Of a stretch of DNA of 64,000 nt, positions 1 to 64,000 are shown piece after piece (position 1 is the first letter of the stretch; each line of letters starts with the position of its first letter). The stretch is from Escherichia phage vB_EcoM_Ozark. The position numbers and the translations under genes are program-made. The stretch lies in the sequence record NC_054927.1; one strand, written 5' to 3'. The notes beneath the pieces were generated by a model that worked only from the letters and a program-made list of their open reading frames with translations, made no database searches and had not been told where the DNA came from.

Positions 1-11
1 AATTTTCCTTA

Positions 12-2189
12 TTAGGCCGCAAGGGCCTTCATAGTTTTAGCGATTTGGGAAACTTCATCATCACTTAAAGAGTTGCGATAACCGATGAAGTCGGAAACAA
101 TACGGAATTTCTTGGTAAACTCAGCAACCATTTTATCACTATTTTTTGAAGCATTACGTGATAATTCATCAAAGAGATTAGTTACTGTCCAGATATCATG
201 ACCGATGGTATCTTTTCCACCATTGAAATACACACCGCGTAATGAACTAACCATATTACCAAGTCGTGTATATTCTTCAGAAACTTCATCTGTACTGAAG
301 TACTTCATCATAAAATCTAGTTCAGGATACTTGATAATTTTATCAATATATCGTTGAGCTGAACTTGAATAACCTACGTACTTATCATAATCTACATCAT
401 CAAAAGCATCTACATATAAATCACGCAAAGCTTCAAAAATACATTGGCACTGACCGAGTTCTTTTACCTTTTTCTGTAAAAGCGGACGAATAACATAAAA
501 TTCATTAATGCCAATAAGATTAGCCATACGAATCAAAATATTCATAGATGGATGACAAAGTGATGTAGTACCATCCATAGAGAAAATATCAGAACGATGC
601 ATATACGCTACATAACCAGTAATTTCATCTGCTTCTGACGTAAGTGTAAATAATTCCTCTTTTTCCCAACGCCCATCTTTAATTTCAAACTTAAATGCTG
701 TAGCAGCTTTAGGACGAGGAGCTTTACTTTTAACTACCTTTGGAATATAGCTTTTAACTAAAGCTTCAATTTCTGACAAATAATGAATGTTAACTTCATC
801 ACTTTCAAACATTGCCATAATATCAGGTAGTAAATCAATCTGCGATTCTACTTCCGGATTAATAAATAGAAGACGCTCATTGTGATGAATATTTAAAGTG
901 TTATTAAATTCACTATCATCTAGCGCATGTGCTAATCCACGGACAATATTAACACGATTTTTAATATTATCAATAACGATATTAATTTTTGTTGTATTAA
1001 TACCAAACAGACGATAACTTGACGCAACGGCTGATGTTTCATGACTTTGCTTAATGCGCTTCAGTCGAGGGTCAAGATTTACTTCATACACAACTCCTGC
1101 ATTACATAACTTACTGTCAGGTTCAAACATGCTCTGCATTTTCTTATATGACAGATTTTTAGTCGTGAATTTGACTGAATTACTAATCATATAATCTCGA
1201 GCAGAATACCCCATCTTCATCAATTCACGATATGTGTGACGAGGAGATGTAGATTCTTTAAATCGTTTTACATCTTCATTAAATGCTTTCTCACTAAGCT
1301 CTTTAACTCGTTCAATAATATTTTTACGAGTGCGATCATCTAATGAAAGAGCTTCACGTGATGGAGCAATATCAAGTGAACCCATTGGAAATTTAATGTA
1401 ATTCACTTCATTACGAATGCTTAGCCAGTTACGGTCTCTAATAACACCATCGATAGGATAAACAATACCACCATAGATAGCATATAATCCACCACGATCA
1501 GGCCAGTATCTTTCTGGATTTACACCGTAATAGTCATCAAAATCCGGAAAATAATCAATTTCGCGGTCAAGACCATTAATGATAGCCAAATCTTTGAACG
1601 GTCGCATGATATAAGAAACTTCATAAGCAAAGTTTCTAAAGTCTTTTTCTTCAACTGGAACTACGATTTCAATACCAGTTTTATCATCTGGACCCATTTC
1701 TTTCACGAATGTAGGTTTAATTTGTGGACCATCGCCATCCATGTAAGCTACATAACCACGAATTTCACCTTTATGATACGAAGTAATACTAAATGTATCA
1801 GTATAACTAAACGGAGATTTAGAACCTAAACCAAATCCGCCAATGAAATCGTTAGATTCAGCCTTAGATGAACTGAAGTATGAATTATACAAACCAGGAG
1901 AATTATCATCACCCTGAATATCAAAATCACTCATACCCGGACCAAAATCTCGGCAAACAAATCGTGGATCTAAACGTCCAGGAACTTGAATGATAAATTT
2001 TTCAGGATTTCCATTGAGAGCATGGGCATCAATCATGTTGGTAATCAATTCACGGACTACTGCGCGAATTTTGTTTGTATACAAATCAGATGACAGAATT
2101 TTAAATACTTTAGGAGATGCTGTGATGCTAAATGCTTTTGATTTAGAACCATTGCCAAGAATAGTTTCTTTTTCAGTGGTGATAATCAT
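12..2189 (-). CDS. rIIA: rIIA membrane-associated protein (725 aa)
   Basis: 725-aa ORF, size and position match T4 rIIA at start of map; N-terminal GHKL-like ATPase motifs. Confidence 0.9.
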
Positions 2190-2199
2190 AATTTCCTCA

Positions 2200-2403
2200 T
2201 TAATTCATATTGCGTTTAATAACTTCAGCAACTTCTAGTAGTTCGTCTTTAGTTGCGGTGTCGGATTGAATTTTATCTCTAATATCTTTAAAGCGGTTTT
2301 TAAATTCTTCGGCTTCTCCCATATCGAAAAAGCGTTGAATGATTCTATATTCTCGATGAACTGCTTTATCAAAAAGTTCTAAATTTACTTTATATGATTT
2401 CAT
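2200..2403 (-). CDS. rIIA.1-like small protein (67 aa)
   Basis: 67-aa ORF directly upstream of rIIA, same strand. Confidence 0.55.
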
Positions 2404-2428
2404 TCCAATATCCTCATTTGCCCAATTA

Positions 2429-2458
2429 ATTATACCACATCCTTGTGGTAAAGTAAAC
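2429..2458 (-). promoter_or_regulatory. T4 early-type promoter (minus strand): GTTTAC -35, 18-nt spacer, TATAAT -10
   Basis: fwd gtaaac 2453-2458 and attata 2429-2434; lies between gene 39 stop and rIIA.1 start. Confidence 0.6.
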
Positions 2459-4278
2459 TACTGGCTCATCCATTCTTTGCGAAGGTCAGCATTATCTCCC
2501 ATGAGCATTTCAAAAAGCTCTTTCCAGTTCTCAGGAAGTTTAACAACATCATATACTGGATTTTGAATCATCTCACGATATTCAGATTTTTCCAAAGAGC
2601 CAAGTCCTTTAATATAACGGATGCTATGTTTAGGTAGAGCATCTTTGGCACTCTCATATTCAGCGACTGTATAAAACCATTCTTGTTTTTTACCGACCTG
2701 AGCGATGATTACAGGAGTTTTGACAAAGCGAATTCGTCCTTGCTCAAACAGTTCTGGCCAATTACTAAAAAATCCAAGAAGAGAAGGATAAATGCTTCCT
2801 AGACCATCATGGTCAGCATCAGTCATAATAGCAATATTATGATAATTCAAGTTTTCAGCTTTTTCACCAAGAACTAATCCAGTGATTGCGCAAATATCAA
2901 ATAGTTCTTTGTTTTTAAGCATATCAGCATATGACATACCCCAACTGTTGAGAACTTTACCACGCAATGGATAACCACCATGAAGTTCTTTATCACGAAC
3001 ATCAATAAGATATCCGATAGCAGAATCACCCTCAGTCAAGAAAAGAGTAGTATCAGCATCTTTACCGCAAAGATTCGCTTTGATATGTTTATGAACTTTA
3101 GCTTTAGAAGCCTTTTTAGCTGCTTTAGTTTCAGCTGCTTTTTCTGCTGCCAATTTACGAGCTAGTGCAGCTTCAATAATTGGCATCAGAATTGCTTCAT
3201 TATTTAGAATAGCGCGTGAAATCTTTTTAGCGTCAAGTTGAATATGACTACGGATTTCACCAAATGGAGAAGTCAAACGCTCTTTAGTTTGAGAATCAAA
3301 TCGCATGTTTTTCATATCACGGACAAACATAACGATAGTCAAACATTCTTTGACACGTGCTTTAGTTACATCAATTTTGAACTTACGTTTGATTTGTGGA
3401 ATAAGGTCTTCACAAATATCATCCATAACACAGTCAATGTGATGGCCACCATTCTTAGTGTGAATGTTATTCACATAAGTTAATTGGCGAAATCCATCCG
3501 GTGAACGACCAACCGCAATAGAACAATTTTCTTGTTCTTGAACAATAGCATGTTCATCATACTGTCGTGCATATTTCTTAAAATTGCCCTGAACCTTTTT
3601 ACCATTAAAGGTAAATTGAATATCAGGATAAACTACTGCAAGTGTCTGGAGACGATCCAGTGTAATGTCAAGATAAACTTGGGACAGCTCATTAGTTTCA
3701 AATGACATAAAATCTGGAATGAAAGTAACACGAGTTCCTTTCCATTTTCCAGGAATAGTTTCCCAGGATTTATTTTCCATGCCATTTGAACAACGAACTA
3801 CAATATTATTTTGACCATCGCCAGTTTCACCGACAAACATCACAGAAAAAATGTTAGTTAAACTAGAACCAACACCATTCATACCACCGGTGACACGTTC
3901 TTTATCATCACCAAAGTTACCACCCGCTTTTGGAATAGTCCAAGCAGCAACTGGACCAGGAATTTCTTCACCGGTAGGTGTTTTAACCATCGCTTGTGGA
4001 ATACCACGACCGTTATCTTCAACTGTTACTTGATTGTTTTTGATAGTAACATTAATTTTATTTGCGAATTTAAACTTAGTACGAATACCTTCATCTACTG
4101 AGTTATCGATAATTTCATCAATAAGCTTAACAAGACCAGGTACATACTGAACACTTTCCCATTTACCAAACAGAAAGCGCTCATGCATTTCATTAGCAGA
4201 AGAGCCAATATACATGCCGCTACGCTTTTTGATATGTTCAATATCGCTCAGAATTTTAATTTCATTCTTAATCATCAC
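2458..4278 (-). CDS. 39: DNA topoisomerase II large (GyrB-like ATPase) subunit, gene 39 fused with gene 60 region (606 aa)
   Basis: GHKL ATPase and TOPRIM-like motifs; continuous 606-aa ORF as in T2-type phages, no mobA or split gene 60. Confidence 0.9.
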   Translation of the reverse strand: MMIKNEIKILSDIEHIKKRSGMYIGSSANEMHERFLFGKWESVQYVPGLVKLIDEIIDNSVDEGIRTKFKFANKINVTIKNNQVTVEDNGRGIPQAMVKTPTGEEIPGPVAAWTIPKAGGNFGDDKERVTGGMNGVGSSLTNIFSVMFVGETGDGQNNIVVRCSNGMENKSWETIPGKWKGTRVTFIPDFMSFETNELSQVYLDITLDRLQTLAVVYPDIQFTFNGKKVQGNFKKYARQYDEHAIVQEQENCSIAVGRSPDGFRQLTYVNNIHTKNGGHHIDCVMDDICEDLIPQIKRKFKIDVTKARVKECLTIVMFVRDMKNMRFDSQTKERLTSPFGEIRSHIQLDAKKISRAILNNEAILMPIIEAALARKLAAEKAAETKAAKKASKAKVHKHIKANLCGKDADTTLFLTEGDSAIGYLIDVRDKELHGGYPLRGKVLNSWGMSYADMLKNKELFDICAITGLVLGEKAENLNYHNIAIMTDADHDGLGSIYPSLLGFFSNWPELFEQGRIRFVKTPVIIAQVGKKQEWFYTVAEYESAKDALPKHSIRYIKGLGSLEKSEYREMIQNPVYDVVKLPENWKELFEMLMGDNADLRKEWMSQ

Positions 4279-4327
4279 TTATCCTCGTTTGGTTTCGGGA
4301 ATATTATACTCCGGTAATCATAAAGCT

Positions 4328-4345
4328 AAAGGCCCGAAGGCCTTT
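4328..4345 (-). terminator. GC stem-loop with UUCG loop on minus-strand RNA (AAAGGCC-UUCG-GGCCUUU)
   Basis: perfect 7-bp stem, 4-nt loop, immediately 3-prime of the 4345..4614 stop. Confidence 0.5.
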
Positions 4346-4614
4346 TATTTAAAACGAATAGTTGAATCCTTAAAGAACAGCCCAGAACATAATGTTCCTT
4401 CTACTTTCTGCCCAGTAGATCCAACAGCACGAAATCCAGTATGTTGGAAATCATTTTCAGAGCAACCGAACCAGTTATATCCAGTGATTTCAATATTCGT
4501 AAAACCACTTGATGATAAAATTTTAGTTGCATTATCAGCATCAGTGCATCCTACTAAAGATACTGCTAATACTAATGCTGCGATAGAACGATTAACATAT
4601 TTCATAATTTTCAC
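4345..4614 (-). CDS. predicted lipoprotein (39.1-like), signal peptide with LVGC lipobox
   Basis: N-terminal hydrophobic signal plus LVGC motif. Confidence 0.5.
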   Translation of the reverse strand: MKIMKYVNRSIAALVLAVSLVGCTDADNATKILSSSGFTNIEITGYNWFGCSENDFQHTGFRAVGSTGQKVEGTLCSGLFFKDSTIRFK

Positions 4615-4982
4615 TTAAATTTAATGGCTTGAAGGAGACTAATAATTCTTAAACGGCTTCTTTCATCTTTAACTGTAAAAGAAAGAGGGTCGCCAGATTT
4701 CATAGTAATAGTGCATTCAAAATCAAAATCTTCTGTGACTTCTTCGAAGAAGTCAAATTCTTCATCATAAATTAGAACACTACTTTGCAGACTGTGGAGA
4801 GTTTTTCCAGCATTTCCAGATGCTGTACCAATCATTGTAACATTATGACCTTTCATATCTTCAACGATAAATTCGTTTGTCAATATTACAGCATTAATAG
4901 AACTATTCCTATTACTAACAGAAAGTAGAAATTTCTGTTCTTCACCTTCACGAATACGATATTTCTTACCAATTTTAAACAT
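4611..4982 (-). CDS. hypothetical protein (123 aa)
   Basis: ORF, ATGA overlap with downstream gene. Confidence 0.45.
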   Translation of the reverse strand: MFKIGKKYRIREGEEQKFLLSVSNRNSSINAVILTNEFIVEDMKGHNVTMIGTASGNAGKTLHSLQSSVLIYDEEFDFFEEVTEDFDFECTITMKSGDPLSFTVKDERSRLRIISLLQAIKFK

Positions 4983-4984
4983 AA

Positions 4985-5161
4985 TTACCCTTTAAGTAAG
5001 TCGTAAAAACCACCATTCACATGCTTAGGAGCAGAAGGCCGACGAGTAGACAGACGATGACATTTAGGGCAAACATCATTTTCTCGTTCAGAAATCTTTT
5101 TAATTTTTTCATATTCATGCCCGCAATCTTCGGATTGGCATTTATAATCATACATTGGCAT
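4985..5161 (-). CDS. small zinc-ribbon protein (58 aa, two CxxC pairs), not in supplied ORF track
   Basis: translated by hand: MPMYDYKCQSEDCGHEYEKIKKISERENDVCPKCHRLSTRRPSAPKHVNGGFYDLLKG. Confidence 0.4.
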   Translation of the reverse strand: MPMYDYKCQSEDCGHEYEKIKKISERENDVCPKCHRLSTRRPSAPKHVNGGFYDLLKG

Positions 5162-5163
5162 AA

Positions 5164-5589
5164 TTATTCCTTAAAATGTGCTTTCAACATCTGATACAAG
5201 GACCATGCATGTTCATTATTTTCAATAGTAACTTTCATGACCGGGAATTCTGTGAAATCTTCTATTTGTTCTTGCTCTTTCTCTTCCTGCTCTTGCTCTT
5301 CGGCTGCCTGGTATGGATTTTCCACTTCATCAAAGAACACAGCTTCGCTCGTTGAAAGCCAGATAAAATCTTCATCCAAAATATCTTTACCAGAAGATAA
5401 CGCCAATTTTCCACTAGATGTCACAAGTTTAGTAGGACGACCAAGATAGTCAATATCTGTAACTCTAAAAGGTTCCATACCAAGACGACGTGCATAAATT
5501 CCGTTTTCAGTATGGTCCTTGATAAAATCTTCTTGAGCTTGTTTATTTTTAAATTGATACCATTTATTAACTTCAAATTTAATAGCCAT
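5164..5589 (-). CDS. goF: goF (comC-alpha)-like acidic protein (141 aa)
   Basis: 141 aa, acidic [12 protein letters not shown] tract; size and position as T4 goF. Confidence 0.45.
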
Positions 5590-5804
5590 TAATAAGTTTC
5601 CTTCCAGTAAGTTGTGCCATCTTCAGTAATTTCACGAAATACACCGTAAATTGGTTGTTTATCACCAACCTTTTCATACACATAAACCGAAGTCAAGTGA
5701 GTAAACTTAACGGTATGTTCTTTTTGAACTACTACCAAATCTGGATCGAATAGTACATCTTCAAATTCGTCATTAGTGCAATTCTGAACAATTTTACGTT
5801 TCAT
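5589..5804 (-). CDS. cef-like small protein (71 aa)
   Basis: 71-aa ORF at the position of T4 cef; assignment by size and position only. Confidence 0.35.
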
Positions 5805-5817
5805 TACAATTTCCTCA

Positions 5818-6099
5818 TTAATTGAACAGTGGAGCGATGCGTTTCAGAAGAGTAGCAGCACCTTTAGCGAATTTTACATCATGAAAAACAGTTTCTTCTT
5901 CCGTTACAACACGAGCTTTAATGTTTTCACAATCCCAATTTTTGCGAACAATCTTCAAAAGCTGCAGTAAATCTTTACATTCAGCAATATCGATAACACA
6001 TCCACGAGAATCTTCCATTATCGCACGATAACCGTAAGCCATACCATAATCATTGAAAGATTGCTCGATGATAATTAAATTTTCCATTTTATTCTCCAA
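5818..6099 (-). CDS. hypothetical protein (93 aa)
   Basis: ORF on minus strand. Confidence 0.4.
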   Translation of the reverse strand: MENKMENLIIIEQSFNDYGMAYGYRAIMEDSRGCVIDIAECKDLLQLLKIVRKNWDCENIKARVVTEEETVFHDVKFAKGAATLLKRIAPLFN

Positions 6100-6184
6100 G
6101 TTGTTTTCTGTATCAGTAGTTGATATTGATATAGTACCATAATCAACTACTGATGTATATAGTTTTATGAAAAAATTTTAAACT

Positions 6185-6676
6185 TTATGCATAGCGAGCT
6201 TTGCTATAGTGTTTAATCCAACTTTCAGGAATGACTTTGTATGTTCCTAAAAATACCGCGTTGTATAACTTAACGCCATCTTCTACCCATTGATCAGTAA
6301 TGTATGCACACATAGCGCGAGTACGGTTAACAACACCTTCCTCACCTTCAGTAAATTCAAACTCATAAGGAGCAACGAACTTGATAGCCTGACCGAGTTT
6401 CCACTTAAAGTCTACACCTACATGCGAAGTATCAATCGTTTCAATTCCTTTAGCAGGAACAGCTTTTAAAAACGCAGATTCAAGAAATTTCGCACGAACA
6501 TAGCCAAACTGGGGTTTAGACTTTCCATCTTTAGGAATGATACGCACTTTTACTTCAGAATCTTCATCTTTAACACCGTGTTTAAGCTGAATGCTTACAA
6601 CTTCAACCAATTTTCCTGCTGCTTTAGAACGGGATTTATCAGATACACGAGCTAATTCACCAATATTAATAATCAT
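6185..6676 (-). CDS. motB: MotB-like early protein (163 aa)
   Basis: size and position between cef region and dexA as T4 motB. Confidence 0.45.
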   Translation of the reverse strand: MIINIGELARVSDKSRSKAAGKLVEVVSIQLKHGVKDEDSEVKVRIIPKDGKSKPQFGYVRAKFLESAFLKAVPAKGIETIDTSHVGVDFKWKLGQAIKFVAPYEFEFTEGEEGVVNRTRAMCAYITDQWVEDGVKLYNAVFLGTYKVIPESWIKHYSKARYA

Positions 6677-6720
6677 AGTTATCTCTCACTTGTTAAAAAG
6701 ATTTTATACTCCACAGGACC

Positions 6721-6750
6721 ATTATACTCTGGTCCCAAGAGTTTGTAAAC
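6721..6750 (-). promoter_or_regulatory. T4 early-type promoter (GTTTAC / TATAAT)
   Basis: fwd gtaaac 6745-6750, attata 6721-6726, 18-nt spacer; upstream of 6185..6676. Confidence 0.55.
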
Positions 6751-7124
6751 TAGCTTACACGAACATTAATCACTGCGCTACGAGGAACTACAGAGTATTC
6801 TCCAGCATGAACTACGTTCAGAAGTTCAACGCCATCTTCAATCCACTGATCAGTTACCCAACCGCCGACCGGATTCGCGAATGGACGACGAATGTAAACT
6901 GCCTTACACAACAAATCAGTCGGATCTTCAGGTTTTTCAATTTCTGTCAATAGATTAAAATCTTCTTCATAGATGATAAATGATGATACTATTCCATGAT
7001 AGTTTCTAATTTCCATGTATACTGTACCAATAAGAATTCCGCTATTAACGCTAATAACAGTAAAAGGATACCCATAAGTTACACCAAGAAGGTCCCAAAA
7101 CTTACCATAAGTCGTATTAGACAT
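6750..7124 (-). CDS. paralog of the C-terminal domain of the adjacent MotB-like protein (124 aa)
   Basis: C-terminal alignment with 6185..6676 (TDQW[VI]EDGV.L.N.V..G.Y.V[IV]P). Confidence 0.45.
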   Translation of the reverse strand: MSNTTYGKFWDLLGVTYGYPFTVISVNSGILIGTVYMEIRNYHGIVSSFIIYEEDFNLLTEIEKPEDPTDLLCKAVYIRRPFANPVGGWVTDQWIEDGVELLNVVHAGEYSVVPRSAVINVRVS

Positions 7125-7193
7125 TGTTGATAAATCAATTTTAGGGGATTTTTCAATTTGTAAACAGTATTAATTTTAATCATGATTTTCTCT

Positions 7194-7736
7194 TTAGTCT
7201 AAAGTAATAAAGCCTTTTAATTCAGCATGCGATTTACGGAACATTACTTGATGCCCACCAATGATAACTTGATCATCTGGCACTTCGTATACAGCAAGAT
7301 AAAATCCTTTAGAAGATAATTCTTCACGCTCTTCTCGTGTGAACCATCTCATCATATCATATTCGCTAGCGAAACCAAAATGATAAAGAGCTATAAACCA
7401 TCCGGGAATATAATGATCTACGCCTACATATTCTTCTTTCTCAAAGTTAGTATTAATTGCTATATTAGCATTTTTAACTAATAATTTGTCTTCGTGCGGA
7501 AGAGGAATTCTTTTATTATCATTACTATGATGCATAAAATTAGGTCTGTCATAACCTACGTGTAATAACCACTCTTCGCTCCATGAATCTATTATACTCC
7601 TGTATGGCGTTATTTGAACACAAAGATTTCGACGTATTGTTATAGCATCTTCATAATTAAGAATACTAAAAGATGATTCAACACGATAAATTTTCATTTT
7701 ATTATCCTCAGTAGCTATGGTGTTATAATACCACAA
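7194..7736 (-). CDS. hypothetical protein (180 aa)
   Basis: ORF downstream of dexA. Confidence 0.45.
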   Translation of the reverse strand: MWYYNTIATEDNKMKIYRVESSFSILNYEDAITIRRNLCVQITPYRSIIDSWSEEWLLHVGYDRPNFMHHSNDNKRIPLPHEDKLLVKNANIAINTNFEKEEYVGVDHYIPGWFIALYHFGFASEYDMMRWFTREEREELSSKGFYLAVYEVPDDQVIIGGHQVMFRKSHAELKGFITLD

Positions 7737-7754
7737 CTAACCGAGGAAGTAAAC
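7725..7754 (-). promoter_or_regulatory. T4 early-type promoter (GTTTAC / TATTAT)
   Basis: fwd gtaaac 7749-7754; -10 at 7725-7730. Confidence 0.45.
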
Positions 7755-7760
7755 AACTTT

Positions 7761-8444
7761 TTATCGTTTTGTTGGAAGAGATAGAGGATCGCATTCTTCC
7801 TCTGACGGAGCATCTTCAAGACCCATAGCATATCGCAAAGCATACTTCATCATCAGAATATCTTTCGCACAGTCATGAATAGAATCATGTGCAACGAATC
7901 CATCTAAAGTTCCCTTTGGAAGAGGACATGTGGTCATATCACGAACAAGCAGAAGTGCTTCAATTCTGGTACGAATATCACGCTGATTCCAGAATTTACA
8001 AGGTTCTAACTTAAATGTATCAAGCTCATTCTCGGAAACGCCGTTAAGACGTTGAATATCGCGAATGAGATCGACTAAAATTGGAAAATCAAACGACATT
8101 CCACGGCACCAACCTTGAGATTTCCAAGGATCGATGTTATGTGCATTGATGTAATCATTAAATTTTGCAATACCATCGATAGTGCTTACATCTTCATTGG
8201 ATGGTGCAATATTTTTTCGAGCTTCAGGAGATTGATTCTTCCACCATTCGATAGTGCTTTTAGTAAAAAGACGATGTCCTTTTTGACTTTTTAAATCAAA
8301 TTTGATTTTAATGCCACGTGAAACTAATTCATCAAATGTTTCAACTACTTCTGGATTAGGGTCAAAAGCAATTACAGCTAAATCAATAACCGCTGCTTTT
8401 TCACCACTTCCCATTGTTTCAAAATCTATAATAAAATCAAACAT
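7761..8444 (-). CDS. dexA: exonuclease A (DnaQ-like 3-5 exonuclease), 227 aa
   Basis: N-terminal DFETMG Exo I motif; 227 aa as T4 DexA. Confidence 0.8.
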   Translation of the reverse strand: MFDFIIDFETMGSGEKAAVIDLAVIAFDPNPEVVETFDELVSRGIKIKFDLKSQKGHRLFTKSTIEWWKNQSPEARKNIAPSNEDVSTIDGIAKFNDYINAHNIDPWKSQGWCRGMSFDFPILVDLIRDIQRLNGVSENELDTFKLEPCKFWNQRDIRTRIEALLLVRDMTTCPLPKGTLDGFVAHDSIHDCAKDILMMKYALRYAMGLEDAPSEEECDPLSLPTKR

Positions 8445-8701
8445 TAAATTTTCCTTGCTAAATCGCGAATTTGACCTACAGTATAATCTTGAATATAAAC
8501 TTTATTAATAGGCTCATCAATAAATTTTGCCATAGATTCAATATCTTTTTGTATCTCTTCAAGACTGTATACTATCTTTAAAGCTTTTTCGCGAATAGTA
8601 ATATTTTCAGGACCCTGATTTTCTTCAATGACAGCTTTAACATTTGTCATAAGAGATTTAAATTGGTACCAACTTAATTCAATCATTAATAATCGCCTCA
8701 T
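8444..8701 (-). CDS. small protein, member of tandem paralog set (85 aa)
   Basis: shares LEEI[QE][KR]D[IL]...[IV].DY..G[QE]I motifs with 8679..8939. Confidence 0.4.
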   Translation of the reverse strand: MRRLLMIELSWYQFKSLMTNVKAVIEENQGPENITIREKALKIVYSLEEIQKDIESMAKFIDEPINKVYIQDYTVGQIRDLARKI

Positions 8702-8939
8702 AAAGATAGCTAATTTCGCCTAAAACATAATCATTAATTGTAACAGTTTTCACTTCACCGCAAAAGAATTCTAACGCAATTAAATCTCGTTCAATTTCTT
8801 CTAATTGAAGCATCAACTTACTAGATTCAATTTTTACAGTTTCACGATTTTTACCATGAGCAATTTCATAAATTTCGCTAACTTTATCCTGAAGAAGATA
8901 AAACTGATCTTTAGTTATTTCCACGAATAGCTTCCTCAA
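8679..8939 (-). CDS. small protein, member of tandem paralog set (86 aa)
   Basis: paralog of 8444..8701. Confidence 0.4.
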   Translation of the reverse strand: MRKLFVEITKDQFYLLQDKVSEIYEIAHGKNRETVKIESSKLMLQLEEIERDLIALEFFCGEVKTVTINDYVLGEISYLYEAIIND

Positions 8940-9171
8940 ATTTAATTAGTAATTTACAGACACTTTCATCTAGTGTAATTACCGTATCTGTATTACTGTG
9001 ATATGATTGTTTTTCAATTCGTTTAATTGCTAATATAGTATCACTTATAAGATAAAGCTTATGAAGGAGCTCAGCTCCTGTTACCATAACATTAAGATTA
9101 TCTTGCTTATTAGTATGCTTCCTTATACCATCTATTAGACGATTTAAATATTTTGAATTGATGTTAATCAT
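8911..9171 (-). CDS. small protein (86 aa)
   Basis: ORF between dexA and dda. Confidence 0.4.
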   Translation of the reverse strand: MININSKYLNRLIDGIRKHTNKQDNLNVMVTGAELLHKLYLISDTILAIKRIEKQSYHSNTDTVITLDESVCKLLIKFEEAIRGNN

Positions 9172-9177
9172 ATATCC

Positions 9178-10497
9178 TCACACATAAAACACATCATAAC
9201 GACCACGAGTGACACCAACATAAAGAAGCTGCTGAGCTAATTCAGCATCTGCATAATGAATACAAGGCGTATAAATGAAAGCACGGTCTACAGACATACC
9301 CTGCGCTTTATGGAATGTTGATGCAGGAAGTGCTTTCACTTTACTAAACTGTGATTTAGCATCCCAAAAATCGCTCCACGGAGCTTTTCCGCCTTTGTTC
9401 CAATTTTTATAAGTTTCTGCCGTTTTACCTAAAAATAGGTTAAACTTATACAATTCTTCATCGGATGAAATTATTTTAATCTTTTCACGATAATATTCAT
9501 CATCGCCGTAAGTTTCTACTGTTAAATCCCAATGACGAATTAGATATTCCCCAGGAACACCACGAGCTTTAACAAACGTTGATGTATACTCAGCTTCTAT
9601 AATACGAACTAATTGTCCGTTATTAAAAATAATTTCTGATACAGGCTTTCCATCAATTTTATATGTTTTAATTAATGGTTCCTGCATTACAATAATTTCA
9701 CCGACAATAAAATCTTTATCAGTTTCAAAAATCTTTTTACGAATAATGCTATTTAACTTGTCAACAGATTTATTCGTAAATGCCATTACGCGATTTTCAA
9801 ACAAATCATCTAAAGATTTGACGATTGAAAAATAATTTACCATAAAATCGCGTAAAGCGGTATCACCAGTAAATCCACGTACTCCATGCCCGTCAACAAC
9901 TTTATCATAAATCCACTTACCGTTACGAACGTCAGTAGCTACATCAATAATAGGAGCATTACTGCGTTTAACTTCAGTAAGTTCACACTGATAAAAATCT
10001 TTATGTGTAAAGAATGGACTGATATAAGCAGTGTTTTCTCCTGGGTCAACAGGTCTAATTTGCTTATTATCGCCTATTCCAATTATAGTACACCAAGGTG
10101 GGATAGTTGAAAGCAGAATTTTAAACAGCTTTCTATCATACATTGACACTTCGTCACAGATTAATACTCTGCATTTAGCTAAATCTGGTACTTCCTTCTG
10201 CTCAAAGAGGACATTTTCTTCATATGTTACTGGGTTAATTTTAAGAATACTATGAATAGTACTCGCTTCTTTCCCTGATAGTTTTGAAAGAATCTTTTTA
10301 GCTGCATGAGTAGGAGCTGCTAAAATAATACCAGTTTCACCCGTAGATATTAAAGCTTCAATGATGAACTTAGTAAGAGTAGTCTTACCGGTACCGGCAG
10401 GTCCATTAATAGTTACATGATGTTTCTTTTCTTTAATAGCCTTCATAACAATGTTAAAGGCATTTTTCTGGCCTTCGGTCAAATCATCAAATGTCAT
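9178..10497 (-). CDS. dda: Dda DNA helicase (SF1B), 439 aa
   Basis: Walker A GPAGTGKTT; 439 aa as T4 Dda. Confidence 0.9.
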   Translation of the reverse strand: MTFDDLTEGQKNAFNIVMKAIKEKKHHVTINGPAGTGKTTLTKFIIEALISTGETGIILAAPTHAAKKILSKLSGKEASTIHSILKINPVTYEENVLFEQKEVPDLAKCRVLICDEVSMYDRKLFKILLSTIPPWCTIIGIGDNKQIRPVDPGENTAYISPFFTHKDFYQCELTEVKRSNAPIIDVATDVRNGKWIYDKVVDGHGVRGFTGDTALRDFMVNYFSIVKSLDDLFENRVMAFTNKSVDKLNSIIRKKIFETDKDFIVGEIIVMQEPLIKTYKIDGKPVSEIIFNNGQLVRIIEAEYTSTFVKARGVPGEYLIRHWDLTVETYGDDEYYREKIKIISSDEELYKFNLFLGKTAETYKNWNKGGKAPWSDFWDAKSQFSKVKALPASTFHKAQGMSVDRAFIYTPCIHYADAELAQQLLYVGVTRGRYDVFYV

Positions 10498-10805
10498 CGT
10501 AAATTCCCTGCAATTGGTATACTAACAATACGCCCAGTATCTAAAATTCGCTGATATAATCTTTGCGTGTCTACGTCAGGCTTAACATGTTTAACTTCTA
10601 TTTTATTAAACCAAAATTTACGTGGAGTCTCAACTAATCTTGGAATTCCCTTACCTAAAGCTAGTCGATACTGCTCTTTAAGAGTAGTAAATACTTTATC
10701 AGCAATATTCCATTCAAAAAATACAGCAGGACGATGTTCATCAAGCGGAACTGGCGCCGTAAATCCGTCTTTGTCTCGGTAAACTATCGCGTATACATAA
10801 ACCAT
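10494..10805 (-). CDS. hypothetical protein (103 aa)
   Basis: ORF, ATGA overlap with dda. Confidence 0.45.
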   Translation of the reverse strand: MVYVYAIVYRDKDGFTAPVPLDEHRPAVFFEWNIADKVFTTLKEQYRLALGKGIPRLVETPRKFWFNKIEVKHVKPDVDTQRLYQRILDTGRIVSIPIAGNLR

Positions 10806-10806
10806 A

Positions 10807-11553
10807 TTATCCTCGGATAAGTTTAAAAATTGAACAATTTAGCGGGTATCCTCTTTTCAGTTTAAGTTTATCAATAAAAGACAAATTTTGATACCGCTCT
10901 ACACCTTGAATAATTTTATCACACATATCATATTGCATTTCTGCTTCTGACAGCTTTTTCACAATTTTCCAATCCGAGCCTTTAAGAAGAACGTTCAATT
11001 TAACAACTTCAGCGCCTTCTGCTATGCGAGAACCATCAATACGTGCTTTAAGTGCTATAATCCTTAGCTTAATGTCAGAGGTCTGTTTTGATTTAGAAAG
11101 CTGAGAAATGTGTTCAATTCGGTTTTCACGTTTTTTCTGTATAGCTTTAATTTGATTATAAGTCTTTTTGATTTTAGCCCATTTCTTTTCATCTAAATTT
11201 AGTTTATGAACTTTTTTCGCAGATGAACGACCAATTCGCAAAGCAAATAAATCACGCTTTTCAATCAACTCTTCTAAAGTATAATCAGAACGAAATGTAT
11301 TATACTTTTTCTTTACTGCAATAACATTCCCTTTAATGTATCCAACGTTATTATCAAAACGTTCTAATGATAATTTCTCTCCTTCAACACGATTATCAAA
11401 AGGTTCTCCTGAGTAAGCACAAACTTTCTGATCTAAAATGTTCTTAATGTAATTGAAGTCTAAGTTAAAATCTTTAGAACGTCTTTTTGCAGATGCCTGG
11501 GTATGCTCTAGACGACGTTTAATTTTACGAATTTGGTTATTAGACAGCTTCAT
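10807..11553 (-). CDS. basic early protein, srd-like by position and size (248 aa)
   Basis: 248 aa, Lys/Arg-rich; positional equivalent of T4 srd; assignment uncertain. Confidence 0.4.
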   Translation of the reverse strand: MKLSNNQIRKIKRRLEHTQASAKRRSKDFNLDFNYIKNILDQKVCAYSGEPFDNRVEGEKLSLERFDNNVGYIKGNVIAVKKKYNTFRSDYTLEELIEKRDLFALRIGRSSAKKVHKLNLDEKKWAKIKKTYNQIKAIQKKRENRIEHISQLSKSKQTSDIKLRIIALKARIDGSRIAEGAEVVKLNVLLKGSDWKIVKKLSEAEMQYDMCDKIIQGVERYQNLSFIDKLKLKRGYPLNCSIFKLIRG

Positions 11554-11589
11554 ATTTTTCTCACATCTTACGGACGGTTAACTACTTAT

Positions 11590-11619
11590 ACTATAACATT
11601 TTTACTTTAACTTGTAAAC
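11590..11619 (-). promoter_or_regulatory. T4 early-type promoter (GTTTAC / TATAGT)
   Basis: fwd gtaaac 11614-11619; -10 at 11590-11595. Confidence 0.45.
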
Positions 11620-11631
11620 AACTTTATGAAA

Positions 11632-11658
11632 AATGCTTTAAAACTTTCATGGTATAAT
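11632..11658 (+). promoter_or_regulatory. plus-strand MotA-box middle-type promoter (aaTGCTTTA, 12 nt, TATAAT)
   Basis: tgcttta 11634-11640, tataat 11653-11658; would run antisense into the mod genes. Confidence 0.4.
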
Positions 11659-11675
11659 GAATCTAAGTCCTTCCA

Positions 11676-12278
11676 TTATAGATTAAATCCTTCAAAATCA
11701 AGAGTATAGATAGTATATGTTGAATACTTTTTATACTCATATCTATCTGCAATTCTAAATACACTTCCAGCTGGTATCATTACTTCTTGTTCATCTGAAA
11801 CTAATTCCATATTACGATAACGATGGCTATCCGGAAACTTAAAGTTTGGATTGTATTCTTTACAGCGTAGAGCTTTTATAGCATACTCCTGGAAATTGAA
11901 TACCATAGGAGCTTTGAATTCAAAAATAACTTGTGTGTTATACTCTAAACCGGAAGCAAAATGTAGAGCTATATTTTTATCATATGAAGCTGATACTACT
12001 TTATCAAATGTAATAATATCAATTTCTTGATTTAATACTTGCTTAGTCTCAGCTGGAACACCTCTCCAAAGAGGTTTATCGTTTGGTTCCAAACGAGATT
12101 TGATTATTTCATTTAACCAAGTATGGTCATCTGGTTTATTAGTAATACAATGAATTAAAAGTTCAATTTCAGATAAATTAAACCCTTCAGAAAGTAATTC
12201 TTCACGAATAGAAGCACGCACCGATGCATCCATTGATTTTATTTTAAAATCTTTTAGTTGCATTACTGAGTATTTCAT
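11676..12278 (-). CDS. modA: ADP-ribosyltransferase, Mod family (200 aa)
   Basis: R...STS...EQE motif (RGVP, SASYD, EQEVMIP); A/B assignment by size only. Confidence 0.65.
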   Translation of the reverse strand: MKYSVMQLKDFKIKSMDASVRASIREELLSEGFNLSEIELLIHCITNKPDDHTWLNEIIKSRLEPNDKPLWRGVPAETKQVLNQEIDIITFDKVVSASYDKNIALHFASGLEYNTQVIFEFKAPMVFNFQEYAIKALRCKEYNPNFKFPDSHRYRNMELVSDEQEVMIPAGSVFRIADRYEYKKYSTYTIYTLDFEGFNL

Positions 12279-12898
12279 TCAACTACCTCAATATCATAAA
12301 CTTTAAATGTTCCAAATGAATCGTGTAATTTTTCTTTTGAAATAGAAGTTATTCTATACTTTCCAATTGGAATCATCCATTCCTGTTCACGCACAATCAT
12401 CATTAAGTTATCAGTACGCTCTGAATCTAATCCATCAGTATCTTCATACGTGTACTTAAACTCAGTATTAGGAGAAGAAAGTATAATATCGCTGATATGG
12501 TCAGAATAATTAAAAGCTTTATTAGTTTTTAAGCGAAGTATTATTTTAGTAAAATATTCAGCGTAAGAAAAAGAACATGCTGTGAGTAAACTAGTAGTAA
12601 ATGAATCTACCCTGTTCGTTGAAAACACTTCTCCAACTTGTAAATCTTTAATAAGTTCTTCTGTTGATTTTGATATACCACGATATAACTGATAAGGTGA
12701 TTTAGTTAAATGCTTTTTAATGATTTTATTCAACTGCCGATGAAGAGCTTCATTCTTTTTGGCTTCCATACATTGCCAAAGAACAGACTGCTCAAAATCA
12801 GTAAATTTTTCACAGACCTTTTTATACATATCATATTGAAAATCAACGCTTTCAGCTTTTATAGATAACTGTTCAACATCTGCAAGATTAATAATCAT
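12275..12898 (-). CDS. modB: ADP-ribosyltransferase, Mod family (207 aa)
   Basis: paralog of 11676..12278 (YRGIS, STN, EQEWMIP). Confidence 0.65.
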   Translation of the reverse strand: MIINLADVEQLSIKAESVDFQYDMYKKVCEKFTDFEQSVLWQCMEAKKNEALHRQLNKIIKKHLTKSPYQLYRGISKSTEELIKDLQVGEVFSTNRVDSFTTSLLTACSFSYAEYFTKIILRLKTNKAFNYSDHISDIILSSPNTEFKYTYEDTDGLDSERTDNLMMIVREQEWMIPIGKYRITSISKEKLHDSFGTFKVYDIEVVE

Positions 12899-12924
12899 GA
12901 TAGCCTCCGTATACTTCAGAAGCT

Positions 12925-12954
12925 ATCATATCATCGTTAGGAAGGAAAGTAAAC
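12925..12954 (-). promoter_or_regulatory. T4 early-type promoter (GTTTAC / TATGAT)
   Basis: fwd gtaaac 12949-12954; upstream of mod genes. Confidence 0.45.
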
Positions 12955-12965
12955 AACTTTTTGAA

Positions 12966-13148
12966 TTATTTTGCCCAGGGAGCCCAAGGCGGAGGGTCAA
13001 GATGGTATGAAGCTAGTTCTTCTAGAAGAGCATCTGGGGCTTCAATTCCATAATTCTGTAATACTATACGGTATTCTTTCTTATAATCACTAGAATCATT
13101 CTGGATATTCGTAGAATGATTATCTTCTAACATCTCAAATAAATCCAT
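12966..13148 (-). CDS. hypothetical protein (60 aa)
   Basis: ORF. Confidence 0.35.
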   Translation of the reverse strand: MDLFEMLEDNHSTNIQNDSSDYKKEYRIVLQNYGIEAPDALLEELASYHLDPPPWAPWAK

Positions 13149-13156
13149 ATTAATTC

Positions 13157-13627
13157 CTAGCGATAAAAACCAAAATAACGATTAGTTTCAATAATCTTTC
13201 TTTCTTCTTCTGACATTCTCCAGCGTAGTCCAACATCAAAATGAGCCCAGACCATCTTAACAAATGCATTTATATCTTTAATATCTTCAATAATGAATGT
13301 TTTACTTTTGGAAGGCTGACTCGCTAATTTAACTTTATCGTCTTCAAACAGGTCAAAAAGACCATATTCATGAGCTCTTTTATAGCCTTTAATAGTTAAA
13401 GCTTCGGAAGAAGAAAATGGTGAATCTGTATTCTGCAAAATATCTTCAGTATGCTTTATAATTAGAATAACATTTTCTGGATATTTTCTTTCTTTTATAT
13501 CTTTAATTAAAAGATCCGGATTTTCTGCTAAAGGAATAATTAATGAGCACTTTTTATCAAGTGTATTTACTGATTTACCTTCTTTGGACATAAATTCTAT
13601 TGAATAATGTTTTGCTACTTCAATCAT
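13157..13627 (-). CDS. hypothetical protein (156 aa)
   Basis: ORF. Confidence 0.45.
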
Positions 13628-13780
13628 GTGATTTCCTTTTGCCTACTAATGGACCGTCAGGAATTTTATTTTCCTGAATGTATTTTTCATTTTCTTCCAT
13701 CATTTTACTGCCAATTTTAAGAAGCAAATCCATTGCTTCATTTGCTTTAGCTTTAGCCTCTTCTAACATTATATCTTTGT

Positions 13781-13984
13781 TCACGATTTATCCCCATAGA
13801 TGTCTCTCATTAATTTAAGCGCTGAGCGTTCTAATTTCTTTTCTTTCTCAGCACTAATCATTGATTTCATCCATTCTTCCGATTCGTTCTGCATTTCTTT
13901 ATTTGCCTGTTCAACCCAACCATCATCAATATACATTGAGTTTGGTCTATTGAACCATTCAAGCATTTTCTTCAGAACTTTCAT
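13781..13984 (-). CDS. hypothetical protein (67 aa)
   Basis: ORF. Confidence 0.35.
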
Positions 13985-14456
13985 TTGTTTTACCTAAAAC
14001 AATAGTAGGAGCATCGTCAAATTCATGAATTTTTAGCAATTTTGGATTTAAATTATTCCATACATAATAAATAAAGTATGATAAAGCATCTTCACTCGCA
14101 ATTATAAATTTATTTCCTTCATTTATTTTCCAGTCATATACTGAATCGTACGAATAAAAAGATAAAGGATTACCATTATATTGTTCTGCGCTAACATTAA
14201 TGTATTCGGATTTAGTAAATGCTTCAATTGCTCTAAACGGACTATTTGGCACAGTTTCAATAATTCCGATCTTTTTAAGTTTTATTTCAACATCTTCTGG
14301 AACTGGCATTGAAACGAAATTTTCTACGAGATACATAGGGTTACAATAACCCTTATCAATCACTACGGCTACAGTAATTGGAACATCTTTAGCAAACGAC
14401 ATGCTATTACTGCTAATATACATTTCAAACAAAATTGCTTCCATAATTTTCCTCAA
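13959..14456 (-). CDS. hypothetical protein (165 aa)
   Basis: ORF. Confidence 0.45.
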
Positions 14457-14794
14457 TCACAAGATGTAGATGAACAACTAGAATCACAAGAACTTCCACA
14501 TGAATCGCCCGTCCATACATGAACAGGAACATTAGTATCATATGAATCAGAACTAGACTGTGTTTTCTGTGCATTAGATGATGTAGTAGGTACTGACCAG
14601 CGCCAAGGATTTTTATAATATTCTTGGGCTTCTTCATAAGTCATAGTAACTGCTTCTACTGTTCCATCTCCCATATAAACATACTCAACTACAGTTAAAG
14701 GAAGGTAGTCATTTGAAATAGGAACTACACCTTCTCCGGGAGTTGTAGAGAAAAAATCCGTAAAGAAACTTTTAAACCAATTAAAGATAAACAT
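14453..14794 (-). CDS. hypothetical protein with Cys/Ser-rich C-terminal tail (113 aa)
   Basis: ORF ending [18 protein letters not shown]. Confidence 0.4.
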
Positions 14795-15000
14795 TACAAA
14801 AAGCCTCTTTTGAATTCAACTTGTTTATCGCCATAATCATATCGAATCTCTGCATTAAATTCGACAGAGCCATCTGCGTACATCATAAATGAATGCACAA
14901 CAACTTCTGTAGACCATGGTTGTAGTTCATACTTCTTCATTACATGCCGTGAAATGATAATATCTAAATCTTCATTTGGTTTAATCCAGCGATTTAACAT
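14794..15000 (-). CDS. hypothetical protein (68 aa)
   Basis: ORF downstream of soc. Confidence 0.4.
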   Translation of the reverse strand: MLNRWIKPNEDLDIIISRHVMKKYELQPWSTEVVVHSFMMYADGSVEFNAEIRYDYGDKQVEFKRGFL

Positions 15001-15026
15001 AGTGCTCTCCTCTATAAGATAATTCT

Positions 15027-15056
15027 ATTATACCATACTCATTTTGGAAAGTAAAC
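15027..15056 (-). promoter_or_regulatory. T4 early-type promoter (GTTTAC / TATAAT)
   Basis: fwd gtaaac 15051-15056, attata 15027-15032. Confidence 0.55.
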
Positions 15057-15070
15057 CATTTAAATGAAAA

Positions 15071-15092
15071 AAGGACTCCCGAAGGAGTCCTT
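15071..15092 (-). terminator. intrinsic terminator after soc (9-bp GC stem, UUCG loop, U tract)
   Basis: AAGGACUCC-UUCG-GGAGUCCUU, then UUUUCAUUU on minus RNA, 7 nt after soc stop. Confidence 0.65.
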
Positions 15093-15098
15093 GAATTA

Positions 15099-15335
15099 TT
15101 AACCACCTATTTCTGTTGGCGTAAACATTGCAGCATTCTTAGTTTTCCAGTCAGCTGCATCAGAAACTACAGTAGAATATGCTGCCTTTTCAGAAGGAAA
15201 GGTCTGATAATGAGAATCTGCAATACGATGCTCGTTAGAATAGATTTCAAACGGAACAGAAACTTCCATACCTTTAACTTCTTTGCCTTCACCTGCTGGA
15301 TGAGTAAAGGTCTTGATGTTAACGAAACCGCCCAT
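15099..15335 (-). CDS. soc: small outer capsid protein Soc (78 aa)
   Basis: YVNIKTF...HYQTFPSEKAAYSTV motifs as recalled for T4 Soc. Confidence 0.8.
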   Translation of the reverse strand: MGGFVNIKTFTHPAGEGKEVKGMEVSVPFEIYSNEHRIADSHYQTFPSEKAAYSTVVSDAADWKTKNAAMFTPTEIGG

Positions 15336-15366
15336 AATAAACTCCTTTATTGTTTAATTACAGGTG

Positions 15367-15374
15367 TATTTATA
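15367..15374 (-). promoter_or_regulatory. late promoter TATAAATA upstream of soc
   Basis: fwd tatttata 15367-15374, about 32 nt upstream of soc ATG; AAAGGAG RBS follows. Confidence 0.6.
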
Positions 15375-15544
15375 TCAATCTTCAATTAAAACTTGTGCCA
15401 GGAATTCATGTTCATCTTGAATTTGTTTATATAAAGCCATTACAGCATTTATGTTAGAGCTATCTACTTTAAGTTGATAAGCATACCACTCATGTAAATT
15501 AATTAAAGCTTTTTGACGTCTAATAAATTCTTCTTTGGATATTT

Positions 15545-15745
15545 TCATTTTGAATGCTCTATAATTAATTTTAAAGCTTCTTCACTTACAAAAATTTCGT
15601 CAGGGCCTTCTTCTGCAACCCAATCAACCATACGAAGCTGATTAGATAAGAGCTCACATACGAGCTCCTTGTCATAATCTTTAAATAGCTGGTCAATACG
15701 TTTCTTGCGGGCTTTCTTGAGCTGGCGTTTATTTAAACGAGCCAT
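15545..15745 (-). CDS. hypothetical protein (66 aa)
   Basis: ORF between 56 and soc. Confidence 0.4.
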   Translation of the reverse strand: MARLNKRQLKKARKKRIDQLFKDYDKELVCELLSNQLRMVDWVAEEGPDEIFVSEEALKLIIEHSK

Positions 15746-16263
15746 TAATAACCTCGGTCTTGACGAGCGAAGTTTTCAGCATTTTTCAGATAATAAAGTT
15801 TAAAGATTTCTTCAGCTGACATTCCAAGAGCAATAAATTTATTCATGAAAAAGTGAAATTGGTCAATCAGTTCAAATTTAATTTCAAGTTGATCTTCAGG
15901 AGATAAATCTTGAATTTTCTTGGATTGCATTTCAGAATAACGTTTCTTCCAAGGTTTCCATACGGCAGAAGCTTCTTTTTCACCATTACTCATACCGCCA
16001 AGAGAAGTATATAGCTCGCGAGTTTCGTCTGCGATATAATCGTCTTGGTTTCGCAGCCAAGCAAGAACTTCTCCTGCAGTTTCAAGTGAATCAGGATGAC
16101 GATTTGTTTCTGGTTTATCATTAGCCAAACGAATCTGTAAATGCCGCTGCATGTCAAGCATAACCTGCAATGGGTCAATACTGTGCATAATATACTCAGC
16201 ATATGCACGATTTGCTTTATCAACACCTTCGATCAAATGAGCACATTCATTAAAGTGAGCCAT
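15745..16263 (-). CDS. 56: dCTP pyrophosphatase (MazG-like), gene 56, 172 aa
   Basis: start moved to ATG at 16263 (AGGA RBS); ORF-track N-terminal extension is hydrophobic read-through. Confidence 0.8.
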   Translation of the reverse strand: MAHFNECAHLIEGVDKANRAYAEYIMHSIDPLQVMLDMQRHLQIRLANDKPETNRHPDSLETAGEVLAWLRNQDDYIADETRELYTSLGGMSNGEKEASAVWKPWKKRYSEMQSKKIQDLSPEDQLEIKFELIDQFHFFMNKFIALGMSAEEIFKLYYLKNAENFARQDRGY

Positions 16264-16297
16264 TATTTTTCCTTTCAATTCATGGGTTAGTAGATTA

Positions 16298-16322
16298 ATT
16301 ATACAATAAATATATAAAGCAA
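16298..16322 (-). promoter_or_regulatory. MotA-box middle promoter upstream of gene 56 (TTGCTTTA, 11 nt, TATAAT)
   Basis: fwd taaagcaa 16315-16322, attata 16298-16303. Confidence 0.5.
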
Positions 16323-16334
16323 TAAGGAGGACAT

Positions 16335-16535
16335 ATGGTACAAAAATTAATGGCACTTGTTAATGCCATCAAAGGTAATAAAAAGCGTATAGCTTTTACT
16401 ATTTCTGCTATGATAGGAATTTTACTTTGGAACTTTATTTTATCACCTGTTGCAATTGCACATGGTATTAATATTCCAGTAGTTACTCTTGATACATTCG
16501 TAGATTTAGCATTTGCTTTAGTTGGGTTAATTTAA
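16335..16535 (+). CDS. plus-strand small membrane protein (66 aa, 2 predicted TM helices)
   Basis: AAGGAGG RBS 4-5 nt before ATG; hydrophobic; convergent with gene 61. Confidence 0.45.
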   Translation: MVQKLMALVNAIKGNKKRIAFTISAMIGILLWNFILSPVAIAHGINIPVVTLDTFVDLAFALVGLI

Positions 16536-17560
16536 ATCTTAGCATATTTAGATAGCCGCATTTTAGCCATCAACCCCTGTGCAATATTATTTTTCATATA
16601 TTCCATAATTTGTTCAGGGGTTGCACCTTCCTTTCTAATCATATCATTAACATCTTTTGATTTCCAGGGAGATTTATCCCAAAACATAACCCTTTCTCCT
16701 GCATCAACTAATTTAGTCATTCGCTTAATAGTGTCAGGATGACGAGGTTCATTATCTAAAACCCACACACGTCTATCTTTAAATGGAACAACTTCTAGGT
16801 CTAATTGACCACCTGTAATAGCTATACCATTTTCAATAAAAAGTGAATCTATAGGTCCTTCTAGAACATATACATCACCATCTTTAACTCGTTCGACTCC
16901 ATAGATTTTTGTTGCCTCAGGATAAGCTTTGATGGTGATATATTTTTGAGGAGCATCTTTCTTTAATGCACGTCCTTGAAAAGACTCAGCTTTTCCATTA
17001 GCATTATAAATTGGAATAACAAGACGAGGCTCAGGTATTTCCTTTTTATATGTTCCCGGTGCTATACTATTAACTAATTTAGGCCATTCGGTTGTAAACC
17101 AAAGATATTTCCATTTATCCTTTGGAATACAACGAGCTTTTACATATTTTATAATTGGATGGTCTTCCGCCAGTTTATCTAATCTAACACATGACGGAAG
17201 AGATTTAATTATTTTCTTCTCAGGTTGCTTAGGAAGTTCTTTAGGTTTTTCTACTGGACGACTTTTACCTTTTTCTTTTCTTATTTCAAAGATATACTCA
17301 CGATATAAATCAGGTTCAAACTCCTTTAAATATATTCCGATTGGTGCATGATAATTACAGTTATAACAATGAATATTTCCTTCATTATTATCACCATAAT
17401 ACCATCCACGAGCTTTATTCTGGTCGGTTTTTGAATCTCCACAAACAGGACATCTAAACCGCAATTTAAAAGTTGAACTATTATTTACTTGTGTGAATTT
17501 AGGTAAATGAGCCAATGCACGATACGCAAACTCATTATCAATCCAAGGTATTGATGACAT
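16532..17560 (-). CDS. 61: DNA primase, gene 61 (342 aa)
   Basis: N-terminal CPVCGDS...CYNC zinc ribbon; 342 aa as T4 gp61. Confidence 0.9.
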   Translation of the reverse strand: MSSIPWIDNEFAYRALAHLPKFTQVNNSSTFKLRFRCPVCGDSKTDQNKARGWYYGDNNEGNIHCYNCNYHAPIGIYLKEFEPDLYREYIFEIRKEKGKSRPVEKPKELPKQPEKKIIKSLPSCVRLDKLAEDHPIIKYVKARCIPKDKWKYLWFTTEWPKLVNSIAPGTYKKEIPEPRLVIPIYNANGKAESFQGRALKKDAPQKYITIKAYPEATKIYGVERVKDGDVYVLEGPIDSLFIENGIAITGGQLDLEVVPFKDRRVWVLDNEPRHPDTIKRMTKLVDAGERVMFWDKSPWKSKDVNDMIRKEGATPEQIMEYMKNNIAQGLMAKMRLSKYAKI

Positions 17561-17728
17561 TTTTACTCTTCTTTTTCTTTAGATTCCTCTTTTTTCTTTT
17601 TAGGAATCTGTTCAGGACCTTTATTTACTACAGCACCTGATGTTGTTCCAGTAGAGATATTTTCAGGATTACCACCTGAATCTCCAGCGACCATATCTTC
17701 TTTAATAAATTCTTTATATGTTTTCATA

Positions 17729-18085
17729 TTAACCTCTATTCATAAAAGCATTAAAAATTTGGTCATCAATAGATGGCGCAGTAATATTTTCTGCATCATT
17801 TAGCAAATCATTAATTTCATCAGATAGCATAACACATGTACCTTTATTTCCTGTAATTGTTACTGCACAATTACGAACGTTTTCTTTATCAAATTTTAGG
17901 TTAATATTTTCGTAGTGAAAATCCTTTAATGCCGAATATATCTTTAAAATGAAATTGTCTTTTACTACAATAAACCCAACCTCACTATTAAAACGCGGTT
18001 CATGGAAACTGTAATAAACCTTTTCATCTATAAAATCGTATGAAATTTTTTCCATTTTTAAATATGAAAATTCAGAACTATACAT
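17729..18085 (-). CDS. hypothetical protein (118 aa), shares C-terminus with neighbour
   Basis: C-terminal IDDQIFNAFMNRG. Confidence 0.45.
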   Translation of the reverse strand: MYSSEFSYLKMEKISYDFIDEKVYYSFHEPRFNSEVGFIVVKDNFILKIYSALKDFHYENINLKFDKENVRNCAVTITGNKGTCVMLSDEINDLLNDAENITAPSIDDQIFNAFMNRG

Positions 18086-18086
18086 A

Positions 18087-18719
18087 TTAACCTTTATTCA
18101 TAAAAGCATTAAAAATTTGATCGTCAATAGAAACTTTTACTTTAGGCTGTTCTTCAAACGGTAATTCATATCCACATATTACAATTTTGTGATCGATACC
18201 AAAATACACAGAAGCAATATTATTAATATTATTTTCAGTGAAATCTAAATCAACATCAATATCTTTTTGGCTAACGCTCAAAGGATAATTAATACGAATA
18301 ATTCGATTATCTTTAACAAAGATTCCACCGACATACTCTGTGCTGCGTTTAAAGTTTACACGTTTCCTAAATGAAAAATATTCAGGTTCTTTATGGGCTC
18401 GACTCATAGGGCTTAAAGTGTATTCCGAATATGAAATATCAAATCCTACACCTTCAATATGAGCCAAAGTGTCATGATTAAACCAATTATAATCGTATGC
18501 CAAATCCATTAAATTGTAATATGTGAAAGGCACCGGATTAACATCATATGTTGTACCTTTAAAATCTGCCCAGGCAACGATTTCGTTATCTTTAACAATT
18601 ACAAAAATTGTGCCAATAAGATATCCACGGTTATTTTCATCAGGCGTTATATTATAACATTGTGCATCAGGAAATTTACCGTATTTAAACGGTGGATTTT
18701 TGTGCATATAATAAATCAT
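18087..18719 (-). CDS. hypothetical protein (210 aa), shares C-terminus with neighbour
   Basis: C-terminal IDDQIFNAFMNKG. Confidence 0.45.
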   Translation of the reverse strand: MIYYMHKNPPFKYGKFPDAQCYNITPDENNRGYLIGTIFVIVKDNEIVAWADFKGTTYDVNPVPFTYYNLMDLAYDYNWFNHDTLAHIEGVGFDISYSEYTLSPMSRAHKEPEYFSFRKRVNFKRSTEYVGGIFVKDNRIIRINYPLSVSQKDIDVDLDFTENNINNIASVYFGIDHKIVICGYELPFEEQPKVKVSIDDQIFNAFMNKG

Positions 18720-18720
18720 A

Positions 18721-19014
18721 TTATTCGCCTGTGATTTCGGTTACGATATTTTTGTTATTAAAGTTTTTATCGCAATACAGAACATAATTATACTGCATTA
18801 CACCACCAGACTTAAGTTGTTTTTGCACTTCAACTTTCATTTCAGGACGATCACGCTCAACGATATTCATAATATCTGCTTCAATTTGAGTTTCAACCTC
18901 AGTCTGATCCGCAGTCATAGACCATTCGCACAAATCTTTATCATAACCTGCCATAGCAGGCTGAGCAGCACAAGAAGCTAAAGCAAAAATTGTGGCAAAG
19001 ATAAATTTTTTCAT
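18721..19014 (-). CDS. sp: periplasmic protein, spackle (61.3)-like, 97 aa with signal peptide
   Basis: cleavable signal peptide, 97 aa, position after gene 61. Confidence 0.55.
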   Translation of the reverse strand: MKKFIFATIFALASCAAQPAMAGYDKDLCEWSMTADQTEVETQIEADIMNIVERDRPEMKVEVQKQLKSGGVMQYNYVLYCDKNFNNKNIVTEITGE

Positions 19015-19065
19015 GATAATCTCCTCAGTAGTTTATATAGTATCTCAATTTCTAACAAAAGTAAA

Positions 19066-19320
19066 CTATTTTATTTCCTCAAGTTCGTTAATCAATAAAA
19101 GTTCTCTGACGCTAAAAACAAAGAAAAATGTGTTCCCATCAACCAGAGCATGACCGCTAATAGAACACCCTCTGCGGAATTTAGAAACTTCACAATCTAG
19201 AACTGTAAAGGGTTTTAATCCTATGACTTTAGCTGTGCGTCTATTCAGTTCACAACCACTTGCGAATTTTTCCAAATCTTCTTCTGATTTAAACTGATAT
19301 TCTCTATTAACTAGCATCAT
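19066..19320 (-). CDS. hypothetical protein (84 aa)
   Basis: ORF. Confidence 0.4.
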   Translation of the reverse strand: MMLVNREYQFKSEEDLEKFASGCELNRRTAKVIGLKPFTVLDCEVSKFRRGCSISGHALVDGNTFFFVFSVRELLLINELEEIK

Positions 19321-19351
19321 TTTCTTTTCTCCGCGATTAGCTGATAGAATT

Positions 19352-19381
19352 ACTATAACACAACTCTATCAGCTTGTAAAC
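19352..19381 (-). promoter_or_regulatory. T4 early-type promoter (GTTTAC / TATAGT)
   Basis: fwd gtaaac 19376-19381. Confidence 0.45.
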
Positions 19382-19383
19382 TA

Positions 19384-19626
19384 CTATTTTACTAGCATCA
19401 ATAACTGTTTCTCTAACTTGACTATTTTACGAAAGTATCTTTTGCATTGACGAATCTGTCGCTTCGTAGGGCGCACAGCAAACTTAATAAATTCCACTCG
19501 ACCAAATAGAGGGCTTTCTTCTGCTGGAATATCTAACACCAATTCCCACGTATCCGCAATAAGTGCCTTGAATTGAGTATTTTTCCTAACATTATACGGA
19601 GTAGGTTTAAATAAAACCGTATGCAT
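19384..19626 (-). CDS. hypothetical protein (about 80 aa)
   Basis: start placed at ATG 19626 with GAGGA RBS just after dmd stop; ORF track extends to 19668. Confidence 0.4.
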   Translation of the reverse strand: MHTVLFKPTPYNVRKNTQFKALIADTWELVLDIPAEESPLFGRVEFIKFAVRPTKRQIRQCKRYFRKIVKLEKQLLMLVK

Positions 19627-19627
19627 A

Positions 19628-19810
19628 TTATCCTCGGCAATCCACTTCACATACTTTCTTGTCATCAATGAAAGCTTTAACTAATGCTTTATTAACTTCA
19701 GCATATTGAGTAGTAGCCCATTGAACGTCATCTTTCATCATTGTGATTTCTTTAGTAAACATGCTTTCATTCTTAAACCACCCCATAAAAACTACCTTTA
19801 CCAATTCCAT
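19628..19810 (-). CDS. dmd: Dmd (discriminator of mRNA degradation), antitoxin against RnlA/LsoA, 60 aa
   Basis: 60-aa protein MELVKVVFMGWFKNESMF... matching recalled T4 Dmd. Confidence 0.7.
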   Translation of the reverse strand: MELVKVVFMGWFKNESMFTKEITMMKDDVQWATTQYAEVNKALVKAFIDDKKVCEVDCRG

Positions 19811-19839
19811 AAAAATCTCCTCATTTAACCAACAAGACT

Positions 19840-19869
19840 ACTATACCATAGTCTTGTCAGCTTGTAAAC
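19840..19869 (-). promoter_or_regulatory. T4 early-type promoter upstream of dmd (GTTTAC / TATAGT)
   Basis: fwd gtaaac 19864-19869. Confidence 0.5.
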
Positions 19870-21296
19870 TAAAATTTTAATTCATTCGCCAAAGCATCTA
19901 ACTGAGCTCGAGTAGATTCATTTCTTTGATAGCGATTCTGTTCAGCCTGAATCTGTTGTGAACCTGCTACTTCACTCACTTCAGTTGGAGTAGAATCTTG
20001 TTCAATTTCTACCCATTTTTGATTTCCTTTTTGAACACCCATCAAAAACTTATTCCACTTATTCTTATCACCATATCGTGATTTGATTTGCTTAATAAGT
20101 TGTTGTTCAGCAGCTGCTAGCTCCTCGGTTTCAATGACCGCAAGCATAAAATCAGCTGTTGCTGGAAGACCGGCAGATTCTGCAATATCGCTCATGTTAA
20201 CATCAGAAGAGTCCCAAGCTTGTTTACCAACCTGCGCTGCAGTCCAAAGAACAGTTTCGGTTTCAACAGCAAGAGCACGCAATTCCTCTGCAATAGCTTT
20301 AACAGTTGTGTAACTATTTTCTGAATAAACTCTAATGCGGCAAGATTTACAAATACCTAGATAGTCGACAATAATGATTGTTGGAACAAAATTCTTTTTG
20401 AGCTTCAATTCATTCAAGAGAGACCTGAATGTGTTAGCATCTGCTCCACCAGTAGGATACTGTTTAACAATTAAACGACCGAGAGTAGATTTCTCACGCC
20501 ATTTTTCCATTTTTCCTTTATACTCAGCGTAAGAAATATGTCCATCATCAATGTCATCAAGAGAAACATCAAGCATATTAGCGTCAATACGCTTAGCACA
20601 GACTTCTTCTGCCATTTCCATGGAAATGTAAAGAACATTATGTCCGAGCTGTAAATAATCTGCTGCCAATGAACACAGACCTAATGACTTACCAACGTTA
20701 ACGCCAGCCATTAAAACGTTCAGCGTTCCAGTCTCAGCTCCGCCTTTAGTAATTTTGTTTAGAATTCTGAGTTTAAATGGAACCTTACGAGCTTTATTCA
20801 TATAAGATAGCCAGCGTGCTTCGTAGTCATCCATCCAATCATGACCAACGTAGCTATCAAATGAAATTGATAATGCTTGGCGCATGATGTCAGGAATAGC
20901 ACCAACATCCGGCATTTTCTTATTTCGTTTTTCCGGAGGAAGCTCAGCATTAGTTTGAATTTCGATTATTTTAGACGTAGCATTAAACATCGCCCTTTGC
21001 TGAACATATTTTTCTGTTTCTTTTATTAACCAACTGTGGTCTTCCGGAGAATCAGCCAGTTTTGAAATAAGTGTTTTTACACCAGAATATTCTGTTTCAG
21101 TAAATGAACTATTTTCTAATGCAACATTTAACGCATTAATAGATGGAACGCTATGGTACTCATTAACATGAGATTTAATTAATTTGAATGTATTTTTAGC
21201 TGGACCACTTTCAAAATATTCTGAATCCATATATGGCCAAACTTTTGAAAAATAAGCTTGATCAAATATGAGATGAGAAAGAATAATTTCTACCAC
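19869..21296 (-). CDS. 41: replicative DNA helicase (DnaB-like), gene 41, 475 aa
   Basis: Walker A GVNVGKS; 475 aa as T4 gp41. Confidence 0.95.
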   Translation of the reverse strand: MVEIILSHLIFDQAYFSKVWPYMDSEYFESGPAKNTFKLIKSHVNEYHSVPSINALNVALENSSFTETEYSGVKTLISKLADSPEDHSWLIKETEKYVQQRAMFNATSKIIEIQTNAELPPEKRNKKMPDVGAIPDIMRQALSISFDSYVGHDWMDDYEARWLSYMNKARKVPFKLRILNKITKGGAETGTLNVLMAGVNVGKSLGLCSLAADYLQLGHNVLYISMEMAEEVCAKRIDANMLDVSLDDIDDGHISYAEYKGKMEKWREKSTLGRLIVKQYPTGGADANTFRSLLNELKLKKNFVPTIIIVDYLGICKSCRIRVYSENSYTTVKAIAEELRALAVETETVLWTAAQVGKQAWDSSDVNMSDIAESAGLPATADFMLAVIETEELAAAEQQLIKQIKSRYGDKNKWNKFLMGVQKGNQKWVEIEQDSTPTEVSEVAGSQQIQAEQNRYQRNESTRAQLDALANELKF

Positions 21297-21305
21297 ACTT
21301 ACTCC

Positions 21306-21668
21306 TTAAAAGAATTTAAATTTTTTCTTTGACCTTTTATTAAATGCATCTTGCAGTTGCATTGTAATACATTTTTCTACATGAGGAGCTAACTCAGCTT
21401 TTCTTTCTTGGTCAAGAACAGCAAAGTCCATTACAACCTTTCCATCAACCCAATCCAGTTTAGTTACATACACTATATGTGTAGAACCATCTTCTAGTTT
21501 AATGACAATCTCCTGGATAACATTTTCCATAGCGGATTTAATTATCTTAAGAGACTCATTAAAAAGACGTTCTTTTCTTTCTTCTTCCCCCTCCGAAGAG
21601 GGGGATTCATCGATAATTTCTAGATCTAAATCTAAATCATCTTTATTCATTAAATTCTTCCATATCAC
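21306..21668 (-). CDS. 40: gene 40-like protein (head vertex assembly), about 114-120 aa
   Basis: position between uvsX and 41; start may be the internal Met. Confidence 0.55.
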   Translation of the reverse strand: MIWKNLMNKDDLDLDLEIIDESPSSEGEEERKERLFNESLKIIKSAMENVIQEIVIKLEDGSTHIVYVTKLDWVDGKVVMDFAVLDQERKAELAPHVEKCITMQLQDAFNKRSKKKFKFF

Positions 21669-22824
21669 TTAACTGTTCGAGGTCAGTTTCTAAATCAGCA
21701 GCTGATTTACTTTTACTTTCTGGAGATTTAAATTTTTCAACCTTTGAGTTAATCAATTCATCAACTTCAGCTTCAACAATTTCATTACTATCAATAGCAC
21801 CTAACTGATAAGCACGTTTAATAGCATCTCGGAATGGTTGATGCTTAAATAAAGGACCCCAGAATGTAGTGCAGTTGGTATCTTTTGCACGCCAAGATTT
21901 TTCTTCGCGAATCATCTCGCCGGTTTCTTCATCAAGAAATTCACGAGCATACCAACCATTTTTAGGTTTTACAACAAATCCTAATTCTAGAGCCATATCT
22001 AACAATCCAGAATAAGGATCGATACCACCGTCAAATTTAACATCAATAAAGAATTTACTTTTTTCTTTAACGGTACGAGATTTTTCTACATTTAGAACAA
22101 ATTGATACCCCTGAAGATCAGAACCATCTTTAATCTGGCGTTTACCGATAATGAATACGGTATCAGCCGAATACATTACACCTGTACCACCTGTCATCAC
22201 GGTTTTACTAAACATTTCAATTGTTTCAATTGTATGGTTAACCGCAACGCATGGAATATTTTTAATGCTAAAGTAAGGAGTAACAATACGGAATAACGAC
22301 TTCAGTGATTTAGCACGAGTCATATCTGCCACAGATTTTTCATTTAAGGCATCTTCCGTTTCTTTCTTAGAAGCCATATTACCAATTGAGTCGATGAATA
22401 CAATAACCTTTTCACCGCGCTCAATAGCTTCAAGCTGATTCACCATATCAATTTTCAGTTGTTCAACTGACTGGATTGGTGTATGAATTACTCGTTCCGG
22501 GTCAACTCCCATGGATCGCAAATAAGCTGGAGTAATACCAAATTCGCTATCATAAAATAGACAAACCGCGTCAGGATATTTGTTCAAATATGCCGCAACC
22601 ATAGTCAAAGACATATTTGATTTAAAGTGTTTAGAAGGCCCTGCGAAAATAGTTAAACCAGACTGCATACCGCCATCAATCGCACCGGAAATAGCGATAT
22701 TAAGCATTGGAATTTTTGTACGGATTACATCCTTTTCATTAAAGAATTTAGATGTAGTCAGTTCAGCAGTCATTTTAGAAGTGGAAGCTTTAATCAAACG
22801 GGATTTTAAATCTGCAATAGACAT
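21643..22824 (-). CDS. uvsX: UvsX recombinase (RecA-like), 393 aa
   Basis: RecA fold motifs, C-terminal acidic tail. Confidence 0.95.
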   Translation of the reverse strand: MSIADLKSRLIKASTSKMTAELTTSKFFNEKDVIRTKIPMLNIAISGAIDGGMQSGLTIFAGPSKHFKSNMSLTMVAAYLNKYPDAVCLFYDSEFGITPAYLRSMGVDPERVIHTPIQSVEQLKIDMVNQLEAIERGEKVIVFIDSIGNMASKKETEDALNEKSVADMTRAKSLKSLFRIVTPYFSIKNIPCVAVNHTIETIEMFSKTVMTGGTGVMYSADTVFIIGKRQIKDGSDLQGYQFVLNVEKSRTVKEKSKFFIDVKFDGGIDPYSGLLDMALELGFVVKPKNGWYAREFLDEETGEMIREEKSWRAKDTNCTTFWGPLFKHQPFRDAIKRAYQLGAIDSNEIVEAEVDELINSKVEKFKSPESKSKSAADLETDLEQLSDMEEFNE

Positions 22825-22901
22825 TCATTTTTTCCATAGGCATCATTATATTTTCCTCACTGGTTAAAGATAGAGTAATTATAACACAATAAATTTAGGC
22901 A

Positions 22902-23750
22902 TTAATCAACTGCTATTGGATGAATAGCATTAAACTTGTGAAATGCTTCTGATTTTTCTTTACGCGAAACACACATGCGAAGAACCTTTAATGGCTCGTC
23001 TTCTTCACCCAACGATTTTCGTTTTTCAATATTCGATGTTTTCCAACGAGCTTGCTCTGGAAACTCTTTATTGATTTGCTCAAGCGCTCTATTATGTTTA
23101 GAATTACTACGAATTGAACTACACCCGCCAGGAGCTTGTGCTTTTCCAGATACAACCAGATATTTGAACAAAGCCAAATGCGGATAACCTTGATTAATTA
23201 AATTGAGAAATGCATACATATCTTCGCACAAATCAATTTTTCCATACCCAATTTGTTCTGTCGTAAGTTTTCCAAGGTCATACCATGTATTCGTGAATCC
23301 ATATGAATTTTCACGATAATTACCCCAAGATGAAGTAATTTTAAAAATTGGTAGACGAGCATGGCCATGATAATACCCGCAATCCATGGCATCTTCAACG
23401 TATTGAATCAATTCATAGAACTGTTCACGAGTCAATTGATTGACTTTATCTACGCAACGACGATCATCTCTTTTTCGCATTGAACTCATACGAATAGTAG
23501 TATCATCGTCAATCATCCAGATTCGTTGACCTGCATACATATCAGTAATTGCTTTACGAGTACCGGCAATTCCGTTTACATCATCAGGAATAGTTATAAT
23601 TTTAGCTCTAGACCCATAGGCGTCATAATAAGCTTTTTCTTCATGTTCACGTACTACGATATGAGGTTCATAATCAGTCGGAAACATATCAAGGGCAGAA
23701 ACTGCCCCTACACGTTGATAGCTCGGAATTACGAATTGAATCATTTCCAC
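22902..23750 (-). CDS. GT-A-like glycosyltransferase (DxD motif WMIDDD) at the beta-gt locus; candidate DNA glucosyltransferase, 282 aa
   Basis: DDD motif; sits between uvsX and gene 42 where T4 has beta-gt. Confidence 0.45.
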   Translation of the reverse strand: MEMIQFVIPSYQRVGAVSALDMFPTDYEPHIVVREHEEKAYYDAYGSRAKIITIPDDVNGIAGTRKAITDMYAGQRIWMIDDDTTIRMSSMRKRDDRRCVDKVNQLTREQFYELIQYVEDAMDCGYYHGHARLPIFKITSSWGNYRENSYGFTNTWYDLGKLTTEQIGYGKIDLCEDMYAFLNLINQGYPHLALFKYLVVSGKAQAPGGCSSIRSNSKHNRALEQINKEFPEQARWKTSNIEKRKSLGEEDEPLKVLRMCVSRKEKSEAFHKFNAIHPIAVD

Positions 23751-24481
23751 TCACCGTTATAATCTTTTTTCACAATATGAGTTTCGCCAGTATTCCACCA
23801 ATGATCAACCAAGTAAAAATGACGAGAATATACATGAAGACTTCCAACATTCCATATAATAGAACCTGCTTTATACTGACGAGTTGAATCGCCTGCATTC
23901 AAATCAGATACTAATTTATCTAATACGTATTTTTGCCATGCATAATCATTACGGAATCCGAAGACCACGTCATTTGAGCGCATGCTTACTACTGCATTGA
24001 CTTTCTTGTCACGAATCAGATACTGTACGGTATTCGTACACATGAAATCTGACATACCATCTTTATTATAGTCAAACTGCATAGATGGACGAGTATAAAT
24101 CATGATACCACGTCGAGAATCAGGATTTTGACCAAGTTCAGCTAAACACATATCATACTGGGCATAGTTATCTTCTGACCAAATAGCCCAACCATAATTC
24201 GAGTTAATTTCGCCTTTAGAAGATGCTACCTGCTGCCAAATCTTTGGTGTTTCACCTGGAATATCTTTAACAAACAAGCTCTTAGATTTATACCATTCAA
24301 GTTCACGCTGAATGTATTCATCATTAAGAGCGCCAAAAATAAACGGTTCATCTGCTACAAATGATGCGCCAATAATTTCAATAGTTTTAACACCGGTTTT
24401 ATCAACTACGAAATCTTTTTCTTTTAATGCAAGCCCCAAACGAAGACGGATTTCTTCAACTGTCATAGAGTCACTAATCAT
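23741..24481 (-). CDS. 42: dCMP hydroxymethylase, gene 42 (246 aa)
   Basis: thymidylate-synthase-like fold; 246 aa as T4 gp42. Confidence 0.9.
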   Translation of the reverse strand: MISDSMTVEEIRLRLGLALKEKDFVVDKTGVKTIEIIGASFVADEPFIFGALNDEYIQRELEWYKSKSLFVKDIPGETPKIWQQVASSKGEINSNYGWAIWSEDNYAQYDMCLAELGQNPDSRRGIMIYTRPSMQFDYNKDGMSDFMCTNTVQYLIRDKKVNAVVSMRSNDVVFGFRNDYAWQKYVLDKLVSDLNAGDSTRQYKAGSIIWNVGSLHVYSRHFYLVDHWWNTGETHIVKKDYNGEWK

Positions 24482-24488
24482 TTAAACC

Positions 24489-24638
24489 TCAATTGATACA
24501 TTCATATTTAACTTGTAACAGTAATAAGCTCCAACCTAAAATAATAGTTGGAATCATAAGAGGAACCGTTACACTATAGTATATACTTATTATAATCATC
24601 AAGATTAAAAGCAACACTGTTATAATTTTGCTTTTCAT
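24489..24638 (-). CDS. small hydrophobic peptide (49 aa), not in ORF track
   Basis: hand translation MKSKIITVLLLILMIIISIYYSVTVPLMIPTIILGWSLLLLQVKYECIN; ATGA overlap with imm stop. Confidence 0.35.
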   Translation of the reverse strand: MKSKIITVLLLILMIIISIYYSVTVPLMIPTIILGWSLLLLQVKYECIN

Positions 24639-24886
24639 TCCTTCTCTCTGATGATAATTACCTGATTTGGTTGTGCAGACTTTTTAGTTTCACCCGCAAT
24701 TGACCAAATAAATGTAATAAACCAACCAATAATTGACCAGTTAAACAGTAAAGATGTGAAAAAGATTCCTACTGTCGATTTTGACCCACGCATCAAGGCG
24801 ATAAACCATGGAAGCATGTATATAATAATAGCCAACACACCTGAAACTAAAACCATAAAAATTGAACCTGCTACTAAAGTTTCCAT
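24635..24886 (-). CDS. imm: Imm immunity (superinfection exclusion) membrane protein, 83 aa
   Basis: 83-aa two-TM protein upstream of gene 42. Confidence 0.7.
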   Translation of the reverse strand: METLVAGSIFMVLVSGVLAIIIYMLPWFIALMRGSKSTVGIFFTSLLFNWSIIGWFITFIWSIAGETKKSAQPNQVIIIREKE

Positions 24887-24893
24887 GTTTTCC

Positions 24894-25274
24894 TCACTTA
24901 GTCAAATTTTTTACACATGAATTATAAGAATTCACTACATACTCCATCGGAGCATTTTTACCAGTACGCCATTGATAATTATTAGCCCAATTAGCCCAAA
25001 TTTCGGCGCAGTAATTTTCAATTTTTTCTTCGCGTGTAATTACATCCGAATTACGATATGCTTGAGCAGATTCATCTGGACGAATAGCTTCGTCAAAATT
25101 CGCCTGCATTTGTTCTACTGTTTGCTTTGGAGCTTCTTTATAACACTTGACATTAGGATTATAAAATTTGCTTGAACAGTTTACAATTTTTCCTACATCA
25201 GACTGATTTACTACTGGTCCTTGAGCTACACAACCAGTAAGACCTAATGCAATAACCAAAATAGCGATTTTCAT
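24894..25274 (-). CDS. predicted lipoprotein (126 aa)
   Basis: signal peptide with LTGC lipobox. Confidence 0.5.
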   Translation of the reverse strand: MKIAILVIALGLTGCVAQGPVVNQSDVGKIVNCSSKFYNPNVKCYKEAPKQTVEQMQANFDEAIRPDESAQAYRNSDVITREEKIENYCAEIWANWANNYQWRTGKNAPMEYVVNSYNSCVKNLTK

Positions 25275-25286
25275 AATAATTTCCTC

Positions 25287-25538
25287 TTAAAACTTAACAA
25301 ATAACTTTAAAGCATCTTCAGTTTTAATTCCTTTTCTTACACCCATAACAGAAATTGGCTGTGACTGAAATTTTCCTTTACCATTATAAATTTCTAATCC
25401 AGTAACCATTCCATTTTGTTCTATAATACCGTAAGTGTTACCTTCATTTTCAAATTCTTTAACTTTAAAGAGTTTATTAGCTTTTTCTGCGTTAACAACT
25501 TTTAAATTTTGAATAAAATTAGTTTGAATATTTTTCAT
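25287..25538 (-). CDS. hypothetical protein (84 aa)
   Basis: start moved to ATG 25538 (GGAGGA RBS); the upstream part of the track ORF covers the promoter. Confidence 0.45.
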   Translation of the reverse strand: MKNIQTNFIQNLKVVNAEKANKLFKVKEFENEGNTYGIIEQNGMVTGLEIYNGKGKFQSQPISVMGVRKGIKTEDALKLFVKF

Positions 25539-25566
25539 TTTGTGTTCCTCCGTAGTTGATAGTTGT

Positions 25567-25596
25567 ATAGTACCATGGAAGAACAGGGATGTAAAC
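25567..25596 (-). promoter_or_regulatory. T4 early-type promoter with A/T-rich UP element
   Basis: fwd gtaaac 25591-25596, -10 TACTAT; same 40-nt leader as at 51898-51937. Confidence 0.55.
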
Positions 25597-25684
25597 AGTT
25601 TTGTGAAAAAATTTTTTAATGAATTCAAAGGGTCCAGAATCATCTGTTTTTCATAAGTATAGATTTATATTACTTGTATGAAAA

Positions 25685-25702
25685 AGGGACCCGGAGGTCC
25701 CT
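25685..25702 (-). terminator. intrinsic terminator after gene 43 (AGGGACC-UCCG-GGUCCCU then U5)
   Basis: 7-bp stem and U tract on minus RNA. Confidence 0.6.
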
Positions 25703-25714
25703 AGATTTATTCTA

Positions 25715-28411
25715 TCAGCCAAACAGGAAGTCTAACGAAGCTTTTTCTTCATAGTCCATACCAGCCGATTCGCACATGCCTGCAAGCGGTTTAACAAACG
25801 ATTTTTGGAACAAAGTTGAGTAGTCAATCCAAGATAGTACATCAGAACGAATTTCTTTTGGAAGTTCTGTACCCGACGGCCAAGCAATGCACTTATCACC
25901 AAATGGATTTCCTTCACGCAATGGAAGAACCATTACCTTATTTCCATCCAAAATTGGAGCTACACCTAAACCGCTAACAGCTCGACGATAAGTTAGCACA
26001 CCACGAATATGGAACGGGCATTTAAATCCTGGCCAACCTTTATCATCATATTTCGCTATATCGTTCGCAGTTTTTACTTCAGCAATAACTTTATAGTCAA
26101 GTTGACGATATTCTTTCTCGAAGTTCTTGTAATATTCTTGGACAGACTCTTCACCTTCCTGAAGAATGCGACGAATACTTTCTTCGAGAGCTTCTTGTAC
26201 TGCTTTTGGTGTTGAACTCTGTTGAGTTTCCATACCCATGATTTTTAGATGCGGTTCAGCAAATCGCTTATCTTCCATATCATAAACGTTTAGAGCATAA
26301 CGCTTTTTCGCTTTCCAAAATCCACCAACGCCCTTTGAACCAAGCGGAGGACAAGAAATAGCTTCACGGTCCATATGCATCAGATGCTCGCGGTTATTCA
26401 TATAATCACATAACTCACGATATGCAACATCAATCATAGGTTCCATCTTTTTCTTACCGAACTGATTCATGAATTCAACTAAATCGTTCTGCTCTTTGAA
26501 TCGGTCAAGACCAACTTTTTCAATAACTTTATCTACGCAAACATATACCGAATCAGTATCACCTGCCGCGATGAAATCTTCACCATTAGTTCCGCATACT
26601 TTATTCAGATATTCATTAATTTTACGAGCAATCCACTGAATCCCAACTTGGCCGAAAATTGTGATAGCAGTAGCATTTCGCAAATCATAGTAACGGAAAT
26701 GAATATTACCAAGAGCACCGTAAAGACTGTTAATAAGAATTTTACGGTTCAGCTGATTTGTGTTAGCAAGTGTAGCCGCTTTTTCACATTCTTCAATCAG
26801 ACTATTGAGAACAGATTCGGTGTAATTCGACAGTTCATTTAAAAAATCATCAGTGAACTTAACATATCGTTCAACTTCTGGTTTAGTTGAACAAGACCCT
26901 GCGCCTTTCATAATAATCTTTTTAATAGCTTCGGCATTCATTTCTTCAGCGAACATTTTCTTTTTCCAATCTTTACGCTGGAAAAATACTTTAGCGATTT
27001 CCTTTGGAATGATACCTTCTTGATGCTTATCATACATCCATCCATTCGGAGAACAAGAATATTCTTCACTTGGCTTAGGAGCTGTTCCTGCAATATATTC
27101 ATGAATTGGATGAACTTTAAACTGACCACGAATAGTCTCAGGACTAATGTTAACCTGACGAATAATGCTAGGATACAGAGACGTTAAGTCAAAACTCATA
27201 ATGTATCGACGAGCAATTGGTTTAGGTTCAAACACAAATGCACCCGGAAAACTCTGTTTAACATGCGAACCTTGTTGAGGAATAACCTTATGTTCACCTT
27301 TCAATGAGTTAAAAATAATAGCATCCCAAGTTTTAATAGGACTCATTACACCAGAAAAAGGCATTTTAGCGTAATAAGACATACTTAAAACTAGATCGAT
27401 AAACCCGCGAATTTTATCAATTGCTTGAACTGATTCTACGTCAATGATGTTATAACTAATGTATCGTTGATGATTAGTCTCACGAAGTTTATTAATAGGA
27501 CCGTCGTATGGTAATTTACCTTTTTTGGTTTCATGTTGAGCAACTGATTCCAAAGAGAATGACGGCAAATTAGTAAATGCGAATTTCTTGTACAAATCTA
27601 AATAATCAAGAATAGATACGCCATCAATAGAATAAATTTCTTTGCTACCGTACATATTTTGAATTAGTTTAGATTTTACTCGACCGATTGGAGAGAAGCG
27701 TTTCATACTGCGTTCACCTAGAATCATTTTAACACGATTCATGATATACGGAACGTCAAATCCCTCAATATTCCAACCAGTAAAAATAGCAGGTCGTTTC
27801 TGTTCCCAGAGATTGATATATTCCATGAGCATATCACGCTCATTATCGAATGGCATATAAATTACTCGGTCAAGAATTTCTTGAGGAACTTCATCACCAC
27901 CTTCACAGTCAAGCTTAGCAGCTAACTTTGCATCCCATTTTGATACTGAACCATACATTGAATTCAAAAGGTCGAAAACATAAAAACGATCGTCAATTGA
28001 ATCATAATGAGTGATAGCATCAATTTCATATTCTGCTTTCATTGGGTCAGGAAATTTATCACCAGTAACCTCAATGTCACAGTTAGCTACACGAACAAAT
28101 TTTCGGTCATAAACAATTTCTGAACCATACGTATCACTGATATAAGCGAGTTTAAAATCGTTCATACCGAGAGCTTCGAGACCGATGTCTTCCATTCGTT
28201 TCATCCAATCTCGAGCATCTTTCATTGATGGAAATTTTTGAGGAGCGCAGTTTTTACCATAGATGTCTTTGTACTTTGACTCTTCCTTACAATGCCTAAA
28301 CATAGTCGGAAGATATTCTACTTCACGAGTACGTTCCTTTCCGTTTTCATCAATATAACGTTCAACAATGTTATTTCCGACTGTTTCAATAGAGATATAA
28401 AATTCTTTCAT
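25715..28411 (-). CDS. 43: DNA polymerase (family B), gene 43, 898 aa
   Basis: exo and pol motifs; 898 aa as T4 gp43. Confidence 0.97.
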   Translation of the reverse strand: MKEFYISIETVGNNIVERYIDENGKERTREVEYLPTMFRHCKEESKYKDIYGKNCAPQKFPSMKDARDWMKRMEDIGLEALGMNDFKLAYISDTYGSEIVYDRKFVRVANCDIEVTGDKFPDPMKAEYEIDAITHYDSIDDRFYVFDLLNSMYGSVSKWDAKLAAKLDCEGGDEVPQEILDRVIYMPFDNERDMLMEYINLWEQKRPAIFTGWNIEGFDVPYIMNRVKMILGERSMKRFSPIGRVKSKLIQNMYGSKEIYSIDGVSILDYLDLYKKFAFTNLPSFSLESVAQHETKKGKLPYDGPINKLRETNHQRYISYNIIDVESVQAIDKIRGFIDLVLSMSYYAKMPFSGVMSPIKTWDAIIFNSLKGEHKVIPQQGSHVKQSFPGAFVFEPKPIARRYIMSFDLTSLYPSIIRQVNISPETIRGQFKVHPIHEYIAGTAPKPSEEYSCSPNGWMYDKHQEGIIPKEIAKVFFQRKDWKKKMFAEEMNAEAIKKIIMKGAGSCSTKPEVERYVKFTDDFLNELSNYTESVLNSLIEECEKAATLANTNQLNRKILINSLYGALGNIHFRYYDLRNATAITIFGQVGIQWIARKINEYLNKVCGTNGEDFIAAGDTDSVYVCVDKVIEKVGLDRFKEQNDLVEFMNQFGKKKMEPMIDVAYRELCDYMNNREHLMHMDREAISCPPLGSKGVGGFWKAKKRYALNVYDMEDKRFAEPHLKIMGMETQQSSTPKAVQEALEESIRRILQEGEESVQEYYKNFEKEYRQLDYKVIAEVKTANDIAKYDDKGWPGFKCPFHIRGVLTYRRAVSGLGVAPILDGNKVMVLPLREGNPFGDKCIAWPSGTELPKEIRSDVLSWIDYSTLFQKSFVKPLAGMCESAGMDYEEKASLDFLFG

Positions 28412-28469
28412 AGATATTCCTTAGTTTATAGCCCGAGTTATTAGGCTCTTGATATATTATACTCCAAAT

Positions 28470-28487
28470 AAGGGGCCGAAGCCCCTT
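28470..28487 (-). terminator. GC stem-loop with UUCG loop after regA
   Basis: AAGGGGC-UUCG-GCCCCUU, 3 nt after regA stop. Confidence 0.5.
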
Positions 28488-28489
28488 GC

Positions 28490-28858
28490 TTAATTACCAA
28501 TCGTATATTTAGGAACGAGTTTCCATTCATGTTTTTGTTTAAAAGAAATAACTCGGAAGTTATTAGTTAAATCTTTCATAAAAGTTCTTTGACCAGGAAC
28601 GATTTCAATCAGTCCCCAATCTTCTAATAGCCATGCAATCGAATCACGACGAACTTCATCTTCTTCTGTCATTTCAACTTGACGACCATCCATACGAAGC
28701 ATTTCTTTAAAATGAACGATATAGTATAGTCCTTTTTTCTGAAGAATATGACAGGACTGATACAGAACTTTATCTTTATTATTAGCAATTCCCATACGAG
28801 TCAAAGTTTCTTTTACTTTCAGAAAATCTTCAGGTTTTTTAAGAGTAATTTCAATCAT
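28490..28858 (-). CDS. regA: RegA translational repressor (122 aa)
   Basis: 122 aa between 43 and 62. Confidence 0.85.
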   Translation of the reverse strand: MIEITLKKPEDFLKVKETLTRMGIANNKDKVLYQSCHILQKKGLYYIVHFKEMLRMDGRQVEMTEEDEVRRDSIAWLLEDWGLIEIVPGQRTFMKDLTNNFRVISFKQKHEWKLVPKYTIGN

Positions 28859-28859
28859 T

Positions 28860-29423
28860 TTACCATTCCAATGCTAGTTTTTTGAGTTGTTTCTGTTCTT
28901 TTACGTTCTTAGTCACTTCTTTCAAAAAATCATCCGTGACTAAACCTTTTAGTTCTTTTAATACTAAAGGTAGTTTTCCATTTTTAGTAAGAATTGATTT
29001 ATAGTTAATTGCATCATTTGTATTAACTTGATACCGCTTAGCAAGTAACTTAATAATCAATACTTCAGTAGAATCTTCGACCAGTTTTGCCCATTTACCA
29101 TATCTTTTACCCCGAGGAACAGCAGCCATCAGGTAATTAAAATGGGCTTCATCGCTTAAACCTGATCCAATTAAATTCATAGCATATACAGCTGGCATGC
29201 ATTCAGGAAATTGTGATAATGCATTCTCAACCATGTATTTTGAATAATCTTTTTGAGCAATAGAGCATTTAGTTTTATTATTAATAGCTCCAATTATTTC
29301 AAAAAACTCATTTTCAGCTTTTTCTTTAAAAGAATCAGCAGCAGATTGGACAGCTGTCCAATCTTTTGAATACCAAGCAACTTGATGCTCGTTTAATTGA
29401 ATATCATCTTCAAATAAGCTCAT
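28860..29423 (-). CDS. 62: clamp loader small subunit, gene 62 (187 aa)
   Basis: size and position. Confidence 0.85.
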
Positions 29424-29424
29424 A

Positions 29425-30399
29425 TCACTTCCACTGCATTTCGCATGCCAATTGAATGAAAAGATATGCTAAATGTAATTCCGTATTAGCCGCAATTCCG
29501 TGATACTGGTTATTTTCACCAACAATTTCATACATACGAATAATACTTTGTGGAGTTACGCGTGTATAGATTTCTTCGGCAAGTTTACCAACGAACCACG
29601 AATAATCAGCCGCATATTTTGGTGCTAAAGCTCTGAGTTGTTTAACATCTTTATTTTTGAGAGACTCAAGAACATCATCAATAGCACCACGATCGTTAGT
29701 AACCAGTGATAAAATACCAGCATCCAAAACACCTTTAGACGAATAACTATCGAGCTCGCCAATAGTTTTACGAAAATCAGGAAAATTCTTTTTAACCAAA
29801 GCTGCTACAACTTTCATATCAGCTATAGCAATTCCTTCATGCTTACAGATTTCAGTCAATCGACGAATCATCTGCTTCATCATTTCAATTTTATCTTCAT
29901 CGGTTGGTTGACCGAACGTAATAACTCGGCAGCGTGACTGAAGCGGTTTAATAATACCATCAATATTGTTAGCAGTAATAATAATACTACAGTTTGAACT
30001 ATAAGCTTCCATAAAGGAACGAAGATGTCGCTGAGACTCTGCTAGCCCTGAGCGGTCAAATTCATCAATAACAATTACTTTTTGACGACCATCAAATGAA
30101 GCTGCACTAGCAAAATTAGTCAAAGGACCGCGAACAAAATCAATTTTACAATCTGACCCATTCACAAACATCATATCAGCATTTACATCATGACACAATG
30201 CTTTCGCTACGGTTGTTTTACCTGTTCCTGGAGAAGGAGAATGAAGAATAATATGTGGAATTTTACCTTTACTTGTAATAGATTTAAAGGTTTCTTTATC
30301 AAAGGCGGGAAGAATACATTCATCGATAGTAGATGGACGATATTTCTGTTCAAGAATGTGTTCTTTTTCATTTACGGTAATCATAATTTCCTCATTCAA
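29425..30399 (-). CDS. 44: clamp loader AAA+ subunit, gene 44 (324 aa)
   Basis: Walker [15 protein letters not shown] Walker B. Confidence 0.95.
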
Positions 30400-30418
30400 G
30401 TTTTAGTGTAAATTATAA

Positions 30419-30432
30419 AGGGCCGAAGCCCT
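30419..30432 (-). terminator. short GC stem-loop with UUCG loop after gene 45
   Basis: AGGGC-UUCG-GCCCU. Confidence 0.4.
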
Positions 30433-30435
30433 CTA

Positions 30436-31122
30436 TTAAAAATCGTGGGTAGAATCAGCTTCAAGAGCTACTACATAATTCGCGTGTTCACCTTCAAATT
30501 TAGCAGCACCTTGTTTACCTTTTGCCCAGAGCAGAAGTTTATAATTTCCTGGTTGCATTTTCATATTTGCCATATTGATAATGAAATTAAATGTATTTTC
30601 ACCATCATAATCACCAAGAGTCAAAGAATATTTAACACGGGTCAGAGCAGAATCTTCTACTTTATTAAAACCGTTAATTACGATTTTACCTTCTTTTACC
30701 GTGATAGCAATTGTATCAATTTGCAGACCACGAGATACACGCAACAGTTGTTGAAGGTCTTCAGCTTTAATTTCAGTAACAACAGATGCTACCGGGAATG
30801 GAATTGGTTTATTAGGAGCAACTACTGTACTCGGATCGGCTGCTGGCCAAAAAATTGTTGAGCGGGCATCAGCAATTTTAATATTTCCATCTTCTGACTG
30901 GGAAATTTCTGCATCATCATTAACTAGAGACAGAATACCGAGAAAACCGTTCAAATCGTAAATTGCTACATCAAAATCAATAACGTCAGAAATATTTGCT
31001 TCCGCATAAGTTGTACCATTAACTGCACGAGTCATAATAAATTGACCGGATTTAAGCATAATACCAGAGTTAATAGTAGCGAAATTTTTAAGCAGAGCAG
31101 TAGTATCTTTAGACAGTTTCAT
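30436..31122 (-). CDS. 45: sliding clamp, gene 45 (228 aa)
   Basis: 228 aa; position. Confidence 0.9.
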   Translation of the reverse strand: MKLSKDTTALLKNFATINSGIMLKSGQFIMTRAVNGTTYAEANISDVIDFDVAIYDLNGFLGILSLVNDDAEISQSEDGNIKIADARSTIFWPAADPSTVVAPNKPIPFPVASVVTEIKAEDLQQLLRVSRGLQIDTIAITVKEGKIVINGFNKVEDSALTRVKYSLTLGDYDGENTFNFIINMANMKMQPGNYKLLLWAKGKQGAAKFEGEHANYVVALEADSTHDF

Positions 31123-31153
31123 GTAATTTCCTTCAATTCAAATGGGATTTAAT

Positions 31154-31177
31154 TTTATAACTAATTTAATAAAGCAA
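31154..31177 (-). promoter_or_regulatory. MotA-box middle promoter upstream of gene 45
   Basis: fwd taaagcaa 31170-31177, -10 TATAAA. Confidence 0.5.
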
Positions 31178-31567
31178 TTAACGATTAAAATCAGCCGCAA
31201 TTGTTTCAGCAACAATTTGAGCAGCAACAATTAGACGTTCATCTGCATTACCACAATAATCATCTTCAAGACGTTCACCGCATGAAGTCATAATAAATTT
31301 AGCACCGGCGTTTAGGGATTCTGCAGTATGTTTGCGCATTAGTTCAATCCATTTATTACTTACTTCACGATCGATAGCTTCATAATACGCATGACGAGCA
31401 GGTGCAGATTTAATTTTGTTCTGAATAACTTCCATTGCGTTATCAGAAAGAGACAAAACCCATGCTCGACGAATTTTATTTTGGTTTTGTGGATTTGATT
31501 CAGAACGCACGTGTTTTGGCTGAATATCTTTTACATCAACAGTATAATTCACAGTAATTTTAGTCAT
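31178..31567 (-). CDS. rpbA: RNA polymerase-binding protein RpbA (129 aa)
   Basis: 129 aa upstream of gene 45. Confidence 0.7.
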
Positions 31568-31576
31568 AATACACCT

Positions 31577-31768
31577 TTAGTCATAATAATCAGTAACAGT
31601 CCAAGCTTCATTTCTGTTGGACATTATTTTCGTATATTCTGATTTAAATGCATTCTTAAGCATAGATTCAGTAACTATATGCTCTTCATTAGAAAAATTA
31701 TTTCTCAGAATATATCGTTTTATTTCAGGAATAGTTAATAGATGCTGTCCAGTTGAATATTCTGCCAC
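31577..31768 (-). CDS. hypothetical protein (63 aa)
   Basis: ORF. Confidence 0.4.
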   Translation of the reverse strand: MAEYSTGQHLLTIPEIKRYILRNNFSNEEHIVTESMLKNAFKSEYTKIMSNRNEAWTVTDYYD

Positions 31769-31819
31769 AGTTCCTCCGTATAAATATGTTTATCACTCGC
31801 TGTATCAAAAGGATATGTT

Positions 31820-32536
31820 ATGAATTATAAACTAATTTATGAAAAGTTAATCTCTAATGCTAAATCTCGAAAACTTGATTGCTATACTGAATCTCATCAC
31901 ATTATACCACGCTGTTTAAATGGAAGTGATGATGCTTCAAACTTAGTAGATTTAACACCAGAAGAGCACTATGTAGCTCATCAACTTTTAGTAAAAATTT
32001 ATCCTTCTGAACCAAAATTAGTCTATGCTGCTAATATGATGACAGTTTCTACGAAATACGCTAAACGCAACAATAAAACTTTCGGTTGGATTCGTCGTAA
32101 ACTCTGGGAAATAGAAAAGAACAAAGAATTCTCCCAGGAGACACGAAAGAAAATGTCTGATGCAGTAGCTAATAAAGCAAGACTAACTTGTCCTCATTGC
32201 GGTAAGTCTGGATTAAGCGGAAATATGAATCGTTGGCATTTTGATAACTGCCCAAATCACCCTAATCCTAAAGTTAGACCACCAATGTCTAAAGAACACA
32301 GAAATAATATCTCAAACGGGCTTAAAGCAATCGTTCTTGAAGAAACATCCTGCGAATTCTGCGGAATGATAGGCAAGAAATGCGTTATCGCAGCGCATAG
32401 AAATTTCTGCAAGAAAAATCCAAATGGACGCAAGAAAACTGAAAAGACTGGTACTTGCGTCCATTGCGGTAAAGTTACCACTTTCGGAAATTTATCAAGG
32501 TGGCATAATGATAACTGTAAATATAAACCTAGCTAA
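31820..32536 (+). CDS. free-standing HNH endonuclease with three C-terminal Cys/His zinc-knuckle repeats (238 aa), plus strand
   Basis: ESHHIIPR...N...EEHYVAH motif; repeats CPHCGK..RWHFDNC, CEFCG..AAHRNFC, CVHCGK..RWHNDNC. Confidence 0.7.
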   Translation: MNYKLIYEKLISNAKSRKLDCYTESHHIIPRCLNGSDDASNLVDLTPEEHYVAHQLLVKIYPSEPKLVYAANMMTVSTKYAKRNNKTFGWIRRKLWEIEKNKEFSQETRKKMSDAVANKARLTCPHCGKSGLSGNMNRWHFDNCPNHPNPKVRPPMSKEHRNNISNGLKAIVLEETSCEFCGMIGKKCVIAAHRNFCKKNPNGRKKTEKTGTCVHCGKVTTFGNLSRWHNDNCKYKPS

Positions 32537-34217
32537 TCTTAGCTAAACTAAATCTACCAACTTTTTCCATTTGAATATGCTGACCATATTCTTGTGGGTC
32601 ATGGTCTTTATGTGAAATTATGAAGAAGTTGGTATCCTTCAAACCATCTAAAATTTTAGCTACATTTTTAATACCTTCAGCATCAAATGCACCGTCATAC
32701 ACTTCATCAAGAAATAAACAACTTATTTTAACACCTGAAACTTTTTCAGCAATATCACGCCAAGTAAATAAAAGAGCAATATCAATTCGTGCTTTTTCAC
32801 CTTGACTAAATGAAGCATAACTAAAATCTTCACGACCACGAGATTTAATTGTCTCATTAAATTCTTCATCTAATGTAAACACATAATCCGCTTCCATTAT
32901 TTTAAGATAATGGTTAATTTGCTTATTAAATAATGGAATGTACTTTTTAATAATAGCACCTTTAATACCAGAATCTTTGAGCATATCAGTCAAAATTCCT
33001 CGGTGGTATTTTTCCATTACTAAATTAGTTTTTGTCTTAACAATTTTATCAAGTTCTTCTTGAAGCAGTGCTATTTCATCAGCATGGTCAATAAACTCAG
33101 AAGATGCTTTTTCTATAGCTGCTTTAACTTTTTTGGCTTTATCTACCGTCGTGATTAGAGATTGCTTTTTATTGCGAATATCATTTGCCAACGACTGCTG
33201 AGTTTTAATATTATCTCGGTATTCATCAACAAGAACTTTTAAATTATCACGGTGTGTTGAAAGCTGTTCAAACGAATGCGTACATTCAGAAACTTTATCT
33301 TTAATTTTAGAAACAACTTTATCACCGGAACTTAATTGTGACAGGCAGGTTGGACATAATCCACCTTCGTGATACATATTAATGACTTTATTGTACGAGT
33401 CAATTTTTGATTTAATTAAAACTGCTTCTTGACCGATTTTATTAAATGCATCAGTCGGGTCTTCATCTAAAACAATATTAACTAATCTTTCATTAGCTTC
33501 TTCTATTTCCGATTTTAGCGTTCTAGCTTCTTTTGCCAAATCATCATACATATTTTGTAGACGAGTAAGGTTGTCACCAGTTAATTTTTTCTGGCGTTCA
33601 ACGTTATCATTATATATTTTAATTTGTTGGATAATACTATCTTTTTTAACATCAAGCACTTGGTTTTGTGAATTTAATTCACGTATTAGTGCTTTATTAA
33701 GCTTATCCATTTCAGCTAATGTTCCTACCTCAAGCAGGTCTTCCACAAGCTTTCTTCGCGCAGGGGTCGACAAACCCATGAAAGGGGTATACCCTGCTGT
33801 ACCAAGGACAACAATCTGCTTGAAACTGGCATATGACATTCCGATAAGCTGTTCAAATTCTGCTTGGAAATCTTTACTGCTGGCAGATTCATTAAGACGT
33901 GTACCGTTAACGGTGATTTCGAAAACGTTCGGTTTTTGTCCTCTTTTGATATAGTACTTTTTCTCATCATATTCCATCCACAGTTCAACTAAAAGTTCTT
34001 TCTTATTTGTGCTGTTTATTAATTGACCTTTCTTTACATCACGAAATGGCTTTCCAAAAAGCCCAAATGTGATGGCTTCTAACATAGTAGACTTACCACC
34101 GCCATTTCGTCCAGTGATAAGAGTTTTTTGAACCTTATCTAATTGAATGTCAATAGGATTTCCACCTACTGACATTATATTTTGATACCTAACTCGGTTT
34201 AGTTTAAAATTCTTCAC
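32529..34217 (-). CDS. 46: recombination nuclease subunit (Rad50/SbcC-like), gene 46, 562 aa
   Basis: Walker A GRNGGGKST, coiled coil, signature and D-loop. Confidence 0.95.
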   Translation of the reverse strand: MKNFKLNRVRYQNIMSVGGNPIDIQLDKVQKTLITGRNGGGKSTMLEAITFGLFGKPFRDVKKGQLINSTNKKELLVELWMEYDEKKYYIKRGQKPNVFEITVNGTRLNESASSKDFQAEFEQLIGMSYASFKQIVVLGTAGYTPFMGLSTPARRKLVEDLLEVGTLAEMDKLNKALIRELNSQNQVLDVKKDSIIQQIKIYNDNVERQKKLTGDNLTRLQNMYDDLAKEARTLKSEIEEANERLVNIVLDEDPTDAFNKIGQEAVLIKSKIDSYNKVINMYHEGGLCPTCLSQLSSGDKVVSKIKDKVSECTHSFEQLSTHRDNLKVLVDEYRDNIKTQQSLANDIRNKKQSLITTVDKAKKVKAAIEKASSEFIDHADEIALLQEELDKIVKTKTNLVMEKYHRGILTDMLKDSGIKGAIIKKYIPLFNKQINHYLKIMEADYVFTLDEEFNETIKSRGREDFSYASFSQGEKARIDIALLFTWRDIAEKVSGVKISCLFLDEVYDGAFDAEGIKNVAKILDGLKDTNFFIISHKDHDPQEYGQHIQMEKVGRFSLAKIS

Positions 34218-34429
34218 AAAAGATTCCTTTTAATGTATCTTTTAGACCATTCTATCATATCATCATAATCTAAAAAGTATTCATCAAATTCAGCCATGCA
34301 AATAACACCTTGTGCTGCTTTTGATGTGATATAAATTATTCCAACATATCTAGAATCTTCTTCGGTATAATCAATGTTTGCTATGAATTCATCATTAATG
34401 TCAAATGTCGAAAACTTCACAGTATGCAT
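34214..34429 (-). CDS. hypothetical small protein (about 71 aa; start uncertain)
   Basis: ATGA overlap with gene 46; alternative start at 34477. Confidence 0.3.
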   Translation of the reverse strand: MHTVKFSTFDINDEFIANIDYTEEDSRYVGIIYITSKAAQGVICMAEFDEYFLDYDDMIEWSKRYIKRNLL

Positions 34430-34664
34430 CCTTAATACAAGATACAGCCATATCTCGCAATGATTTAGGTGTGTCATTATCTAAAATGTTGAAGTTAAAA
34501 GATACAGCCCAATCTGTACAGACCGTAACTTTTTTAATACAATTATCTTCAACTTCTAGTGGTTCAAACCAGTATTCAATAATTTCTTTATGACCAATAT
34601 CATCTTTTACTTCACATTCAAAATGCTGACTCATCATAACATTTTTAAATTCATCAAAAGTCAT
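34401..34664 (-). CDS. hypothetical protein (87 aa)
   Basis: ATGA overlap with gene 47 stop. Confidence 0.45.
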   Translation of the reverse strand: MTFDEFKNVMMSQHFECEVKDDIGHKEIIEYWFEPLEVEDNCIKKVTVCTDWAVSFNFNILDNDTPKSLRDMAVSCIKDAYCEVFDI

Positions 34665-35680
34665 TGTGTTGCCTCTACATATAACTGATTTGCATATTGA
34701 ATAAGTGCTTCACGATCAGAATCAGTGATGTCTGGAATTGCATTAATATACTCTTCCATCAATGTCTGAAGCGATTGAACTTCAACTTCTTCACTGTCAT
34801 CTGACTCGACAGAGTTATCAATCTTTGACACAACTCGTAATGAATGCACAACTTTCTCTAGTTCAGATTCGAACTTCGTCAGATTTTTGTCTACTTCAGT
34901 TACTATAACACGTACTGATAGATTTGTAAAATCTTTATAGTCAATTTTTCCTTTGAATGGATAATGAATTCTACGATGCCAGGTAGTATTGTTTGGAATA
35001 AATTCCATTCGTTCTGTTTCTGTGTCAAACATCCAGAACCCACGAGGGTCATTCTCGTCACCTGCAGTTAGTGTCCATGGTGTCCCAATATATCTGACGT
35101 TTGCAGCCTCAGAAATAGTATGGAAGTGACCAGACCACACTTCTTTATAAGTCTTAAGGAAATCAGGTTCAAGACCATGAGATTTCATTCCTTTATAAAA
35201 ATAAAATCCGTTCAGTTCCCAGTGACCAACACAAAAAGAAGCAGATGAAGTTTTAATATGTTCAAGAATTTCACCAGTATTTTCTTCGCACATCCAAGGA
35301 ATTAAATCAATCAAACATCCGTCAAAATCTACTGTAGTAGGCTTATCATATACTTTAACATTAGGATATTTAGCCAAAAGCTCAGTAGAAGCATTTGGAG
35401 TTAAAGTATTTTTAAAGTGCATATCATGGTTTCCTACAATAGTATGTAGTGTAATACCAGCATCATCAAGCATTTGAACTATTTCACGAGCGAACTCCAT
35501 AGTTTTATGCGTGATTGCTTTTCGCACATCAAAAATATCGCCGTATTGAATCCATGTAGTAATTCCATTTTTCTTAGAATATTCTATTGCTTGTTTAATT
35601 CCATCCAACTGAATGGATTGAACCCACTCATCATCAGCTTTAACGCCTAAATGCCAATCACCTAAATTTAAAATTTTCAT
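34661..35680 (-). CDS. 47: recombination nuclease subunit (Mre11/SbcD-like), gene 47, 339 aa
   Basis: metallophosphatase motifs DWHLG, GNHD. Confidence 0.95.
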   Translation of the reverse strand: MKILNLGDWHLGVKADDEWVQSIQLDGIKQAIEYSKKNGITTWIQYGDIFDVRKAITHKTMEFAREIVQMLDDAGITLHTIVGNHDMHFKNTLTPNASTELLAKYPNVKVYDKPTTVDFDGCLIDLIPWMCEENTGEILEHIKTSSASFCVGHWELNGFYFYKGMKSHGLEPDFLKTYKEVWSGHFHTISEAANVRYIGTPWTLTAGDENDPRGFWMFDTETERMEFIPNNTTWHRRIHYPFKGKIDYKDFTNLSVRVIVTEVDKNLTKFESELEKVVHSLRVVSKIDNSVESDDSEEVEVQSLQTLMEEYINAIPDITDSDREALIQYANQLYVEATQ

Positions 35681-35817
35681 ATATCAAGAACCGTCATTGA
35701 AATGCAAAATAAAATTATTGAAATAAATCCATCTGGAGTGCTAAAGAACCCAATCCAACATGCTTTAGTGAATAGATAAAATGCAAGAAAAAGTATCACA
35801 TATTCAAGAAATATCAT
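35677..35817 (-). CDS. small hydrophobic peptide (46 aa), not in ORF track
   Basis: hand translation MIFLEYVILFLAFYLFTKACWIGFFSTPDGFISIILFCISMTVLDI; stop overlaps gene 47 ATG. Confidence 0.35.
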   Translation of the reverse strand: MIFLEYVILFLAFYLFTKACWIGFFSTPDGFISIILFCISMTVLDI

Positions 35818-35840
35818 TATATCAAACTCCGTATAAAGCT

Positions 35841-35858
35841 AAAGGGCCGAAGCCCTTT
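35841..35858 (-). terminator. GC stem-loop with UUCG loop overlapping alpha-gt stop
   Basis: AAAGGGC-UUCG-GCCCUUU; near-identical 30-nt module at 4316-4348. Confidence 0.5.
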
Positions 35859-37059
35859 ATTTTGTAATAATGTCAAACTGTTCTTTAAAGCAGAAGCTTG
35901 AATCTTGATGCTGATACAAAAATTCATAAGCTTTTTCGCGTTCGCGGTCATAAAGAGTTCGGTCAGATGACAGTTCTTTAATACGTTCAAATGTTGATTC
36001 CATGTCATTTTCATCAAACCAAATGATACCGCTATCATGCGAGGTCAAAGGAGTATTATCAACACGGAATTTTAAATTTTCGCCAGTAGATTTCCAAAAT
36101 ACCGGAATTGTTCCACATGCACCAAGCTCGAGATGAGTATATTCTAAAGAACGTTGTAGATATTTTTTATCCAACTTACTCAACTGATAACCAAAACCGG
36201 ATTTACTCATACGTTCAAGCATTTCGCTATTTACATAACGGTCAAGAATTTGCGTTGGCAAATTAGGAGCAATTTTAATTTGGTCTACTTGATGAAGACG
36301 ATAATACTCGTATGGAATTCCTTTTTCTTTAATAGGAATGAACGCTGGAGAACGTTCCAGACCTTCCATAATAGTACTTAGTCCTGCAGGTTTAAGATGT
36401 TTTTCATGAAAATCAAACATCTGATAAAAACCTTTCCATGTAGTCGTACGACCAATCCAACGGTTGATATTCATGTTAATTTCAGAAACATCTTTCCAGT
36501 AGGTTGACCGAACCTTCGCAATATCCATAGGAGGCTGAAAGTTATATACTGTCGGTGCTTCTTCAATATCATCAAACAGAGAAACTGTTTCAGGATACCA
36601 TTCTTTCATCAGAACTTTATTAAAATCACCATTATCAGAATGGCTAAAAATAACATCAGCTCGACGAACAGTTTCTTCTAATCCCAAATTTCGGCGCAAA
36701 GAAAGAGAAGAATGGTCATGTTGATAAACTACAACACGAACAGAAGGTTTAATGTTATCAATAATTTTTTTATAGTTATTAATAGTGTCTTCTTCAACTG
36801 AAGTAGCAGGAACTGAATTTATAATTAGAATATCACAATCATTTACCAGTTTAAGTGTTTTATCGTATTCTTTTGCCAATAAAACCGGAATTGAAAATGA
36901 TTTATAATCATGTGCACAGTTACGAGTAAATGATTTATCTTTAGCATAAACCAAAGTTACTTCATGACCATTTTTAATAAACCAATCACGTTGCTCAAGA
37001 GAAAATTTAGTTACACCGCAACCTTCAAGACCTCGAGCCATAAAAATACATACTTTCAT
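35857..37059 (-). CDS. agt: DNA alpha-glucosyltransferase (400 aa)
   Basis: 400 aa, MKVCIFMARGLEGCGVTKF start as recalled for T4 alpha-gt. Confidence 0.9.
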   Translation of the reverse strand: MKVCIFMARGLEGCGVTKFSLEQRDWFIKNGHEVTLVYAKDKSFTRNCAHDYKSFSIPVLLAKEYDKTLKLVNDCDILIINSVPATSVEEDTINNYKKIIDNIKPSVRVVVYQHDHSSLSLRRNLGLEETVRRADVIFSHSDNGDFNKVLMKEWYPETVSLFDDIEEAPTVYNFQPPMDIAKVRSTYWKDVSEINMNINRWIGRTTTWKGFYQMFDFHEKHLKPAGLSTIMEGLERSPAFIPIKEKGIPYEYYRLHQVDQIKIAPNLPTQILDRYVNSEMLERMSKSGFGYQLSKLDKKYLQRSLEYTHLELGACGTIPVFWKSTGENLKFRVDNTPLTSHDSGIIWFDENDMESTFERIKELSSDRTLYDREREKAYEFLYQHQDSSFCFKEQFDIITK

Positions 37060-37083
37060 TTAATATCCTCTTTGTTTTGGTTT

Positions 37084-37108
37084 ATTTTACCAAAAATTTA
37101 TAAAGCAA
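37084..37108 (-). promoter_or_regulatory. MotA-box middle promoter upstream of alpha-gt
   Basis: fwd taaagcaa 37101-37108, -10 TAAAAT. Confidence 0.5.
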
Positions 37109-37110
37109 TA

Positions 37111-37128
37111 TAGGAGCCGAAGCTCCTA
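37111..37128 (-). terminator. GC stem-loop with UUCG loop
   Basis: UAGGAGC-UUCG-GCUCCUA. Confidence 0.45.
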
Positions 37129-37302
37129 TCCACATAATACGCCATACAGAGGCTCATTAGAACTTTTAAATTTTATGCGCTTATATGTTATAGTTCCTTC
37201 TGCTTTAGCTTTATCATGAGACTCTTTAAAGCGTCTCATCATTTCCTCTTTAGAGGAACGAATTTTATTATAATCTATTTCAGAAGTCTGGGTGTTCATC
37301 TT

Positions 37303-37509
37303 TCACATTTGCCACCATTTTTTGACTTGATAAGAATCAACCCACACTTTCATATTAGGGTCTGCTCTTACAATAGGAGGATTAACTTCTTTAATTGAAC
37401 TATCATGGTATTCTTTTTCAGAAATTTTCACGCAAAGATGACCATTCAAAGATTCAGTAAATCCTGCATTAATTTTAAGACGCTTGAATTTTACGTGTGT
37501 AAGCATCAA
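37303..37509 (-). CDS. hypothetical protein (68 aa)
   Basis: ORF. Confidence 0.4.
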   Translation of the reverse strand: MMLTHVKFKRLKINAGFTESLNGHLCVKISEKEYHDSSIKEVNPPIVRADPNMKVWVDSYQVKKWWQM

Positions 37510-37792
37510 TCATATCCTCAATTTGCGATCTAGTAGTCTTCCAAAGAATACTGATGAGTTCATCGTTATATGGCTGTTTTAGAATATCCCGACTTTTCTT
37601 GATAGCATATTCGTATTGAGCAAAATTATTATTTTCAGCTGCGATCTGAGCGTGCTTATAAAGACGATTCAGTTCGCGTTTGTTTTTAGACAATAACTTA
37701 TTTGCTTTTCTTTCTGCTTCAAGACGGTTCTTTTCTTCAATAGAAGAAATAAGCTTTTCCACTTCATCATTAATTTCGGGTTTATCAGTCAT
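37475..37792 (-). CDS. hypothetical protein (105 aa)
   Basis: ORF. Confidence 0.4.
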   Translation of the reverse strand: MTDKPEINDEVEKLISSIEEKNRLEAERKANKLLSKNKRELNRLYKHAQIAAENNNFAQYEYAIKKSRDILKQPYNDELISILWKTTRSQIEDMIDAYTRKIQAS

Positions 37793-37793
37793 A

Positions 37794-38012
37794 TTATTTC
37801 TCTAATATAAAATAAAAATCATCATCTGTTAAATGATACCGATAGTTTAATTCTACACCATTAGATTTAAAAGCGGTATCATACGGATTTTCTGGATCAA
37901 TATCAATGTCAAGAGCTAAAACTTCCCTGAGATACATTTTAAGTAAATAGGGAATAGCTTCAACTTCAGGTATTTCTTCCAAGAATCCGGAGAGGTTAAT
38001 CGTTAGCCTCAT
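37794..38012 (-). CDS. hypothetical protein (72 aa)
   Basis: ORF. Confidence 0.4.
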
Positions 38013-38553
38013 ATAAAAAATCCAAACTAGGAGAATCGTCTACAACACTTTTCTTTTCAGCCCCCGGTGTTCTATAGGTTGATTCTTCGTAATGCGTCAT
38101 TTTATCGTAGATGTCTTGAATAAAAGTTTCATCTACTAACGCAACCATATCGTCGTCACGACTGTCATAGACATTGTGAACGAAGTAACTATATTTCTTT
38201 GCAACTTCCTTACGTTCTTTTTTAATACGTTGGACGAATGCATTAAAACAAGCTTGAGTTATATATGCATGTGGGTTTTTATATTTCGTTTCATCAAAAT
38301 TATGAAGCCCCTTAATAGAAGCTTCTATACCATCTGCAATCATTTCTTGTTTCCAAGACTGGGTGTATCCTGAAAAGTTGAAACGTTTAGATAAGCCTTC
38401 TGCAATAAGCATAATGGCTAATCCGATAGTATCATTCTGACGAACTACTTTATTTGGGTCTTTATTATTTGCTAATTCTGTTTTCCAATCAATAATAGCT
38501 TGTAAAAGCTCTTTATTGTTTACGTAATTATATTTAGGCTTAGTTTCTGACAT
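37996..38553 (-). CDS. 55: late sigma factor gp55 (185 aa)
   Basis: start set to ATG 38553 ([20 protein letters not shown]; AGAGGTGA RBS); the track start 38559 is a GTG. Confidence 0.9.
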
Positions 38554-38631
38554 TTTCACCTCTTAGCTCAATTCATAGATCTATTATATCATAATATTTG
38601 AAGATCTATCTTAAAGCATAGAGGATATCAG

Positions 38632-38901
38632 TTATCTAAGTAAACAGTATGCTTGGAACACTTTCTCCATCATCTTTTTAAATTCATGAATATCTATATA
38701 ATGACTAGTTAGATCAGCATGATATAAAAAGTCTAAAAACTTTTCATGTGTACTAACATATTCACTTTCATTTAATTCAGAAACATGGCTTTCCCAATAT
38801 CCAACACCAGTCTTATTTGGGAAAAATGAAATTTTCATGTATTGGTCAACATAGAAAATGCCATAATTTTCAATAGTAATAGAAATATTAATAAATTTCA
38901 T
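38632..38901 (-). CDS. hypothetical protein (89 aa)
   Basis: ORF. Confidence 0.4.
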   Translation of the reverse strand: MKFINISITIENYGIFYVDQYMKISFFPNKTGVGYWESHVSELNESEYVSTHEKFLDFLYHADLTSHYIDIHEFKKMMEKVFQAYCLLR

Positions 38902-39113
38902 ACATTCATCAACTTAGCCGCTTCAAGAGCTGCATCTAGTGAATCAAATTGGTCAACGTATTCAATCAATTCGCCATAATTGGCATATAACCACCATTGG
39001 CTAAATTCATACTCAAGGATGAATCCGTTTCCTTCAATTTGAGTTAAACCAATGCCATTTGTATTTACTTCATATCCAGCAAGACGCAAATCGTTAATAA
39101 GAGCTTCGTTCAT
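38898..39113 (-). CDS. hypothetical protein (71 aa)
   Basis: ORF. Confidence 0.4.
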   Translation of the reverse strand: MNEALINDLRLAGYEVNTNGIGLTQIEGNGFILEYEFSQWWLYANYGELIEYVDQFDSLDAALEAAKLMNV

Positions 39114-39115
39114 AA

Positions 39116-39442
39116 TTATACCTTAGTAATTTTCAGGTCTGCAAATTTTTTCTTGCGTTGATTTTTCATGCGACGAATAGTTTTATCGGAAATTTCATGT
39201 TTTTGATAAGCTTTAGATTCTACACCAAAAGCTTTAACATCAAATTCTGACAAGATATATTGAACCAACAATTCACGGACAGTGTTGCGTCCAATCTTCT
39301 GATCATTCTGTTTCATCATCTGATGAAGCTCTTTTTCCCATTTATCCAAAATTTGAGGAGTTACAATATCGCCTTTTTCTAGCAAAGAAACTACTTTATC
39401 ATATGCGTAAGAATTAATGGCGTTTTTAATTTGAATAGTCAT
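39116..39442 (-). CDS. hypothetical protein (108 aa)
   Basis: ORF. Confidence 0.4.
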   Translation of the reverse strand: MTIQIKNAINSYAYDKVVSLLEKGDIVTPQILDKWEKELHQMMKQNDQKIGRNTVRELLVQYILSEFDVKAFGVESKAYQKHEISDKTIRRMKNQRKKKFADLKITKV

Positions 39443-39481
39443 ACATTATCCTCAATTACGTTAAAATTTTATTATCCAAAA

Positions 39482-39497
39482 AAGGGCCGAAGCCCTT
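39482..39497 (-). terminator. GC stem-loop with UUCG loop followed by U-rich tract
   Basis: AAGGGC-UUCG-GCCCUU. Confidence 0.5.
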
Positions 39498-39696
39498 AGC
39501 TAAACTTTTTGGCACCCTTCCAGCCTTCGTACATCATTGCGGCTGATATTAATATTGCTCCTGAGCAACTTGAATATTTGTGATTCCAAAACCAGTTTAG
39601 AAAAACTTCGTCATCAATACCCTGGGCTATCATATTTTCAAAGAACTGACGACGAGCTTCGGCAATTCGCTGCGATAATTTAGATTCAGGATTCAT
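39496..39696 (-). CDS. hypothetical protein (66 aa)
   Basis: ORF. Confidence 0.4.
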   Translation of the reverse strand: MNPESKLSQRIAEARRQFFENMIAQGIDDEVFLNWFWNHKYSSCSGAILISAAMMYEGWKGAKKFS

Positions 39697-39828
39697 TTAA
39701 ATTTCCCAATTGCCATTTTCATCAATAAATTTAATCCAGTCATTTACTGACCACTTGGTCGTATCGCCTTTTGGAGTAACATTTAAAGTGTATAGTCCTT
39801 GCTTAAAAAGCATTCGTTTGATATTCAT
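39697..39828 (-). CDS. hypothetical small protein (43 aa)
   Basis: start set to ATG 39828 (GAGGA RBS); the track ORF extends to 39912. Confidence 0.3.
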   Translation of the reverse strand: MNIKRMLFKQGLYTLNVTPKGDTTKWSVNDWIKFIDENGNWEI

Positions 39829-39835
39829 ATTTTCC

Positions 39836-40174
39836 TCAGCTGTAACGATAACACTCGTTTGATTTACGTTTAGCAACTCGTTGAGAAGTATTATAATCAA
39901 AATCATCGTCAATGTAAACTGATTTTTTCAACTTTCTTACTTCACCGCGTAATTGACGATTTAACTCATCTTTAACTTCTGAATCAATACCTTTCATTCT
40001 ACGCCATTTATCTGAGCGAAAAATGTTTTCAACCATATCTTTATGACTTACACCATCAGGAGCTTTACGCTTTCCAAAATAGTCATAATCACGCACTTTT
40101 AAGTCTTTACGACGATACGTTTTACCCATGGAGTTTAATTTCCTTAGCAACTGAACTAAATACAGCACGGTCAC
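39836..40174 (-). CDS. basic hypothetical protein (up to 112 aa)
   Basis: Lys/Arg-rich ORF. Confidence 0.35.
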   Translation of the reverse strand: MTVLYLVQLLRKLNSMGKTYRRKDLKVRDYDYFGKRKAPDGVSHKDMVENIFRSDKWRRMKGIDSEVKDELNRQLRGEVRKLKKSVYIDDDFDYNTSQRVAKRKSNECYRYS

Positions 40175-40334
40175 AAATCATGCGTTTATGTAACTTGAGT
40201 ATAATATAGCAAACTTCAAAACTATTTACATGAGTAACACGAACAGCATTACCATTAATGAGATAATACTGTCCCTTTTTAATTTCTTTATCAACCACAA
40301 CCATATCAAATCCTCAAAGGTAATTCATATGTTA

Positions 40335-40364
40335 ATAATACCACGGTTTGAACTTGTTGTAAAC
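40335..40364 (-). promoter_or_regulatory. T4 early-type promoter with UP element
   Basis: fwd gtaaac 40359-40364, -10 TATTAT. Confidence 0.45.
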
Positions 40365-40445
40365 AACTTTGTGAAAAATATTTTAGGGAATGATAAGAAG
40401 GGAACGATAGCTTAGAATGGTAATATACAGAATGTAAGAAAGAAA

Positions 40446-40458
40446 GGCCCAGAGGGCC
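40446..40458 (-). terminator. GC hairpin (GGCCC-AGA-GGGCC) after nrdH, followed by U-rich tract
   Basis: 5-bp GC stem, immediately after 40463 stop. Confidence 0.45.
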
Positions 40459-40462
40459 CGTC

Positions 40463-40771
40463 TTAATCTTCTATGATATCTCTATCATATCCAAGTGAAA
40501 TGAGAGTTTCTTTGAAGTGTTTAATGTTCTTTTGTCTAGAATCATTAATGAAAATGACTGGATAACGAATGTTAAGAGATGTGAATCCAGCGCGTTTAGC
40601 AAGAGATACAATCAGCGGACGATCATACTCAATCTTACCATTATTTGTAAGAACTTTATAGAAAGTAAAAGGAGCATTGAGCTCCTTTAGAAGTTTTGTA
40701 ACTGATTGACATCCAGGACAACGACCTACTTCATCTGGAATTCCATAGACTTCAATCTTATTTTGTTTCAC
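40463..40771 (-). CDS. nrdH: glutaredoxin-like protein NrdH (CPGC active site), 102 aa
   Basis: CPGC motif near N-terminus; next to nrdG. Confidence 0.65.
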   Translation of the reverse strand: MKQNKIEVYGIPDEVGRCPGCQSVTKLLKELNAPFTFYKVLTNNGKIEYDRPLIVSLAKRAGFTSLNIRYPVIFINDSRQKNIKHFKETLISLGYDRDIIED

Positions 40772-40773
40772 AA

Positions 40774-40986
40774 CTATTCCTTACTAAGAGCAGCATTCAG
40801 CTTGTTAGTAATTTTATCCAGACGCTCATTAAACTCACTAGAAGATAAGCCCTTTTCTGGAGAAATTAAACTAATCACGAAAAATATAGCAATAAAAGGA
40901 ATAAGGAAAATAGCTCCAACTGCCATAAACAGAAAGAATGTTACAGTTGTAAGAAAATCAGCTAAACCTTTACGAAATTTATACAT
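40774..40986 (-). CDS. small membrane protein (70 aa)
   Basis: one long hydrophobic helix. Confidence 0.4.
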   Translation of the reverse strand: MYKFRKGLADFLTTVTFFLFMAVGAIFLIPFIAIFFVISLISPEKGLSSSEFNERLDKITNKLNAALSKE

Positions 40987-41101
40987 ATTTTACCCTTAAT
41001 TGATTAACCAAGCATTGATAAGCACTAAACTATATTGCGAATAAAATTCTGGACCAAAATGAAAAATCATATCATTTATAGTGTCCATAATATAATTCAA
41101 T

Positions 41102-41572
41102 TTAATCATGTTTCCACACCCCATCGGTATTTGACCAAAGTCGCTGATTATCTGATCCTCGCCACAGCTTTTTAGTCGGAAGATTTTTCTCATACTTCCC
41201 ATCAATAATAACATCAACATATTTAAGCATTTCTAGTTGTTTAATATCTTCAAACTTATATCCTGTCCACAACCAAATGCTTTTATTGGGATAAAGATTT
41301 TTTACTGTTTGAACTACAGAGTGAATCACGTCTCTGTTATCAGGATAAAGAGGGTCACCTCCGGTTATAGTTAATCCTTCTATATAATCATTATTCAAAC
41401 ATTCAATCAATTGTTCTAGTGTTTCACCAGTAAATGGAATACCATTTCTAGCATTCCATGTTGATTTATTATAACACCCTTCGCATTTATGCAAACAACC
41501 TGTAACGAAAAGAACGGTCCTGCAGCCAGGACCATTAACAAAGCAGCACGGGTATATTCTGTCATAATTCAT
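41102..41572 (-). CDS. nrdG: anaerobic ribonucleotide reductase activating protein NrdG (radical SAM), 156 aa
   Basis: Cys cluster CCFVNGPGC...CLHKCEGC. Confidence 0.9.
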   Translation of the reverse strand: MNYDRIYPCCFVNGPGCRTVLFVTGCLHKCEGCYNKSTWNARNGIPFTGETLEQLIECLNNDYIEGLTITGGDPLYPDNRDVIHSVVQTVKNLYPNKSIWLWTGYKFEDIKQLEMLKYVDVIIDGKYEKNLPTKKLWRGSDNQRLWSNTDGVWKHD

Positions 41573-42401
41573 TTATATATTTCCAATTATAGCCTTCAAC
41601 ACTTTTACGTTCGCCATTTAAACATTTTAAAATATTTCCTTTGCTAGAAATATTAAAATATTTTGCTGCGTCTGGTATATAATTAAATGTTTTTAAAAGA
41701 ACACCATCTTTATATGCGCCAAATAAATTAAGAGTATATTTTTCTCGAAGACGCTGATGTTTCCTTTTCATAACCTCAGGATTTGCATACGCCAACTTCA
41801 ATGAATTTCTGTGTTTTTCTTTTACTTCAGGTTTTTGCATTGCTAACTTAGTTAGCCTGGAAATTTTATTTCTAACTTCGTCAGTTTTCATTGCATTTGA
41901 CAAATTTAATAAAGTTTTATTTCTAACTTCAGGTTTTTGCATTGCTAACTTAGTTAGTTCTCTATGTCTTTTTCTAAAATCGTCATCCTTCCATATATTT
42001 TTCGATAATTTTGACATAGAGCGGTGAAATAATTCCTTTTCACTGGAATACAATTTAAAAATTTCATCCAATTCATCCGCATTAAATCTATCGGTATTCG
42101 AGTTTATCATTCTATGAAAGGCATAACACATTTTACTATTGCTTGTTTTAGCTAAATAGTAATGAGCTAACGCATGGTCATAATATGACAAATTAACAAT
42201 ATTCCATTTATCTGTTTTATATTCAGGAAATATAGATTTGGGAAGCACGTGATGTGCTTCCGTTTTTCCTTTTATTTTAGGATTATTATAATTTTTTGTT
42301 ATCAAATCAACATATGACAATAGTAAATCATTATTTTCTTCAAATATTAAAGCTAATTTATCATTCACAAAATCGCAAGGATAAAATCTATCATAATTCA
42401 T
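41562..42401 (-). CDS. HNH homing-endonuclease-like protein (mobC-like) with repeated DNA-binding motifs, 279 aa
   Basis: EAHHVLPKS...DHALAH motif; tandem LTKLAMQKPEV repeats; sits between nrdD and nrdG. Confidence 0.65.
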   Translation of the reverse strand: MNYDRFYPCDFVNDKLALIFEENNDLLLSYVDLITKNYNNPKIKGKTEAHHVLPKSIFPEYKTDKWNIVNLSYYDHALAHYYLAKTSNSKMCYAFHRMINSNTDRFNADELDEIFKLYSSEKELFHRSMSKLSKNIWKDDDFRKRHRELTKLAMQKPEVRNKTLLNLSNAMKTDEVRNKISRLTKLAMQKPEVKEKHRNSLKLAYANPEVMKRKHQRLREKYTLNLFGAYKDGVLLKTFNYIPDAAKYFNISSKGNILKCLNGERKSVEGYNWKYINEL

Positions 42402-44215
42402 TGGTGTTTAACCCTATGCATGATTTCTTTATTTTTACCGAGATTAAATCCGCGTTCGTTCGGATTTCCCAAATAACCACATGTTCTTCTTATGGTATTC
42501 ATCTTTTTAGGATCAGTTTCTCCACAAATAGAACAAACAAATCCGTTTTCAGTAGGAGTCATTTCATGGGTGCTTCCGCATGTAAAACATTTATCTACTG
42601 GCATATTAACACCAAAATAATCTAAATGTTGTGCAGCATAATCCCAGACGGCCTCAAGTCCCTTTAAATTGTTTTTCATATCAGGAAGTTCAACATAAGA
42701 AATGTGACCACCTGTTGCAATGAAATGATATGGGGCTTCGCGAGAAATCTTTTCAAACGGAGTGATATTTTCTTCTACTGAAACATGGAAACTGTTAGTG
42801 TACCAGCCTTTATCAGTAACATCCTTTACACTTCCATATTTTTCAGTATCAAGTTTACAGAAGCGATAGCACAGGTTTTCAGCAGGAGTAGAATACAAGC
42901 TAAAAGCAAAACCGGTTCTTTCAGTCCACTGCTTAAGACGAGCATTCATTTTAGTTAAAATTTCCTGTCCAATATCACGACCGACAAGAATATTCAATTC
43001 GTGAATACCAATGTATCCTAGGGACACTGAACTTCTACCGTTTTTAAATAACTCAATTATGTCGTCATCAGGTTTAAGACGAACCCCGAATGCACCTTCT
43101 TGGTAAAGAATAGGAGCAACAGTCGCTTTAACTCCTTTTAAGGAACTAATTCTACACATCAAAGCTTCAAAACACAAATCCATTCGTTCATTGAATAATT
43201 CAACAAATTTCTGTTCATTGAACTGTGTTCCAATATAAGAATCTAACGCGATGCGAGGAAGATTCAGTGTTACAACACCAAGATTATTACGTCCATCAAG
43301 AATTTCATTACCAGTCGAATCTTTCCATACGCTCAAGAAACTACGGCAACCCATTGGAGAAACAGGAACAGATGAACCAGTGATAGCTTTATTGTTCTTA
43401 GCTGAAATAATATCAGGATACATCCTTTTGCTTGCACACTCTAGAGCAAGCTGCTTAATATCATAGTTCGGATCGTCTTTGTAAAGATTAACGCCTTCTT
43501 CGACGAACATAACAAGCTTAGGAAAAATAGGAGTTATCCCATCACGACCGAGACCTTTAATACGATTTTTCAGAATTGCTTTCTGAATCATTCGTTCAGT
43601 CCAGTCAGTTCCCGTACCAAATGTAATTGTTACAAAAGGAGTCTGTCCGTTTGAACTAAAGAGAGTATTTACTTCATATTCATAAGCTTGGAATGCATCG
43701 TATACGTCTTTTTCTGTTTTAGATTGAGCATAATTCAACGCATCAGCGATTTGCCATTTTTCTGCGTCCTCAATATGTTTTGCATAGGTGCGTTTAACAT
43801 AAGGAGAAAGTACTTTATCTACATTAGCAAAAGTCGTTCCGCCATATTGATGGGAAGCAACTTGCGCAGTAATTTGTGCCATAATTGCAGTAGCAACTCC
43901 AATTGATTTAGGAGTTTCAATCTGCGCATTACCAAGCTTAAATCCATTCTCAAGCATTCCTTTTAAATCTACTAAACAACAATTAGTAAATGGAAGAGCA
44001 GGGGAATAATCAATATCGTGGAAATGAATAATTCCGCTTTCATGCGCTTTCATAATAAAAGACGGGACCATATTTTTGGCAATGTGTTTAGACACAATAC
44101 CAGCCATAAGGTCCCGTTGAGTTGGAAAAACACGAGAATCTTTATTAGCATTCTCGTTTAAAAGGTCTTTATTAGTTTTATGAATCAATCCTTCAATTTC
44201 TTTTTCAATTGTCAT
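42398..44215 (-). CDS. nrdD: anaerobic ribonucleoside-triphosphate reductase NrdD (glycyl radical enzyme), 605 aa
   Basis: C-terminal glycyl-radical RTCGYLG and Cys zinc ribbon. Confidence 0.95.
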   Translation of the reverse strand: MTIEKEIEGLIHKTNKDLLNENANKDSRVFPTQRDLMAGIVSKHIAKNMVPSFIMKAHESGIIHFHDIDYSPALPFTNCCLVDLKGMLENGFKLGNAQIETPKSIGVATAIMAQITAQVASHQYGGTTFANVDKVLSPYVKRTYAKHIEDAEKWQIADALNYAQSKTEKDVYDAFQAYEYEVNTLFSSNGQTPFVTITFGTGTDWTERMIQKAILKNRIKGLGRDGITPIFPKLVMFVEEGVNLYKDDPNYDIKQLALECASKRMYPDIISAKNNKAITGSSVPVSPMGCRSFLSVWKDSTGNEILDGRNNLGVVTLNLPRIALDSYIGTQFNEQKFVELFNERMDLCFEALMCRISSLKGVKATVAPILYQEGAFGVRLKPDDDIIELFKNGRSSVSLGYIGIHELNILVGRDIGQEILTKMNARLKQWTERTGFAFSLYSTPAENLCYRFCKLDTEKYGSVKDVTDKGWYTNSFHVSVEENITPFEKISREAPYHFIATGGHISYVELPDMKNNLKGLEAVWDYAAQHLDYFGVNMPVDKCFTCGSTHEMTPTENGFVCSICGETDPKKMNTIRRTCGYLGNPNERGFNLGKNKEIMHRVKHQ

Positions 44216-44685
44216 TTTAAACTCTTTCTAAGCTGCTTCTTAAATGAAGCTATTAACTGTGTTTTGGTGTCAGATTCATTATATTCAAATCCTCTTTGAA
44301 GCATCTCGGCCATCATTTCCTCTTTTCCTAAACGAGAAAATTCCTTTGATTTATCTCCAACAAAGTTAGGGTGAATATTATTTTGGGTGTAATCGGATTT
44401 TAAATAAGTAAGTAAATTTTCTAACCATTCAAGATAATCAACACCTTGTCCCTTTAAGCCAGAACGATTAAATTTGTGCTTCATTTGACCTTCTGCAGCA
44501 TTGCAGAGATTACAAAGCAATCCACGTACCTTTCCTGCTTTTGGTCCATTTAATTCATGGTCATGATCGAGGTGATTAGCTTGAACATCAGGATTTAGTT
44601 CTCGTTGGCAAATTAAGCATTTACCGTTTTGCGCATCATAAAATTTCTGTTTTTCTTCTTTATATAATTTGCCAGTCAATAACAT
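44212..44685 (-). CDS. 49: endonuclease VII (Holliday junction resolvase), gene 49, 157 aa
   Basis: CLICQRE...HLDHDH...CNLCN motifs; 157 aa. Confidence 0.9.
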   Translation of the reverse strand: MLLTGKLYKEEKQKFYDAQNGKCLICQRELNPDVQANHLDHDHELNGPKAGKVRGLLCNLCNAAEGQMKHKFNRSGLKGQGVDYLEWLENLLTYLKSDYTQNNIHPNFVGDKSKEFSRLGKEEMMAEMLQRGFEYNESDTKTQLIASFKKQLRKSLK

Positions 44686-44726
44686 AATAAACCCTTACCT
44701 TAAATAGATAAGGGTATTTATTATTT

Positions 44727-45230
44727 TCAAGTATTGTAAAACATTTGATTCAATCGCTTATATTGCCGAATCTTTTGGTCAGAAAAAGAAATTTGGGTTT
44801 CAAGCCATTCAATATATTCTGCCGCAGCTTGCATCAAATTTCCTTCATAGCCATCGTTATTTTCTTGTGCAGCTAATTTAGCTAATGCGTATGAAATACG
44901 TTCACCTTGAAAATCGGCTTTAGGCTTCTGAACAACTTGATTAGTTCGCTCTACAACTTCTTCAATTTCGCCATTTTCAACGGATTCAGTATTCCATAAG
45001 CACCAATACGTAATTGGCTTATCATAGATATTAATAATCTTTCCGTCGGAAAGTTCAATTTCAATAATTCCAGTATCAGGCTCTATATCATCTTCGCATT
45101 CTTTTGCAAGTTCACGAACTTTAAAGACAGTACCTGCACTAAGTTCCGGCCAGTAATTACACAGCCCTGTATCAGCACGATTAATTCTAAACCACTTATC
45201 TACTGTAATCATGTCCCATCTCCATATCAA
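44727..45230 (-). CDS. hypothetical protein (167 aa)
   Basis: ORF. Confidence 0.4.
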   Translation of the reverse strand: MIWRWDMITVDKWFRINRADTGLCNYWPELSAGTVFKVRELAKECEDDIEPDTGIIEIELSDGKIINIYDKPITYWCLWNTESVENGEIEEVVERTNQVVQKPKADFQGERISYALAKLAAQENNDGYEGNLMQAAAEYIEWLETQISFSDQKIRQYKRLNQMFYNT

Positions 45231-45335
45231 TTAAGTCATTTATCGTTGGTTCATTATATACTGTTTCTTCATCAGTGTAAACCGGTTCTTCCGGCTCTGG
45301 CTCTACAGTTTCCCATCTAGCCGCCCACCAAGGTT

Positions 45336-45656
45336 TTATAGCGTAATCCATTCTCGTACTATCTGAGTTACTACACGTTCACGGGGCTCGACTAGTTCAA
45401 CAGTCGGAACTGCATAATACCAGTCAGAATGATAAGAACCTGACCGAGATTCATTTACCGCTACATGTACATTATGTTTTGGACTAAAGTAAACACACTG
45501 ACGATATTGGCATTTACCATCTTGCACCCAGTCTTCTATTTCGATAGGTTTAAGATAATCGGAAAAATCGAAATCATAGTTTTCCGAAAATGCATCATGG
45601 TCTTCAATGATTTCGCTCAGAACTGCATCAACATCTAATTTATTTTCAATAGTCAT
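45336..45656 (-). CDS. hypothetical protein (106 aa)
   Basis: ORF. Confidence 0.4.
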   Translation of the reverse strand: MTIENKLDVDAVLSEIIEDHDAFSENYDFDFSDYLKPIEIEDWVQDGKCQYRQCVYFSPKHNVHVAVNESRSGSYHSDWYYAVPTVELVEPRERVVTQIVREWITL

Positions 45657-45666
45657 TTTTCACCAA

Positions 45667-45876
45667 TTAATTTCGCAATTTATTAAGTTCTTCATCATCA
45701 ATCCAGGATTCTAGTCCTGATGGCAGGTCACATTCAATTTCCCAAAGAAGTTCTTCAATTTTATGAAGACGATCTAGTTCTTCAGCAGGAATAGTAACCA
45801 TTGACGGAGCTCTTGCTACATTAATATCGTAAATCATATTTACCCCAGTTTGACCATACAATCGCCGTATTTCCAC
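45667..45876 (-). CDS. hypothetical protein (69 aa)
   Basis: ORF. Confidence 0.35.
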   Translation of the reverse strand: MEIRRLYGQTGVNMIYDINVARAPSMVTIPAEELDRLHKIEELLWEIECDLPSGLESWIDDEELNKLRN

Positions 45877-46055
45877 TTAGAAATAGACTTTTCACCATTA
45901 GAATAATAAACTTCAAGTTTAGCACGATTATTTTTAATTTGAATAACCTTGGCTGTCATCAAAGTTCCATACCCATAATAAACTGCAACTTCATCACCTA
46001 CATATACCGCGCTTCCGCGGTAATCATGAATATAGTCAGTTCCTTCGAGCATCAT
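45840..46055 (-). CDS. hypothetical protein (71 aa)
   Basis: ORF. Confidence 0.35.
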   Translation of the reverse strand: MMLEGTDYIHDYRGSAVYVGDEVAVYYGYGTLMTAKVIQIKNNRAKLEVYYSNGEKSISKWKYGDCMVKLG

Positions 46056-46315
46056 TTAAAATATTCTCGCAGTTGGTCAAATCCACCAATATGACTTCCA
46101 TCAGGAGCAAATACCTGAGGCATTGTCAAGCCGATTTGAGTATCACGACCTAGTTTCGTCAGAAGCTCAGCAATTTTCTCATCATCAAAAACACCTTTTT
46201 CCGGCATAATGTTGATAAATTCAAACGGCTGTTTCTTCACAGTCAAAAGACGTTTTGCATTATCGCAATACACACATTTATGGATGTTGCTATCATAACC
46301 ATATACTTTAAACAT
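46052..46315 (-). CDS. nrdC: thioredoxin/glutaredoxin NrdC (CVYC active site), 87 aa
   Basis: CVYC motif; 87 aa as T4 NrdC. Confidence 0.85.
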   Translation of the reverse strand: MFKVYGYDSNIHKCVYCDNAKRLLTVKKQPFEFINIMPEKGVFDDEKIAELLTKLGRDTQIGLTMPQVFAPDGSHIGGFDQLREYFK

Positions 46316-46316
46316 A

Positions 46317-46559
46317 TTATTCCTTAATTCCTAGTACTTGTTTAAAAGTCTCGTCGTAATCAAGACTTTGGCCCGTTTGTTCTTTATGTTTGTATATAAT
46401 ATCACTTACTTCTGATAGCATATTTTTGTATGAACGAGTTACAGCAGATTTAAGCACGCTGTATCTATCAGGAAATTTACCATGTTCATTATAATAAGCT
46501 ATTGCTAATTCACGGACTGCCTTTTCAGCAGTCTCCATATATTCTTTACGCTTGGTCAT
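46317..46559 (-). CDS. hypothetical protein (80 aa)
   Basis: ORF. Confidence 0.4.
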
Positions 46560-46561
46560 TT

Positions 46562-46951
46562 TTAATCCAAAATATTATTAGGCATTGGTTGAACACTCAC
46601 AAGTTCTTTAAAGAACTCAGTAGAGTCAGGCAATTTAACCATTTCCGGAGCATGCTTATTAAATTTATGTTTACAATGACGGCATTTATATTCAAGCTCT
46701 GGTTTACGCCAGTTAATCAATTGAACTTGTTCAGTACCGCATTCAGGGCAATTAGGAACGTTTTTAGAAGCTCTTTCACGTCGTTCAACCATAGCCATAA
46801 TAGCATCCCATGCTGGAGGTTTAAAATCTAAATCGTCGCAGCCGTGAATCTTTCCACGCATTTCCATATCATCTTCCTCACCAGCCATAATAATTTTAAT
46901 TAAACTGGAATTACTTGAAGCTGCAATGTCTTCTAATAAACGCTTTTTCAT
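46562..46951 (-). CDS. zinc-ribbon protein (129 aa)
   Basis: CPECG...CRHCKHKF. Confidence 0.45.
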
Positions 46952-47877
46952 TTCAATACCTCAATAGCATTACGTAAACCATTTGCTTTTGCATTAAGAG
47001 CTTTTAACAATTTGGTGTGTTCTGCAATTTGGGCTTCAACTTCAATCAAACGGGCATTGAGATATTCGCGTTCTTCACTCAGATTATCAACCTTTTCTAC
47101 TTTAGGCTCTTTTACAACTGTCTTATATGTATTAGGGTTCTTCAGTTTAATTAGAATGCGTGAACTGTATAACATTGAACCATTATCTTCGGTTTCGTCA
47201 TACATTTCCACTACGTCCATAATTTTTAACATCATGCGGAGTTTATAAGACAACGAACGAATAGTTTTGTTGTGCTTATTAATTTCTTTAGCTGTCATGG
47301 TGCCAAGATTACGTGAGTAATAATAAGGAACCTGGATATTAATTAATACTGATGAACCACCTGGCTTGTGTGTTACTTCATCAGCAATAACCCAGTCCTT
47401 AACATGAACTGTATTTGTACGATCATCGCCCGCGGTGAACAGTTTGCGAGCATGCTTAAAAAGCATATTCACTTGGTCATTGAATTGGCAAGCAAATTTA
47501 TCAGCAAATTTGGTTTCAGGAATGGTAGAAAACCAATTAGCCAAATGAGTCTTTTTAACATCATTAACAATAGTAAATTCAACCAAATCGGTTATAGATG
47601 TCTCAGATTTAATAAAGCTCGGCTTCATAAAGTTTTTAATGTTATCGTGAGCTACAGTAGAAGATAACATACGAGAACGTTTAAACCATTCAAGCAAATT
47701 GCCTAACGAATGAGAATAAGCGTTTTGAGTATCTTTACAGATATGATTTTCCTGGCCAACATATTGAAGGAAATCACGAAGAATATTATTGATTACTGCT
47801 CTGTGTCCTATCTGATAATTACGATGTTTAGTAATAAGACTGTCAAAATAATCAATATAATGTTTACGAGTTTTCAT
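46948..47877 (-). CDS. paralog family member with C-terminal coiled coil (309 aa)
   Basis: weak similarity to 47930, 48989, 50017 ORFs; C-terminal heptad region. Confidence 0.45.
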   Translation of the reverse strand: MKTRKHYIDYFDSLITKHRNYQIGHRAVINNILRDFLQYVGQENHICKDTQNAYSHSLGNLLEWFKRSRMLSSTVAHDNIKNFMKPSFIKSETSITDLVEFTIVNDVKKTHLANWFSTIPETKFADKFACQFNDQVNMLFKHARKLFTAGDDRTNTVHVKDWVIADEVTHKPGGSSVLINIQVPYYYSRNLGTMTAKEINKHNKTIRSLSYKLRMMLKIMDVVEMYDETEDNGSMLYSSRILIKLKNPNTYKTVVKEPKVEKVDNLSEEREYLNARLIEVEAQIAEHTKLLKALNAKANGLRNAIEVLK

Positions 47878-47929
47878 GTTCTTCTCACTTGGTTAATGAT
47901 TTATGCTCCGAGCCATCCTTGGCTTTAAA

Positions 47930-48961
47930 TTACTTAATTAACTGTAAAGCTTGTTCAAGACGATCCAAGCGATTGACAGATTCTTCCCAAATCTTTTTAG
48001 CCTGCTCATATTCTTTCTGCGCTTTATTAGAAATTTCTAGAACTTCTTTATAAGCTTTTTCTAATGCAATAACTTCTGGACGAATTTCTGCCGGTTCAGG
48101 CGAATCATCAAGATTATCCATTAGTTCCTCAAGGGTAGTTTCTTCTTTAGAAGTATTCACAATTTCCTCACATTTTTGTTGATAAATTTCTTTATCAGTA
48201 GGTGAATAAGCACATTTCACTTCACGAAGACTAATTACAATTTTATATCCTTCCCATCCGCATATATTCTTAAAAGGATATGTATGAATATTTTCTACTG
48301 TTTCCATACAAAGTAATGCAGTCTCTAACTGACGAGTTATAGTGCTAGCAATTGAGAAAAATTTATTAATATTCTTTTGGTTAGCGTTTGGTGTAAAAAA
48401 TCCATAATTCACAAAAATAGCTACTTTATTTTCATCAAGCTCATATTCTTTTACGATAATCATATCAGAAGCCAAAGGATGAATTTGACGATAATCGCCA
48501 TAACATAATTTAGAAGCTGATTTTAGAATTTGTCCTTTGAAAAGTCTGAAATTACTAATCCAACGACGAGTAAAAATATTCTCAGGGTCTTCTTTATTAT
48601 TAAGATGATAAGAATTAACATCACCGAACCAATTATATCCTACTACATCTTTGGTTCGTTTAATTTCTTTCCCAAAATTACCAAGAATATCCCGATTAAC
48701 CAAATATGAAAGAAGACGAGACTCTTTAAAAGTTTTTTTGATAACATCTTTATCTACACGGCTAGAAATTTTACGAATTTCATGAATAAATTTAGTAGAA
48801 GAAACAATACTTGCATCAACACTATTGAGCCATTGATTGATAATAGAAAGAACGATATTTTGACCAAACATCGGTATAGCTTTATCATCAATAACGCTGT
48901 TGAACGATTTAATATATTCGTTGCGAGTCATATTAATCTCCTCAGTAGAAAGTAAGAACAT
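47930..48961 (-). CDS. paralog family member with C-terminal coiled coil (343 aa)
   Basis: W-R..F.LF...ILKSASKL block shared with 48989..50008. Confidence 0.5.
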   Translation of the reverse strand: MFLLSTEEINMTRNEYIKSFNSVIDDKAIPMFGQNIVLSIINQWLNSVDASIVSSTKFIHEIRKISSRVDKDVIKKTFKESRLLSYLVNRDILGNFGKEIKRTKDVVGYNWFGDVNSYHLNNKEDPENIFTRRWISNFRLFKGQILKSASKLCYGDYRQIHPLASDMIIVKEYELDENKVAIFVNYGFFTPNANQKNINKFFSIASTITRQLETALLCMETVENIHTYPFKNICGWEGYKIVISLREVKCAYSPTDKEIYQQKCEEIVNTSKEETTLEELMDNLDDSPEPAEIRPEVIALEKAYKEVLEISNKAQKEYEQAKKIWEESVNRLDRLEQALQLIK

Positions 48962-48989
48962 TATACCACATCCTTGTGGCGAAGTAAAC
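48960..48989 (-). promoter_or_regulatory. T4 early-type promoter, near-identical to the one at 2429-2458
   Basis: fwd gtaaac 48984-48989, attata 48960-48965. Confidence 0.55.
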
Positions 48990-50008
48990 TAGTTTAGTGC
49001 ATTTAGTGCGTTGTTCAGTTTAGAACGTTGCTTCGTGAGATTTTTGACTTTTTCTTGTGCTTTTTCTAGCATCTTTTCAGCTTCTAACACTTCATTGGTC
49101 GCTTTAACGAGTTCATCATCTACTGCCTTAAGAGACTTCTCAATCGCATCCGCGTGCCATTTTTCAACAGGTTTAAGACTCGGATTTTCAATAGGAAGAA
49201 AATTCGCTTTATTAAATTTCCATGCATCTTTATTACCTGAGCTATACATCCAAAATTTAGGATCGTTTGATGAGCAATTAGATAAATTTAAGTTATCTTG
49301 CACTTCCTGCTTTTTCTCTTGCGTGACTTCGTCTTTTCTCAAAAAATCATATTTAAATGAAACGATCATATCAAGTTCATATGTTGTTGTATGTTCCCAA
49401 TTTCGCTCAAAACGAGGTAAAATCTTAGACTGAACAGCGGCAACAACATCCATATACTTAAATGCTTCTGTCAACTGTGATTTAAGGCATTCACAAATTG
49501 AAAGAGAATTTTTTGTATTAGGTTTAAAGCTAATTCGTGCAGTTCTATTATTTTCTTTTAACGGTCTTACTTCCATCTGAAGAGTATAACCATCAAATTT
49601 CAGATTCTTTAAGTTAATATCAGAGCCTTTTAATCGACTAGCAGTAGACAAAATTTGCTTTAATTGTTTACGAAATAGAGCAATAAATCTCCATTCAATA
49701 CGATAATGATTTGGATTAAAAAATCCTGTTGATAAATCAACCTTACTCTGACCAACGCCTTGAACAAATAGAGGATTTTTATAATCAATAGTTTTACAGA
49801 AATCGGTGAGCTGCTCACGAGCAGTCATTTGTGTAATATATCCCGCTTTACTAAAATGACGTAACCATTCACTGCTATTCATATACTTAAAGTGAATATC
49901 ACGATTAACTTTATCAGGGTCTAAATTATTTTGGCACAAAAATGTCATAACATTACGTGTATAGCTGGCATTACGAACCATATCTTCAATTTGAGAACGA
50001 GTTTTCAT
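48989..50008 (-). CDS. paralog family member with C-terminal coiled coil (339 aa)
   Basis: see 47930..48961. Confidence 0.5.
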   Translation of the reverse strand: MKTRSQIEDMVRNASYTRNVMTFLCQNNLDPDKVNRDIHFKYMNSSEWLRHFSKAGYITQMTAREQLTDFCKTIDYKNPLFVQGVGQSKVDLSTGFFNPNHYRIEWRFIALFRKQLKQILSTASRLKGSDINLKNLKFDGYTLQMEVRPLKENNRTARISFKPNTKNSLSICECLKSQLTEAFKYMDVVAAVQSKILPRFERNWEHTTTYELDMIVSFKYDFLRKDEVTQEKKQEVQDNLNLSNCSSNDPKFWMYSSGNKDAWKFNKANFLPIENPSLKPVEKWHADAIEKSLKAVDDELVKATNEVLEAEKMLEKAQEKVKNLTKQRSKLNNALNALN

Positions 50009-50016
50009 GGTGTTCC

Positions 50017-50925
50017 TTAAGATTTAAGTAAATCAACAATTTTAATTAATTTTTCACGCTCAGATTTAGCTTTACTACTCAATCCAGATAGTCTGAAAAT
50101 TTCATCGTCATACTGTTGAATAGAAATATTCAGCTCTTCAATTTGCTTATTAAAATAATCAATTTGCTCAGAATGTTTTTCATTACTGCGAACTGGTACA
50201 GGTTTTGTAGGCAATTTAGTTAAACTGGATTCATCCGGGCGATAAATTAAAATACAACTTGAACCAATCGGGCATTTAGCACCAGACACATATTCTAATG
50301 TTCCGGCTTCTTTTAAAACTTCAAAAGCTAAACAGAGATGATGCCCCATATTAACATAATCTGTAGAGCGAGCTCTGACGTAATAATCATCGCCGCGAAT
50401 ACTAAATTTAAAGCATTTAAGGTCTTCTGTATTATTGGTCTTAAAAATCATTTGTTTATCTAGACCTTTAGCTAATCGAGCGCCTAATGCTAATAATCGT
50501 CGTTGATTTTCCCACAAATCCGCAATCATTTGATCGAATGATAATTTCGGCATTAGTCGACCATAAAGGTCATATCCTTTATTATAATTGCGAAGGATTT
50601 CACTCGCGTTAATACGAGACAACGCTCCAATTTTATTAAGGGCTTTCATGATGCGATTAGATAAACCCATTCCAGACCCGTTTGTTCGTTGTAAATGTTT
50701 ATCTAATCCAAACCCAATATCAACTTTAAATTTATCTAAAATTTCAGCATGAACATCTCTGTCAATAACATTCAAATCCAAAGTTGGGTTAAATCTATGA
50801 AAAAATTTATCTGGCTCTCCACGACGAAGTATAGTCCATTCATTCAATTTTTTATTAACTAAAGATTTAATTACTGCATTGACATTATTAATTACTACTG
50901 ACATATTTTCCTCACTCAATTTCAA
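50017..50925 (-). CDS. paralog family member with C-terminal coiled coil (302 aa)
   Basis: weak shared blocks; coiled-coil C-terminus. Confidence 0.45.
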   Translation of the reverse strand: MKLSEENMSVVINNVNAVIKSLVNKKLNEWTILRRGEPDKFFHRFNPTLDLNVIDRDVHAEILDKFKVDIGFGLDKHLQRTNGSGMGLSNRIMKALNKIGALSRINASEILRNYNKGYDLYGRLMPKLSFDQMIADLWENQRRLLALGARLAKGLDKQMIFKTNNTEDLKCFKFSIRGDDYYVRARSTDYVNMGHHLCLAFEVLKEAGTLEYVSGAKCPIGSSCILIYRPDESSLTKLPTKPVPVRSNEKHSEQIDYFNKQIEELNISIQQYDDEIFRLSGLSSKAKSEREKLIKIVDLLKS

Positions 50926-51319
50926 TTTTACTAAATATACAGAATAAGATGGAACAGACTATATAAGCACCACACACAGATTGAACTAATACCATTCCAA
51001 AGAACCAAACAATATTATCAAACAATGTCTGTTTTACGTCGAAAGGACGTAAACTTACAGTAATATTATCGCCTTTTTCTATTGATGAATACATCTCTGG
51101 TGAAATATATTCGCTAAATCTATAACCGTCTTTGAGTTCATATACAGCAATAAACGATAAACTAGACCCCTTTCCTTGAGTTCCTGTAAAGGTATTAACT
51201 ACAGTAACATCATAATCTTTATAATGCATATAATCATTAATTGCGTAATAACTATATGCAACTACTACGCACAAACAACATATCAATAAATTCAATCTTT
51301 TAATTATCAACTGTTTCAT
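50912..51319 (-). CDS. membrane protein (135 aa, N- and C-terminal TM helices)
   Basis: hydrophobic segments. Confidence 0.45.
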   Translation of the reverse strand: MKQLIIKRLNLLICCLCVVVAYSYYAINDYMHYKDYDVTVVNTFTGTQGKGSSLSFIAVYELKDGYRFSEYISPEMYSSIEKGDNITVSLRPFDVKQTLFDNIVWFFGMVLVQSVCGAYIVCSILFCIFSKIEIE

Positions 51320-51374
51320 AATAATCTCAATTAAAAGGGCTTAGAACCATTATACCATCCTTGGTATAAAGCGG

Positions 51375-51902
51375 TTATGCGAGTACCGTCTTTAACCGTT
51401 CTTCAAACTTCCGAAGAGTATTTTGGCGTTCAGCTCTTTGCTTTTTGTAAGTTTCAATACGCTCTGAAATGAGAGTGTATCGTTCATTTACTGATTCTTT
51501 CATAAAATCAGGAATTTCACGAGAAGCTTTAATCTCATCAAATTTATCAATAACAGCTTGCTCTTCAGCAATTAAGTTATCATACATCAAAATATCTTTC
51601 TTGATGAACTCAATATCTTCTTGAGTTACACGAGATAATTTAGATGCTTTATCCTTTTTGTACTGTTCGTTAGTATCACGAGACCAGTGTAATGTACGAT
51701 TTTTATTCGTATTCTTGTAAATTTCTACAATACCAATCTCATCGATAATAACGATCCAATTCCAACGAGATTTGTAAATTTGTCCTCCGTCAACCGTGAT
51801 TTCACCTCCGATTGAGATGTCATTAAAGAACTTGCTTTGTGCTTCTGATTTAAATTTACCATCGTTGTAATTTACCAGGTTGAAAATATCTTTAGCGTTC
51901 AT
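51375..51902 (-). CDS. hypothetical protein with C-terminal coiled coil (175 aa)
   Basis: GGAGGA RBS; leader identical to that of 25287..25538. Confidence 0.5.
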   Translation of the reverse strand: MNAKDIFNLVNYNDGKFKSEAQSKFFNDISIGGEITVDGGQIYKSRWNWIVIIDEIGIVEIYKNTNKNRTLHWSRDTNEQYKKDKASKLSRVTQEDIEFIKKDILMYDNLIAEEQAVIDKFDEIKASREIPDFMKESVNERYTLISERIETYKKQRAERQNTLRKFEERLKTVLA

Positions 51903-51930
51903 TTTGTGTTCCTCCGTAGTTGATAGTTGT

Positions 51931-51960
51931 ATAGTACCACAAAGGAACAGTCTTGTAAAC
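51931..51960 (-). promoter_or_regulatory. T4 early-type promoter
   Basis: fwd gtaaac 51955-51960, -10 TACTAT. Confidence 0.55.
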
Positions 51961-51962
51961 CG

Positions 51963-52277
51963 CTAAAAGAAACTTCTTTCACAATTTTTTCCACTGAACC
52001 ACGCGCTCACCGCTTTCTTAGTCTCAGGAGCAGTGTTATCCATAAACCATTCAAAAGCAGCCTTTTTATGATTCTGGAGGGCTTCTCGGGCTTTAATCTG
52101 CTCACGGTCTATTAACACTAACATATGAGCCTTTCTTGTCACCATGGGCTTCTTATGATTTTTTGAATACTCCCAATCATTTGTCCATCGCATCGTTGTT
52201 GCGAACTGAAATACTGCTTCTTTAATTTTAGTTTCGTAAATCTCACGAGCCTTTGAGTATAACATCACTACCTCCAT
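51963..52277 (-). CDS. hypothetical protein (104 aa)
   Basis: ORF. Confidence 0.4.
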   Translation of the reverse strand: MEVVMLYSKAREIYETKIKEAVFQFATTMRWTNDWEYSKNHKKPMVTRKAHMLVLIDREQIKAREALQNHKKAAFEWFMDNTAPETKKAVSAWFSGKNCERSFF

Positions 52278-52366
52278 TTACCAGTTTAATTCTAATCATC
52301 TTTTTGATGGCAGTCCATATAATCTATTTCTGAACTGCCTTTTTGTCATAGAAGGCCTCTTATGAA

Positions 52367-53335
52367 TTATTTCAGAAGAGTAACCTCAGCAATTTCTTCC
52401 CAACCGTTTTTGTCGGTCATAATAAAGTCAGCAAGATAAAGTGCAGTACGCAGTGAAACATTGCGTAAACGATTAACATTGACTTTCATCCATGATAATG
52501 CTTTATAAGTTTCTTCATCAGAAAGACCGCGTTTTTGCATCATGTCAGTTGAAAGAATAACATCTTCAACCCTGACCATAATTTCTTCATTAGTGTGAAC
52601 ACCCAAATCTAAATAAACTGAGCGGGAAACTAATGCTTGTAAATGTGGAGCAAGTTTAGTACCACGATCTAATTCGCGGTCAATATCAACGTTTGTGATA
52701 AAAACAATCGTTCCTTTAAATTCAAACTCACGCTCAATGCCTTTTTCTTCTAAGTAAGAAGATGCAGTGCTCCAGCAGACTTTACGGGTCTCTCCAGTGT
52801 CCAGAGCAGCTTTTAGAAGATTAAGAATGTCCATATCAGAGAAAACATCCACATCATCAATCAAAAGGACAGAATTCTCTTCACGATTATTCCAAAGCTG
52901 TTCATAAAGACCGATACCGGAGATTTTACCGTTAATGCTTTTATATTCAATGTATCCAATATCATTTGCTTTATTTAAAGCTTTATCTAAAGAATACGTT
53001 TTACCAATACCTGCCGCACCAGAGATAATTAATGAACGAATGTTTCCGTTAATAATACCATTCGTCATCATTCCCATAACATTAAATCTTTTATTAATGC
53101 GGGTTTTCATATCTTCATACGATTCTTTAACTTCTTCAACTTTTACACCATCATATGAAATGTCTGATTTGTAAACCCAAACACCGCGACGCTTACCGTC
53201 AATTTCAACAAAAACTTTACCATCTCCTTGTGCATCTACCGGAGCATTATCTGGGAACCATTCACCTAAGAGCTCAAAAGTTCCAGAGATTTCTTTACCG
53301 AAGTAGATACCCTTATTGATAGTTACAGTTTTCAT
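52367..53335 (-). CDS. P-loop ATPase, AAA+-like (322 aa)
   Basis: Walker A SGAAGIGKT, Walker B VLLIDDVD, sensor-1-like VFITN. Confidence 0.6.
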   Translation of the reverse strand: MKTVTINKGIYFGKEISGTFELLGEWFPDNAPVDAQGDGKVFVEIDGKRRGVWVYKSDISYDGVKVEEVKESYEDMKTRINKRFNVMGMMTNGIINGNIRSLIISGAAGIGKTYSLDKALNKANDIGYIEYKSINGKISGIGLYEQLWNNREENSVLLIDDVDVFSDMDILNLLKAALDTGETRKVCWSTASSYLEEKGIEREFEFKGTIVFITNVDIDRELDRGTKLAPHLQALVSRSVYLDLGVHTNEEIMVRVEDVILSTDMMQKRGLSDEETYKALSWMKVNVNRLRNVSLRTALYLADFIMTDKNGWEEIAEVTLLK

Positions 53336-53392
53336 TTTATTCTCCTTTGATTTGATAGGACTACTATAACATAGTCCTATCAGTTTGTATAC

Positions 53393-53593
53393 TTATTTTG
53401 ACATTTCTTCGATGTCACGACGATACCCGTCACGAACTTCACGAAGAGCTTCAAGGCCACACATAGGCTCGATACCTGTAATGTGAACTTGATTAATCTG
53501 ATACTCTACATCTTCTAACTGAGCGAAAACATAACGACGTTCAGCTGCACAACCAGATTTAGCTTTACCGAAACGTTTATTCAAAGTAGTCAT
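53393..53593 (-). CDS. hypothetical protein (66 aa)
   Basis: ORF just downstream of promoter. Confidence 0.4.
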   Translation of the reverse strand: MTTLNKRFGKAKSGCAAERRYVFAQLEDVEYQINQVHITGIEPMCGLEALREVRDGYRRDIEEMSK

Positions 53594-53631
53594 TTTGTAT
53601 CTCCAATTTACTCATTTGTTTTGATAGGTCT

Positions 53632-53661
53632 ATAGTATCAACAACTACAGACCATGTAAAC
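53632..53661 (-). promoter_or_regulatory. T4 early-type promoter with UP element
   Basis: fwd gtaaac 53656-53661, -10 TACTAT. Confidence 0.55.
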
Positions 53662-53692
53662 CGTTTTGTGAAAAATTTTTGAAATAAAAAAA

Positions 53693-53710
53693 GGGAGCCC
53701 GAAGGCTCCC
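53693..53710 (-). terminator. intrinsic terminator (GGGAGCC-UUCG-GGCUCCC then U7)
   Basis: 7-bp GC stem and U-run on minus RNA right after 53713 stop. Confidence 0.7.
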
Positions 53711-53712
53711 TA

Positions 53713-54726
53713 TCATTTATAATAACTTCGGTGGTTTTCAAGATAGACCTTCTCAAGGAAGTCATCCCAGAAACTCATGTCTACTGTTTTAGGCATACCG
53801 TTCTTAGAAGCTTCAGTAGATGCTGCTTCTACTTGATCGACCACATCTTCCAAAAACTCTTGAACTGTTTTAAATGGATGTTTACCCAACTTCACGTCGA
53901 GAATAAATGGAGCATCTTGAAGTGGATAGACTAAGTCACCAGTTTTGTAAATTTCCAATAGTTGGAGTCCACCACGACAAGCATGACTCAAAGCTTTCCA
54001 GTCAATACCTTCATTGGCTTCAGCCTTACGAGCACGTTCACCGTATTCAGCATCTAATTTGTTCAGTGACTGCTTAAGCTCAATAAGAGAAAGCGTTGTC
54101 TGATATTTACGACCCAACACTGTGTAAAACGTCTGTGGGCCTGTTTTCTCATGATTATGGAACACCCATTCACAGAATTCGTTTTCTGGAAGACGATGCT
54201 TAATATCTTCAACTTTAGTACGACGCTGCTTAATGGAACCGTCTTCTTGGTAATCAACCCATTGCTCAGGGATTTGATTAACTACTTTCAATACATCGCG
54301 TAATGCAGCCAAACGAGAACCCTTGACACCGTATTTAGAAGCTTGCTTGCGGACATATCCTAAATAGGATTTCATGTTAGTCGTATAAAAACGAGAACGG
54401 TTGTCTTGAATAAACTTCCACACATCAGGCAAATCAGATTTAACCACTAGTTCAGGTGGAGTGTGAAGCATATCCAATGCTACAGTTTCACCATCTGCTG
54501 CTAATTTAAAGAAATATTTAAGACTGTATAGTTCATGGTCAATATCATCTTTAGTGTTTTTAGATGATGTATTGTTAGTGTTTTTACTCATGTGCTCTTT
54601 GACATTTCCGATAAGAATATCGCGAGCAGGAGGAACAAAGATTTCTTTAAAATCTACATCAGATTCTGGGGTAGAAGTTCCATAAAGATGACTACCAAAA
54701 TAGCTTTTCATTACTGTTTTCATCAT
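53713..54726 (-). CDS. predicted nucleotidyltransferase, Pol-beta superfamily (337 aa)
   Basis: N-terminal FGSHLYGTSTPESDVDF then DIDHE: G[GS]x(n)[DE]h[DE]h signature. Confidence 0.5.
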   Translation of the reverse strand: MMKTVMKSYFGSHLYGTSTPESDVDFKEIFVPPARDILIGNVKEHMSKNTNNTSSKNTKDDIDHELYSLKYFFKLAADGETVALDMLHTPPELVVKSDLPDVWKFIQDNRSRFYTTNMKSYLGYVRKQASKYGVKGSRLAALRDVLKVVNQIPEQWVDYQEDGSIKQRRTKVEDIKHRLPENEFCEWVFHNHEKTGPQTFYTVLGRKYQTTLSLIELKQSLNKLDAEYGERARKAEANEGIDWKALSHACRGGLQLLEIYKTGDLVYPLQDAPFILDVKLGKHPFKTVQEFLEDVVDQVEAASTEASKNGMPKTVDMSFWDDFLEKVYLENHRSYYK

Positions 54727-55184
54727 TCAGCCTTATATTCAATAACAGGACATACTTTAGCTTTACGAGCTTTTAAAAATTCGACGATAATCGATTTCTT
54801 AGGTTGAATAGGAGGTAAACCTTTATACGCCCTATCAATATTTTCTACGTGTAAAGCATAATCCTTTTTCCATTTATAATCTTTATATTTTTCACGCAAA
54901 TGTGCAGGAATAACAAATGAACCGATAATAAGTAAAACAACCAAAAGCGCAAGTATAAATGCTGATGGAAGCAAAGTCCATAAACTACCAAAAATAAGCC
55001 AACGTTGTAGGCTTTCTGCACAAATAATTGTTAGCCCTACGAGTATAGCACATCCAAAAATAGAAACGAAAAATGTAGGAATGGCAATAGACCAAAAATA
55101 TGCGCATAGTGTCTTAGGTCGTTGCCATTCATCGTTAAACAATTTGAATAATTTATAGTGCCAAGAGTTTTCATTAATAATCAT
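54723..55184 (-). CDS. integral membrane protein (153 aa, about 3 TM helices)
   Basis: hydrophobic helices; stop overlaps NTase ATG (ATGA). Confidence 0.5.
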   Translation of the reverse strand: MIINENSWHYKLFKLFNDEWQRPKTLCAYFWSIAIPTFFVSIFGCAILVGLTIICAESLQRWLIFGSLWTLLPSAFILALLVVLLIIGSFVIPAHLREKYKDYKWKKDYALHVENIDRAYKGLPPIQPKKSIIVEFLKARKAKVCPVIEYKAE

Positions 55185-55186
55185 AA

Positions 55187-55708
55187 TTATCCTTTCATTG
55201 AAGGCGTAACAGTTGTTAAATACTTAATCATAGCTTCAGCTTCTGATTTTGATAATGAAATTTCTCCATTGTTTTGACGAATAGAAATAAAATCCGGATG
55301 ACGGTCACCACCAGCTTTTAAAACACACATATAAGTATCAACTTCATCTTCAATATTTGAAATGATTGAAGCAGTTCCACATGAATGCGGTTTTTGATAA
55401 ATCAATGCAGCTTTTCTTCCGCCATTTGACTGTTCATAAACTTTTAATACATCAAACAAATCACTTCTTTTATCAATAGCTAAAATGTTATTTTCATCTT
55501 CAATGTTAAATCCTTCGGATACTTCATAAAGTGTCACCCATAAATCGCCAATATCAATAACAGCGTTCACTTTTCCATGACTTTCAAGAGCATGACAAAT
55601 TTTCTTGATTTCGTCATAACTCATTTTAATAATATCATCTCCTTGAATAAGAAAGATGTCATTTTTAAATTCAACACGAATTAAACCACTTCCACTTGAA
55701 ATAAACAT
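55187..55708 (-). CDS. hypothetical protein, tandem paralog A (173 aa)
   Basis: C-terminal SKSEAEAMIKYLTTVTPSM resembles neighbour. Confidence 0.45.
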   Translation of the reverse strand: MFISSGSGLIRVEFKNDIFLIQGDDIIKMSYDEIKKICHALESHGKVNAVIDIGDLWVTLYEVSEGFNIEDENNILAIDKRSDLFDVLKVYEQSNGGRKAALIYQKPHSCGTASIISNIEDEVDTYMCVLKAGGDRHPDFISIRQNNGEISLSKSEAEAMIKYLTTVTPSMKG

Positions 55709-55714
55709 ATTTCC

Positions 55715-56260
55715 TCACTTTGAAATCATAGTTGGAATAACAGAATCAAGATAAGTCTTTAGTGCAATAGCTTCGTCTTTGGTAAATGTGACAATATGTG
55801 CTCGAAAATCATCAATTTGACGAATAGTTAAGACATCTCCATCTTCATAACATTTTGATACGTTTAAAACAGTTTCATCATTCTGATTGCAAGCGTTAGT
55901 AATAATAGCATTGCAATTTTTAAACCATTTTAAACTATGTTTTCTTTCATTAGAATAATAAAAATATTTAATCTTATCTATAAAACTATCCCAATGGATA
56001 ACTGATAAGCATATTGACTCGCTTTCAATATTAAATCCTGGGCATGAAGAATAAAAATGAATTTTATGCTCATCATTAATGCTTACAATTTTATCAGTAT
56101 AAGGATTTTCAATTTTGGTTAAATGAATGATTTCACTAGGCGTAAAATACAGCATATCGTCTTCTTGTGTCAAACGATACATATTATTTACTTTTTCTAT
56201 AGCTAATTCACCAAAAAGTGAACTAACTTCTAATACTAATCGTTTCGCCGCTACCGTCAT
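55715..56260 (-). CDS. hypothetical protein, tandem paralog B (181 aa)
   Basis: C-terminal TKDEAIALKTYLDSVIPTM; GFNIE block shared. Confidence 0.45.
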   Translation of the reverse strand: MTVAAKRLVLEVSSLFGELAIEKVNNMYRLTQEDDMLYFTPSEIIHLTKIENPYTDKIVSINDEHKIHFYSSCPGFNIESESICLSVIHWDSFIDKIKYFYYSNERKHSLKWFKNCNAIITNACNQNDETVLNVSKCYEDGDVLTIRQIDDFRAHIVTFTKDEAIALKTYLDSVIPTMISK

Positions 56261-56392
56261 TACATACTCCTCTGAATCATATCAATAATGTTGTTCACCA
56301 GATTATAAGTAAACATTGGGTAATTATATTGAATCATTACATACACAACAAACAAAACTTTCATTCTCTTCTCCTTGGCAGTTGACAAGATT

Positions 56393-56422
56393 ACTATACC
56401 ATAACCTTGCCAACTTGTAAAC
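56393..56422 (-). promoter_or_regulatory. T4 early-type promoter
   Basis: fwd gtaaac 56417-56422, -10 TATAGT. Confidence 0.45.
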
Positions 56423-56587
56423 CATTAAATGACGTTTTCAATAAAATTCTGAAGCTTTGTGTGAGCATCAACCATGATTTTCATTTCTTCTTTTGCGAAA
56501 GCTGTACCTCTTTCCCGAGCAGAATACTCATAGTCAGAAACTGCATTAGCATATTCTTCAATTAGCTTCATTAAAAACATCTGCTTT

Positions 56588-56782
56588 TCAGTTTTCATTA
56601 TTCCACCTAATCATTTCAAGATATTGAACTAACTTAGCTTTGGATTTATCCAAATCTCTTTTAGCTGCTTCTATACCGTCGTATGAATATCCTTCACAAT
56701 GCTCAACTGCTAATTGATATGAATCTATTTCAATATCACGTGCTAATTTAATGATTTTTTCAAACTGTTCACGTGTTAGCAT
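56588..56782 (-). CDS. hypothetical protein (64 aa)
   Basis: ORF. Confidence 0.4.
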   Translation of the reverse strand: MLTREQFEKIIKLARDIEIDSYQLAVEHCEGYSYDGIEAAKRDLDKSKAKLVQYLEMIRWNNEN

Positions 56783-56784
56783 AA

Positions 56785-56988
56785 TTAAACTCTCGTATTA
56801 TGATCGATAATTTCATCAAGAAACATATCTAACGCTTCTAAAGCATTATCAACTTTAGCTTCAAGTTCTTCAATACCTTTATTTGCAATGCCTGACGAAA
56901 ACCAAGCAAAGTCACTAAATTCCTCATCTGCTTTGCGAATTAAAGCTACCAATTCCTTAATTTTATCCGCTTGTTCGATACTAATCAT
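56785..56988 (-). CDS. hypothetical protein (67 aa)
   Basis: start set to ATG 56988 (GGTGGA RBS, TAATG overlap with upstream stop). Confidence 0.4.
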   Translation of the reverse strand: MISIEQADKIKELVALIRKADEEFSDFAWFSSGIANKGIEELEAKVDNALEALDMFLDEIIDHNTRV

Positions 56989-57176
56989 TATTCCACCACA
57001 TATGAAAGAGAGAATATTGCACACGCCATGTGAGTTGCAACTTCATCACACATATTATAACGTTTCTTAAGAAGTTCTACAAGTTCTTCACTAGTAACTT
57101 CATCCATGTCGACGAAAAAATCACCATTAATGATGACGTAGATATTTCCTTCTTGATTGAGTGCTTCAATTTTCAT
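56988..57176 (-). CDS. hypothetical protein (62 aa)
   Basis: start set to ATG 57176 (GAGGAG RBS) downstream of promoter. Confidence 0.4.
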
Positions 57177-57204
57177 GATGTTCTCCTCTTTATCTGATAG
57201 TTGT

Positions 57205-57234
57205 ATAGTACCACAGCTCAAACGGAAAGTAAAC
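57205..57234 (-). promoter_or_regulatory. T4 early-type promoter
   Basis: fwd gtaaac 57229-57234, -10 TACTAT. Confidence 0.5.
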
Positions 57235-57249
57235 CGGTAAAATGAAAAA

Positions 57250-57267
57250 AGTCTCCCGAAGGAGACT
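57250..57267 (-). terminator. intrinsic terminator (AGUCUCC-UUCG-GGAGACU then U6)
   Basis: 7-bp stem and U-run after 57272 stop. Confidence 0.65.
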
Positions 57268-57271
57268 AATG

Positions 57272-57658
57272 TTATTCGAGGGAAAGAAGATACTTACTCT
57301 GATAAAACATTCCAGTAATATCATCTATCGTGCTTTGGATGGCTGGAGGCATTTCTTTATAAATGCTGTTAGATTGGTCTAGTATGCGATCAATCATTTT
57401 AATTGTGTCGGTAGGAAGTTTACTGGCATCTGGAATTGAAGGTGTGTATTTTCTACCAGAATACCCCAAATATTGCTCACCAAATTTATCAATCAAATCT
57501 GGCAACTCGGAGAAAATAAAATCGTATGCTTTGTGTCTAGCATAATTTTTAGTTTCAAAATGTGCAGAATGAAAATAAGCTTGTGCAGCCATTAATAAAC
57601 CTAAGTATTCATCTGCCTTTGAAGGTTTTCCACTTTGTGAAAAGTCGCTGAATTTCAT
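57272..57658 (-). CDS. hypothetical protein (rI.1 position), 128 aa
   Basis: ORF overlapping rI stop. Confidence 0.45.
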
Positions 57659-57948
57659 TCAGTCTCCAATTTAATGTTCATAATTCTAGCGTATGATTGT
57701 GCCATCTCCGCGCCTCGTTCTATACATTCAAAATCAGAAGAGCACGGGTCATTTTTATAGGTCGTTCGCATAAAACTATAGAACTGTTCAGATGATTCTA
57801 CGCTTTTATTTTCAAAAAGCATATAAACATGTCTAATGCCAGATTCCATAAATTTATCAAAATGAGGATCGACATTTGCTTCAATCGGTGGAGATAAAGC
57901 AAACGCTAATCCTAGCATGGCAAATAGTGCCGTTGCTTTTAAGGCCAT
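57655..57948 (-). CDS. rI: lysis inhibition regulator RI (periplasmic, 97 aa)
   Basis: MALKATALFAMLG signal anchor; matches recalled T4 RI. Confidence 0.8.
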   Translation of the reverse strand: MALKATALFAMLGLAFALSPPIEANVDPHFDKFMESGIRHVYMLFENKSVESSEQFYSFMRTTYKNDPCSSDFECIERGAEMAQSYARIMNIKLETE

Positions 57949-57960
57949 AAAGGCCTCCTA

Positions 57961-58173
57961 TCATTTTTGTCCTGTATTTACTTTATGCCGATGCACGGCC
58001 TTAACTTTATCAAGGTATTTTTCAAAATTTCGCAATCTAGTATAGTCTGCCGGAGATTGGTTGAGTGATACTTCTCGACGCAAAGCTGAAATGATATTTC
58101 CAACTTCCCTACGAATTTCATCTAATTGAAGAACAGTAAGATTGCGAAGTTGCTTTTCAGTTAATTGTAGCAT
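57961..58173 (-). CDS. hypothetical protein (70 aa)
   Basis: ORF between rI and tk. Confidence 0.4.
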
Positions 58174-58198
58174 ATATACCCCTTTAGTTAGATAAACC

Positions 58199-58206
58199 TA
58201 TTTATA
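58199..58206 (-). promoter_or_regulatory. late promoter TATAAATA
   Basis: fwd tatttata 58199-58206 between tk and the 70-aa gene. Confidence 0.45.
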
Positions 58207-58215
58207 ACTTTTGCA

Positions 58216-58797
58216 CTAACCGAGCTTTTTAGTTAATCCATTCCAATGTTTTCTGCACAAAGAAACATAAATTTCATCACCAATACAGATTTGATTACCT
58301 TCTTTAACTGGTGTTCCATCTTCCATTAATCGAGCTGTCATAATAGCTTTTTTACCACAATGACAAACTGCTTTTAGTTCAATAAGTTTATCTGCAATCG
58401 CCAAAAGTTCTTTAGAACCTTCAAATAATTTTCCAGCGAAATCAGTCCTTAGCCCATAAGCCATAACAGGAACATTATATGTATCAACAATTCGGCTTAA
58501 TTGATGCACCTGTTCAGTTTTTAAAAACTGAGCTTCATCTACAAATACACAATGAATATCTTTTTGTGCTTCAGCCCATTTATAGAATTCAAAAATATCC
58601 ATATCATCCGTAATAATATTCGCTTCCTGTTTAATTCCAATGCGAGAAACGACTTCACAGACAGAATCGCGAGTATCAATAGCAGGCTTAAGAACTAATA
58701 CACCCATTCCGCGTTCTTTATAATTATGCGCAGCAGTCAAAAGAGAAGCAGATTTTCCAGCATTCATTGCTGCATAAGTAAAAATTAAACTCGCCAT
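58216..58797 (-). CDS. tk: thymidine kinase (193 aa)
   Basis: P-loop AMNAGKS; C-terminal Cys zinc ribbon. Confidence 0.9.
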   Translation of the reverse strand: MASLIFTYAAMNAGKSASLLTAAHNYKERGMGVLVLKPAIDTRDSVCEVVSRIGIKQEANIITDDMDIFEFYKWAEAQKDIHCVFVDEAQFLKTEQVHQLSRIVDTYNVPVMAYGLRTDFAGKLFEGSKELLAIADKLIELKAVCHCGKKAIMTARLMEDGTPVKEGNQICIGDEIYVSLCRKHWNGLTKKLG

Positions 58798-58806
58798 ATC
58801 ACCTTC

Positions 58807-58992
58807 TTAAAGCGTATTCACATAAGCTATTAATTCGTTTTCTTTCTTATCAAACCGATCAGCAAATTCTTCCTGTTGTTCGGGAGATAGCGGGCCGTAT
58901 TCATCATAAAAGGTGTTTGCTTCTGTATGCTCATCTAGAAGTTCATGGATAAGCTCAAACAATTTATCTTTTTGTTCTTTACTCAGACTCAT
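58807..58992 (-). CDS. hypothetical acidic protein (61 aa)
   Basis: ORF. Confidence 0.4.
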   Translation of the reverse strand: MSLSKEQKDKLFELIHELLDEHTEANTFYDEYGPLSPEQQEEFADRFDKKENELIAYVNTL

Positions 58993-59158
58993 ATATTAAT
59001 TTCCAGGAGTTTTAAAATAATTCGCTTTTGCTTAAATATTTCCATGGTTAAATGACCAGTATCTTTTTGACCGATTCCAATGGCAAAACCTTTATTGACA
59101 GCGAGTTCAATTAAATTATCAAGCTCACGTAACACTTCATATTGTAACTCAAAACTAT

Positions 59159-59386
59159 TCATTTTGGTTTACCTTCTTTAACGAAATCAGGATAAGGATA
59201 AAATCCTGAATAAAATCCTTCACCTTTATGATTGATGCATCCTTTATTAGAACAATAGCACCAATAATCGAAATCACAAGCCATTTCATCATTACATAAA
59301 GCAAAAACAACCGGCCATTCACACTTTTCGCAGTGGGCATTTTTAAGAATACTTGTTTGGCTCATAACCATGTAACCTTTAAGCAA
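59159..59386 (-). CDS. Cys-rich small protein (75 aa)
   Basis: CEKC...C...C..C.C...C motif. Confidence 0.4.
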   Translation of the reverse strand: MLKGYMVMSQTSILKNAHCEKCEWPVVFALCNDEMACDFDYWCYCSNKGCINHKGEGFYSGFYPYPDFVKEGKPK

Positions 59387-59574
59387 TATTCTTCTACGTG
59401 CTGTTTACGACCTTTCTTATCAATAAAGGTATATTCAACGAATGTTCCAATATAGTCTTTATCTACATCATGCGGACTATTAATTGGACATTTAGTACGG
59501 CAAATGCGTTCCCATTGACGAATAATTTCCACTTTGTTTTTAGGATCAAACGGATGCGGGTAATGTACTTTCAT
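59362..59574 (-). CDS. hypothetical protein (70 aa)
   Basis: ORF. Confidence 0.4.
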   Translation of the reverse strand: MKVHYPHPFDPKNKVEIIRQWERICRTKCPINSPHDVDKDYIGTFVEYTFIDKKGRKQHVEEYCLKVTWL

Positions 59575-60025
59575 AATCCACCACTATTAAATCAATATCA
59601 GGAGTAAACATGTCGATTAATTTAGAAACCTTATCCCAATCGCCGCCAGCAATACCGCAACCTATGCGTGGAATGTAAATTACTGGTTTAAACAAAAGGG
59701 TTTCTGCCTGTAGATTTAATTCTATCATGCAGTTTACTAAAGCACCATAATCAAGATTAGGACCCGGTTCATATTGCGTATACAGGTTATAGCATATACC
59801 AAATCCTGTAGGATTATGTTTAAAAACAATAGACATATCGCCTAATTTATCACGAGAACCGTACTCGGTAGTGGTTTTATCTATTTCCAAAATTTTAGGA
59901 TAGGCTCTTGCTAATTGACCTGCTACGCCGGAGCCCATTGTATGGAAGCAATTGCACCCGTGTGCAATAATATTACCTTGAAGAAATAGGGCGACAATAT
60001 CGCCCTTGATATATTTTACAATCAT
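59546..60025 (-). CDS. macrodomain protein (ADP-ribose binding/hydrolase-like), 159 aa
   Basis: GDIVALFLQGNIIAHGCNCFHTMGSGVAG and PRIGCGIAGGDW motifs typical of Macro domains. Confidence 0.6.
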   Translation of the reverse strand: MIVKYIKGDIVALFLQGNIIAHGCNCFHTMGSGVAGQLARAYPKILEIDKTTTEYGSRDKLGDMSIVFKHNPTGFGICYNLYTQYEPGPNLDYGALVNCMIELNLQAETLLFKPVIYIPRIGCGIAGGDWDKVSKLIDMFTPDIDLIVVDYESTLPASV

Positions 60026-60369
60026 CTAGTACTCAATCCTCGATTATAAGAATCTACTAAACGGTCAACCATTGAATGACAAGCGGCTTTATCTTTCTCC
60101 TCCGCAACTGAACATTCTAAGGTATTCCACTTTTTAGCATATCGTTTTAACAATGTATCATTTTTGTATCTGCTTGATTTATCTCTTTCTCCGTCTTTAT
60201 ATGCATATATTAATTTCTGCGCAAATTCAGCTTGGCATGCTTTATTTTTCCCACAATAATCCGCGGCAGTACGGTTTACATACTCTCTAATTTCAGTATA
60301 TGATGTATCTGCTGATGCAGAAGCAGAAAATGAAATTAATCCTATACATAAAACCAAAATTTTAGTCAT
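60022..60369 (-). CDS. secreted Cys-containing protein (115 aa, signal peptide)
   Basis: N-terminal signal peptide ending ASADT. Confidence 0.45.
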   Translation of the reverse strand: MTKILVLCIGLISFSASASADTSYTEIREYVNRTAADYCGKNKACQAEFAQKLIYAYKDGERDKSSRYKNDTLLKRYAKKWNTLECSVAEEKDKAACHSMVDRLVDSYNRGLSTR

Positions 60370-60907
60370 TTACTATTTCCAAAAGTTTATTATTTTTAAG
60401 GTAATTAGCCTTTTCTAGGACTTCAGAAGCATATTTAGAACCAGCTTTAACATTCCATCCCGAATTATAAGAGGATATTGCTTTTCTTATATCGCCCTTA
60501 TGTATATTTAACCAATAAGAAAGTTCAATGTACGCCCATGAAGCTGAATTGGATCGTTTATTCAACATTCTTTTTATTTCAGCATCGGTCATATTATAAC
60601 CAAGTTCCTTAACTCTTGCTCGCATAGTAGGCAAATAATTTTGGAACATTCCATAGGCGTGATGCTTTGGTTTAGATTTTAAATTAACTCCGCCAGAGCT
60701 TTCTTGCCATAAAATGGCTGCCATTATATGACCTAATCCGCTCTTGTGGATATTTTTATGTGTTTTATATTTTCCATCCTTAGAAAATTGTTCCCCGAAT
60801 TGATACGCGTAACGCATGTTATCGAGTTGGACATTACTGAAAGTATGCTCGGAGCTATGTGCCATCATTGAAATGGCCAATAGACCAGCGAGTAGTGCTT
60901 TTCTCAT
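60362..60907 (-). CDS. secreted lytic-transglycosylase-like protein (181 aa)
   Basis: signal peptide; WQESSGG...YGMFQN...YNSG resembles SLT catalytic motifs. Confidence 0.5.
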   Translation of the reverse strand: MRKALLAGLLAISMMAHSSEHTFSNVQLDNMRYAYQFGEQFSKDGKYKTHKNIHKSGLGHIMAAILWQESSGGVNLKSKPKHHAYGMFQNYLPTMRARVKELGYNMTDAEIKRMLNKRSNSASWAYIELSYWLNIHKGDIRKAISSYNSGWNVKAGSKYASEVLEKANYLKNNKLLEIVND

Positions 60908-60914
60908 GCTTACC

Positions 60915-61376
60915 TCATTGAGTTTTAATTACTGCTTTAGAAGCCTTTCCTGGTAAACGACGACTGTTAATAATTGCCATCCTACATTGAAGTGACGGGT
61001 CTTTGAACTTCTCATTAGGTTTACAAACTGTAAATCCAAGCCAAAGATTTCCATCTGTGATTTCTAAACGTCCAGGACGATATTCAACCCCATCAATAAA
61101 ATCCTCGTCAATGTCAGGACGCGGAGGCATACTCAGGAATTCATTAACTTCTAAAACATGGTCTTTTATTTTATGGAATAATTCAAAAACATATGTCTCA
61201 TCAATCTCCCGCTGAATTGCGCGATCAAGAAGATGCTGAGAATATTTTAGATGAAACGATGAGACCCCTGCTGCTTTTGATGCCTCACGAATCTCATTGT
61301 TAATTTGACGAAACTCCGACTCAAAGTGACGACGAAGCTTATTTCGACGGATAAAAACTTCTGTATTGATAGTCAT
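60915..61376 (-). CDS. regB: RegB endoribonuclease (153 aa)
   Basis: 153 aa; matches recalled T4 RegB. Confidence 0.8.
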   Translation of the reverse strand: MTINTEVFIRRNKLRRHFESEFRQINNEIREASKAAGVSSFHLKYSQHLLDRAIQREIDETYVFELFHKIKDHVLEVNEFLSMPPRPDIDEDFIDGVEYRPGRLEITDGNLWLGFTVCKPNEKFKDPSLQCRMAIINSRRLPGKASKAVIKTQ

Positions 61377-61403
61377 GTTGTTCTCCTCTTAACTGATAGA
61401 AAA

Positions 61404-61433
61404 ATTATACCACAGTCAAGAGGAAAAGTAAAC
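61404..61433 (-). promoter_or_regulatory. T4 early-type promoter upstream of regB (GTTTAC / TATAAT)
   Basis: fwd gtaaac 61428-61433, attata 61404-61409. Confidence 0.55.
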
Positions 61434-61435
61434 AG

Positions 61436-61756
61436 TTATTCTTTAAATCTGATCAATTTATTCATAGACTTTGAAACTTCTGCACGAACCTCATGTAGAT
61501 TTTTGAGCTGTTCAAGACGCTGCGTATAGTAAGCAATTTCATCTTCTTCGAGACAGTCCTGTGAATCTTCTTTAAGATAACGTGCATAGTCCTGAAAAGC
61601 GTTACGAACTACTTCCTGAAAATCATCAAGACTTTGAATTTTCTTAGGAGCAGCAAATACACGACGAGGGGCAGTATAATACTCATAACCAAACCCTGCG
61701 CTTAATTGAGCCATTAGTATTTTTCCTCTGGTTGGAACACTGCACGACAAGCCCAC
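61436..61756 (-). CDS. hypothetical protein (106 aa)
   Basis: ORF. Confidence 0.4.
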
Positions 61757-62016
61757 ATACTGGCTTCTTTGAGTTTCGTTTTAGCAATAGTTAACTGATC
61801 GAGGCTTTCGGTGTAATTCTTCGCGAGTTCATCATCTTCACAGCTATCAAATGCTTCCCAAAATTCATCGTATAAAGCATCAAAGATAAGTCCTAAACGA
61901 ACTTCAGCGTCTTTAATAGCATTTACTTTACCGATTTTTTCGTCGGTATGTGGCTTATAACCTTTAATATCTTCAATCATATTTGACTTCCTCACCAGTA
62001 CATAAATCGTATTCAA
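61714..62016 (-). CDS. hypothetical protein (100 aa; start likely internal)
   Basis: ORF. Confidence 0.4.
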
Positions 62017-62194
62017 CTAAACGAATAGGTTCATGAATGCCATATCCATGAACAGAAATTTCTGTAGTAGGATAAATTCCATTAATATCACCCATGTTCC
62101 ATGCTTCGTTAAATTGCTGTTCGCCTGAATTACTAAACCACTCGGCGAAAGCATTTAGCACATCTTCAGAACCTTCAATAATTATCTTTGCCAT
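61973..62194 (-). CDS. hypothetical protein (73 aa)
   Basis: ATGA overlap with upstream gene. Confidence 0.4.
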   Translation of the reverse strand: MAKIIIEGSEDVLNAFAEWFSNSGEQQFNEAWNMGDINGIYPTTEISVHGYGIHEPIRLVEYDLCTGEEVKYD

Positions 62195-62556
62195 TACAAA
62201 CTCTCGGTAAAGGTACGAGCGATAACATCGCGCTGCTGTTCCGGAGTCAGAGAGTTAAAGCGAACTGCATAACCGGATACACGGATGGTCAGCTGCGGAT
62301 ATTTTTCCGGATGCTTAACTGCATCTTCCAGAGTTTCGCGACGCAGAACGTTTACGTTCAGGTGCTGACCACCTTCAATTTTAACTGTAGGCTGTTGCTC
62401 AATTTCAATTTCACGGGCATGCAAACCGTAGAAAATTTCTGGGTCTACAAAAGAGTCCTCTTTAAAGGTTTTAGAGACAATAATTCGTGCTTGAATACCA
62501 TCTTCAAAATAAATAGTGCCTTTGTGTGTGCCTTCAAGAATTTGATATGCTTTCAT
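62194..62556 (-). CDS. autonomous glycyl radical cofactor (GrcA/YfiD-like), 120 aa
   Basis: C-terminal RVSGYAVRF glycyl-radical motif; 3-prime half GC-rich and host-like. Confidence 0.8.
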
Positions 62557-62563
62557 ATAAACC

Positions 62564-62893
62564 TCAATTAGAAAATAAATTTATCCAAGATTGTTCTTTA
62601 ATTAAAAATGGCTCAGAATCATATGCCATTAAACTTTGGGTAATTAATCCTTTAAAAGGTCCATCAATAAATTCCATGGTAAAATATGGAATTTTATTCA
62701 TTAGCCGCGCATTAGGAGCAGTGCACAAAACTCTGCATCCTTTGAATACGCCTTTTTGTAATTTGTATTGCTTGGGATAAAATTCGCTCAAAATGTTGTT
62801 ATTTGCCAAAATTTCAAAATGATTCACCAATTTATTTTTAATAGTTTTTGGCGAAAAATAAAGATATTCGAAAAGCTGAGTGTCTGTCATCAT
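62564..62893 (-). CDS. hypothetical protein (about 109 aa)
   Basis: start set to ATG 62893 (ATGA overlap with upstream stop). Confidence 0.4.
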
Positions 62894-63429
62894 TGCATTC
62901 CGATTACGAAAAACTGTGGACGAGTAATACCACCAATGCAACATTTAATATTACAGCAGCAGTGTACAGTGTCAATATGGACACTATAAATCTTATCCAT
63001 ATCAGGAGATTTGACAGGCTCATCAATTATATATAAAATTCGCGAAAGCTTTAAACCTCTGAACTTGCTTCCTTTATTACCGATAAAACTGCGCACAGAA
63101 TCAGTAAATAAACGAAAACGTATATCATCATTAGAATAACGCGAAAATTCCTTTTTAATGTTATTTGCAGAAATTTTAGCGTAAGCTGAAGTATTAGAAA
63201 GAACAATAACTGTTCCGCCATCATACAACCAATTAGCAGCAAAGTTAGTCACAGCAATTGATTTACCGGATTGACGTCCACCGTCTAGTCGAAGTGTGCA
63301 ATACTGTTTAAGTAATTCTTCAAATGGCGGGATATATTCGTTTTTACAAATTTCTTCTACTCTAGCATCAGAATGGTGTGTAAAAGCATTCATCAGGGAT
63401 AGATAAGGACCAGTTAAAAATGTTCTCAT
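62890..63429 (-). CDS. hypothetical P-loop-containing protein (179 aa)
   Basis: GGRQSGKS Walker-A-like motif. Confidence 0.4.
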   Translation of the reverse strand: MRTFLTGPYLSLMNAFTHHSDARVEEICKNEYIPPFEELLKQYCTLRLDGGRQSGKSIAVTNFAANWLYDGGTVIVLSNTSAYAKISANNIKKEFSRYSNDDIRFRLFTDSVRSFIGNKGSKFRGLKLSRILYIIDEPVKSPDMDKIYSVHIDTVHCCCNIKCCIGGITRPQFFVIGMQ

Positions 63430-63569
63430 TTCTTCTCTCTAAATTTGGGCCATTCCGTGGCGCATGAATTGTCCATTTCTGTATTTACCCATTACCGCAC
63501 TTGGGCTCGACCTTATTACAGGTTGGCGGGAATCCCTCACAGAATCATGAGGTCCAGGTTGTTCCCATA

Positions 63570-63968
63570 TTATTTGAACGATTTAACGTACTGAATAGAA
63601 CCTTTACTATTCACGAAAGCGATTTTACCATTTTTATTATACATGGTAGCAGTACGCTGATAGCCATAAGTTTGCTTACCAGATTGATAACCAACTAATG
63701 CAAAATTATCTTCACCCATTTTATTCTGTTTAGCGCGAATGCGTTCATGACCATGTGCCATAAGAACCTTAGCATCACCAGTTGCAATGGATCGACGAGT
63801 TTTTTCATCTTCAACTGTATTAACAAAGTCGTCAAATGAATCAAATTTAGCATGAGATTTATTATACAGTTTTCCATCTACTGCATAATTATATCCCTGT
63901 ACATCCATCTCAACTTCTGTACCATCATCCAATACAGCAGTGATTTTCTGTCCTTTTTTAAATTTCAA
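63570..63968 (-). CDS. hypothetical protein (132 aa)
   Basis: ORF near window end. Confidence 0.4.
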   Translation of the reverse strand: MKFKKGQKITAVLDDGTEVEMDVQGYNYAVDGKLYNKSHAKFDSFDDFVNTVEDEKTRRSIATGDAKVLMAHGHERIRAKQNKMGEDNFALVGYQSGKQTYGYQRTATMYNKNGKIAFVNSKGSIQYVKSFK

Positions 63969-64000
63969 AAGATCAGTAAAAGATTCAGCAATAATTTGAG

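Follow-up and report, generated by a model that had tools for sequence, protein, structure and literature searches.

Dsr1 joins a sirtuin NADase to a sensor, and its trigger is a phage major capsid protein (PMC13581612). It is thought to act through NAD+ depletion, and NAD+ reconstitution pathways counter DSR1. Capsid sensors of the Avs7/Dsr1 kind are shared among defence proteins with at least 20 different effector domains. In the literature searched, NrdC.5 of phage T4 was the one protein found to counter Dsr1. When supplied in trans from a plasmid, T4 nrdC.5 allows a deletion mutant to plate again on cells that carry Dsr1 (PMC9391042; Srikant, Guegler, Laub, eLife 2022). The rescued mutant had lost other genes too, and the assay is a genetic one which does not distinguish between inhibition of Dsr1 itself and an indirect effect; the nrdC genes are dispensable on laboratory hosts (PMC9391042). 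Published work places T4 nrdC.5 among the early genes. The 2022 paper describes neither a family relationship nor a mechanism for NrdC.5, and nothing past it was found in the literature on nrdC.3, nrdC.4, nrdC.6, anti-Dsr1 or DUF7235.

Two other systems offer points of comparison. According to three reports, DSAD1 is an inhibitor of DSR2 encoded by phage SPbeta, for which structures are reported; the tail tube protein, which is made late, activates DSR2 as a structural component of the phage, and DSAD1 represses it (PMC10973363, PMC10981675, PMC11087589). DSAD1, a phage-encoded off-switch for a defence-associated sirtuin NADase, serves here as a working analogy for NrdC.5 and Dsr1; DSAD1-like sequence or fold similarity was looked for in NrdC.3–6 and was not found. 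The dmd-tifA-adfA ‘anti-TA island’ of T4 likewise consists of adjacent, non-essential early accessory genes, each directed against a particular host defence and quickly lost or amplified under selection (PMC9391042). The paper calls TifA no more than analogous to Dmd and states no homology (PMC9391042), whereas nrdC.3–6 are copies of one gene. Here we describe the common ancestry, architecture, copy-number expansion and faster divergence of this superfamily, a link not found in the literature searched.

The nrdC.3–nrdC.6 locus

The window analysed is a stretch of 64,000 nucleotides from Escherichia phage vB_EcoM_Ozark (NC_054927.1). It contains nrdC.3, nrdC.4, nrdC.5 and nrdC.6 as consecutive minus-strand Tequatrovirus genes encoding proteins of ~300–340 aa each. 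The initial annotation placed four open reading frames at 46948..47877, 47930..48961, 48989..50008 and 50017..50925; all are present there and all lie on the minus strand, with two starts in need of correction. The features are as follows.

46948..47877, minus strand: nrdC.3 CDS, 309 aa; phrog_1435; NrdC.4 paralog
46951..47076, minus strand: NrdC.3 C-terminal heptad helix, aa 268–309; last residues LRNAIEVLK
47416..47496, minus strand: NrdC.3 block B, central signature helix, aa 128–154, FACQFNDQVNMLFKHARKLFTAGDDRT
47930..48931, minus strand: nrdC.4 CDS, 333 aa, corrected start; phrog_1435; PF26897 in precomputed labels
47933..48079, minus strand: NrdC.4 C-terminal heptad helix, aa 285–333; last residues LEQALQLIK
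48485..48562, minus strand: NrdC.4 block B, aa 124–149, WISNFRLFKGQILKSASKLCYGDYRQ
48960..48988, minus strand: early-type sigma-70 promoter match, (G)TTTACT-N17-(TG)gTATAAT, adjoining nrdC.4 upstream; a consensus match only
48989..50008, minus strand: nrdC.5 CDS, 339 aa; DUF7235 (PF23882); phrog_2351
48992..49168, minus strand: NrdC.5 C-terminal helix, aa 281–339; predicted AF2 helix 280–338, pLDDT 79–91; last residues KLNNALNALN
49613..49687, minus strand: NrdC.5 block B, aa 108–132, FIALFRKQLKQILSTASRLKGSDIN; in predicted AF2 helix 104–123
50017..50904, minus strand: nrdC.6 CDS, 295 aa, corrected ATG; phrog_2257; PF26899 in precomputed labels
50020..50172, minus strand: NrdC.6 C-terminal helices, aa 245–295; predicted AF2 helices 242–271 and 277–294; last residues KLIKIVDLLKS
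50452..50529, minus strand: NrdC.6 block B, aa 126–151, MIADLWENQRRLLALGARLAKGLDKQ; in predicted AF2 helices 123–144

The nrdC.4 start is the ATG at 48931, which is preceded by a GAGGAG ribosome-binding site; the mechanical reading frame runs to 48961, where the ATG falls in the -10 box of the early-type promoter upstream of the gene. The nrdC.6 start is the ATG at 50904, the mechanical TTG start at 50925 falling within nrdC.7.

NrdC.5 of the window is the ortholog of the T4 anti-Dsr1 protein (92.6% identity; PMC9391042) and the sole member of the four in DUF7235 (PF23882), which it matches at 416 bits against a Pfam gathering cut-off of 30 bits. NrdC.3, NrdC.4 and NrdC.6 are distant paralogs with the same architecture, but have no PF23882 match or known phenotype. 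NrdC.3 and NrdC.4 match phrog_1435 over their full length (E 2e-116 and 6e-169, respectively); neither NrdC.5 nor NrdC.6 matches this family. The four and their single-copy counterparts from other T4-like genera belong to PHROG families 1435, 2351, 2257, 26858, 23608, 33957, 31182 and 12512, all of ‘unknown function’. The databases keep the families apart, with only NrdC.3 and NrdC.4 sharing a PHROG; the cross-hits and profiles described below join them.

A shared architecture

NrdC.3–NrdC.6 have a common layout, in which a globular part is followed by a variable linker and then by a C-terminal heptad helix. The globular part is helical and alpha/beta, with three conserved helices (blocks A–C), and the linker is disordered. 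Blocks A–C and the C-terminal helix keep their order and register throughout the four proteins of the window and nine further representatives. The ‘weak internal block’ that had been noticed by eye corresponds to block B, a central signature helix that aligns in all 13 family representatives with the pattern F...h......hL..(G/A).(R/K)L..G.D(R/K). No invariant polar column was found among these 13.

AlphaFold2 gave a usable model of NrdC.6 (pLDDT 79) and a poor one of NrdC.5 (pLDDT 55), the latter because nearly all homologs of NrdC.5 are more than 85% identical. The two models agree in the secondary-structure elements on which blocks A–D fall, and in the order of these elements. With Foldseek, the NrdC.6 model retrieves uncharacterised proteins of ~300–375 aa from other T4-like genera at a probability of ~1.0, and the weak NrdC.5 model matches two of the NrdC.6 targets, from Cronus and PM2, in BFVD. 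Among the BFVD matches to the two models, none was identifiable as NrdC.3, NrdC.4 or NrdC.5.

The C-terminal coiled coils proposed in the initial annotation are supported by the predicted AF2 helices of NrdC.5 and NrdC.6, and by a simple heptad score, with which each of the four C-termini came out positive and four neighbouring proteins negative. Charged residues make up 33–40% of the last 70 residues. The helix is a conserved coiled coil in NrdC.3–NrdC.6, through which the proteins may oligomerise. Against the coiled coils of BST2, GCN4 and prefoldin, the superfamily profile gave E values of 0.008 or weaker only.

Common ancestry of the four proteins

Sequence comparison identifies nrdC.3, nrdC.4, nrdC.5 and nrdC.6 as diverged copies of one ancestral Straboviridae accessory gene. 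The paralogy claimed at the outset holds for all four by profile comparison, while pairwise searches with blastp and phmmer recover the NrdC.3–NrdC.4 pair alone (blastp E 1e-6), which hhalign joins at 98%. NrdC.3/4 and NrdC.5 are joined by hhalign without the coiled coil at 87–90% (P 2e-6 to 5e-6). In a leave-one-family-out comparison, where each family was aligned by hhalign with a profile of the rest of the superfamily, full-length families gave probabilities of 96–98% (P 1e-12 to 2e-10). Cutting the last 75 residues, and so the coiled coil, left values of 95.9% for NrdC.3/4 (P 6e-9), 96.2% for NrdC.5 (P 2.5e-9) and 96.0% for NrdC.6 (P 4e-9, over 95 columns comprising blocks A and B), against 0.18–0.71 for controls. 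NrdC.6 is further bridged by a Karamvirus protein (cluster 27, phrog_26858), with an hhalign probability of 93% (P 3.7e-7) and reciprocal HMMER values of 2e-8 and 2e-9. Within PHROGs this bridging protein matches both phrog_2351 (NrdC.5, 9e-8) and phrog_2257 (NrdC.6, 3.5e-6). The Foldseek matches and predicted secondary structure described above are in accord with the profile results. Cross-family HMMER scores are ~20–34 bits, and jackhmmer from single seeds against the neighbourhood reading frames did not cross the family borders at an inclusion E of 1e-4.

Could the four instead be unrelated orphans, alike only in the Lys/Glu-rich composition of their coiled coils? The blank blastp and phmmer results for every other pair would fit this, as would their placement by PHROGs and Pfam in three separate families and the fall of the NrdC.5–cluster 27 link to P 0.009 without the coiled coil. 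Profile comparisons of the C-termini by themselves were not significant, so the coiled coil alone proves nothing. However, the trimmed families still match the superfamily at ~96%, whereas seven unrelated neighbouring genes used as controls gave 0.18–0.98, and blocks A, B and C stay in register across the representatives. NrdC.8, too, has a terminal helix, yet it showed no relation (best P 0.017 in 84 comparisons). This explanation is largely refuted and we regard it as highly improbable. A narrower version, in which NrdC.3, NrdC.4 and NrdC.5 are true paralogs and the helix motif and coiled coil of NrdC.6 are convergent, stands slightly better but is still very unlikely. In its favour, direct comparisons of NrdC.6 with each of the other three are singly not significant (P 0.008–0.08), with blocks A and B and the terminal helix supplying most of the direct link, and the trimmed match to cluster 27 spans only 35 columns. 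The trimmed leave-one-out match of NrdC.6 nevertheless covers 95 columns at 96%, its secondary-structure order is that of NrdC.5, the two models share Foldseek targets, and the gene occupies the same syntenic slot.

Copy number and divergence

A gene-order map of 35 loci places the superfamily in one syntenic slot, between NrdC.10 and gp49/nrdD. Four copies are found in Tequatrovirus, three in Mosig-, Dhaka- and Gaprivervirus-like phages, and one, in the same slot, in other T4-like genera; the distribution across T4-like genomes thus bears out the description of an expanded family in the plastic nrdC-tk region. NrdC.3–6 retain 21–51% identity where flanking genes retain 65–90%, and their dN/dS is 0.09–0.32 compared with 0.02–0.08 for neighbours. 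The suggestion of fast evolution is therefore upheld as faster divergence, while positive selection was not demonstrated: with an overall dN/dS below 1, selection on nrdC.3–6 is relaxed purifying. In NrdC.4 and NrdC.6, conservation is strongest in the C-terminal helix (dN/dS against T4 of 0.03 and 0.00, respectively). The NrdC.3 allele is only 61% identical to that of T4, an allelic replacement, and natural fusions, duplications and splits are seen among the superfamily genes. Together, the copy number, divergence, raised dN/dS, NrdC.3 replacement and fusions and splits form an arms-race signature.

Possible mechanisms

The explanation we favour, and consider probable though some way from secure, is that the four are paralogous, non-enzymatic blockers of immune sensors, each copy with a different target. 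Pfam and NCBIfam yielded no enzyme domain for NrdC.3–NrdC.6 (and NCBIfam no match above cut-off), PDB sequence searches yielded no relatives, and the predicted models gave no structural match to any enzyme or solved relative. Since the searches turned up neither conserved polar residues nor an enzyme domain or solved relative, the members are likely to be non-enzymatic and would bind their targets directly. The genes are transcribed from the minus strand, with an early-type promoter match directly before nrdC.4. The coiled-coil helix would hold dimers or higher oligomers together. Early in infection the fast-changing globular part would attach to an immune sensor or effector of the host and hold it inactive before late phage proteins could trigger it. 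NrdC.5 would neutralise Dsr1 in this manner, and the divergence of the copies may reflect different host defence proteins or alleles as targets. The anti-defence role first suggested for the whole array is experimentally established for one member, T4 nrdC.5 against Dsr1 (PMC9391042). Because one copy is known to switch off Dsr1, NrdC.3, NrdC.4 and NrdC.6 are good candidate immune-evasion proteins.

A more ambitious form of this proposal, which we hold to be possible but rather unlikely, would make the whole superfamily dedicated blockers of bacterial pattern-recognition sensors across T4-like phages. The coiled coil would oligomerise, the globular part would plug the Avs7/Dsr1-type capsid sensor, and each paralog would answer a different sensor lineage; if so, the superfamily would be a pan-Straboviridae answer to capsid sensing. 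About equally doubtful is an indirect action, in which the family is real and NrdC.5 beats Dsr1 because the capsid trigger is concealed or comes later, or because host physiology is altered, its paralogs being general early host-takeover proteins. Many T4 early accessory genes do act on host physiology, and the strong conservation of the C-terminal helix in NrdC.4 and NrdC.6 would suit a partner common to all copies; the published nrdC.5 assay, as noted, is genetic only. Against this, plasmid-borne nrdC.5 alone restores plating of the deletion mutant on dsr1 cells, the genes are dispensable on laboratory hosts, and copy number and sequence vary strongly between close phages, as expected for host-specific functions. 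Least likely of all, with a very slim chance indeed, is that the family acts as enzymes against defences that deplete NAD+, restoring or safeguarding the NAD+ pool in the way of NARP pathways. This would suit the NAD+ depletion attributed to Dsr1 and its susceptibility to reconstitution pathways, but the superfamily offers no enzyme domain, invariant polar residue or structural match to an enzyme. The enzyme domains and conserved catalytic residues to be expected of NAD+ reconstitution enzymes (NARP1/2/3) were not found in NrdC.3–6.

With NrdC.5 as a member, the superfamily supplies three further counter-defence candidates close at hand in the best-studied of phages. If the four are indeed blockers with separate targets, nrdC.3–6 would show how a phage can broaden its host range by duplicating a gene within a plastic stretch of its genome. 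The natural sequence variation, which includes the single-copy counterparts in many T4-like genera, could be used to map the parts that determine target specificity against the common scaffold.

Database labels and excluded candidates

Many GenBank records label these proteins thioredoxin or glutaredoxin, domains for which Pfam and NCBIfam gave no match; the ‘thioredoxin’ label appears to have been taken over from the locus name nrdC. The present analysis corrects this widespread mislabelling as well as the two start codons. NrdC.8 and several small syntenic genes (clusters 10, 12, 15, 19, 20 and 33) were considered as truncated members and rejected by comparison. A Foldseek hit in Yersinia phage fHe-Yen9-01 was likewise rejected as a Tequatrovirus NrdC.3, the phage being a Tegunavirus with two members of its own.

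Genes and gene starts

The window segment belongs to a Tequatrovirus (T4-like) genome. Its 3,978-bp four-gene region shares 99.7% identity with Escherichia phage 310Ecol104PP; among 654 matching phage records, 461 align over 80% or more of the region. The ORFs correspond to nrdC.3, nrdC.4, nrdC.5 and nrdC.6 of T4 and lie on the minus strand flanked by nrdC.2 and nrdC.7:

46948..47877, minus: nrdC.3
47930..48931, minus: nrdC.4
48960..48988, minus: putative early-type promoter upstream of nrdC.4, a good consensus match, (G)TTTACT-N17-(TG)gTATAAT
48989..50008, minus: nrdC.5
50017..50904, minus: nrdC.6, its ATG 50904 start closely preceded by a GAGG which shares bases with the stop codon of nrdC.7

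nrdC.4 probably starts at ATG 48931, since a GAGGAG ribosome-binding site precedes this codon; the protein would then have 333 aa, compared to 343 aa from the widely annotated first ATG (48961), which sits within the −10 box of the promoter match. For nrdC.6, a mechanical call had placed the start at TTG 50925; this overlaps the end of nrdC.7, and homologues and the GAGG site favour ATG 50904. The gaps between nrdC.7, nrdC.6 and nrdC.5 are no longer than 8 nt, a spacing which suggests translational coupling. Further upstream, in the gap preceding nrdC.10, there is an inverted repeat with a 12-bp stem (53352..53383), overlapped by a promoter-like match (53363..53391, minus); the repeat could be a regulatory hairpin or the terminator of the upstream gene.

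Four divergent genes belong to one superfamily

The initial annotation regarded the four ORFs as paralogues, to be checked by all-against-all profile comparison. NrdC.3 and NrdC.4 are related at the level of blastp (E 1e-6, 25% identity across 226 residues), while pairwise searches with all other pairs stayed at noise level, like those with unrelated neighbours. PHROGs places NrdC.3 and NrdC.4 in phrog_1435, NrdC.5 in phrog_2351 and NrdC.6 in phrog_2257; NrdC.5 is also Pfam DUF7235. Direct profile comparison links NrdC.3 to NrdC.4 (98% probability) and, using the globular part only, NrdC.4 to NrdC.5 (78%, P 1.9e-5), with 87–90% for a merged NrdC.3/4 profile against the NrdC.5 globular part; reversed-profile controls always gave P of at least 0.096. 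Direct comparisons of NrdC.6 with the other three were not significant (P 0.008–0.08).

The connection to NrdC.6 runs through other phages. The conserved ATPase NrdC.10 served to locate 33 neighbourhoods in diverse phages of the T4-like group; with one Tegunavirus locus added, 508 ORFs were clustered. In an all-against-all hhalign network of 300 pairs, both NrdC.6 (93%, P 3.7e-7) and NrdC.5 (90%, P 1.6e-6) matched cluster 27, a Karamvirus protein family (phrog_26858); NrdC.3/4 matched a further ORF group, cluster 41 (94%, P 1.8e-7), and NrdC.5 (88%, P 3.5e-6), and clusters 27 and 41 matched each other (81%, P 1.2e-5). The top negative-control pair reached 3e-3, the chance level at 300 tests. 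When the last 75 residues were cut, the links NrdC.3/4–41, NrdC.3/4–NrdC.5, NrdC.6–27 (35 columns) and 27–41 persisted, and that between NrdC.5 and cluster 27 weakened. Reciprocal HMMER searches of the 508-ORF set recovered NrdC.6–27 (2e-8 and 2e-9), NrdC.5–27 (6e-10 and 1e-5) and NrdC.5–43, another of the ORF groups (7e-6 and 5e-8).

The PHROG library (38,880 families) provided an independent check: cluster 27 matches the NrdC.5 and NrdC.6 PHROGs too, and cluster 41 matches PHROGs 31182, 33957, 26858 and 1435. Outside the superfamily, this search returned only three marginal matches (phrog_19693, phrog_19260 and phrog_3523; E 5e-4 to 5e-3), all to short stretches at the C-terminus. In leave-one-family-out comparisons at full length, NrdC.3/4, NrdC.5 and NrdC.6 matched the other families at 96–98% (P 5e-12, 1e-12 and 2e-10, respectively). 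Without the coiled coil, the matches remained at about 96% (P 6e-9, 2.5e-9 and 4e-9); these matches support the paralogy of all four. Seven unrelated controls scored 0.18–0.98 over the whole test. The genes themselves and a phenotype of nrdC.5 are already known. The union of the four genes and at least eight PHROG families across Straboviridae in one superfamily was not found in the literature searched, PHROGs or Pfam.

Conserved anatomy

AlphaFold2 produced a usable model of NrdC.6 (pLDDT 79, pTM 0.66) and a poor one of NrdC.5 (pLDDT 55). Both share the same order of elements, namely a helix-turn-helix (block A), a long helix (block B), strands, a helix (block C), a beta-hairpin, a disordered linker and a long C-terminal helix, and these elements coincide with the aligned sequence blocks. 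In a 13-member alignment the consensus sequences are:

block A: h..hh+.s+hhS...A...L+.F
block B: F...h......hL..(G/A).(R/K)L..G.D(R/K)
block C: Q(l)..AL..M..V
C-terminal ending: +L..A(l/m)..L(K/R/N)

The internal block quoted in the initial annotation proved to be block B. The alignment has no invariant polar column, its only near-invariant residue being a leucine of the C-terminal helix, and searches of Pfam and NCBIfam found no enzyme domain.

Foldseek matched the NrdC.6 model to uncharacterised proteins of ~300–375 aa (probability ~1.0, 11–16% identity) from Karamvirus, Pectobacterium, Acinetobacter, Moonvirus, Tegunavirus and other T4-like phages. The top non-orthologous match, from IME523, is in cluster 27, and proteins of Cronus and PM2 were targets of both this model and the poor NrdC.5 model. 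With either model, no matched entry was identifiable as NrdC.3, NrdC.4 or NrdC.5, so support from structure is indirect.

A stretch of NrdC.3 overlapping block A (residues 30–86; 47620..47790, minus) weakly resembles, at sub-threshold scores, the SAM-like domain found at the N-terminus of tyrosine recombinases (Pfam PF02899, E 0.096; XerD models of NCBIfam, E 0.003–0.016). The likeness may hint at how the helical part folds, or it may be due to chance.

Copy number in T4-like phages

The slot between NrdC.10 and gp49/nrdD holds one family member in distant genera, three in Mosig-, Dhaka- and Gaprivervirus-like contigs (NrdC.6, NrdC.5 and one NrdC.3/4) and four in Tequatroviruses, which bears out the earlier view of an expanded family. 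The NrdC.3/NrdC.4 duplication is therefore Tequatrovirus-specific. Members are not always tandem, since Yersinia phage fHe-Yen9-01 (Tegunavirus, L007) has two dispersed candidates (9459–10337 and 16382–17323, both minus): gp94, downstream of NrdC.10, matches the NrdC.6 and NrdC.3 profiles, and gp111, between NrdC.11 and NrdC.10, is a Foldseek match of the NrdC.6 model.

A conserved gene of a separate ORF group, cluster 10 (phrog_4750, ~260 aa), lies just downstream of NrdC.10 in loci L014–L034 and always precedes the member in single-member genera. It is missing from Tequatrovirus-, Mosigvirus-, Dhakavirus- and Gaprivervirus-like loci, where NrdC.8 takes its place (L023 excepted), and is unrelated to the superfamily by hhalign.

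Divergence and natural variants

Where flanking proteins keep 65–90% identity, NrdC.6 retains 33–51%, NrdC.5 21–24% and NrdC.4 40–44%, or similarity is undetectable by BLAST. Relative to T4, dN/dS is 0.32 for NrdC.3, 0.17 for NrdC.4, 0.19 for NrdC.5 and 0.09 for NrdC.6, compared to 0.02–0.08 for the flanking NrdC.8, NrdC.10 and NrdC.11. The description of the genes as fast-evolving holds as regards identity and dN/dS; on these ratios the four read as functional genes under relaxed constraint, a pattern which is not proof of positive selection. By the same measure, constraint in NrdC.4 and NrdC.6 is strongest on the C-terminal helix, and it is weakest on the NrdC.4 linker (about 1.2, from few sites).

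NrdC.3 exists as at least three alleles. That of the window is 61% identical to T4's but 76–78% identical to the single NrdC.3/4 gene of two Mosigvirus-like contigs (L012 and L013), which points to allelic replacement through recombination between genera. NrdC.2, in the same region (46562..47877, minus), is only 79% identical to its T4 counterpart, while the genes neighbouring this region are 93–100% identical.

Rearranged forms also occur. In three ~167-kb contigs nrdC.4 is deleted, leaving a natural in-frame NrdC.5::NrdC.3 fusion (P0120; compare 47416..49570) that joins NrdC.5 to ~residue 271 with NrdC.3 from ~residue 137, just before NrdC.3 block B. NrdC.6 of Shigella phage Sf25 (P0122) carries an 83-aa internal tandem duplication (378 aa versus 295; compare 50112..50358); the duplicated segment comprises block C, beta-hairpin and linker plus the first part of the C-terminal helix. 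Viral contig L010 (169,650 bp) has a split nrdC.4 (two ORFs, 193 and 158 aa), and one T2 and one T4 record each show the gene in two pieces, which suggests occasional decay of this copy.

Function

A T4 deletion mutant is unable to infect E. coli ECOR17 owing to Dsr1, and expression of T4 nrdC.5, described as an early gene, restores infection of dsr1-carrying cells; among the nrdC genes, a phenotype is reported for nrdC.5 only (Srikant, Guegler and Laub, eLife 2022, PMC9391042). Window NrdC.5 is 92.6% identical to the T4 protein. Dsr1 is triggered by a phage major capsid protein through a sensor common to Dsr1 and Avs7 (PMC13581612). For the sister system DSR2, a tail tube protein is the reported activator, and a phage protein, DSAD1, is reported to counteract it (PMC10973363, PMC10981675, PMC11087589). 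Given that catalytic features are missing and that the family has a coiled coil and an arms-race signature, we infer that NrdC.3–NrdC.6 are oligomeric binding proteins; they would block sensors or effectors of immunity ahead of late protein synthesis, each paralogue having its own target.

Many phage GenBank records call NrdC.1 to NrdC.11 (46052..54726), NrdC.3–NrdC.6 included, 'thioredoxin'. A thioredoxin domain is absent from all of them, and the label seems to be inherited from the locus name nrdC.

Follow-up and report, generated by a model that had tools for sequence, protein, structure and literature searches.

Proteins of the RlaP family add 1-2 NMP to the 3′-OH ends of RNA, preferring mimics of tRNA breaks; neither DNA nor protein is a substrate (PMC12776372, a 2025 preprint). 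Addition to RNA 3′-OH ends and a preference for Mn2+ have been reported for the two characterised members only, PfRlaP and PaRlaP (PMC12776372). In the crystal structure of PfRlaP the C-terminal domain is helical, and its terminal helix packs back on the nucleotidyltransferase (NTase) domain to give the substrate cleft. Phage RlaPs have been predicted to put back lost nucleotides ahead of ligation (PMC7824862). NrdC.11 of phage T4 has been named as an RlaP, and lies in a separate cluster of the similarity network, RlaP cluster 5 (PMC12776372); what we find for its orthologue is already known in kind. The T4 segment from nrdC.11 to mobD.3 can be deleted (PMC9825161).

The class II CCA-adding enzyme, which comprises a PolyA_pol head and an HD domain, is an NTase that works on tRNA 3′ ends without a template. 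It belongs to PF01743 whereas NrdC.11 belongs to PF10127, and similarity between them is detected in the superfamily core only. CD-NTases, OAS and cGAS share with NrdC.11 no more than a place in the Pol-beta NTase superfamily and the G[GS]...DxD motif in its general form. They differ in that NrdC.11 has neither a profile match to them nor a conserved effector gene, and the neighbours of its relatives are RNA-repair genes rather than Cap-type effectors.

We have analysed a 64,000-nucleotide stretch (the window) of Escherichia phage vB_EcoM_Ozark (NC_054927.1), and discuss here positions 52,367 to 56,260. The phage is a T2-like Tequatrovirus, and hundreds of genomes of that genus match the region at 96-99.9% identity. 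It is the counterpart of the T4 mobD.1 / nrdC.11 / nrdC.10 segment, with which the gene order is colinear (Table 1). The sequence-only reading placed it correctly in the nrdC-tk region, as judged by synteny with T4. All the ORFs listed in that reading are present on the minus strand at the coordinates it gave, and orthology to T4 nrdC.x, there raised as a possibility, is correct, the genes being orthologues of T4 nrdC.x and mobD.x. Between nrdC.11 and nrdC.10 both phages also have the same terminator and promoter. T4 differs in having the HNH homing endonuclease gene mobD directly after mobD.1, in place of the second y05I-like paralogue and the 153-aa membrane protein. Neither the 66-aa ORF nor the hairpin 5′ of nrdC.10 is present in T4, where just 115 nt separate nrdC.11 and nrdC.10. 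The two y05I-like proteins of Ozark are tandem paralogues as proposed (29% identity, E=2e-10), both matching T4_y05I_N and T4_y05I_C.

Table 1. Features of the mobD.1 to nrdC.10 region, with positions numbered along the window.
Feature	Position	Strand	Evidence
Promoter-like site TTTACA-17-TATAGT with TG, 5′ of mobD.2/mobD.1	56393..56421	-	Top scan score, 10/12 matches
mobD.1 orthologue, y05I-like, 181 aa	55715..56260	-	T4_y05I_N E=5e-38, T4_y05I_C E=8.5e-21; phrog_1502; T4 mobD.1 position
Second y05I-like paralogue, 173 aa	55187..55708	-	Pfam T4_y05I_N + T4_y05I_C
153-aa membrane protein	54723..55184	-	Hydropathy; phrog_944 + phrog_22816 matches
NrdC.11 orthologue, RlaP-family (PF10127) Pol-beta nucleotidyltransferase, 337 aa	53713..54726	-	Pfam, T4 identity, conservation
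Intrinsic terminator: 8-bp GC-rich stem, UUCG loop, U-run; directly behind NTase stop codon	53692..53711	-	Scan; KAW1E185 annotation
T4 early-promoter-like element GTTTACA-N17-TGaTACTAT	53632..53660	-	Scan; T4 homologue
66-aa ORF, inserted small-gene cassette	53393..53593	-	phrog_6200, E=1e-35
Stable 12-bp hairpin between 66-aa ORF and nrdC.10 Shine-Dalgarno sequence	53352..53383	-	Folding energy
NrdC.10 orthologue, AAA+ ATPase, 322 aa, N-terminal beta-rich domain residues 1-62	52367..53335	-	

The NTase is 98% identical to T4 NrdC.11 (NP_049709). Its assignment to the Pol-beta superfamily, originally made from the motif, is confirmed by a match to Pfam PF10127 (RlaP) with E=3.1e-11 and 43.9 bits, the curated cut-off being 23; since the score lies above the cut-off, chance does not explain the motif. 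The match spans only positions 23-142 of the 249 in the model. The protein begins with MMKTVMKSY and not, as had been read, with FGSHLYGTSTPESDVDF, although the latter does lie near the start, at residues 10-26. Here G11-S12, ten residues and D23-V-D25-F fit the pattern hG[GS]x9-13Dh[DE]h. Residues 60-65 are DDIDHE, and an hhalign alignment covering residues 3-90 places D63 opposite the third Asp that is invariant in canonical RlaP. In a set of 123 diverse relatives (representatives at ≤58% identity) G11 and S12 are invariant, and D23, D25 and D63 are kept in at least 90% of sequences; these three aspartates are the predicted catalytic residues. All but one of the 123 match PF10127 above threshold, while none matches the CD-NTase, OAS or Mab-21 models. 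For NrdC.11 itself there was no Pfam match to CD-NTase, OAS, SMODS or Mab-21 at E≤0.1, nor any match to the PADLOC models, including those for CBASS, at the same threshold. Identity as a CD-NTase, OAS or Cid1 enzyme is not supported.

NrdC.11 resembles the RlaP family in its N-terminal Pol-beta core, its G-S...DxD...D motif and the RNA-repair neighbours of its relatives, and may also do so in its C-terminal half, which is predicted to be helical. However, it is ~85 residues longer than canonical RlaP, and its match to the RlaP model is confined to the N-terminal ~130 residues. The C-terminal ~200 residues form a distinct region with its own motifs, including invariant Y132, K244, H248, R251 and P268. 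Profile comparison using hhalign detected no similarity of this region to canonical RlaP, and therefore the choice of substrate by NrdC.11 could differ. The AlphaFold model, in which the C-terminal half is all-helical, has a pLDDT of 53.9 and is too poor for use; a Foldseek search with it gave no match, and no related solved structures were found by sequence search.

The genes found beside NrdC.11-type relatives are recurrently those of RNA repair. In 50 bacterial loci there is a CCA-adding enzyme gene (cca) in eight, RtcB and canonical RlaP in five each, a metallophosphatase in four, Ro60/TROVE in three and Pnkp in two, one of the Pnkp cases being Pfam-confirmed. The CCA-adding enzyme, NTase and RtcB are consecutive in two of these loci. 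Stand-alone HD phosphohydrolases occur in 13 of 39 distant viral loci, directly downstream in seven, and RtcB in four; phiM12 has an RNA ligase gene 3.3 kb upstream of the NTase. This association is seen in bacterial and uncultivated viral members of the NrdC.11-type subfamily. T4-type phages encode pnk and rnlA at other places in the genome, and the same phage groups carry all of these genes. Records sorted by host name agree closely for NTase/Rnl1/Pnk (Klebsiella 286/287/286, Shigella 83/83/83, Aeromonas 75/77/77, Acinetobacter 69/69/70, Enterobacter 56/56/56), an agreement of phage record counts only, among genes that are all nearly universal in the family. The record counts of the AAA+ and membrane-protein genes depart from these.

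The region comprises two transcription units, split by the terminator and promoter named in the sequence-only reading. The terminator reads AGGGAGCC-UUCG-GGCUCCCU plus U-run from 53711 to 53692; it is identical in T4, and annotated at the equivalent position in phage KAW1E185. The scan found nine terminator-like sites where 3.2 were expected. For the early promoter, the proposed element is present and its T4 counterpart lies directly 5′ of nrdC.10, but the scan was not significant, with 37 promoter-like sites found against 29.4 expected. The putative promoter 5′ of mobD.2/mobD.1 is likely to be the start of the unit that ends behind the NTase. Besides its phrog_6200 match, the 66-aa gene has a GGAG Shine-Dalgarno sequence. 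The hairpin that follows it has a free energy of -17.7 kcal/mol (z=-5.6 compared with shuffles), and is not present in the T4 nrdC.11-nrdC.10 interval.

NrdC.10 is an AAA+ ATPase, as had been suggested, with an alpha-beta-alpha core and helical lid (model pLDDT 88.4); Walker A G106-K112-T113, Walker B D160-D161 and sensor 1 N215 are invariant. It shows no preference for any one AAA+ clade, and its matches to Pfam AAA models fall under the cut-offs. The 153-aa protein had been read as having roughly three transmembrane helices. It is indeed a membrane protein, with hydrophobic blocks at residues 26-57 and 62-95; at ~32 residues each these would therefore provide 2-4 helices, so that the figure of three is approximate. 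It has no Pfam match, and no known sensor domain was found using Pfam, PHROG and PADLOC. The family is small and lineage-restricted, with 23 clusters in the protein database and the gene in 850 phage records. An alignment from five genera reveals conserved cytoplasmic ends, NSWH...LCxYFW at the N-terminus and KARKxKxCP at the C-terminus.

The sequence-only reading likened the NTase and the membrane protein to a signalling pair or an anti-defence module; on this view the former would make or modify a nucleotide second messenger and the latter, translationally coupled to it, would be the effector or partner. The two genes do overlap: on the minus strand ...gct gaa TGA coincides with aATGATGaaa, where the first nrdC.11 ATG gives an ATGA overlap, and the second (the annotated start in relatives, giving 336 aa) gives TGATG. 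Yet this is weak evidence of pairing, because 15 of the 32 gene junctions in this T4 region have start/stop overlaps, a common feature of the way T4 genes are packed. In Tequatrovirus, Mosigvirus and Dhakavirus the two genes remain adjacent and overlapping, which, like the conserved cytoplasmic termini, would be consistent with a pair. By contrast, Klebsiella- and Salmonella-type phages have one to three genes between the two, and there the overlap of the membrane gene is with another gene downstream; truncated copies of the membrane protein are common, and T4 retains the NTase with mobD replacing the membrane gene. No membrane protein was found beside NrdC.11-type genes in the 50 bacterial loci, and neither membrane-protein nor AAA+ homologues were detected near 40 viral NTases of <60% identity (tblastn, E≤1e-4); at locus L131 (NTase 54%) the AAA+ gene is still present together with a weak membrane-protein homologue. 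Given also the RlaP family membership of the NTase, and the lack of Pfam or PADLOC matches to second-messenger enzymes described above, we regard such a pair as very improbable. The NTase might instead be directed by its C-terminal domain to a non-RNA target, leading to AMPylation of host or phage proteins (MntA-type) or nucleotidylation of a small molecule in place of RNA repair. This would be consistent with the dissimilarity of that domain to canonical RlaP, with weak sub-threshold matches to NTP_transf_2 and MntA, and with the position of nrdC.11 in T4-type genomes, where it does not adjoin RNA-repair genes. But full-length relatives having the same C-terminal motifs repeatedly adjoin RtcB, CCA-adding enzyme, Pnkp, Ro60 and HD genes, the relatives score almost without exception as RlaPs, and the characterised RlaPs did not label proteins (PMC12776372), so we consider this unlikely.

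Slightly less probable again is cooperation of the NTase with NrdC.10, where for example the ATPase might remodel an RNA-protein substrate or deliver it to the NTase. Both genes are widespread and well conserved, and in most Tevenvirinae whose NTase is at least 63% identical the distance from the NTase gene down to nrdC.10 is 0.1-2.3 kb. Against this, the two genes are divided, in Ozark and T4 alike, by the terminator and a separate early promoter. In the KVP40-like Schizotequatrovirus the genes are far apart, with the NTase between rIIB and dda and the ATPase between nrdAB and topoisomerase II. Some Dhakavirus-type genomes (L097, L099 and L130) have the NTase without the ATPase, while in jumbo phages the ATPase core occurs with no NTase in its vicinity. 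Klebsiella records number 286 for the NTase against 149 for the AAA+ gene, and there is no recurrent AAA+ neighbour among the 50 bacterial and 39 distant viral loci. Linkage of the AAA+ and membrane-protein genes to the NTase is found within Tevenvirinae only. Adjacency is nevertheless kept across several genera, and there may be a lineage-specific functional link of the NTase with either.

On balance we favour the view that the region contains an RNA-end repair (counter-defence) enzyme, NrdC.11, and unrelated accessory genes. NrdC.11 would supply the missing step of the T-even Pnk/Rnl1 tRNA-repair pathway. Pnk would remove the 2′,3′-cyclic phosphate and phosphorylate the 5′ end, NrdC.11 would put back the nucleotide excised by a host anticodon nuclease such as RloC, and RNA ligase would then seal the break. 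If it restores a nucleotide in this way, NrdC.11 would therefore be an accessory counter-defence enzyme. The coherent NTase-centred cluster originally envisaged is not supported, given an NTase of an RNA-repair family, an AAA+ gene in a separate unit and a lineage-restricted membrane protein. The y05I-like paralogues, membrane protein, 66-aa ORF and NrdC.10 are probably separate from any one NTase machine. On this view they are accessory genes kept side by side by Tevenvirinae synteny, in a region that insertions of small genes and homing endonucleases constantly remodel.

We suggest tentatively that NrdC.11-type 'long RlaPs', with their own conserved C-terminal domain, could provide the step of T-even tRNA repair that has been missing, in which a nucleotide is restored. 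With them the phage might evade anticodon nucleases of the nucleotide-excising RloC type, or those that trim tRNA 3′ ends, and the upstream membrane protein could be a lineage-specific partner or regulator in enterobacterial T4-like phages.

Every gene lying between 52367 and 56260 is read from the minus strand and has the coordinates given in the sequence-only reading. Identity to several hundred Tequatrovirus genomes is 96-99.9% over the region, with Escherichia phage A6-6 as the top match. The genes are orthologues of T4 nrdC.11, nrdC.10 and mobD.1. The region is the known segment of T4 carrying these three genes together with lineage-specific insertions, and the kind of system found here is already known. 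Where this phage has the genes for the 173-aa and 153-aa proteins, T4 carries mobD, which encodes an HNH homing endonuclease. The nucleotidyltransferase (NTase, i.e. the NrdC.11 orthologue) shares 99% identity with the T2 cluster. NrdC.11 has been annotated as an NTase (COG3541) and NrdC.10 as an AAA protein since 2006 (PMC1524935). Literature searches found no functional study of nrdC.10, nrdC.11, mobD.1 or y05I, and NCBIfam and PADLOC searches with six proteins of the region gave no match above noise.

Features of the nrdC.10-mobD.1 region and of nearby sequences discussed in the text
Feature	Position	Strand	Basis
mobD.1 orthologue, 181 aa, first in transcription order	55715-56260	-	T4 annotation
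Second paralogue, 173 aa, absent from T4	55187-55708	-	T4 annotation
Membrane protein, 153 aa, absent from T4	54723-55184	-	T4 annotation
nrdC.11 orthologue (NTase)	53713-54726	-	T4 annotation
Terminator with UUCG loop, then early-type promoter, between nrdC.11 and the 66-aa ORF	53711-53692 (terminator)	-	
66-aa ORF, absent from T4	53393-53593	-	T4 annotation
12-bp hairpin	53352-53383	-	
nrdC.10 orthologue (AAA+), followed by nrdC.9, nrdC.8 etc.	52367-53335	-	T4 annotation
nrdC.8 orthologue	51375-51902		
Second terminator with UUCG loop	57250-57267	-	
rI.-1	57272-57658		

The 173-aa and 181-aa proteins had been read as tandem paralogues, and they are 29% identical (E = 2e-10), both matching T4_y05I_N and T4_y05I_C in Pfam. 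A scan picked up the terminator downstream of nrdC.11; T4 has an identical one, and the annotation of a close relative includes it. The early promoter proposed to follow it is homologous to the element immediately 5' of T4 nrdC.10, although a consensus scan does not set the site apart statistically. A stable hairpin (-17.7 kcal/mol, z = -5.6) lies between the 66-aa ORF and the nrdC.10 Shine-Dalgarno sequence. Both the ORF and the hairpin upstream of nrdC.10 are missing from T4, and together these look like a small-gene cassette inserted between the early promoter and nrdC.10. The second UUCG terminator, AGUCUCC-UUCG-GGAGACU followed by a U-run, is immediately 3' of rI.-1, and one is annotated at the same position in phage KAW1E185. 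The sole Rfam match over 50000-58500 was to the L20-leader; its score was below threshold and it was rejected.

The assignment of the NTase to the Pol-beta superfamily was correct. The protein matches the Pfam family PF10127 (RlaP, "RNA repair pathway DNA polymerase beta family") over residues 7-135 with E = 3.1e-11, above the curated threshold. The signature motif is present, with a small correction to its position; it spans residues 10-26 (G11-S12, ten residues, D23-V-D25-F), and DDIDHE occupies residues 60-65. Exhaustive searching of 1.84 billion representatives with HMMER gave 3508 relatives, of which 832 had E ≤ 1e-30. G11 and S12 are invariant, and D23, D25, D61 and D63 are kept in at least 90% of 123 relatives. 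In a profile-profile alignment D63 coincides with the third aspartate of canonical RlaP, which is invariant.

The C-terminal region of approximately 200 residues has invariant residues of its own (Y132, K244, H248, R251 and P268), and hhalign found no similarity between it and four canonical RlaPs, using a shallow template alignment. Canonical RlaP is about 250 aa long, and its C-terminal half has no detectable similarity to that of NrdC.11. On these sequence comparisons we therefore place NrdC.11 in a distinct "long" subfamily, in agreement with a 2025 preprint (PMC12776372) whose RlaP similarity network assigns T4 NrdC.11 to a separate cluster (cluster 5). An AlphaFold2 model based on a shallow alignment (20 sequences at 78-89% identity) had a pLDDT of 53.9, and below 50 in the catalytic domain; Foldseek gave no match to this low-confidence model at E ≤ 0.001. 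Searching PDB chains with the NTase, by sequence and by profile, gave no usable match. Identity as an MntA-type antitoxin was rejected, the NCBIfam score being 13 bits against a cut-off of 60.

T4 is the phage in which RNA repair was discovered, and its ligases Rnl1 and Rnl2 are of the 5'-phosphate type. Two Pseudomonas RlaPs add 1-2 NMPs to RNA 3'-OH ends, preferring Mn2+ and, in a tRNA-break mimic, the broken end; neither DNA nor protein serves as substrate (PMC12776372). These two enzymes can partly restore aminoacylation to tRNA lacking one anticodon-loop nucleotide. The authors proposed that RlaP opposes nucleotide-excising ribotoxins such as RloC, and noted that its 3'-OH product is suited to 5'-phosphate ligases (PMC12776372). 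The same prediction was made for phage RlaPs in a comparative study of jumbo phages (PMC7824862). T4 tolerates laboratory deletion of nrdC.11-mobD.3 (PMC9825161), which fits an accessory counter-defence gene. The best explanation of the NTase is a predicted RlaP-type enzyme that adds nucleotides to RNA 3' ends, complementing the Pnk/ligase repair of the phage.

Neighbourhoods of NrdC.11-type genes were examined in one genome per prokaryotic species and in IMG/VR viral contigs; neighbouring genes were clustered and representatives checked with Pfam. A full-length relative was present in 50 bacterial or MAG loci, and its neighbours within four genes were counted. A CCA-adding enzyme (PolyA_pol) is beside the NTase in eight of these, directly upstream in seven. 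The adjoining enzyme is seen in the Campylobacterota MAGs L043, L047, L048, L049, L056, L058, L060 and L063; in L056 and L058 the CCA-adding enzyme, NTase and RtcB are consecutive on the same strand. RtcB and canonical 250-aa RlaP each occur in 5/50 loci, a metallophosphatase in four, Ro60/TROVE in three, and Pnkp (kinase plus HAD phosphatase) in two, one confirmed by Pfam. The viral set comprised 39 loci in which the NTase is <60% identical. An HD-domain phosphohydrolase is present in 13, immediately downstream of the NTase in seven, and RtcB in four. The phosphohydrolase (~177 aa; e.g. L159:7247-7780) is found in the uncultivated viral contigs L143, L145, L148, L150-L153, L157-L159, L163 and L168, and suggests a two-gene module of end-healing and nucleotide addition. 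In Sinorhizobium phage phiM12 an RNA ligase gene lies upstream of the NTase at a distance of 3.3 kb. In T4-like phages the NTase record counts per host name track those of T4 Rnl1 and Pnk almost exactly; those of the AAA+ and membrane proteins do not. The neighbourhood and record-count data support a role in RNA-end repair for the NrdC.11 subfamily itself, beyond canonical RlaPs alone, and the HD, CCA-adding enzyme, RtcB, Pnkp and Ro60 neighbours strengthen the tRNA-repair prediction for this subfamily specifically. Three viral contigs (L134:8432-9886, L141 and L149) carry, 3-4 genes downstream of the NTase, a gene for nicotinamide phosphoribosyltransferase (NAMPT); NAD salvage may be a second counter-defence function of this accessory region.

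The sequence-only reading had likened the NTase and the membrane protein to a signalling enzyme with its effector or to an anti-defence module. Their start/stop overlap is real (aATGATGaaa over gaa-TGA), but such overlaps occur at 15 of the 32 junctions in the annotated T4 nrdD-tk.4 stretch, so that it carries little information. A signalling pair is not supported by the family of the enzyme: PF10127 is matched by 122 of the 123 relatives (34-58% identity) and CD-NTase, OAS and Mab-21 models by none, and a PADLOC search with the NTase gave no match. A CBASS-like effector role for the membrane protein was considered and rejected, as was a functional operon of the NTase and AAA+ genes.

Nor is the proposed NTase-centred cluster supported. 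In Tequatrovirus, Mosigvirus and Dhakavirus the membrane gene is directly upstream of the NTase and overlaps it. One to three genes intervene in Klebsiella-type and Gelderlandvirus phages, the membrane-gene stop codon overlapping a different gene in the Klebsiella-type locus, and mobD takes its place in T4. The AAA+ call on NrdC.10 was sound, its motifs being invariant in 28 homologues. The nrdC.10 gene is preceded by the terminator and has a promoter of its own. KVP40-like phages carry the two genes apart, the NTase flanked by rIIB and dda and the ATPase by nrdAB and topoisomerase II. The NTase occurs without the ATPase in some Dhakavirus-type genomes, and jumbo phages have the ATPase core alone. 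Using tblastn (E ≤ 1e-4) neither the membrane gene nor the AAA+ gene was found near 40 distant viral loci, the exception being L131 (NTase 54% identity), where AAA+ is present with a weak membrane-protein homologue. No membrane-protein or AAA+ neighbour recurs in the 50 bacterial loci. The evidence says that the region is not a cluster, or at most a lineage-specific one.

The jumbo-phage homologues of the NrdC.10 core cover residues ~74-322 with 38-41% identity, and lack the N-terminal beta domain; examples are Yersinia fHe-Yen9-04 (L009:3986-4768), Xanthomonas XaC1 and Escherichia TH47. In fHe-Yen9-04 the gene adjoins those of an HNH endonuclease and of several small membrane proteins.

The 153-aa product is a membrane protein as proposed, with two hydrophobic blocks of ~32 residues each. 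It has no Pfam match, and its family comprises 23 clusters among 5.8 billion proteins. Shortened versions in several Tequatrovirus (P0394 of T2, 135 aa; P0396, 116; P0397, 112; P0398, 99) could reflect different start calls or gene decay. In the Acinetobacter-type T4-like phages L131 (5193-5651) and L136 a 152-aa membrane protein two genes upstream of the NTase shares N-terminal SSWHY...LCAY and C-terminal K-K-IC motifs with the 153-aa protein. This was missed by tblastn, so the 850 tblastn records understate the spread of the family within Tevenvirinae.

We note that name-derived misannotation of homologous regions is widespread in public records. The label 'thioredoxin' is given to NrdC.10 and NrdC.11, 'molybdopterin-guanine dinucleotide biosynthesis protein MobD' to mobD.1 and mobD.4, and 'HNH homing endonuclease' to one NTase. 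We count among these errors the treatment of T4 nrdC.8 as a 'nucleotide reductase' in a 2026 paper (PMC13275509).

The value of the result is corrective, in that these are T4 orthologues and nothing points to a new signalling or effector system. A named family now exists for the NTase, with chemistry shown on bacterial members, and NrdC.11 may complete the classical Pnk/Rnl1 tRNA repair of T4 against nucleases that remove a nucleotide.

Follow-up and report, generated by a model that had tools for sequence, protein, structure and literature searches.

The genome of Escherichia phage vB_EcoM_Ozark encodes a 159-aa protein with the hallmarks of a macrodomain, and this raises the question of whose ADP-ribose marks such a protein would act upon, those made by the phage's own Mod enzymes or those made by a host defense. 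The locus was analyzed within a 64,000-nt stretch of sequence record NC_054927.1, hereafter the window.

Identity and genomic setting of tk.4

The macrodomain ORF listed for the window occupies 59546..60025 on the minus strand, starts with ATG and encodes 159 aa. Its translation contains all of the macrodomain motifs quoted in the preliminary description: KGDIV (residues 7-11), AHGCNC (21-26), MGSGVAG (30-36) and PRIGCGIAGGDW (119-130). Over the 3.5 kb surrounding the ORF, many Tequatroviruses of Escherichia and Shigella match at 98-99% identity, and the 64-kb window is a Tequatrovirus (T4-like) genome. Matching records that use T4 gene names label the ORF tk.4 and show tk.3 on one flank and vs, vs.1 and regB on the other, while other records label it 'macro domain protein' or 'phosphatase'. 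The named gene had gone unrecognised in the preliminary description. Alignment of the window protein with T4 Tk.4 gave 58% identity over the full length (E = 1e-70), gapless over 155 residues, and the gene order vs - tk.4 - tk.3 is the same as in T4. The ORF is the T4-type phage gene tk.4. A match of tk.4 orthologs to the A1pp domain was reported in 2006 in a comparative paper (PMC1524935), and the RefSeq T4 record describes Tk.4 as a phosphatase that 'contains A1pp phosphatase motif'. The macrodomain finding is correct and is explained by earlier work: tk.4 is a named gene of long-standing annotation, and a role for its T4 copy has been published. The features of the locus and the two Mod-family genes are as follows.

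11679..12278: modA, 98% identity to T4
12278..12898: modB, 96% identity to T4
58216..58797: tk
59546..59574, minus strand: 29 nt shared by the end of tk.4 and the beginning of tk.3, from ORF ends (only 4 nt at this place in T4)
59546..60025, minus strand: coding sequence of tk.4 (adfM-type), a stand-alone macrodomain of 159 aa, from ORF and Pfam match
60022..60025, minus strand: ATGA overlap of the vs stop codon and tk.4 start codon, from sequence and ORF ends
60022..60369, minus strand: vs (valyl-tRNA synthetase modifier), a 115-aa ORF upstream of tk.4, 100% identical to T4 Vs
60915..61376: regB
61404..61432, minus strand: T4-early-type promoter (GTTTAC, 17-nt spacer, TGTGGTATAAT) before regB, from resemblance to the consensus

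The gene lies between tk and regB, as the preliminary description had placed it, and what was said there of its surroundings also held. Positions 60022-60025 read tcat on the plus strand, which is the ATGA of the overlap with the upstream ORF. The 'secreted Cys protein' encoded by that ORF is Vs, the N-terminus of which (MTKILVLCIGLISFSASASA) has the look of a signal peptide. The small Cys-rich flanking ORFs are Tk.3 (DUF7202) and an ORF matching the Pfam 'Phage zinc binding domain', and the two Mod-family genes, modA and modB, both fall within the window. The 3' end of tk.4 extends four residues beyond that of T4, giving the longer overlap with tk.3.

From regB onward, the genes regB, vs.1, vs, tk.4, tk.3 and those beyond abut or overlap, and early co-transcription of tk.4 is therefore likely. 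A scan for promoters and terminators around tk.4 returned counts that were not above shuffled expectation; only the match before regB was used, since it fits the consensus of T4 early promoters. This promoter is the likely source of a regB-vs.1-vs-tk.4-tk.3 transcript, and no minus-strand terminator-like site was found between the genes downstream of it, apart from one hairpin within a coding region. Early expression would suit an enzyme that is needed during phage DNA replication.

Evidence on function comes from T4 and its resistance to the DarTG2 system. AdfA of T4 is 61.2. T4 lacking both adfA and adfN was still resistant to DarTG2, and a further factor was predicted (PMC11825919). In a HIDEN-SEQ transposon screen of T4 on DarTG2 E. 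coli, tk.4 alone reached significance, and T4 with a clean tk.4 deletion was sensitive to DarTG2, whereupon the gene was renamed adfM, for anti-DarT factor Macrodomain (10.1101/2025.11.20.689424, a preprint of November 2025). The tk.4 genetics come from this one preprint and one DarTG2 system, assayed in special conditions of M9 glucose at 30 °C, and the view taken there is that enzymatic removal of ADP-ribose from DNA 'seems likely' (10.1101/2025.11.20.689424). AdfM of T4 (155 aa) is encoded at the same locus as the 159-aa protein of the window. The published knockout fits the earlier suggestion that the macrodomain may undo a modification imposed by a host defense that works through ADP-ribosylation.

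Fold and class of the Tk.4 macrodomain

The preliminary description had named a Pfam Macro profile search and structure prediction as checks, and each returned a macrodomain. The Macro profile (PF01661) matched residues 22-136 of the tk.4 protein at 33.1 bits (E = 5.8e-8), above the gathering cut-off of 22 bits, with profile positions 2-117 of 118 (116 positions) covered. An AlphaFold2 model, for which an alignment of 50 homologs served as input, was confident (mean pLDDT 94.9, pTM 0.89) and contains six strands and five helices, arranged as an alpha/beta/alpha three-layer fold with a six-stranded sheet that can be superposed on solved macrodomains. When the model was compared to the PDB using Foldseek, the top matches were TARG1, Poa1p, BT1257 and the DarG macrodomains. 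Profile comparison to PDB sequences ranked BT1257 first (8.6e-19), followed by TARG1 (5e-17) and SCO6735 (2.6e-15), with weaker matches to Poa1p (3.9e-14) and DarG (1e-11 to 1e-9). The closest structural neighbors of the model belong to the TARG1/ALC1-like class and are clearly apart from other macrodomain classes. Relatives of the protein were found by tblastn in 2776 phage records, and the family therefore occurs far beyond chance. Taken from sequence and model, the assignment of the tk.4 product as a macrodomain acting on ADP-ribose appears right, and loop 1 (MGxGxA) and loop 2 (GxGxxGG) suggest that the protein binds ADP-ribose.

The names given to the family point in two directions, one of them being the 'phosphatase' of the RefSeq T4 record and of PHROG 335. 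Human TARG1/OARD1 and yeast Poa1p, the top fold matches, share with Tk.4 the same minimal six-strand macrodomain, and Poa1p is among the best matches both in sequence and in structure. Poa1p is an ADP-ribose-1''-phosphate phosphatase. The HGCNC of Tk.4 matches HSCNC of Poa1p, including the His that is mutated in PDB 6lfs; among the residues of Poa1p probed by mutation, H22 of Tk.4 aligns with H23 and T29 with S30, and F152, in a C-terminal half that aligns poorly, had no placement. Tk.4 could accordingly be pictured as acting on small ADP-ribose derivatives, whether as an ADP-ribose-1''-phosphate phosphatase, as an O-acetyl-ADP-ribose deacetylase or as a destroyer of TIR/SIR2-type ADP-ribose signals or toxins, and an argument for small derivatives has been made before (PMC9503650). 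The 'phosphatase' names were nevertheless carried over from the name of the domain and not from assays. The sequence match to Poa1p lies mainly in the N-terminal half, whereas the matches to BT1257 and SCO6735 span the whole protein, loop 2 included. Moreover, the only known genetic phenotype of the ortholog is sensitivity to DarTG2, of which the toxin DarT2 makes a DNA adduct. We consider a main role on small derivatives unlikely, although such an activity and one on DNA are not mutually exclusive and may coexist.

The other name is DarG, which is the best NCBIfam and PADLOC match of the window protein and T4 Tk.4 alike, in each case for the macrodomain part only. Against the DarG equivalog NF048014, Tk.4 scored 27.8 bits where the cut-off is 250, and matched profile positions 2-142 of 338. 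The DarG macrodomains compared here, those of DarTG2 represented by M. tuberculosis 5m3i and T. aquaticus 5m31, belong to proteins with a C-terminal domain that binds DarT and with a catalytic Lys80 (FPTK); Tk.4 has neither, and carries Gln84 in LYTQ instead. A darT gene is absent beside tk.4, the neighbors being vs and tk.3. As a claim of membership, direct derivation of Tk.4 from a DarG antitoxin was therefore rejected, on account of the Gln in place of Lys, the missing C-terminal domain, the absence of a neighboring darT gene, and the better sequence matches of Tk.4 to BT1257, TARG1 and SCO6735 than to DarG. One bacterial relative (P0096, from Pelagimonas) provides a single example of a stand-alone protein surrounded by housekeeping-type genes, with no toxin gene nearby.

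Putative active site and proposed action against DarTG2

The ADP-ribose pocket of Tk.4 was delimited using conservation and alignment to known macrodomains, which gave the following features.

59918..59962, minus strand: loop 1 of the ADP-ribose pocket, HGCNCFHTMGSGVAG, residues 22-36, from conservation
59951..59953, minus strand: codon of the invariant Asn25, within loop 1
59774..59776, minus strand: codon of Gln84 (CAA) in the invariant NLYTQ motif, in the column of TARG1 K84 and DarG K80
59636..59671, minus strand: loop 2, the diphosphate-binding loop PRIGCGIAGGDW, residues 119-130, with P119, G122, G124 and W130 invariant

In all 50 homologs G8, H22, G23, N25, C26, G33, A35 and D49 are invariant, as are N80, Y82 and Q84 and the four residues listed for loop 2. 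A MAFFT alignment places N25 with the Asn of DarG and of PhiKZ gp104. The column of Gln84 holds Lys in TARG1, in the two DarG structures and in PhiKZ gp104 (FPTK), and Gln in BT1257 and T4 Tk.4. This placement was the same in the HMM alignment to TARG1 and in the MAFFT alignment of BT1257, TARG1, two DarG sequences and gp104, and both are consistent with the alignment from structures in PMC9411070. An hhalign comparison of the Tk.4 family to PhiKZ gp104 slipped out of register at the catalytic motif and near it, and the MAFFT and HMM alignments were relied upon. In the HMM alignment, Ala126 takes the position of Asp125, the second catalytic residue of TARG1, such that the K84/D125 dyad of TARG1 reads Q84/A126 in Tk.4.

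A Gln in this position has a precedent in SCO6735 of Streptomyces coelicolor. SCO6735 strips DarT-made ADP-ribose from DNA thymidine and protects Streptomyces from DarT; its Gln85 replaces the catalytic Lys, the Q85A mutant is dead, and N27S, at the equivalent of N25, is nearly dead (PMC9411070). SCO6735 and BT1257 of Bacteroides thetaiotaomicron are stand-alone, Gln-type, TARG1-like proteins with ~27% identity to the window protein. Loop 2 of Tk.4 is near-identical to that of SCO6735 (PRIGCGLAGGTW) and BT1257 (PRIGCGLAGGKW), and SCO6735 combines the same Gln with the same PRIGCGLAGGxW loop as the Tk.4 of the window. The invariant Gln of the Tk.4 family, in the position of the Lys of DarG, TARG1 and PhiKZ AdfM, resembles SCO6735 in this respect. 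The likeness has limits. Unlike SCO6735 and BT1257, Tk.4 is phage-encoded, and in the MAFFT alignment it has no counterpart of the insertion of about six residues that follows the Gln in both proteins. In SCO6735 the 'mobile loop' after the Gln carries Lys89 and Lys94, neither of which Tk.4 has, and the 'specific' Val25 of SCO6735 corresponds to the invariant Gly23. Because of the missing insertion and the invariant Gly23, Tk.4 is best regarded as a distinct phage branch of the Gln-type subgroup and not as a strict ortholog of SCO6735.

The comparison with PhiKZ gp104 is complicated by nomenclature, as this stand-alone phage macrodomain, which likewise counters DarTG2, was published under the same name of AdfM as T4 Tk.4. 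Gp104 removes DarT2-made ADP-ribose from DNA in vitro, and its N23A mutant has reduced activity (PMC13309987). It is a chimallivirus protein and a close relative of DarG (E = 9.4e-25 to 5m3i), with the catalytic Lys in FPTK, and is only ~19-20% identical to Tk.4. The two proteins called AdfM therefore belong to different macrodomain subfamilies. Activity on DNA was demonstrated in vitro for gp104, whereas we infer that of Tk.4.

Our reading is that the Tk.4 of the window, by orthology with its T4 counterpart, acts as a stand-alone 'orphan' antitoxin-like hydrolase against host DarTG2 and frees the thymidines of phage DNA from ADP-ribose, to which we assign a probability of roughly 0.7. Host DarT2 would place ADP-ribose on thymidines of single-stranded phage DNA and so block replication. 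Tk.4, produced early from the regB-vs-tk.4 transcription unit, would take up the ADP-ribose in a glycine-rich pocket and hydrolyze the bond between thymidine and ribose, thereby restoring the DNA. Catalysis would probably be of the SCO6735 type, in which Gln84, held by Asn25, positions a water molecule together with the distal ribose; DarG and TARG1, by contrast, use a mechanism based on Lys. The SCO6735 scheme may hold for Tk.4 only in part, because Tk.4 lacks both the Lys of DarG and a mobile loop bearing Lys residues. Within this reading, gene identity, fold, class, conserved residues, synteny and allele exchange were established here, and the link between loss of tk.4 and DarTG2 sensitivity derives from the T4 work of others only. 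The allele of the window, 58% identical and with a different loop 2, is assumed to have the same specificity as that of T4.

The marks made by the phage itself are the other conceivable substrate. Alt and the Mod enzymes produce arginine-linked ADP-ribose, and the preliminary description had proposed that the macrodomain may regulate ADP-ribosylation by ModA and ModB. Tk.4 would then tune or reverse the protein ADP-ribosylation of Alt, ModA and ModB by stripping arginine-linked ADP-ribose from targets such as RNA polymerase, S1 and EF-Tu. Macrodomains are general ADP-ribose erasers, the two mod genes lie in the same window as tk.4, and one arginine-specific macrodomain, MavL, is known. However, the class made up of TARG1, DarG, SCO6735 and Poa1p has proven activity on thymidine- or uracil-linked and on Asp/Glu-linked ADP-ribose, and we know of no member with demonstrated activity on the arginine-linked form. 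The phage-wide distributions also disagree: Tk.4-like macrodomains occur in 2776 phage records and Mod homologs in 929 (ModA query), making the former about three times more numerous. Phages of Pseudomonas, Vibrio, Acinetobacter, Aeromonas and Campylobacter are among those with Tk.4-like proteins, while the Mod matches are overwhelmingly from enterobacterial T4-like phages and their ten commonest organism names include none of these five genera. An obligate functional pair of Tk.4 and Mod was rejected on these distributions. In T4, furthermore, the tk.4 phenotype is specific to the presence of DarTG2 (10.1101/2025.11.20.689424). Substrate class, distribution and the DarTG2 screen, in which no other gene was significant, all count against the regulation of Mod, and we regard it as very improbable.

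Allele exchange at tk.4

The reading of Tk.4 as an anti-DarTG2 enzyme rests on an ortholog whose sequence differs from that of the window more than those of the neighboring proteins do. Amino-acid identities for the genes of the locus are given below.

Window and T4: RegB 100%, Vs.1 100%, Vs 100%, Tk.4 57%, Tk.3 93%, Tk 98%
Window and JS98 (Dhakavirus): RegB 58%, Vs.1 67%, Vs 45%, Tk.4 93%, Tk.3 74%, Tk 69%
T4 and T6: RegB 100%, Vs 100%, Tk.4 99%, Tk.3 100%, Tk 99% (no value for Vs.1)
59513..60010, minus strand: divergent allele cassette, from sliding nucleotide identity to T4

With Tk.4 at 57% to T4 and 93% to JS98, and flanking genes close to those of T4, it follows that tk.4 alone was swapped between genera as a cassette, which placed a Dhakavirus-type allele in a T4-like backbone. 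In nucleotide comparison with T4, the flanks are 90-100% identical, the outermost 30-nt bins of the cassette 77-83% and its interior 33-73%. The conserved 5' end of tk.4, on one side, and tk.3, on the other, served as the joints of the exchange. The first ~37 residues of the window and T4 proteins, loop 1 included, are near-identical, and the two proteins have N25, Q84 and the loop 2 Gly residues in common. Loop 2 is otherwise different: GCGIAGGDW of the window is the family consensus, while GAGIGKGNW of T4 is unusual. Both alleles are common, the window type being present in ~311 phage records at a minimum of 90% identity and the T4 type in ~224.

A protein in co-evolution with a variable partner would be expected to show such cassette-like exchange of alleles, and the pattern bears on whether Tk.4 protects by catalysis. 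The protection might not be purely enzymatic, because SCO6735 is also able to inhibit DarT through binding to it; the dead Q85A mutant of SCO6735 still inhibits DarT in vitro, more so than dead DarG or TARG1 (PMC9411070). Uracil-linked ADP-ribose on RNA is also removed by SCO6735, TARG1 and DarG. It could be, then, that Tk.4 mainly binds and blocks DarT2 or another ADP-ribosyltransferase toxin, or that it acts on RNA bearing uracil-linked ADP-ribose, hydrolysis of ADP-ribose from DNA not being key. Against this, Tk.4 has no equivalent of the toxin-binding C-terminal domain of DarG, the strictly invariant residues of the family are those of the active site, which argues for selection on catalysis, and PhiKZ AdfM acts enzymatically (PMC13309987). 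A chiefly non-hydrolytic or RNA-directed role is, to our minds, improbable, and removal of thymidine-linked ADP-ribose from phage DNA is preferred.

Different tk.4 alleles may have different target ranges, either among DarT2 variants, through toxin binding together with hydrolysis, or among other toxins that ADP-ribosylate nucleic acids, including those making uracil-linked ADP-ribose on RNA. The Gln-type phage enzymes would then constitute an anti-DarT solution that is mechanistically separate from the Lys-type AdfM of PhiKZ and was recruited independently of it. We offer this as speculation and consider it improbable.

The broader observation, that an 'orphan antitoxin' lets a large lytic phage disarm a toxin-antitoxin defense that ADP-ribosylates DNA, has already been made for T4. 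The addition made by the window is modest and consists of a second, common allele of the gene that was swapped in as a cassette. Proteins of the Tk.4 type all have Gln where DarG has its catalytic Lys, and work that extends the study of AdfM to allele specificity and catalytic mechanism would call for both alleles.

An exchanged tk.4 allele in a variable interval

The macrodomain gene tk.4 was compared with its counterparts in T4 (L003) and in the Dhakavirus JS98 (L007), and the following block was found to diverge from its surroundings:

59513..60010: divergent tk.4 block

The tk.4 of the window is a Dhakavirus-like allele, 93% identical to that of JS98, set in a backbone that elsewhere shares 93-100% identity with T4. 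The block represents an inter-genus cassette exchange with sharp edges, confined to tk.4 alone.

No counterpart of T4 tk.1 is present in the window at 58807..59386 (-). Two other ORFs occur where T4 has tk.1:

58989..59162 (-): 57-aa ORF, RB32ORF110c
59159..59386 (-): 75-aa Cys-rich ORF, RB32ORF111c, with the Pfam "Phage zinc binding domain"

Because tk.1 is missing, these two ORFs stand in its place and Tk.2 is only 54% identical to its T4 homolog, the tk to tk.4 interval as a whole is a variable segment.

A hairpin was also located inside tk.4, at codons 7-13:

59988..60006 (-): hairpin AGGGCGAT-ATT-GTCGCCCT

This perfect-looking stem of eight pairs, five of them G-C, lies approximately 20 nt past the start codon and was flagged by the terminator scan on both the + and - strands. 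It could be a chance occurrence or a translational element.

Upstream genes and the regB leader

60022..60369 (-): vs, gene of the valyl-tRNA synthetase modifier; its product shares 100% identity with T4 Vs
60362..60907 (-): vs.1, with an SLT lytic-transglycosylase domain and a signal-like N-terminus
61376..61432 (-): predicted T4-early-type promoter, GTTTAC-N17-TGTGGTATAAT, followed by the regB ribosome-binding site, upstream of regB

The N-terminus of Vs, MTKILVLCIGLISFSASASA followed by DTS, resembles a signal peptide, with a 12-residue hydropathy of 2.70 that exceeds that of rI. Such a start is odd for a protein whose reputed binding partner is a cytoplasmic enzyme. The vs gene is important in minimal medium according to the HIDEN-SEQ transposon screen of T4 (10.1101/2025.11.20.689424). 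In Vs.1, the N-terminus MRKALLAGLLAISMMAHS is signal-like and the SLT domain scored 25.1 bits (cut-off 21.3); the T4 RefSeq label is still "hypothetical protein", and one record wrongly labels Vs.1 a RegB-domain protein. The regB ribosome-binding site, AAGAGGAGAA, includes GGAG, the motif that RegB itself cuts according to the T4 annotation note.

Anti-DarTG factors

18087..18719 (-): T4 gene 61.2 homolog, 73% identical

Gene 61.2 encodes AdfA, reported as the anti-DarTG1 factor by LeRoux 2022. Near the His reported as critical in T4 (numbering is approximate), the homolog in the window has NN versus NH in T4.

The name AdfM has been given in two independent papers (PMC13309987 and 10.1101/2025.11.20.689424). 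PhiKZ gp104 AdfM is Lys-type and belongs to a DarG-like macrodomain subfamily, whereas T4 Tk.4 AdfM is Gln-type and BT1257/SCO6735-like. The name AdfM covers proteins of different macrodomain subfamilies.

Follow-up and report, generated by a model that had tools for sequence, protein, structure and literature searches.

Probable recurrent overwriting of the glycyl radical domain of T4-type phage gene vs.6 by host grcA

The DNA analyzed here, called the window, is a stretch of 64,000 nucleotides from Escherichia phage vB_EcoM_Ozark (NC_054927.1) and represents a genome segment of a T4-type phage (Tequatrovirus). An initial annotation, made from the letters alone, had placed a GrcA-like gene at 62194 to 62556, and the placement holds, with an open reading frame on the minus strand whose product matches the Pfam Gly_radical family and the GrcA structure 6OWR (Table 1). 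The product is the same as T4 vs.6 (Y06I), the homologue proposed in that annotation, at 118 of 120 residues, the two differences being Q54P and R73H. At the DNA level, the whole gene is 98 to 99% identical to vs.6 in several hundred Tequatrovirus genomes, and in 478 phage records one gene matches it at 95 to 99% identity. In T4, RB51, and RB69, the annotation of the matching gene reads either vs.6 or autonomous glycyl radical cofactor.

Several lines of evidence identify the product as a GrcA-type protein. Pfam PF01228 (Gly_radical) is matched over residues 60 to 101 with 67 bits (gathering cut-off, 22.2; E = 2.5e-18), residues 22 to 120 align with residues 28 to 127 of GrcA (NMR structure 6OWR; E = 9e-42), and residues 58 to 120 align with residues 697 to 759 of pyruvate formate-lyase (PFL), the C terminus of that enzyme (E = 5e-26). 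The protein has the traits of the GrcA functional class, being small (~14 kDa) and stand-alone, with a C-terminal part that corresponds to the oxygen-cleaved fragment of PFL. It also carries the glycyl radical motif RVxG[FWY], in the form RVSGYAV, and by analogy with the family Gly95 is the predicted radical-bearing glycine. The NCBIfam equivalog TIGR04365 (spare_glycyl), with a cut-off of 170 bits, is missed because the N half has diverged; the window protein reaches 154.9 bits over profile positions 25 to 126 only, compared to 233.9 bits for E. coli GrcA. As an aside, the T4 and RB69 orthologues are named GrcA in RefSeq despite scores below this cut-off, an annotation inconsistency. The vs.6 orthologue group, phrog_1209, is matched over the full length (residues 1 to 120; E = 5.7e-63), and the position between vs.7 and vs.5 is kept. 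The phage protein very likely works like GrcA and is annotated as such, yet it belongs to a separate phage subfamily (phrog_1209).

The gene order around vs.6 is that of T4. The stop codon of vs.6 and the start of vs.5 overlap by one base (TAATG), and vs.5 lacks homology to the host locus, the likeness to E. coli ending at the vs.6 stop codon. A 363-nt vs.6 lies between vs.7 and vs.5 in six genera, namely, Tequatro-, Mosig-, Jiaoda-, Karam-, Slopek-, and Pseudotevenvirus. The neighboring stretch 60362 to 61376 holds vs.1, whose 181-aa product begins like a signal peptide, and regB (153 aa), confirming the T4 gene order across the region; weak similarity of vs.1 to lytic transglycosylases is given in the literature. 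Within vs.5, at 62029 to 62053 on the minus strand, a 10-bp stem-loop with a T-rich tail resembles a terminator and may be due to chance. A scan for promoters and terminators gave consensus-level sites only, not clearly over the shuffled expectation.

Table 1. Features of the vs.6 locus, in window coordinates
Feature	Position	Strand	Basis or remark
vs.7, 109 aa, upstream neighbor	62564..62893	minus	phrog_2049; synteny with T4, RB69, and SCS4
GAGG, Shine-Dalgarno-like, 5 nt 5' of the vs.6 ATG, overlapping the vs.7 stop	62562..62565	minus	sequence reading; putative function
vs.6/Y06I CDS, phage GrcA homologue	62194..62556	minus	120 aa, ATG to TAA; ORF, Pfam, phrog_1209, T4 annotation
Phage-specific N-terminal part of vs.6, gene positions 1-178, residues 1-59	62379..62556	minus	AT-rich, far GrcA homologue
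Host-derived conversion tract (probable), gene positions 179-350, codons 60-117	62207..62378	minus	171/172 to an E. coli grcA allele; breakpoint 62378
GGT codon of Gly95, in motif RVSGYAV (residues 92-98)	62272..62274	minus	aligned to GrcA Gly102 and PFL Gly734
Last four sense codons and stop, ACC GAG AGT TTG TAA	62194..62206	minus	synonymous codons of phage type, bordering the tract on its 3' side
vs.5, 73 aa, downstream neighbor	61973..62194	minus	ORF, phrog_1986; synteny with T4 and RB69

The two halves of vs.6 have different relationships to the host gene. As the initial annotation had proposed, residues 68 to 127 of E. coli GrcA recur unchanged in the last 60 residues of the phage protein (EGGQHLNV...TFTESL). 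With gene positions 179 to 363 as the query, blastn gives a hit in each of the 5426 complete E. coli genomes, the highest identity being 97.3% (E = 2e-81). The N half had been described as AT-rich and divergent and is both, but it is still homologous to the N half of GrcA (BLASTP, 35% identity over 40 aa; E = 5e-6). In a pairwise alignment with grcA, similarity 5' of the tract exists at the protein level only, and there is none past the vs.6 stop. A codon-anchored maximum chi-square of 103, reached in none of 2000 permutations, sets the breakpoint at gene position 179, with 47% identity to grcA on its left (115 aligned nt) and 97.3% on its right (182 nt). At the other end, E. coli has ACT GAA AGC CTG as the counterpart of the last four codons, and four of the last 13 bases of vs.6 differ from E. 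coli, every one synonymously. Both ends of the host-like patch fall within the vs.6 reading frame, and the tract between them encodes the entire glycyl radical domain. A significant internal breakpoint combined with a host-like segment, a mark of psbA-type mosaic genes, is present in vs.6. Across phages, sites 351, 354, 357, and 358 at the 3' edge show many mixtures of host and phage states, which argues for conversion end-points that vary and for separate events.

Base composition changes with the breakpoint. GC content rises from 0.36 in the N half to 0.49 in the C half. Third-position GC is 0.25 in the N part and 0.45 in the tract, against a background of 0.24 +/- 0.07 for 58-codon segments of the open reading frames in the window, only 0.5% of which reach the tract value. 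All five leucine codons in the tract are CTG, a codon that makes up 8% of leucine codons in the phage reading frames. The GC-rich, host-like codon usage noted at the outset is therefore real, while its extent needs correction, from 62194 to about 62400 as first given to 62207 to 62378. The phage-specific N part shares 90% identity with RB69 and 71% with Klebsiella phage KP1. A megablast of the 64-kb window against E. coli genomes returned only the vs.6 tract and a weaker echo of it in pflB; no other E. coli-like DNA was found in 1 to 39000, and 39001 to 64000 holds the vs.6 tract alone. As donors of the tract, pflB and tdcE are ruled out, being only ~79% identical there. The initial annotation had left two routes for the 3' half, acquisition from host grcA or conversion against it. 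The host origin is upheld by agreement at 171 of 172 bases, and conversion of a pre-existing phage homologue is favored because the same gene occupies the same position in six genera and the ends of the patch are intragenic.

To trace the tract to particular hosts, we compared it with grcA alleles within E. coli, where synonymous variants segregate in this region, for example, at phage gene positions 192, 204, 219, and 330. The window tract agrees with allele A (L001) at 171 of 172 bases, the sole difference being at position 219 (CGC versus CGT), and allele A is rare (20 of 5426 E. coli genomes). The exact window haplotype, G-A-C-T at 192/204/219/330, occurs in none of the 5426 genomes, the best match being 171/172, and it requires one extra mutation or a second short patch beyond allele A. 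Complete agreement (172/172) is seen between allele B (SK1144) and the tracts of T2, two IMG/VR sequences (L089 and L090), and a Mosigvirus-like sequence (L094); over the tract, allele B is the haplotype of E. coli B REL606. Shfl2 is likewise identical (172/172) to an L188-type allele found in six gut-metagenome contigs. T4 agrees with allele B at 171/172 and RB69 with the K-12 allele (allele C) at 171/172, and phage sequence L092 differs from allele L191 at one tract site (position 237). At least five E. coli haplotypes are matched exactly or with one difference by phage tracts. No more than 1 nt separates allele B from 374 records of the public phage collection, many of them identical to it, a count that reflects BLAST identity bands, as do our other wider counts, the base-by-base comparison having covered ~16 phage sequences. 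The grcA of REL606 (L260:37559-37942) is itself mixed, with a K-12-like N part and the allele B state at position 240 (phage 219), so the host gene also recombines within the species.

The tract of E. coli phages appears to extend to relatives with other recorded hosts. Tequatroviruses recorded on Yersinia, Serratia, Citrobacter, and Pseudomonas have a vs.6 that is 97 to 98.6% identical to that of the window, which points to E. coli-type tracts in these phages; the tract of Yersinia phage PST, the one checked base-wise, is 98.8% identical to allele A. Among them, Pseudomonas phage PsgM02F (OR584013.1; host, P. coronafaciens) has a vs.6 97% identical to that of the window over its full length, implying an E. 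coli-type tract, and its recorded host seems unlikely to be its usual one.

In Klebsiella phages of the genus Jiaodavirus, the corresponding part of vs.6 is occupied by a tract of K. pneumoniae type. At the protein level, the E. coli-type and Klebsiella-type tracts differ by E76L and K80E (phage numbering). Its 5' edge agrees within 2 nt (175-178/180), and its 3' end point varies. Against K. pneumoniae-type grcA, Nispero agrees at 169 of 172 positions (longest exact run, 125), 15882-6-2 at 166 of 172 (exact run, 131), and KP1 at 164 of 172. An IMG/VR fragment (L163) is nearly exact to Klebsiella-type grcA over partial (~140 nt) coverage and carries host bases at each of the four sites that distinguish KP1 from the host, and 106 phage records fall in the BLAST identity band of 95 to 99% to the Klebsiella allele. 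When 80 species-representative grcA loci were considered as donors, only Escherichia was near for the window and none was near for the Klebsiella phages; the K. pneumoniae-type alleles came from a metagenome scan. These metagenomic host loci encode exactly GRCA_KLEP7, and they have grcA-upstream sequence in common with the E. coli locus, including an element that we take to be an FNR box. The tracts of the window and KP1 are identical at 150 of 172 positions, which equals the tract identity between the host genes of E. coli and K. pneumoniae (151 of 172). Judged by these sequences, the phage tract appears to track the phage's own host group, E. coli type in E. coli phages and K. pneumoniae type in Jiaodaviruses. 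More than one independent exchange, with different host alleles or species, a further mark of psbA-type mosaic genes, is found for vs.6.

Recent conversion is not a feature of every phage that carries a GrcA-like gene. Slopekvirus-type sequences from IMG/VR (L100-L102) encode the identical 60 C-terminal residues, but their DNA agrees with the best of 163 host grcA genes at only 148 to 150 of 173 positions (~86%). Constraint on the protein is therefore insufficient to account for the near-identity of the tract, and near-identity at synonymous sites argues for recent common descent of the DNA itself. Recent conversion against the hosts compared was not seen in K. oxytoca phage PKO111 and the Karam-, Slopek-, and Pseudotevenvirus genes (74 to 90% identity), nor when these three genera were taken together with T5-like phages, jumbo phages, and uncultivated ~150-kb phages (72 to 86%); the GrcA-like genes of T5-like and jumbo phages are at 72 to 75% DNA identity to host grcA, and those of Karamvirus and jumbo phages have phage-like codon usage. 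Conversion is therefore not universal, or the donors of the nonconverted groups are unsampled.

Some individual sequences in these groups deserve mention in their own right. Slopekvirus-type vs.6 genes split into two sets, L004/L105/L106 and L005/L100-L102, with Klebsiella-type (ETLLDAVEH) and E. coli-type (ETLEDAVKH) residues, respectively; both sets have only 83 to 86% DNA identity to the hosts compared and may represent older conversions or host-matching selection. Uncultivated phage contigs from IMG/VR (L107-L112 and L119; 32 to 154 kb) carry a longer GrcA-like gene of 130 aa, ~60% identical to the window protein, and one of them (L109) has an exact run of 53 to 56 nt against Haemophilus-/Pasteurellaceae-type grcA, which may be a conversion in another host family. 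Among bacterial records, an enterobacterial grcA lies on a 253-kb contig with a Gram-positive label (L037; NZ_JBQPOM010000029.1, "Vagococcus sp. WN89Y"), its GrcA falling in the 90%-identity cluster of K. pneumoniae GrcA, and the assembly is probably mislabeled or contaminated. A full grcA on "plasmid unnamed4" of Klebsiella sp. WOUb02 (L028; 275 kb) may reflect a chromid or a misassigned chromosome fragment.

Could the host-like C half date from a single ancient capture of grcA and owe its likeness to purifying selection on protein and codons, without recent exchange? Protein-level conservation of the C-domain is very strong across all the GrcA-like genes of phages, T5-like and jumbo phages included, and enterobacterial grcA also shows conservation of its synonymous sites, with E. 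coli and Klebsiella agreeing at ~88%. The data nonetheless already contradict this explanation, and we give it almost no credence. Besides the ~86% DNA identity of genes for identical residues, phage tracts equal particular segregating host alleles at 172 of 172 bases, and the E. coli tract is found in E. coli phages and the K. pneumoniae tract in Klebsiella phages. In addition, comparison of the window with RB69 gives 97.7% identity in the tract, against 65% in vs.7 and 72% in vs.5 on its flanks and 90% in the N part of vs.6.

A further question is how many times host DNA entered these phages. T-even phages recombine freely in mixed infections, and one host-to-phage event could have been followed by spread from phage to phage, with the agreement with host polymorphisms being coincidence or recurrent mutation at hot sites. 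The haplotypes at 192/204/219/330 are G-A-C-T in the window, A-T-T-C in T4, and A-T-C-T in SCS4, the closest relative of the window. The window and SCS4 both have the rare 330T, yet they are unlike at 192 and 204, a pattern that resembles shuffling and suggests either partial re-overwriting or exchange between phages. Transitions account for three of the four main shared sites, and part of the sharing of tract variants among Tequatroviruses could stem from phage-phage recombination. As the whole explanation, however, a single event is improbable. At least five host haplotypes occur among 12 phages, three with zero or one difference, and six of the eight third positions polymorphic in phages, out of 57, are also polymorphic in the host (hypergeometric P = 1.4e-4). 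The Jiaodavirus tract comes from a different host species, and RB69 is reported to be unable to recombine with T4 and genetically isolated from it (PMC6024577).

The best explanation of the locus, which we consider likely, is that vs.6 is a resident phage spare-part gene whose codons 60 to 117 have been overwritten repeatedly through homologous recombination with host grcA. The mosaic, its breakpoint, and the matches to specific host alleles and species are features of the sequences themselves. Flow from host to phage is the most economical reading of them, because the tract has host codon usage, because host grcA alleles differ at similar density where the gene has no phage counterpart, and because the phage-specific edge states (175-178 and 357/358) are in no E. 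coli genome among the top-scoring matches from the 5426 searched. The same three points make it extremely unlikely that flow ran from phage to host and that T-even DNA shaped the grcA alleles of E. coli and Klebsiella, as does the divergence between E. coli and Klebsiella in the tract, which equals that in the rest of the gene. Such flow has a precedent in the two-way recombination signals that Sullivan et al. described for cyanophage psbA (PMC1484495), and abortive infections could leave phage DNA in survivors.

A mechanism for recurrent host-to-phage conversion can be proposed in which vs.6 would be a long-standing phage gene, homologous to grcA over its whole length, with a C-terminal domain that stayed competent for recombination with the host gene, being bound to fit the host activase and cleaved PFL. 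Once a host tract was in place, its 172 near-identical bases would permit more exchange with host DNA during infection, so that overwriting would be a natural form of marker rescue from chromosomal grcA. Singer and colleagues are said to have found in 1982 that ~50 bp of homology is enough for T4 recombination, and marker rescue of T4 from cloned DNA is routine. Since recombination would start and end only in alike sequence, the diverged N half would bound the patch on the 5' side and the stop codon and vs.5 on the 3' side, and one-way flow from host to phage would hold the patch near-identical to an allele of a recently met host. The recombination machinery, the conversion rate, and any fitness benefit are points that we infer. 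Conversion events could be rare, given that T-even phages break down host DNA and contain modified cytosine.

Tentatively, and in our view somewhat less likely than not, the vs.6 tract may be a standing conversion sink, each infection of a grcA-bearing host carrying a small chance that the 172 bases are copied anew. If so, the tract would be a running record of the last host lineage, fine enough to tell the E. coli allele or the Klebsiella species, and the spare part would stay matched to host PFL and activase after host switches. It would also represent a natural, quantifiable flow of genes from the chromosome to a lytic phage despite DNA degradation and cytosine modification and could serve as a marker of the natural hosts of T-even phages.

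The role first suggested for this gene, a spare part for oxygen-damaged PFL, is one with which the literature credits Y06I. Wagner et al. (2001), as cited in PMC8683613, showed biochemically that Y06I restores oxygen-cleaved PFL, complementing the damaged enzyme, and in the same text only Y06I and YfiD count as validated spare-part proteins, receiving their radical from PFL-AE and reactivating cleaved PFL. The window protein very likely shares this activity with Y06I and GrcA, because its C-domain is identical to that of GrcA. If the protein behaves like its T4 orthologue and like E. coli GrcA, Gly95 would receive its radical from the PFL-activating enzyme of the host, and the C-terminal domain would replace the PFL fragment lost when oxygen cleaves at Gly734. 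The spare part would thereby sustain fermentative output of acetyl-CoA and formate in an infected cell whose host genes are shut off.

Instead of host PFL, the protein might serve the glycyl radical enzyme of the phage itself, the anaerobic ribonucleotide reductase NrdD, or it might act in nucleotide metabolism. The latter was proposed by Nolan et al. in 2006, the Gly_radical domain being found also in NrdD (PMC1524935), and Andorfer et al. speculate on spare parts for further glycyl radical enzymes (PMC8683613). Such a role fits the sequence data less well and seems highly improbable, given that the C-domain is identical to GrcA and nearest to the PFL C terminus (E = 5e-26; TIGR01255), that it has been replaced repeatedly by host PFL-type sequence, and that Y06I complements PFL.

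Compared to known systems, the gene and its biochemistry are already familiar, at textbook level for T4, and the locus itself is ordinary. T4 vs.6 is the same gene with the same length and the same neighbors, and its copy is equally mosaic; the window differs in carrying another, rare E. coli allele in its tract and in being without the R73H of T4, which leaves its C-domain identical to GrcA. E. coli GrcA (YfiD) has the same last 60 residues and an N half that is a distant homologue, the phage protein being 7 residues shorter. Unlike host grcA, vs.6 has neither a grcA-type upstream region nor the host terminator and lies within a phage early-gene cluster with translational overlaps; the host upstream region is presumably where the FNR site lies. 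In T5-like, jumbo, Karam-, Slopek-, and Pseudotevenvirus phages, the product of the GrcA-like gene is likewise small and has the same conserved glycyl radical domain at its C terminus. Overwriting of vs.6 would resemble laboratory marker rescue of T4, phage enzymes copying short homologous nonphage DNA into the genome, except that in nature the host chromosome would act as donor.

The closest analogue of vs.6 conversion is the intragenic recombination between host and cyanophage psbA and psbD (Zeidner 2005; Sullivan 2006, PMC1484495). In both cases, a metabolic gene of a T4-like lytic phage has patchy GC content and segments swapped with the host copy. The vs.6 case is unlike psbA and psbD in showing one sharp 172-nt tract, 99 to 100% identical to named host alleles, in allowing the direction to be argued, and in having the same tract replaced in two host genera. 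Recurrent host-to-phage conversion of vs.6 was not found described in the literature that could be searched, whose coverage is limited so that an earlier mention is possible. Conversion that recurs and is specific to the host allele adds modestly but cleanly to what is known of this gene.

Strictly lytic T-even phages destroy host DNA, yet exchange of a short stretch between them and the host chromosome appears to be ongoing. It appears frequent enough that, in hundreds of sequenced phages, the tract is no more than one base away from a living E. coli allele, and Klebsiella phages have the Klebsiella version. The vs.6 tract offers a simple natural system in which to gauge host-to-phage recombination and a possible marker of host lineage, and it calls for caution in work on vs.6 that relies on codon usage or phylogeny. 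The part of the protein that is bound to fit host enzymes is the part that is kept identical to the host.
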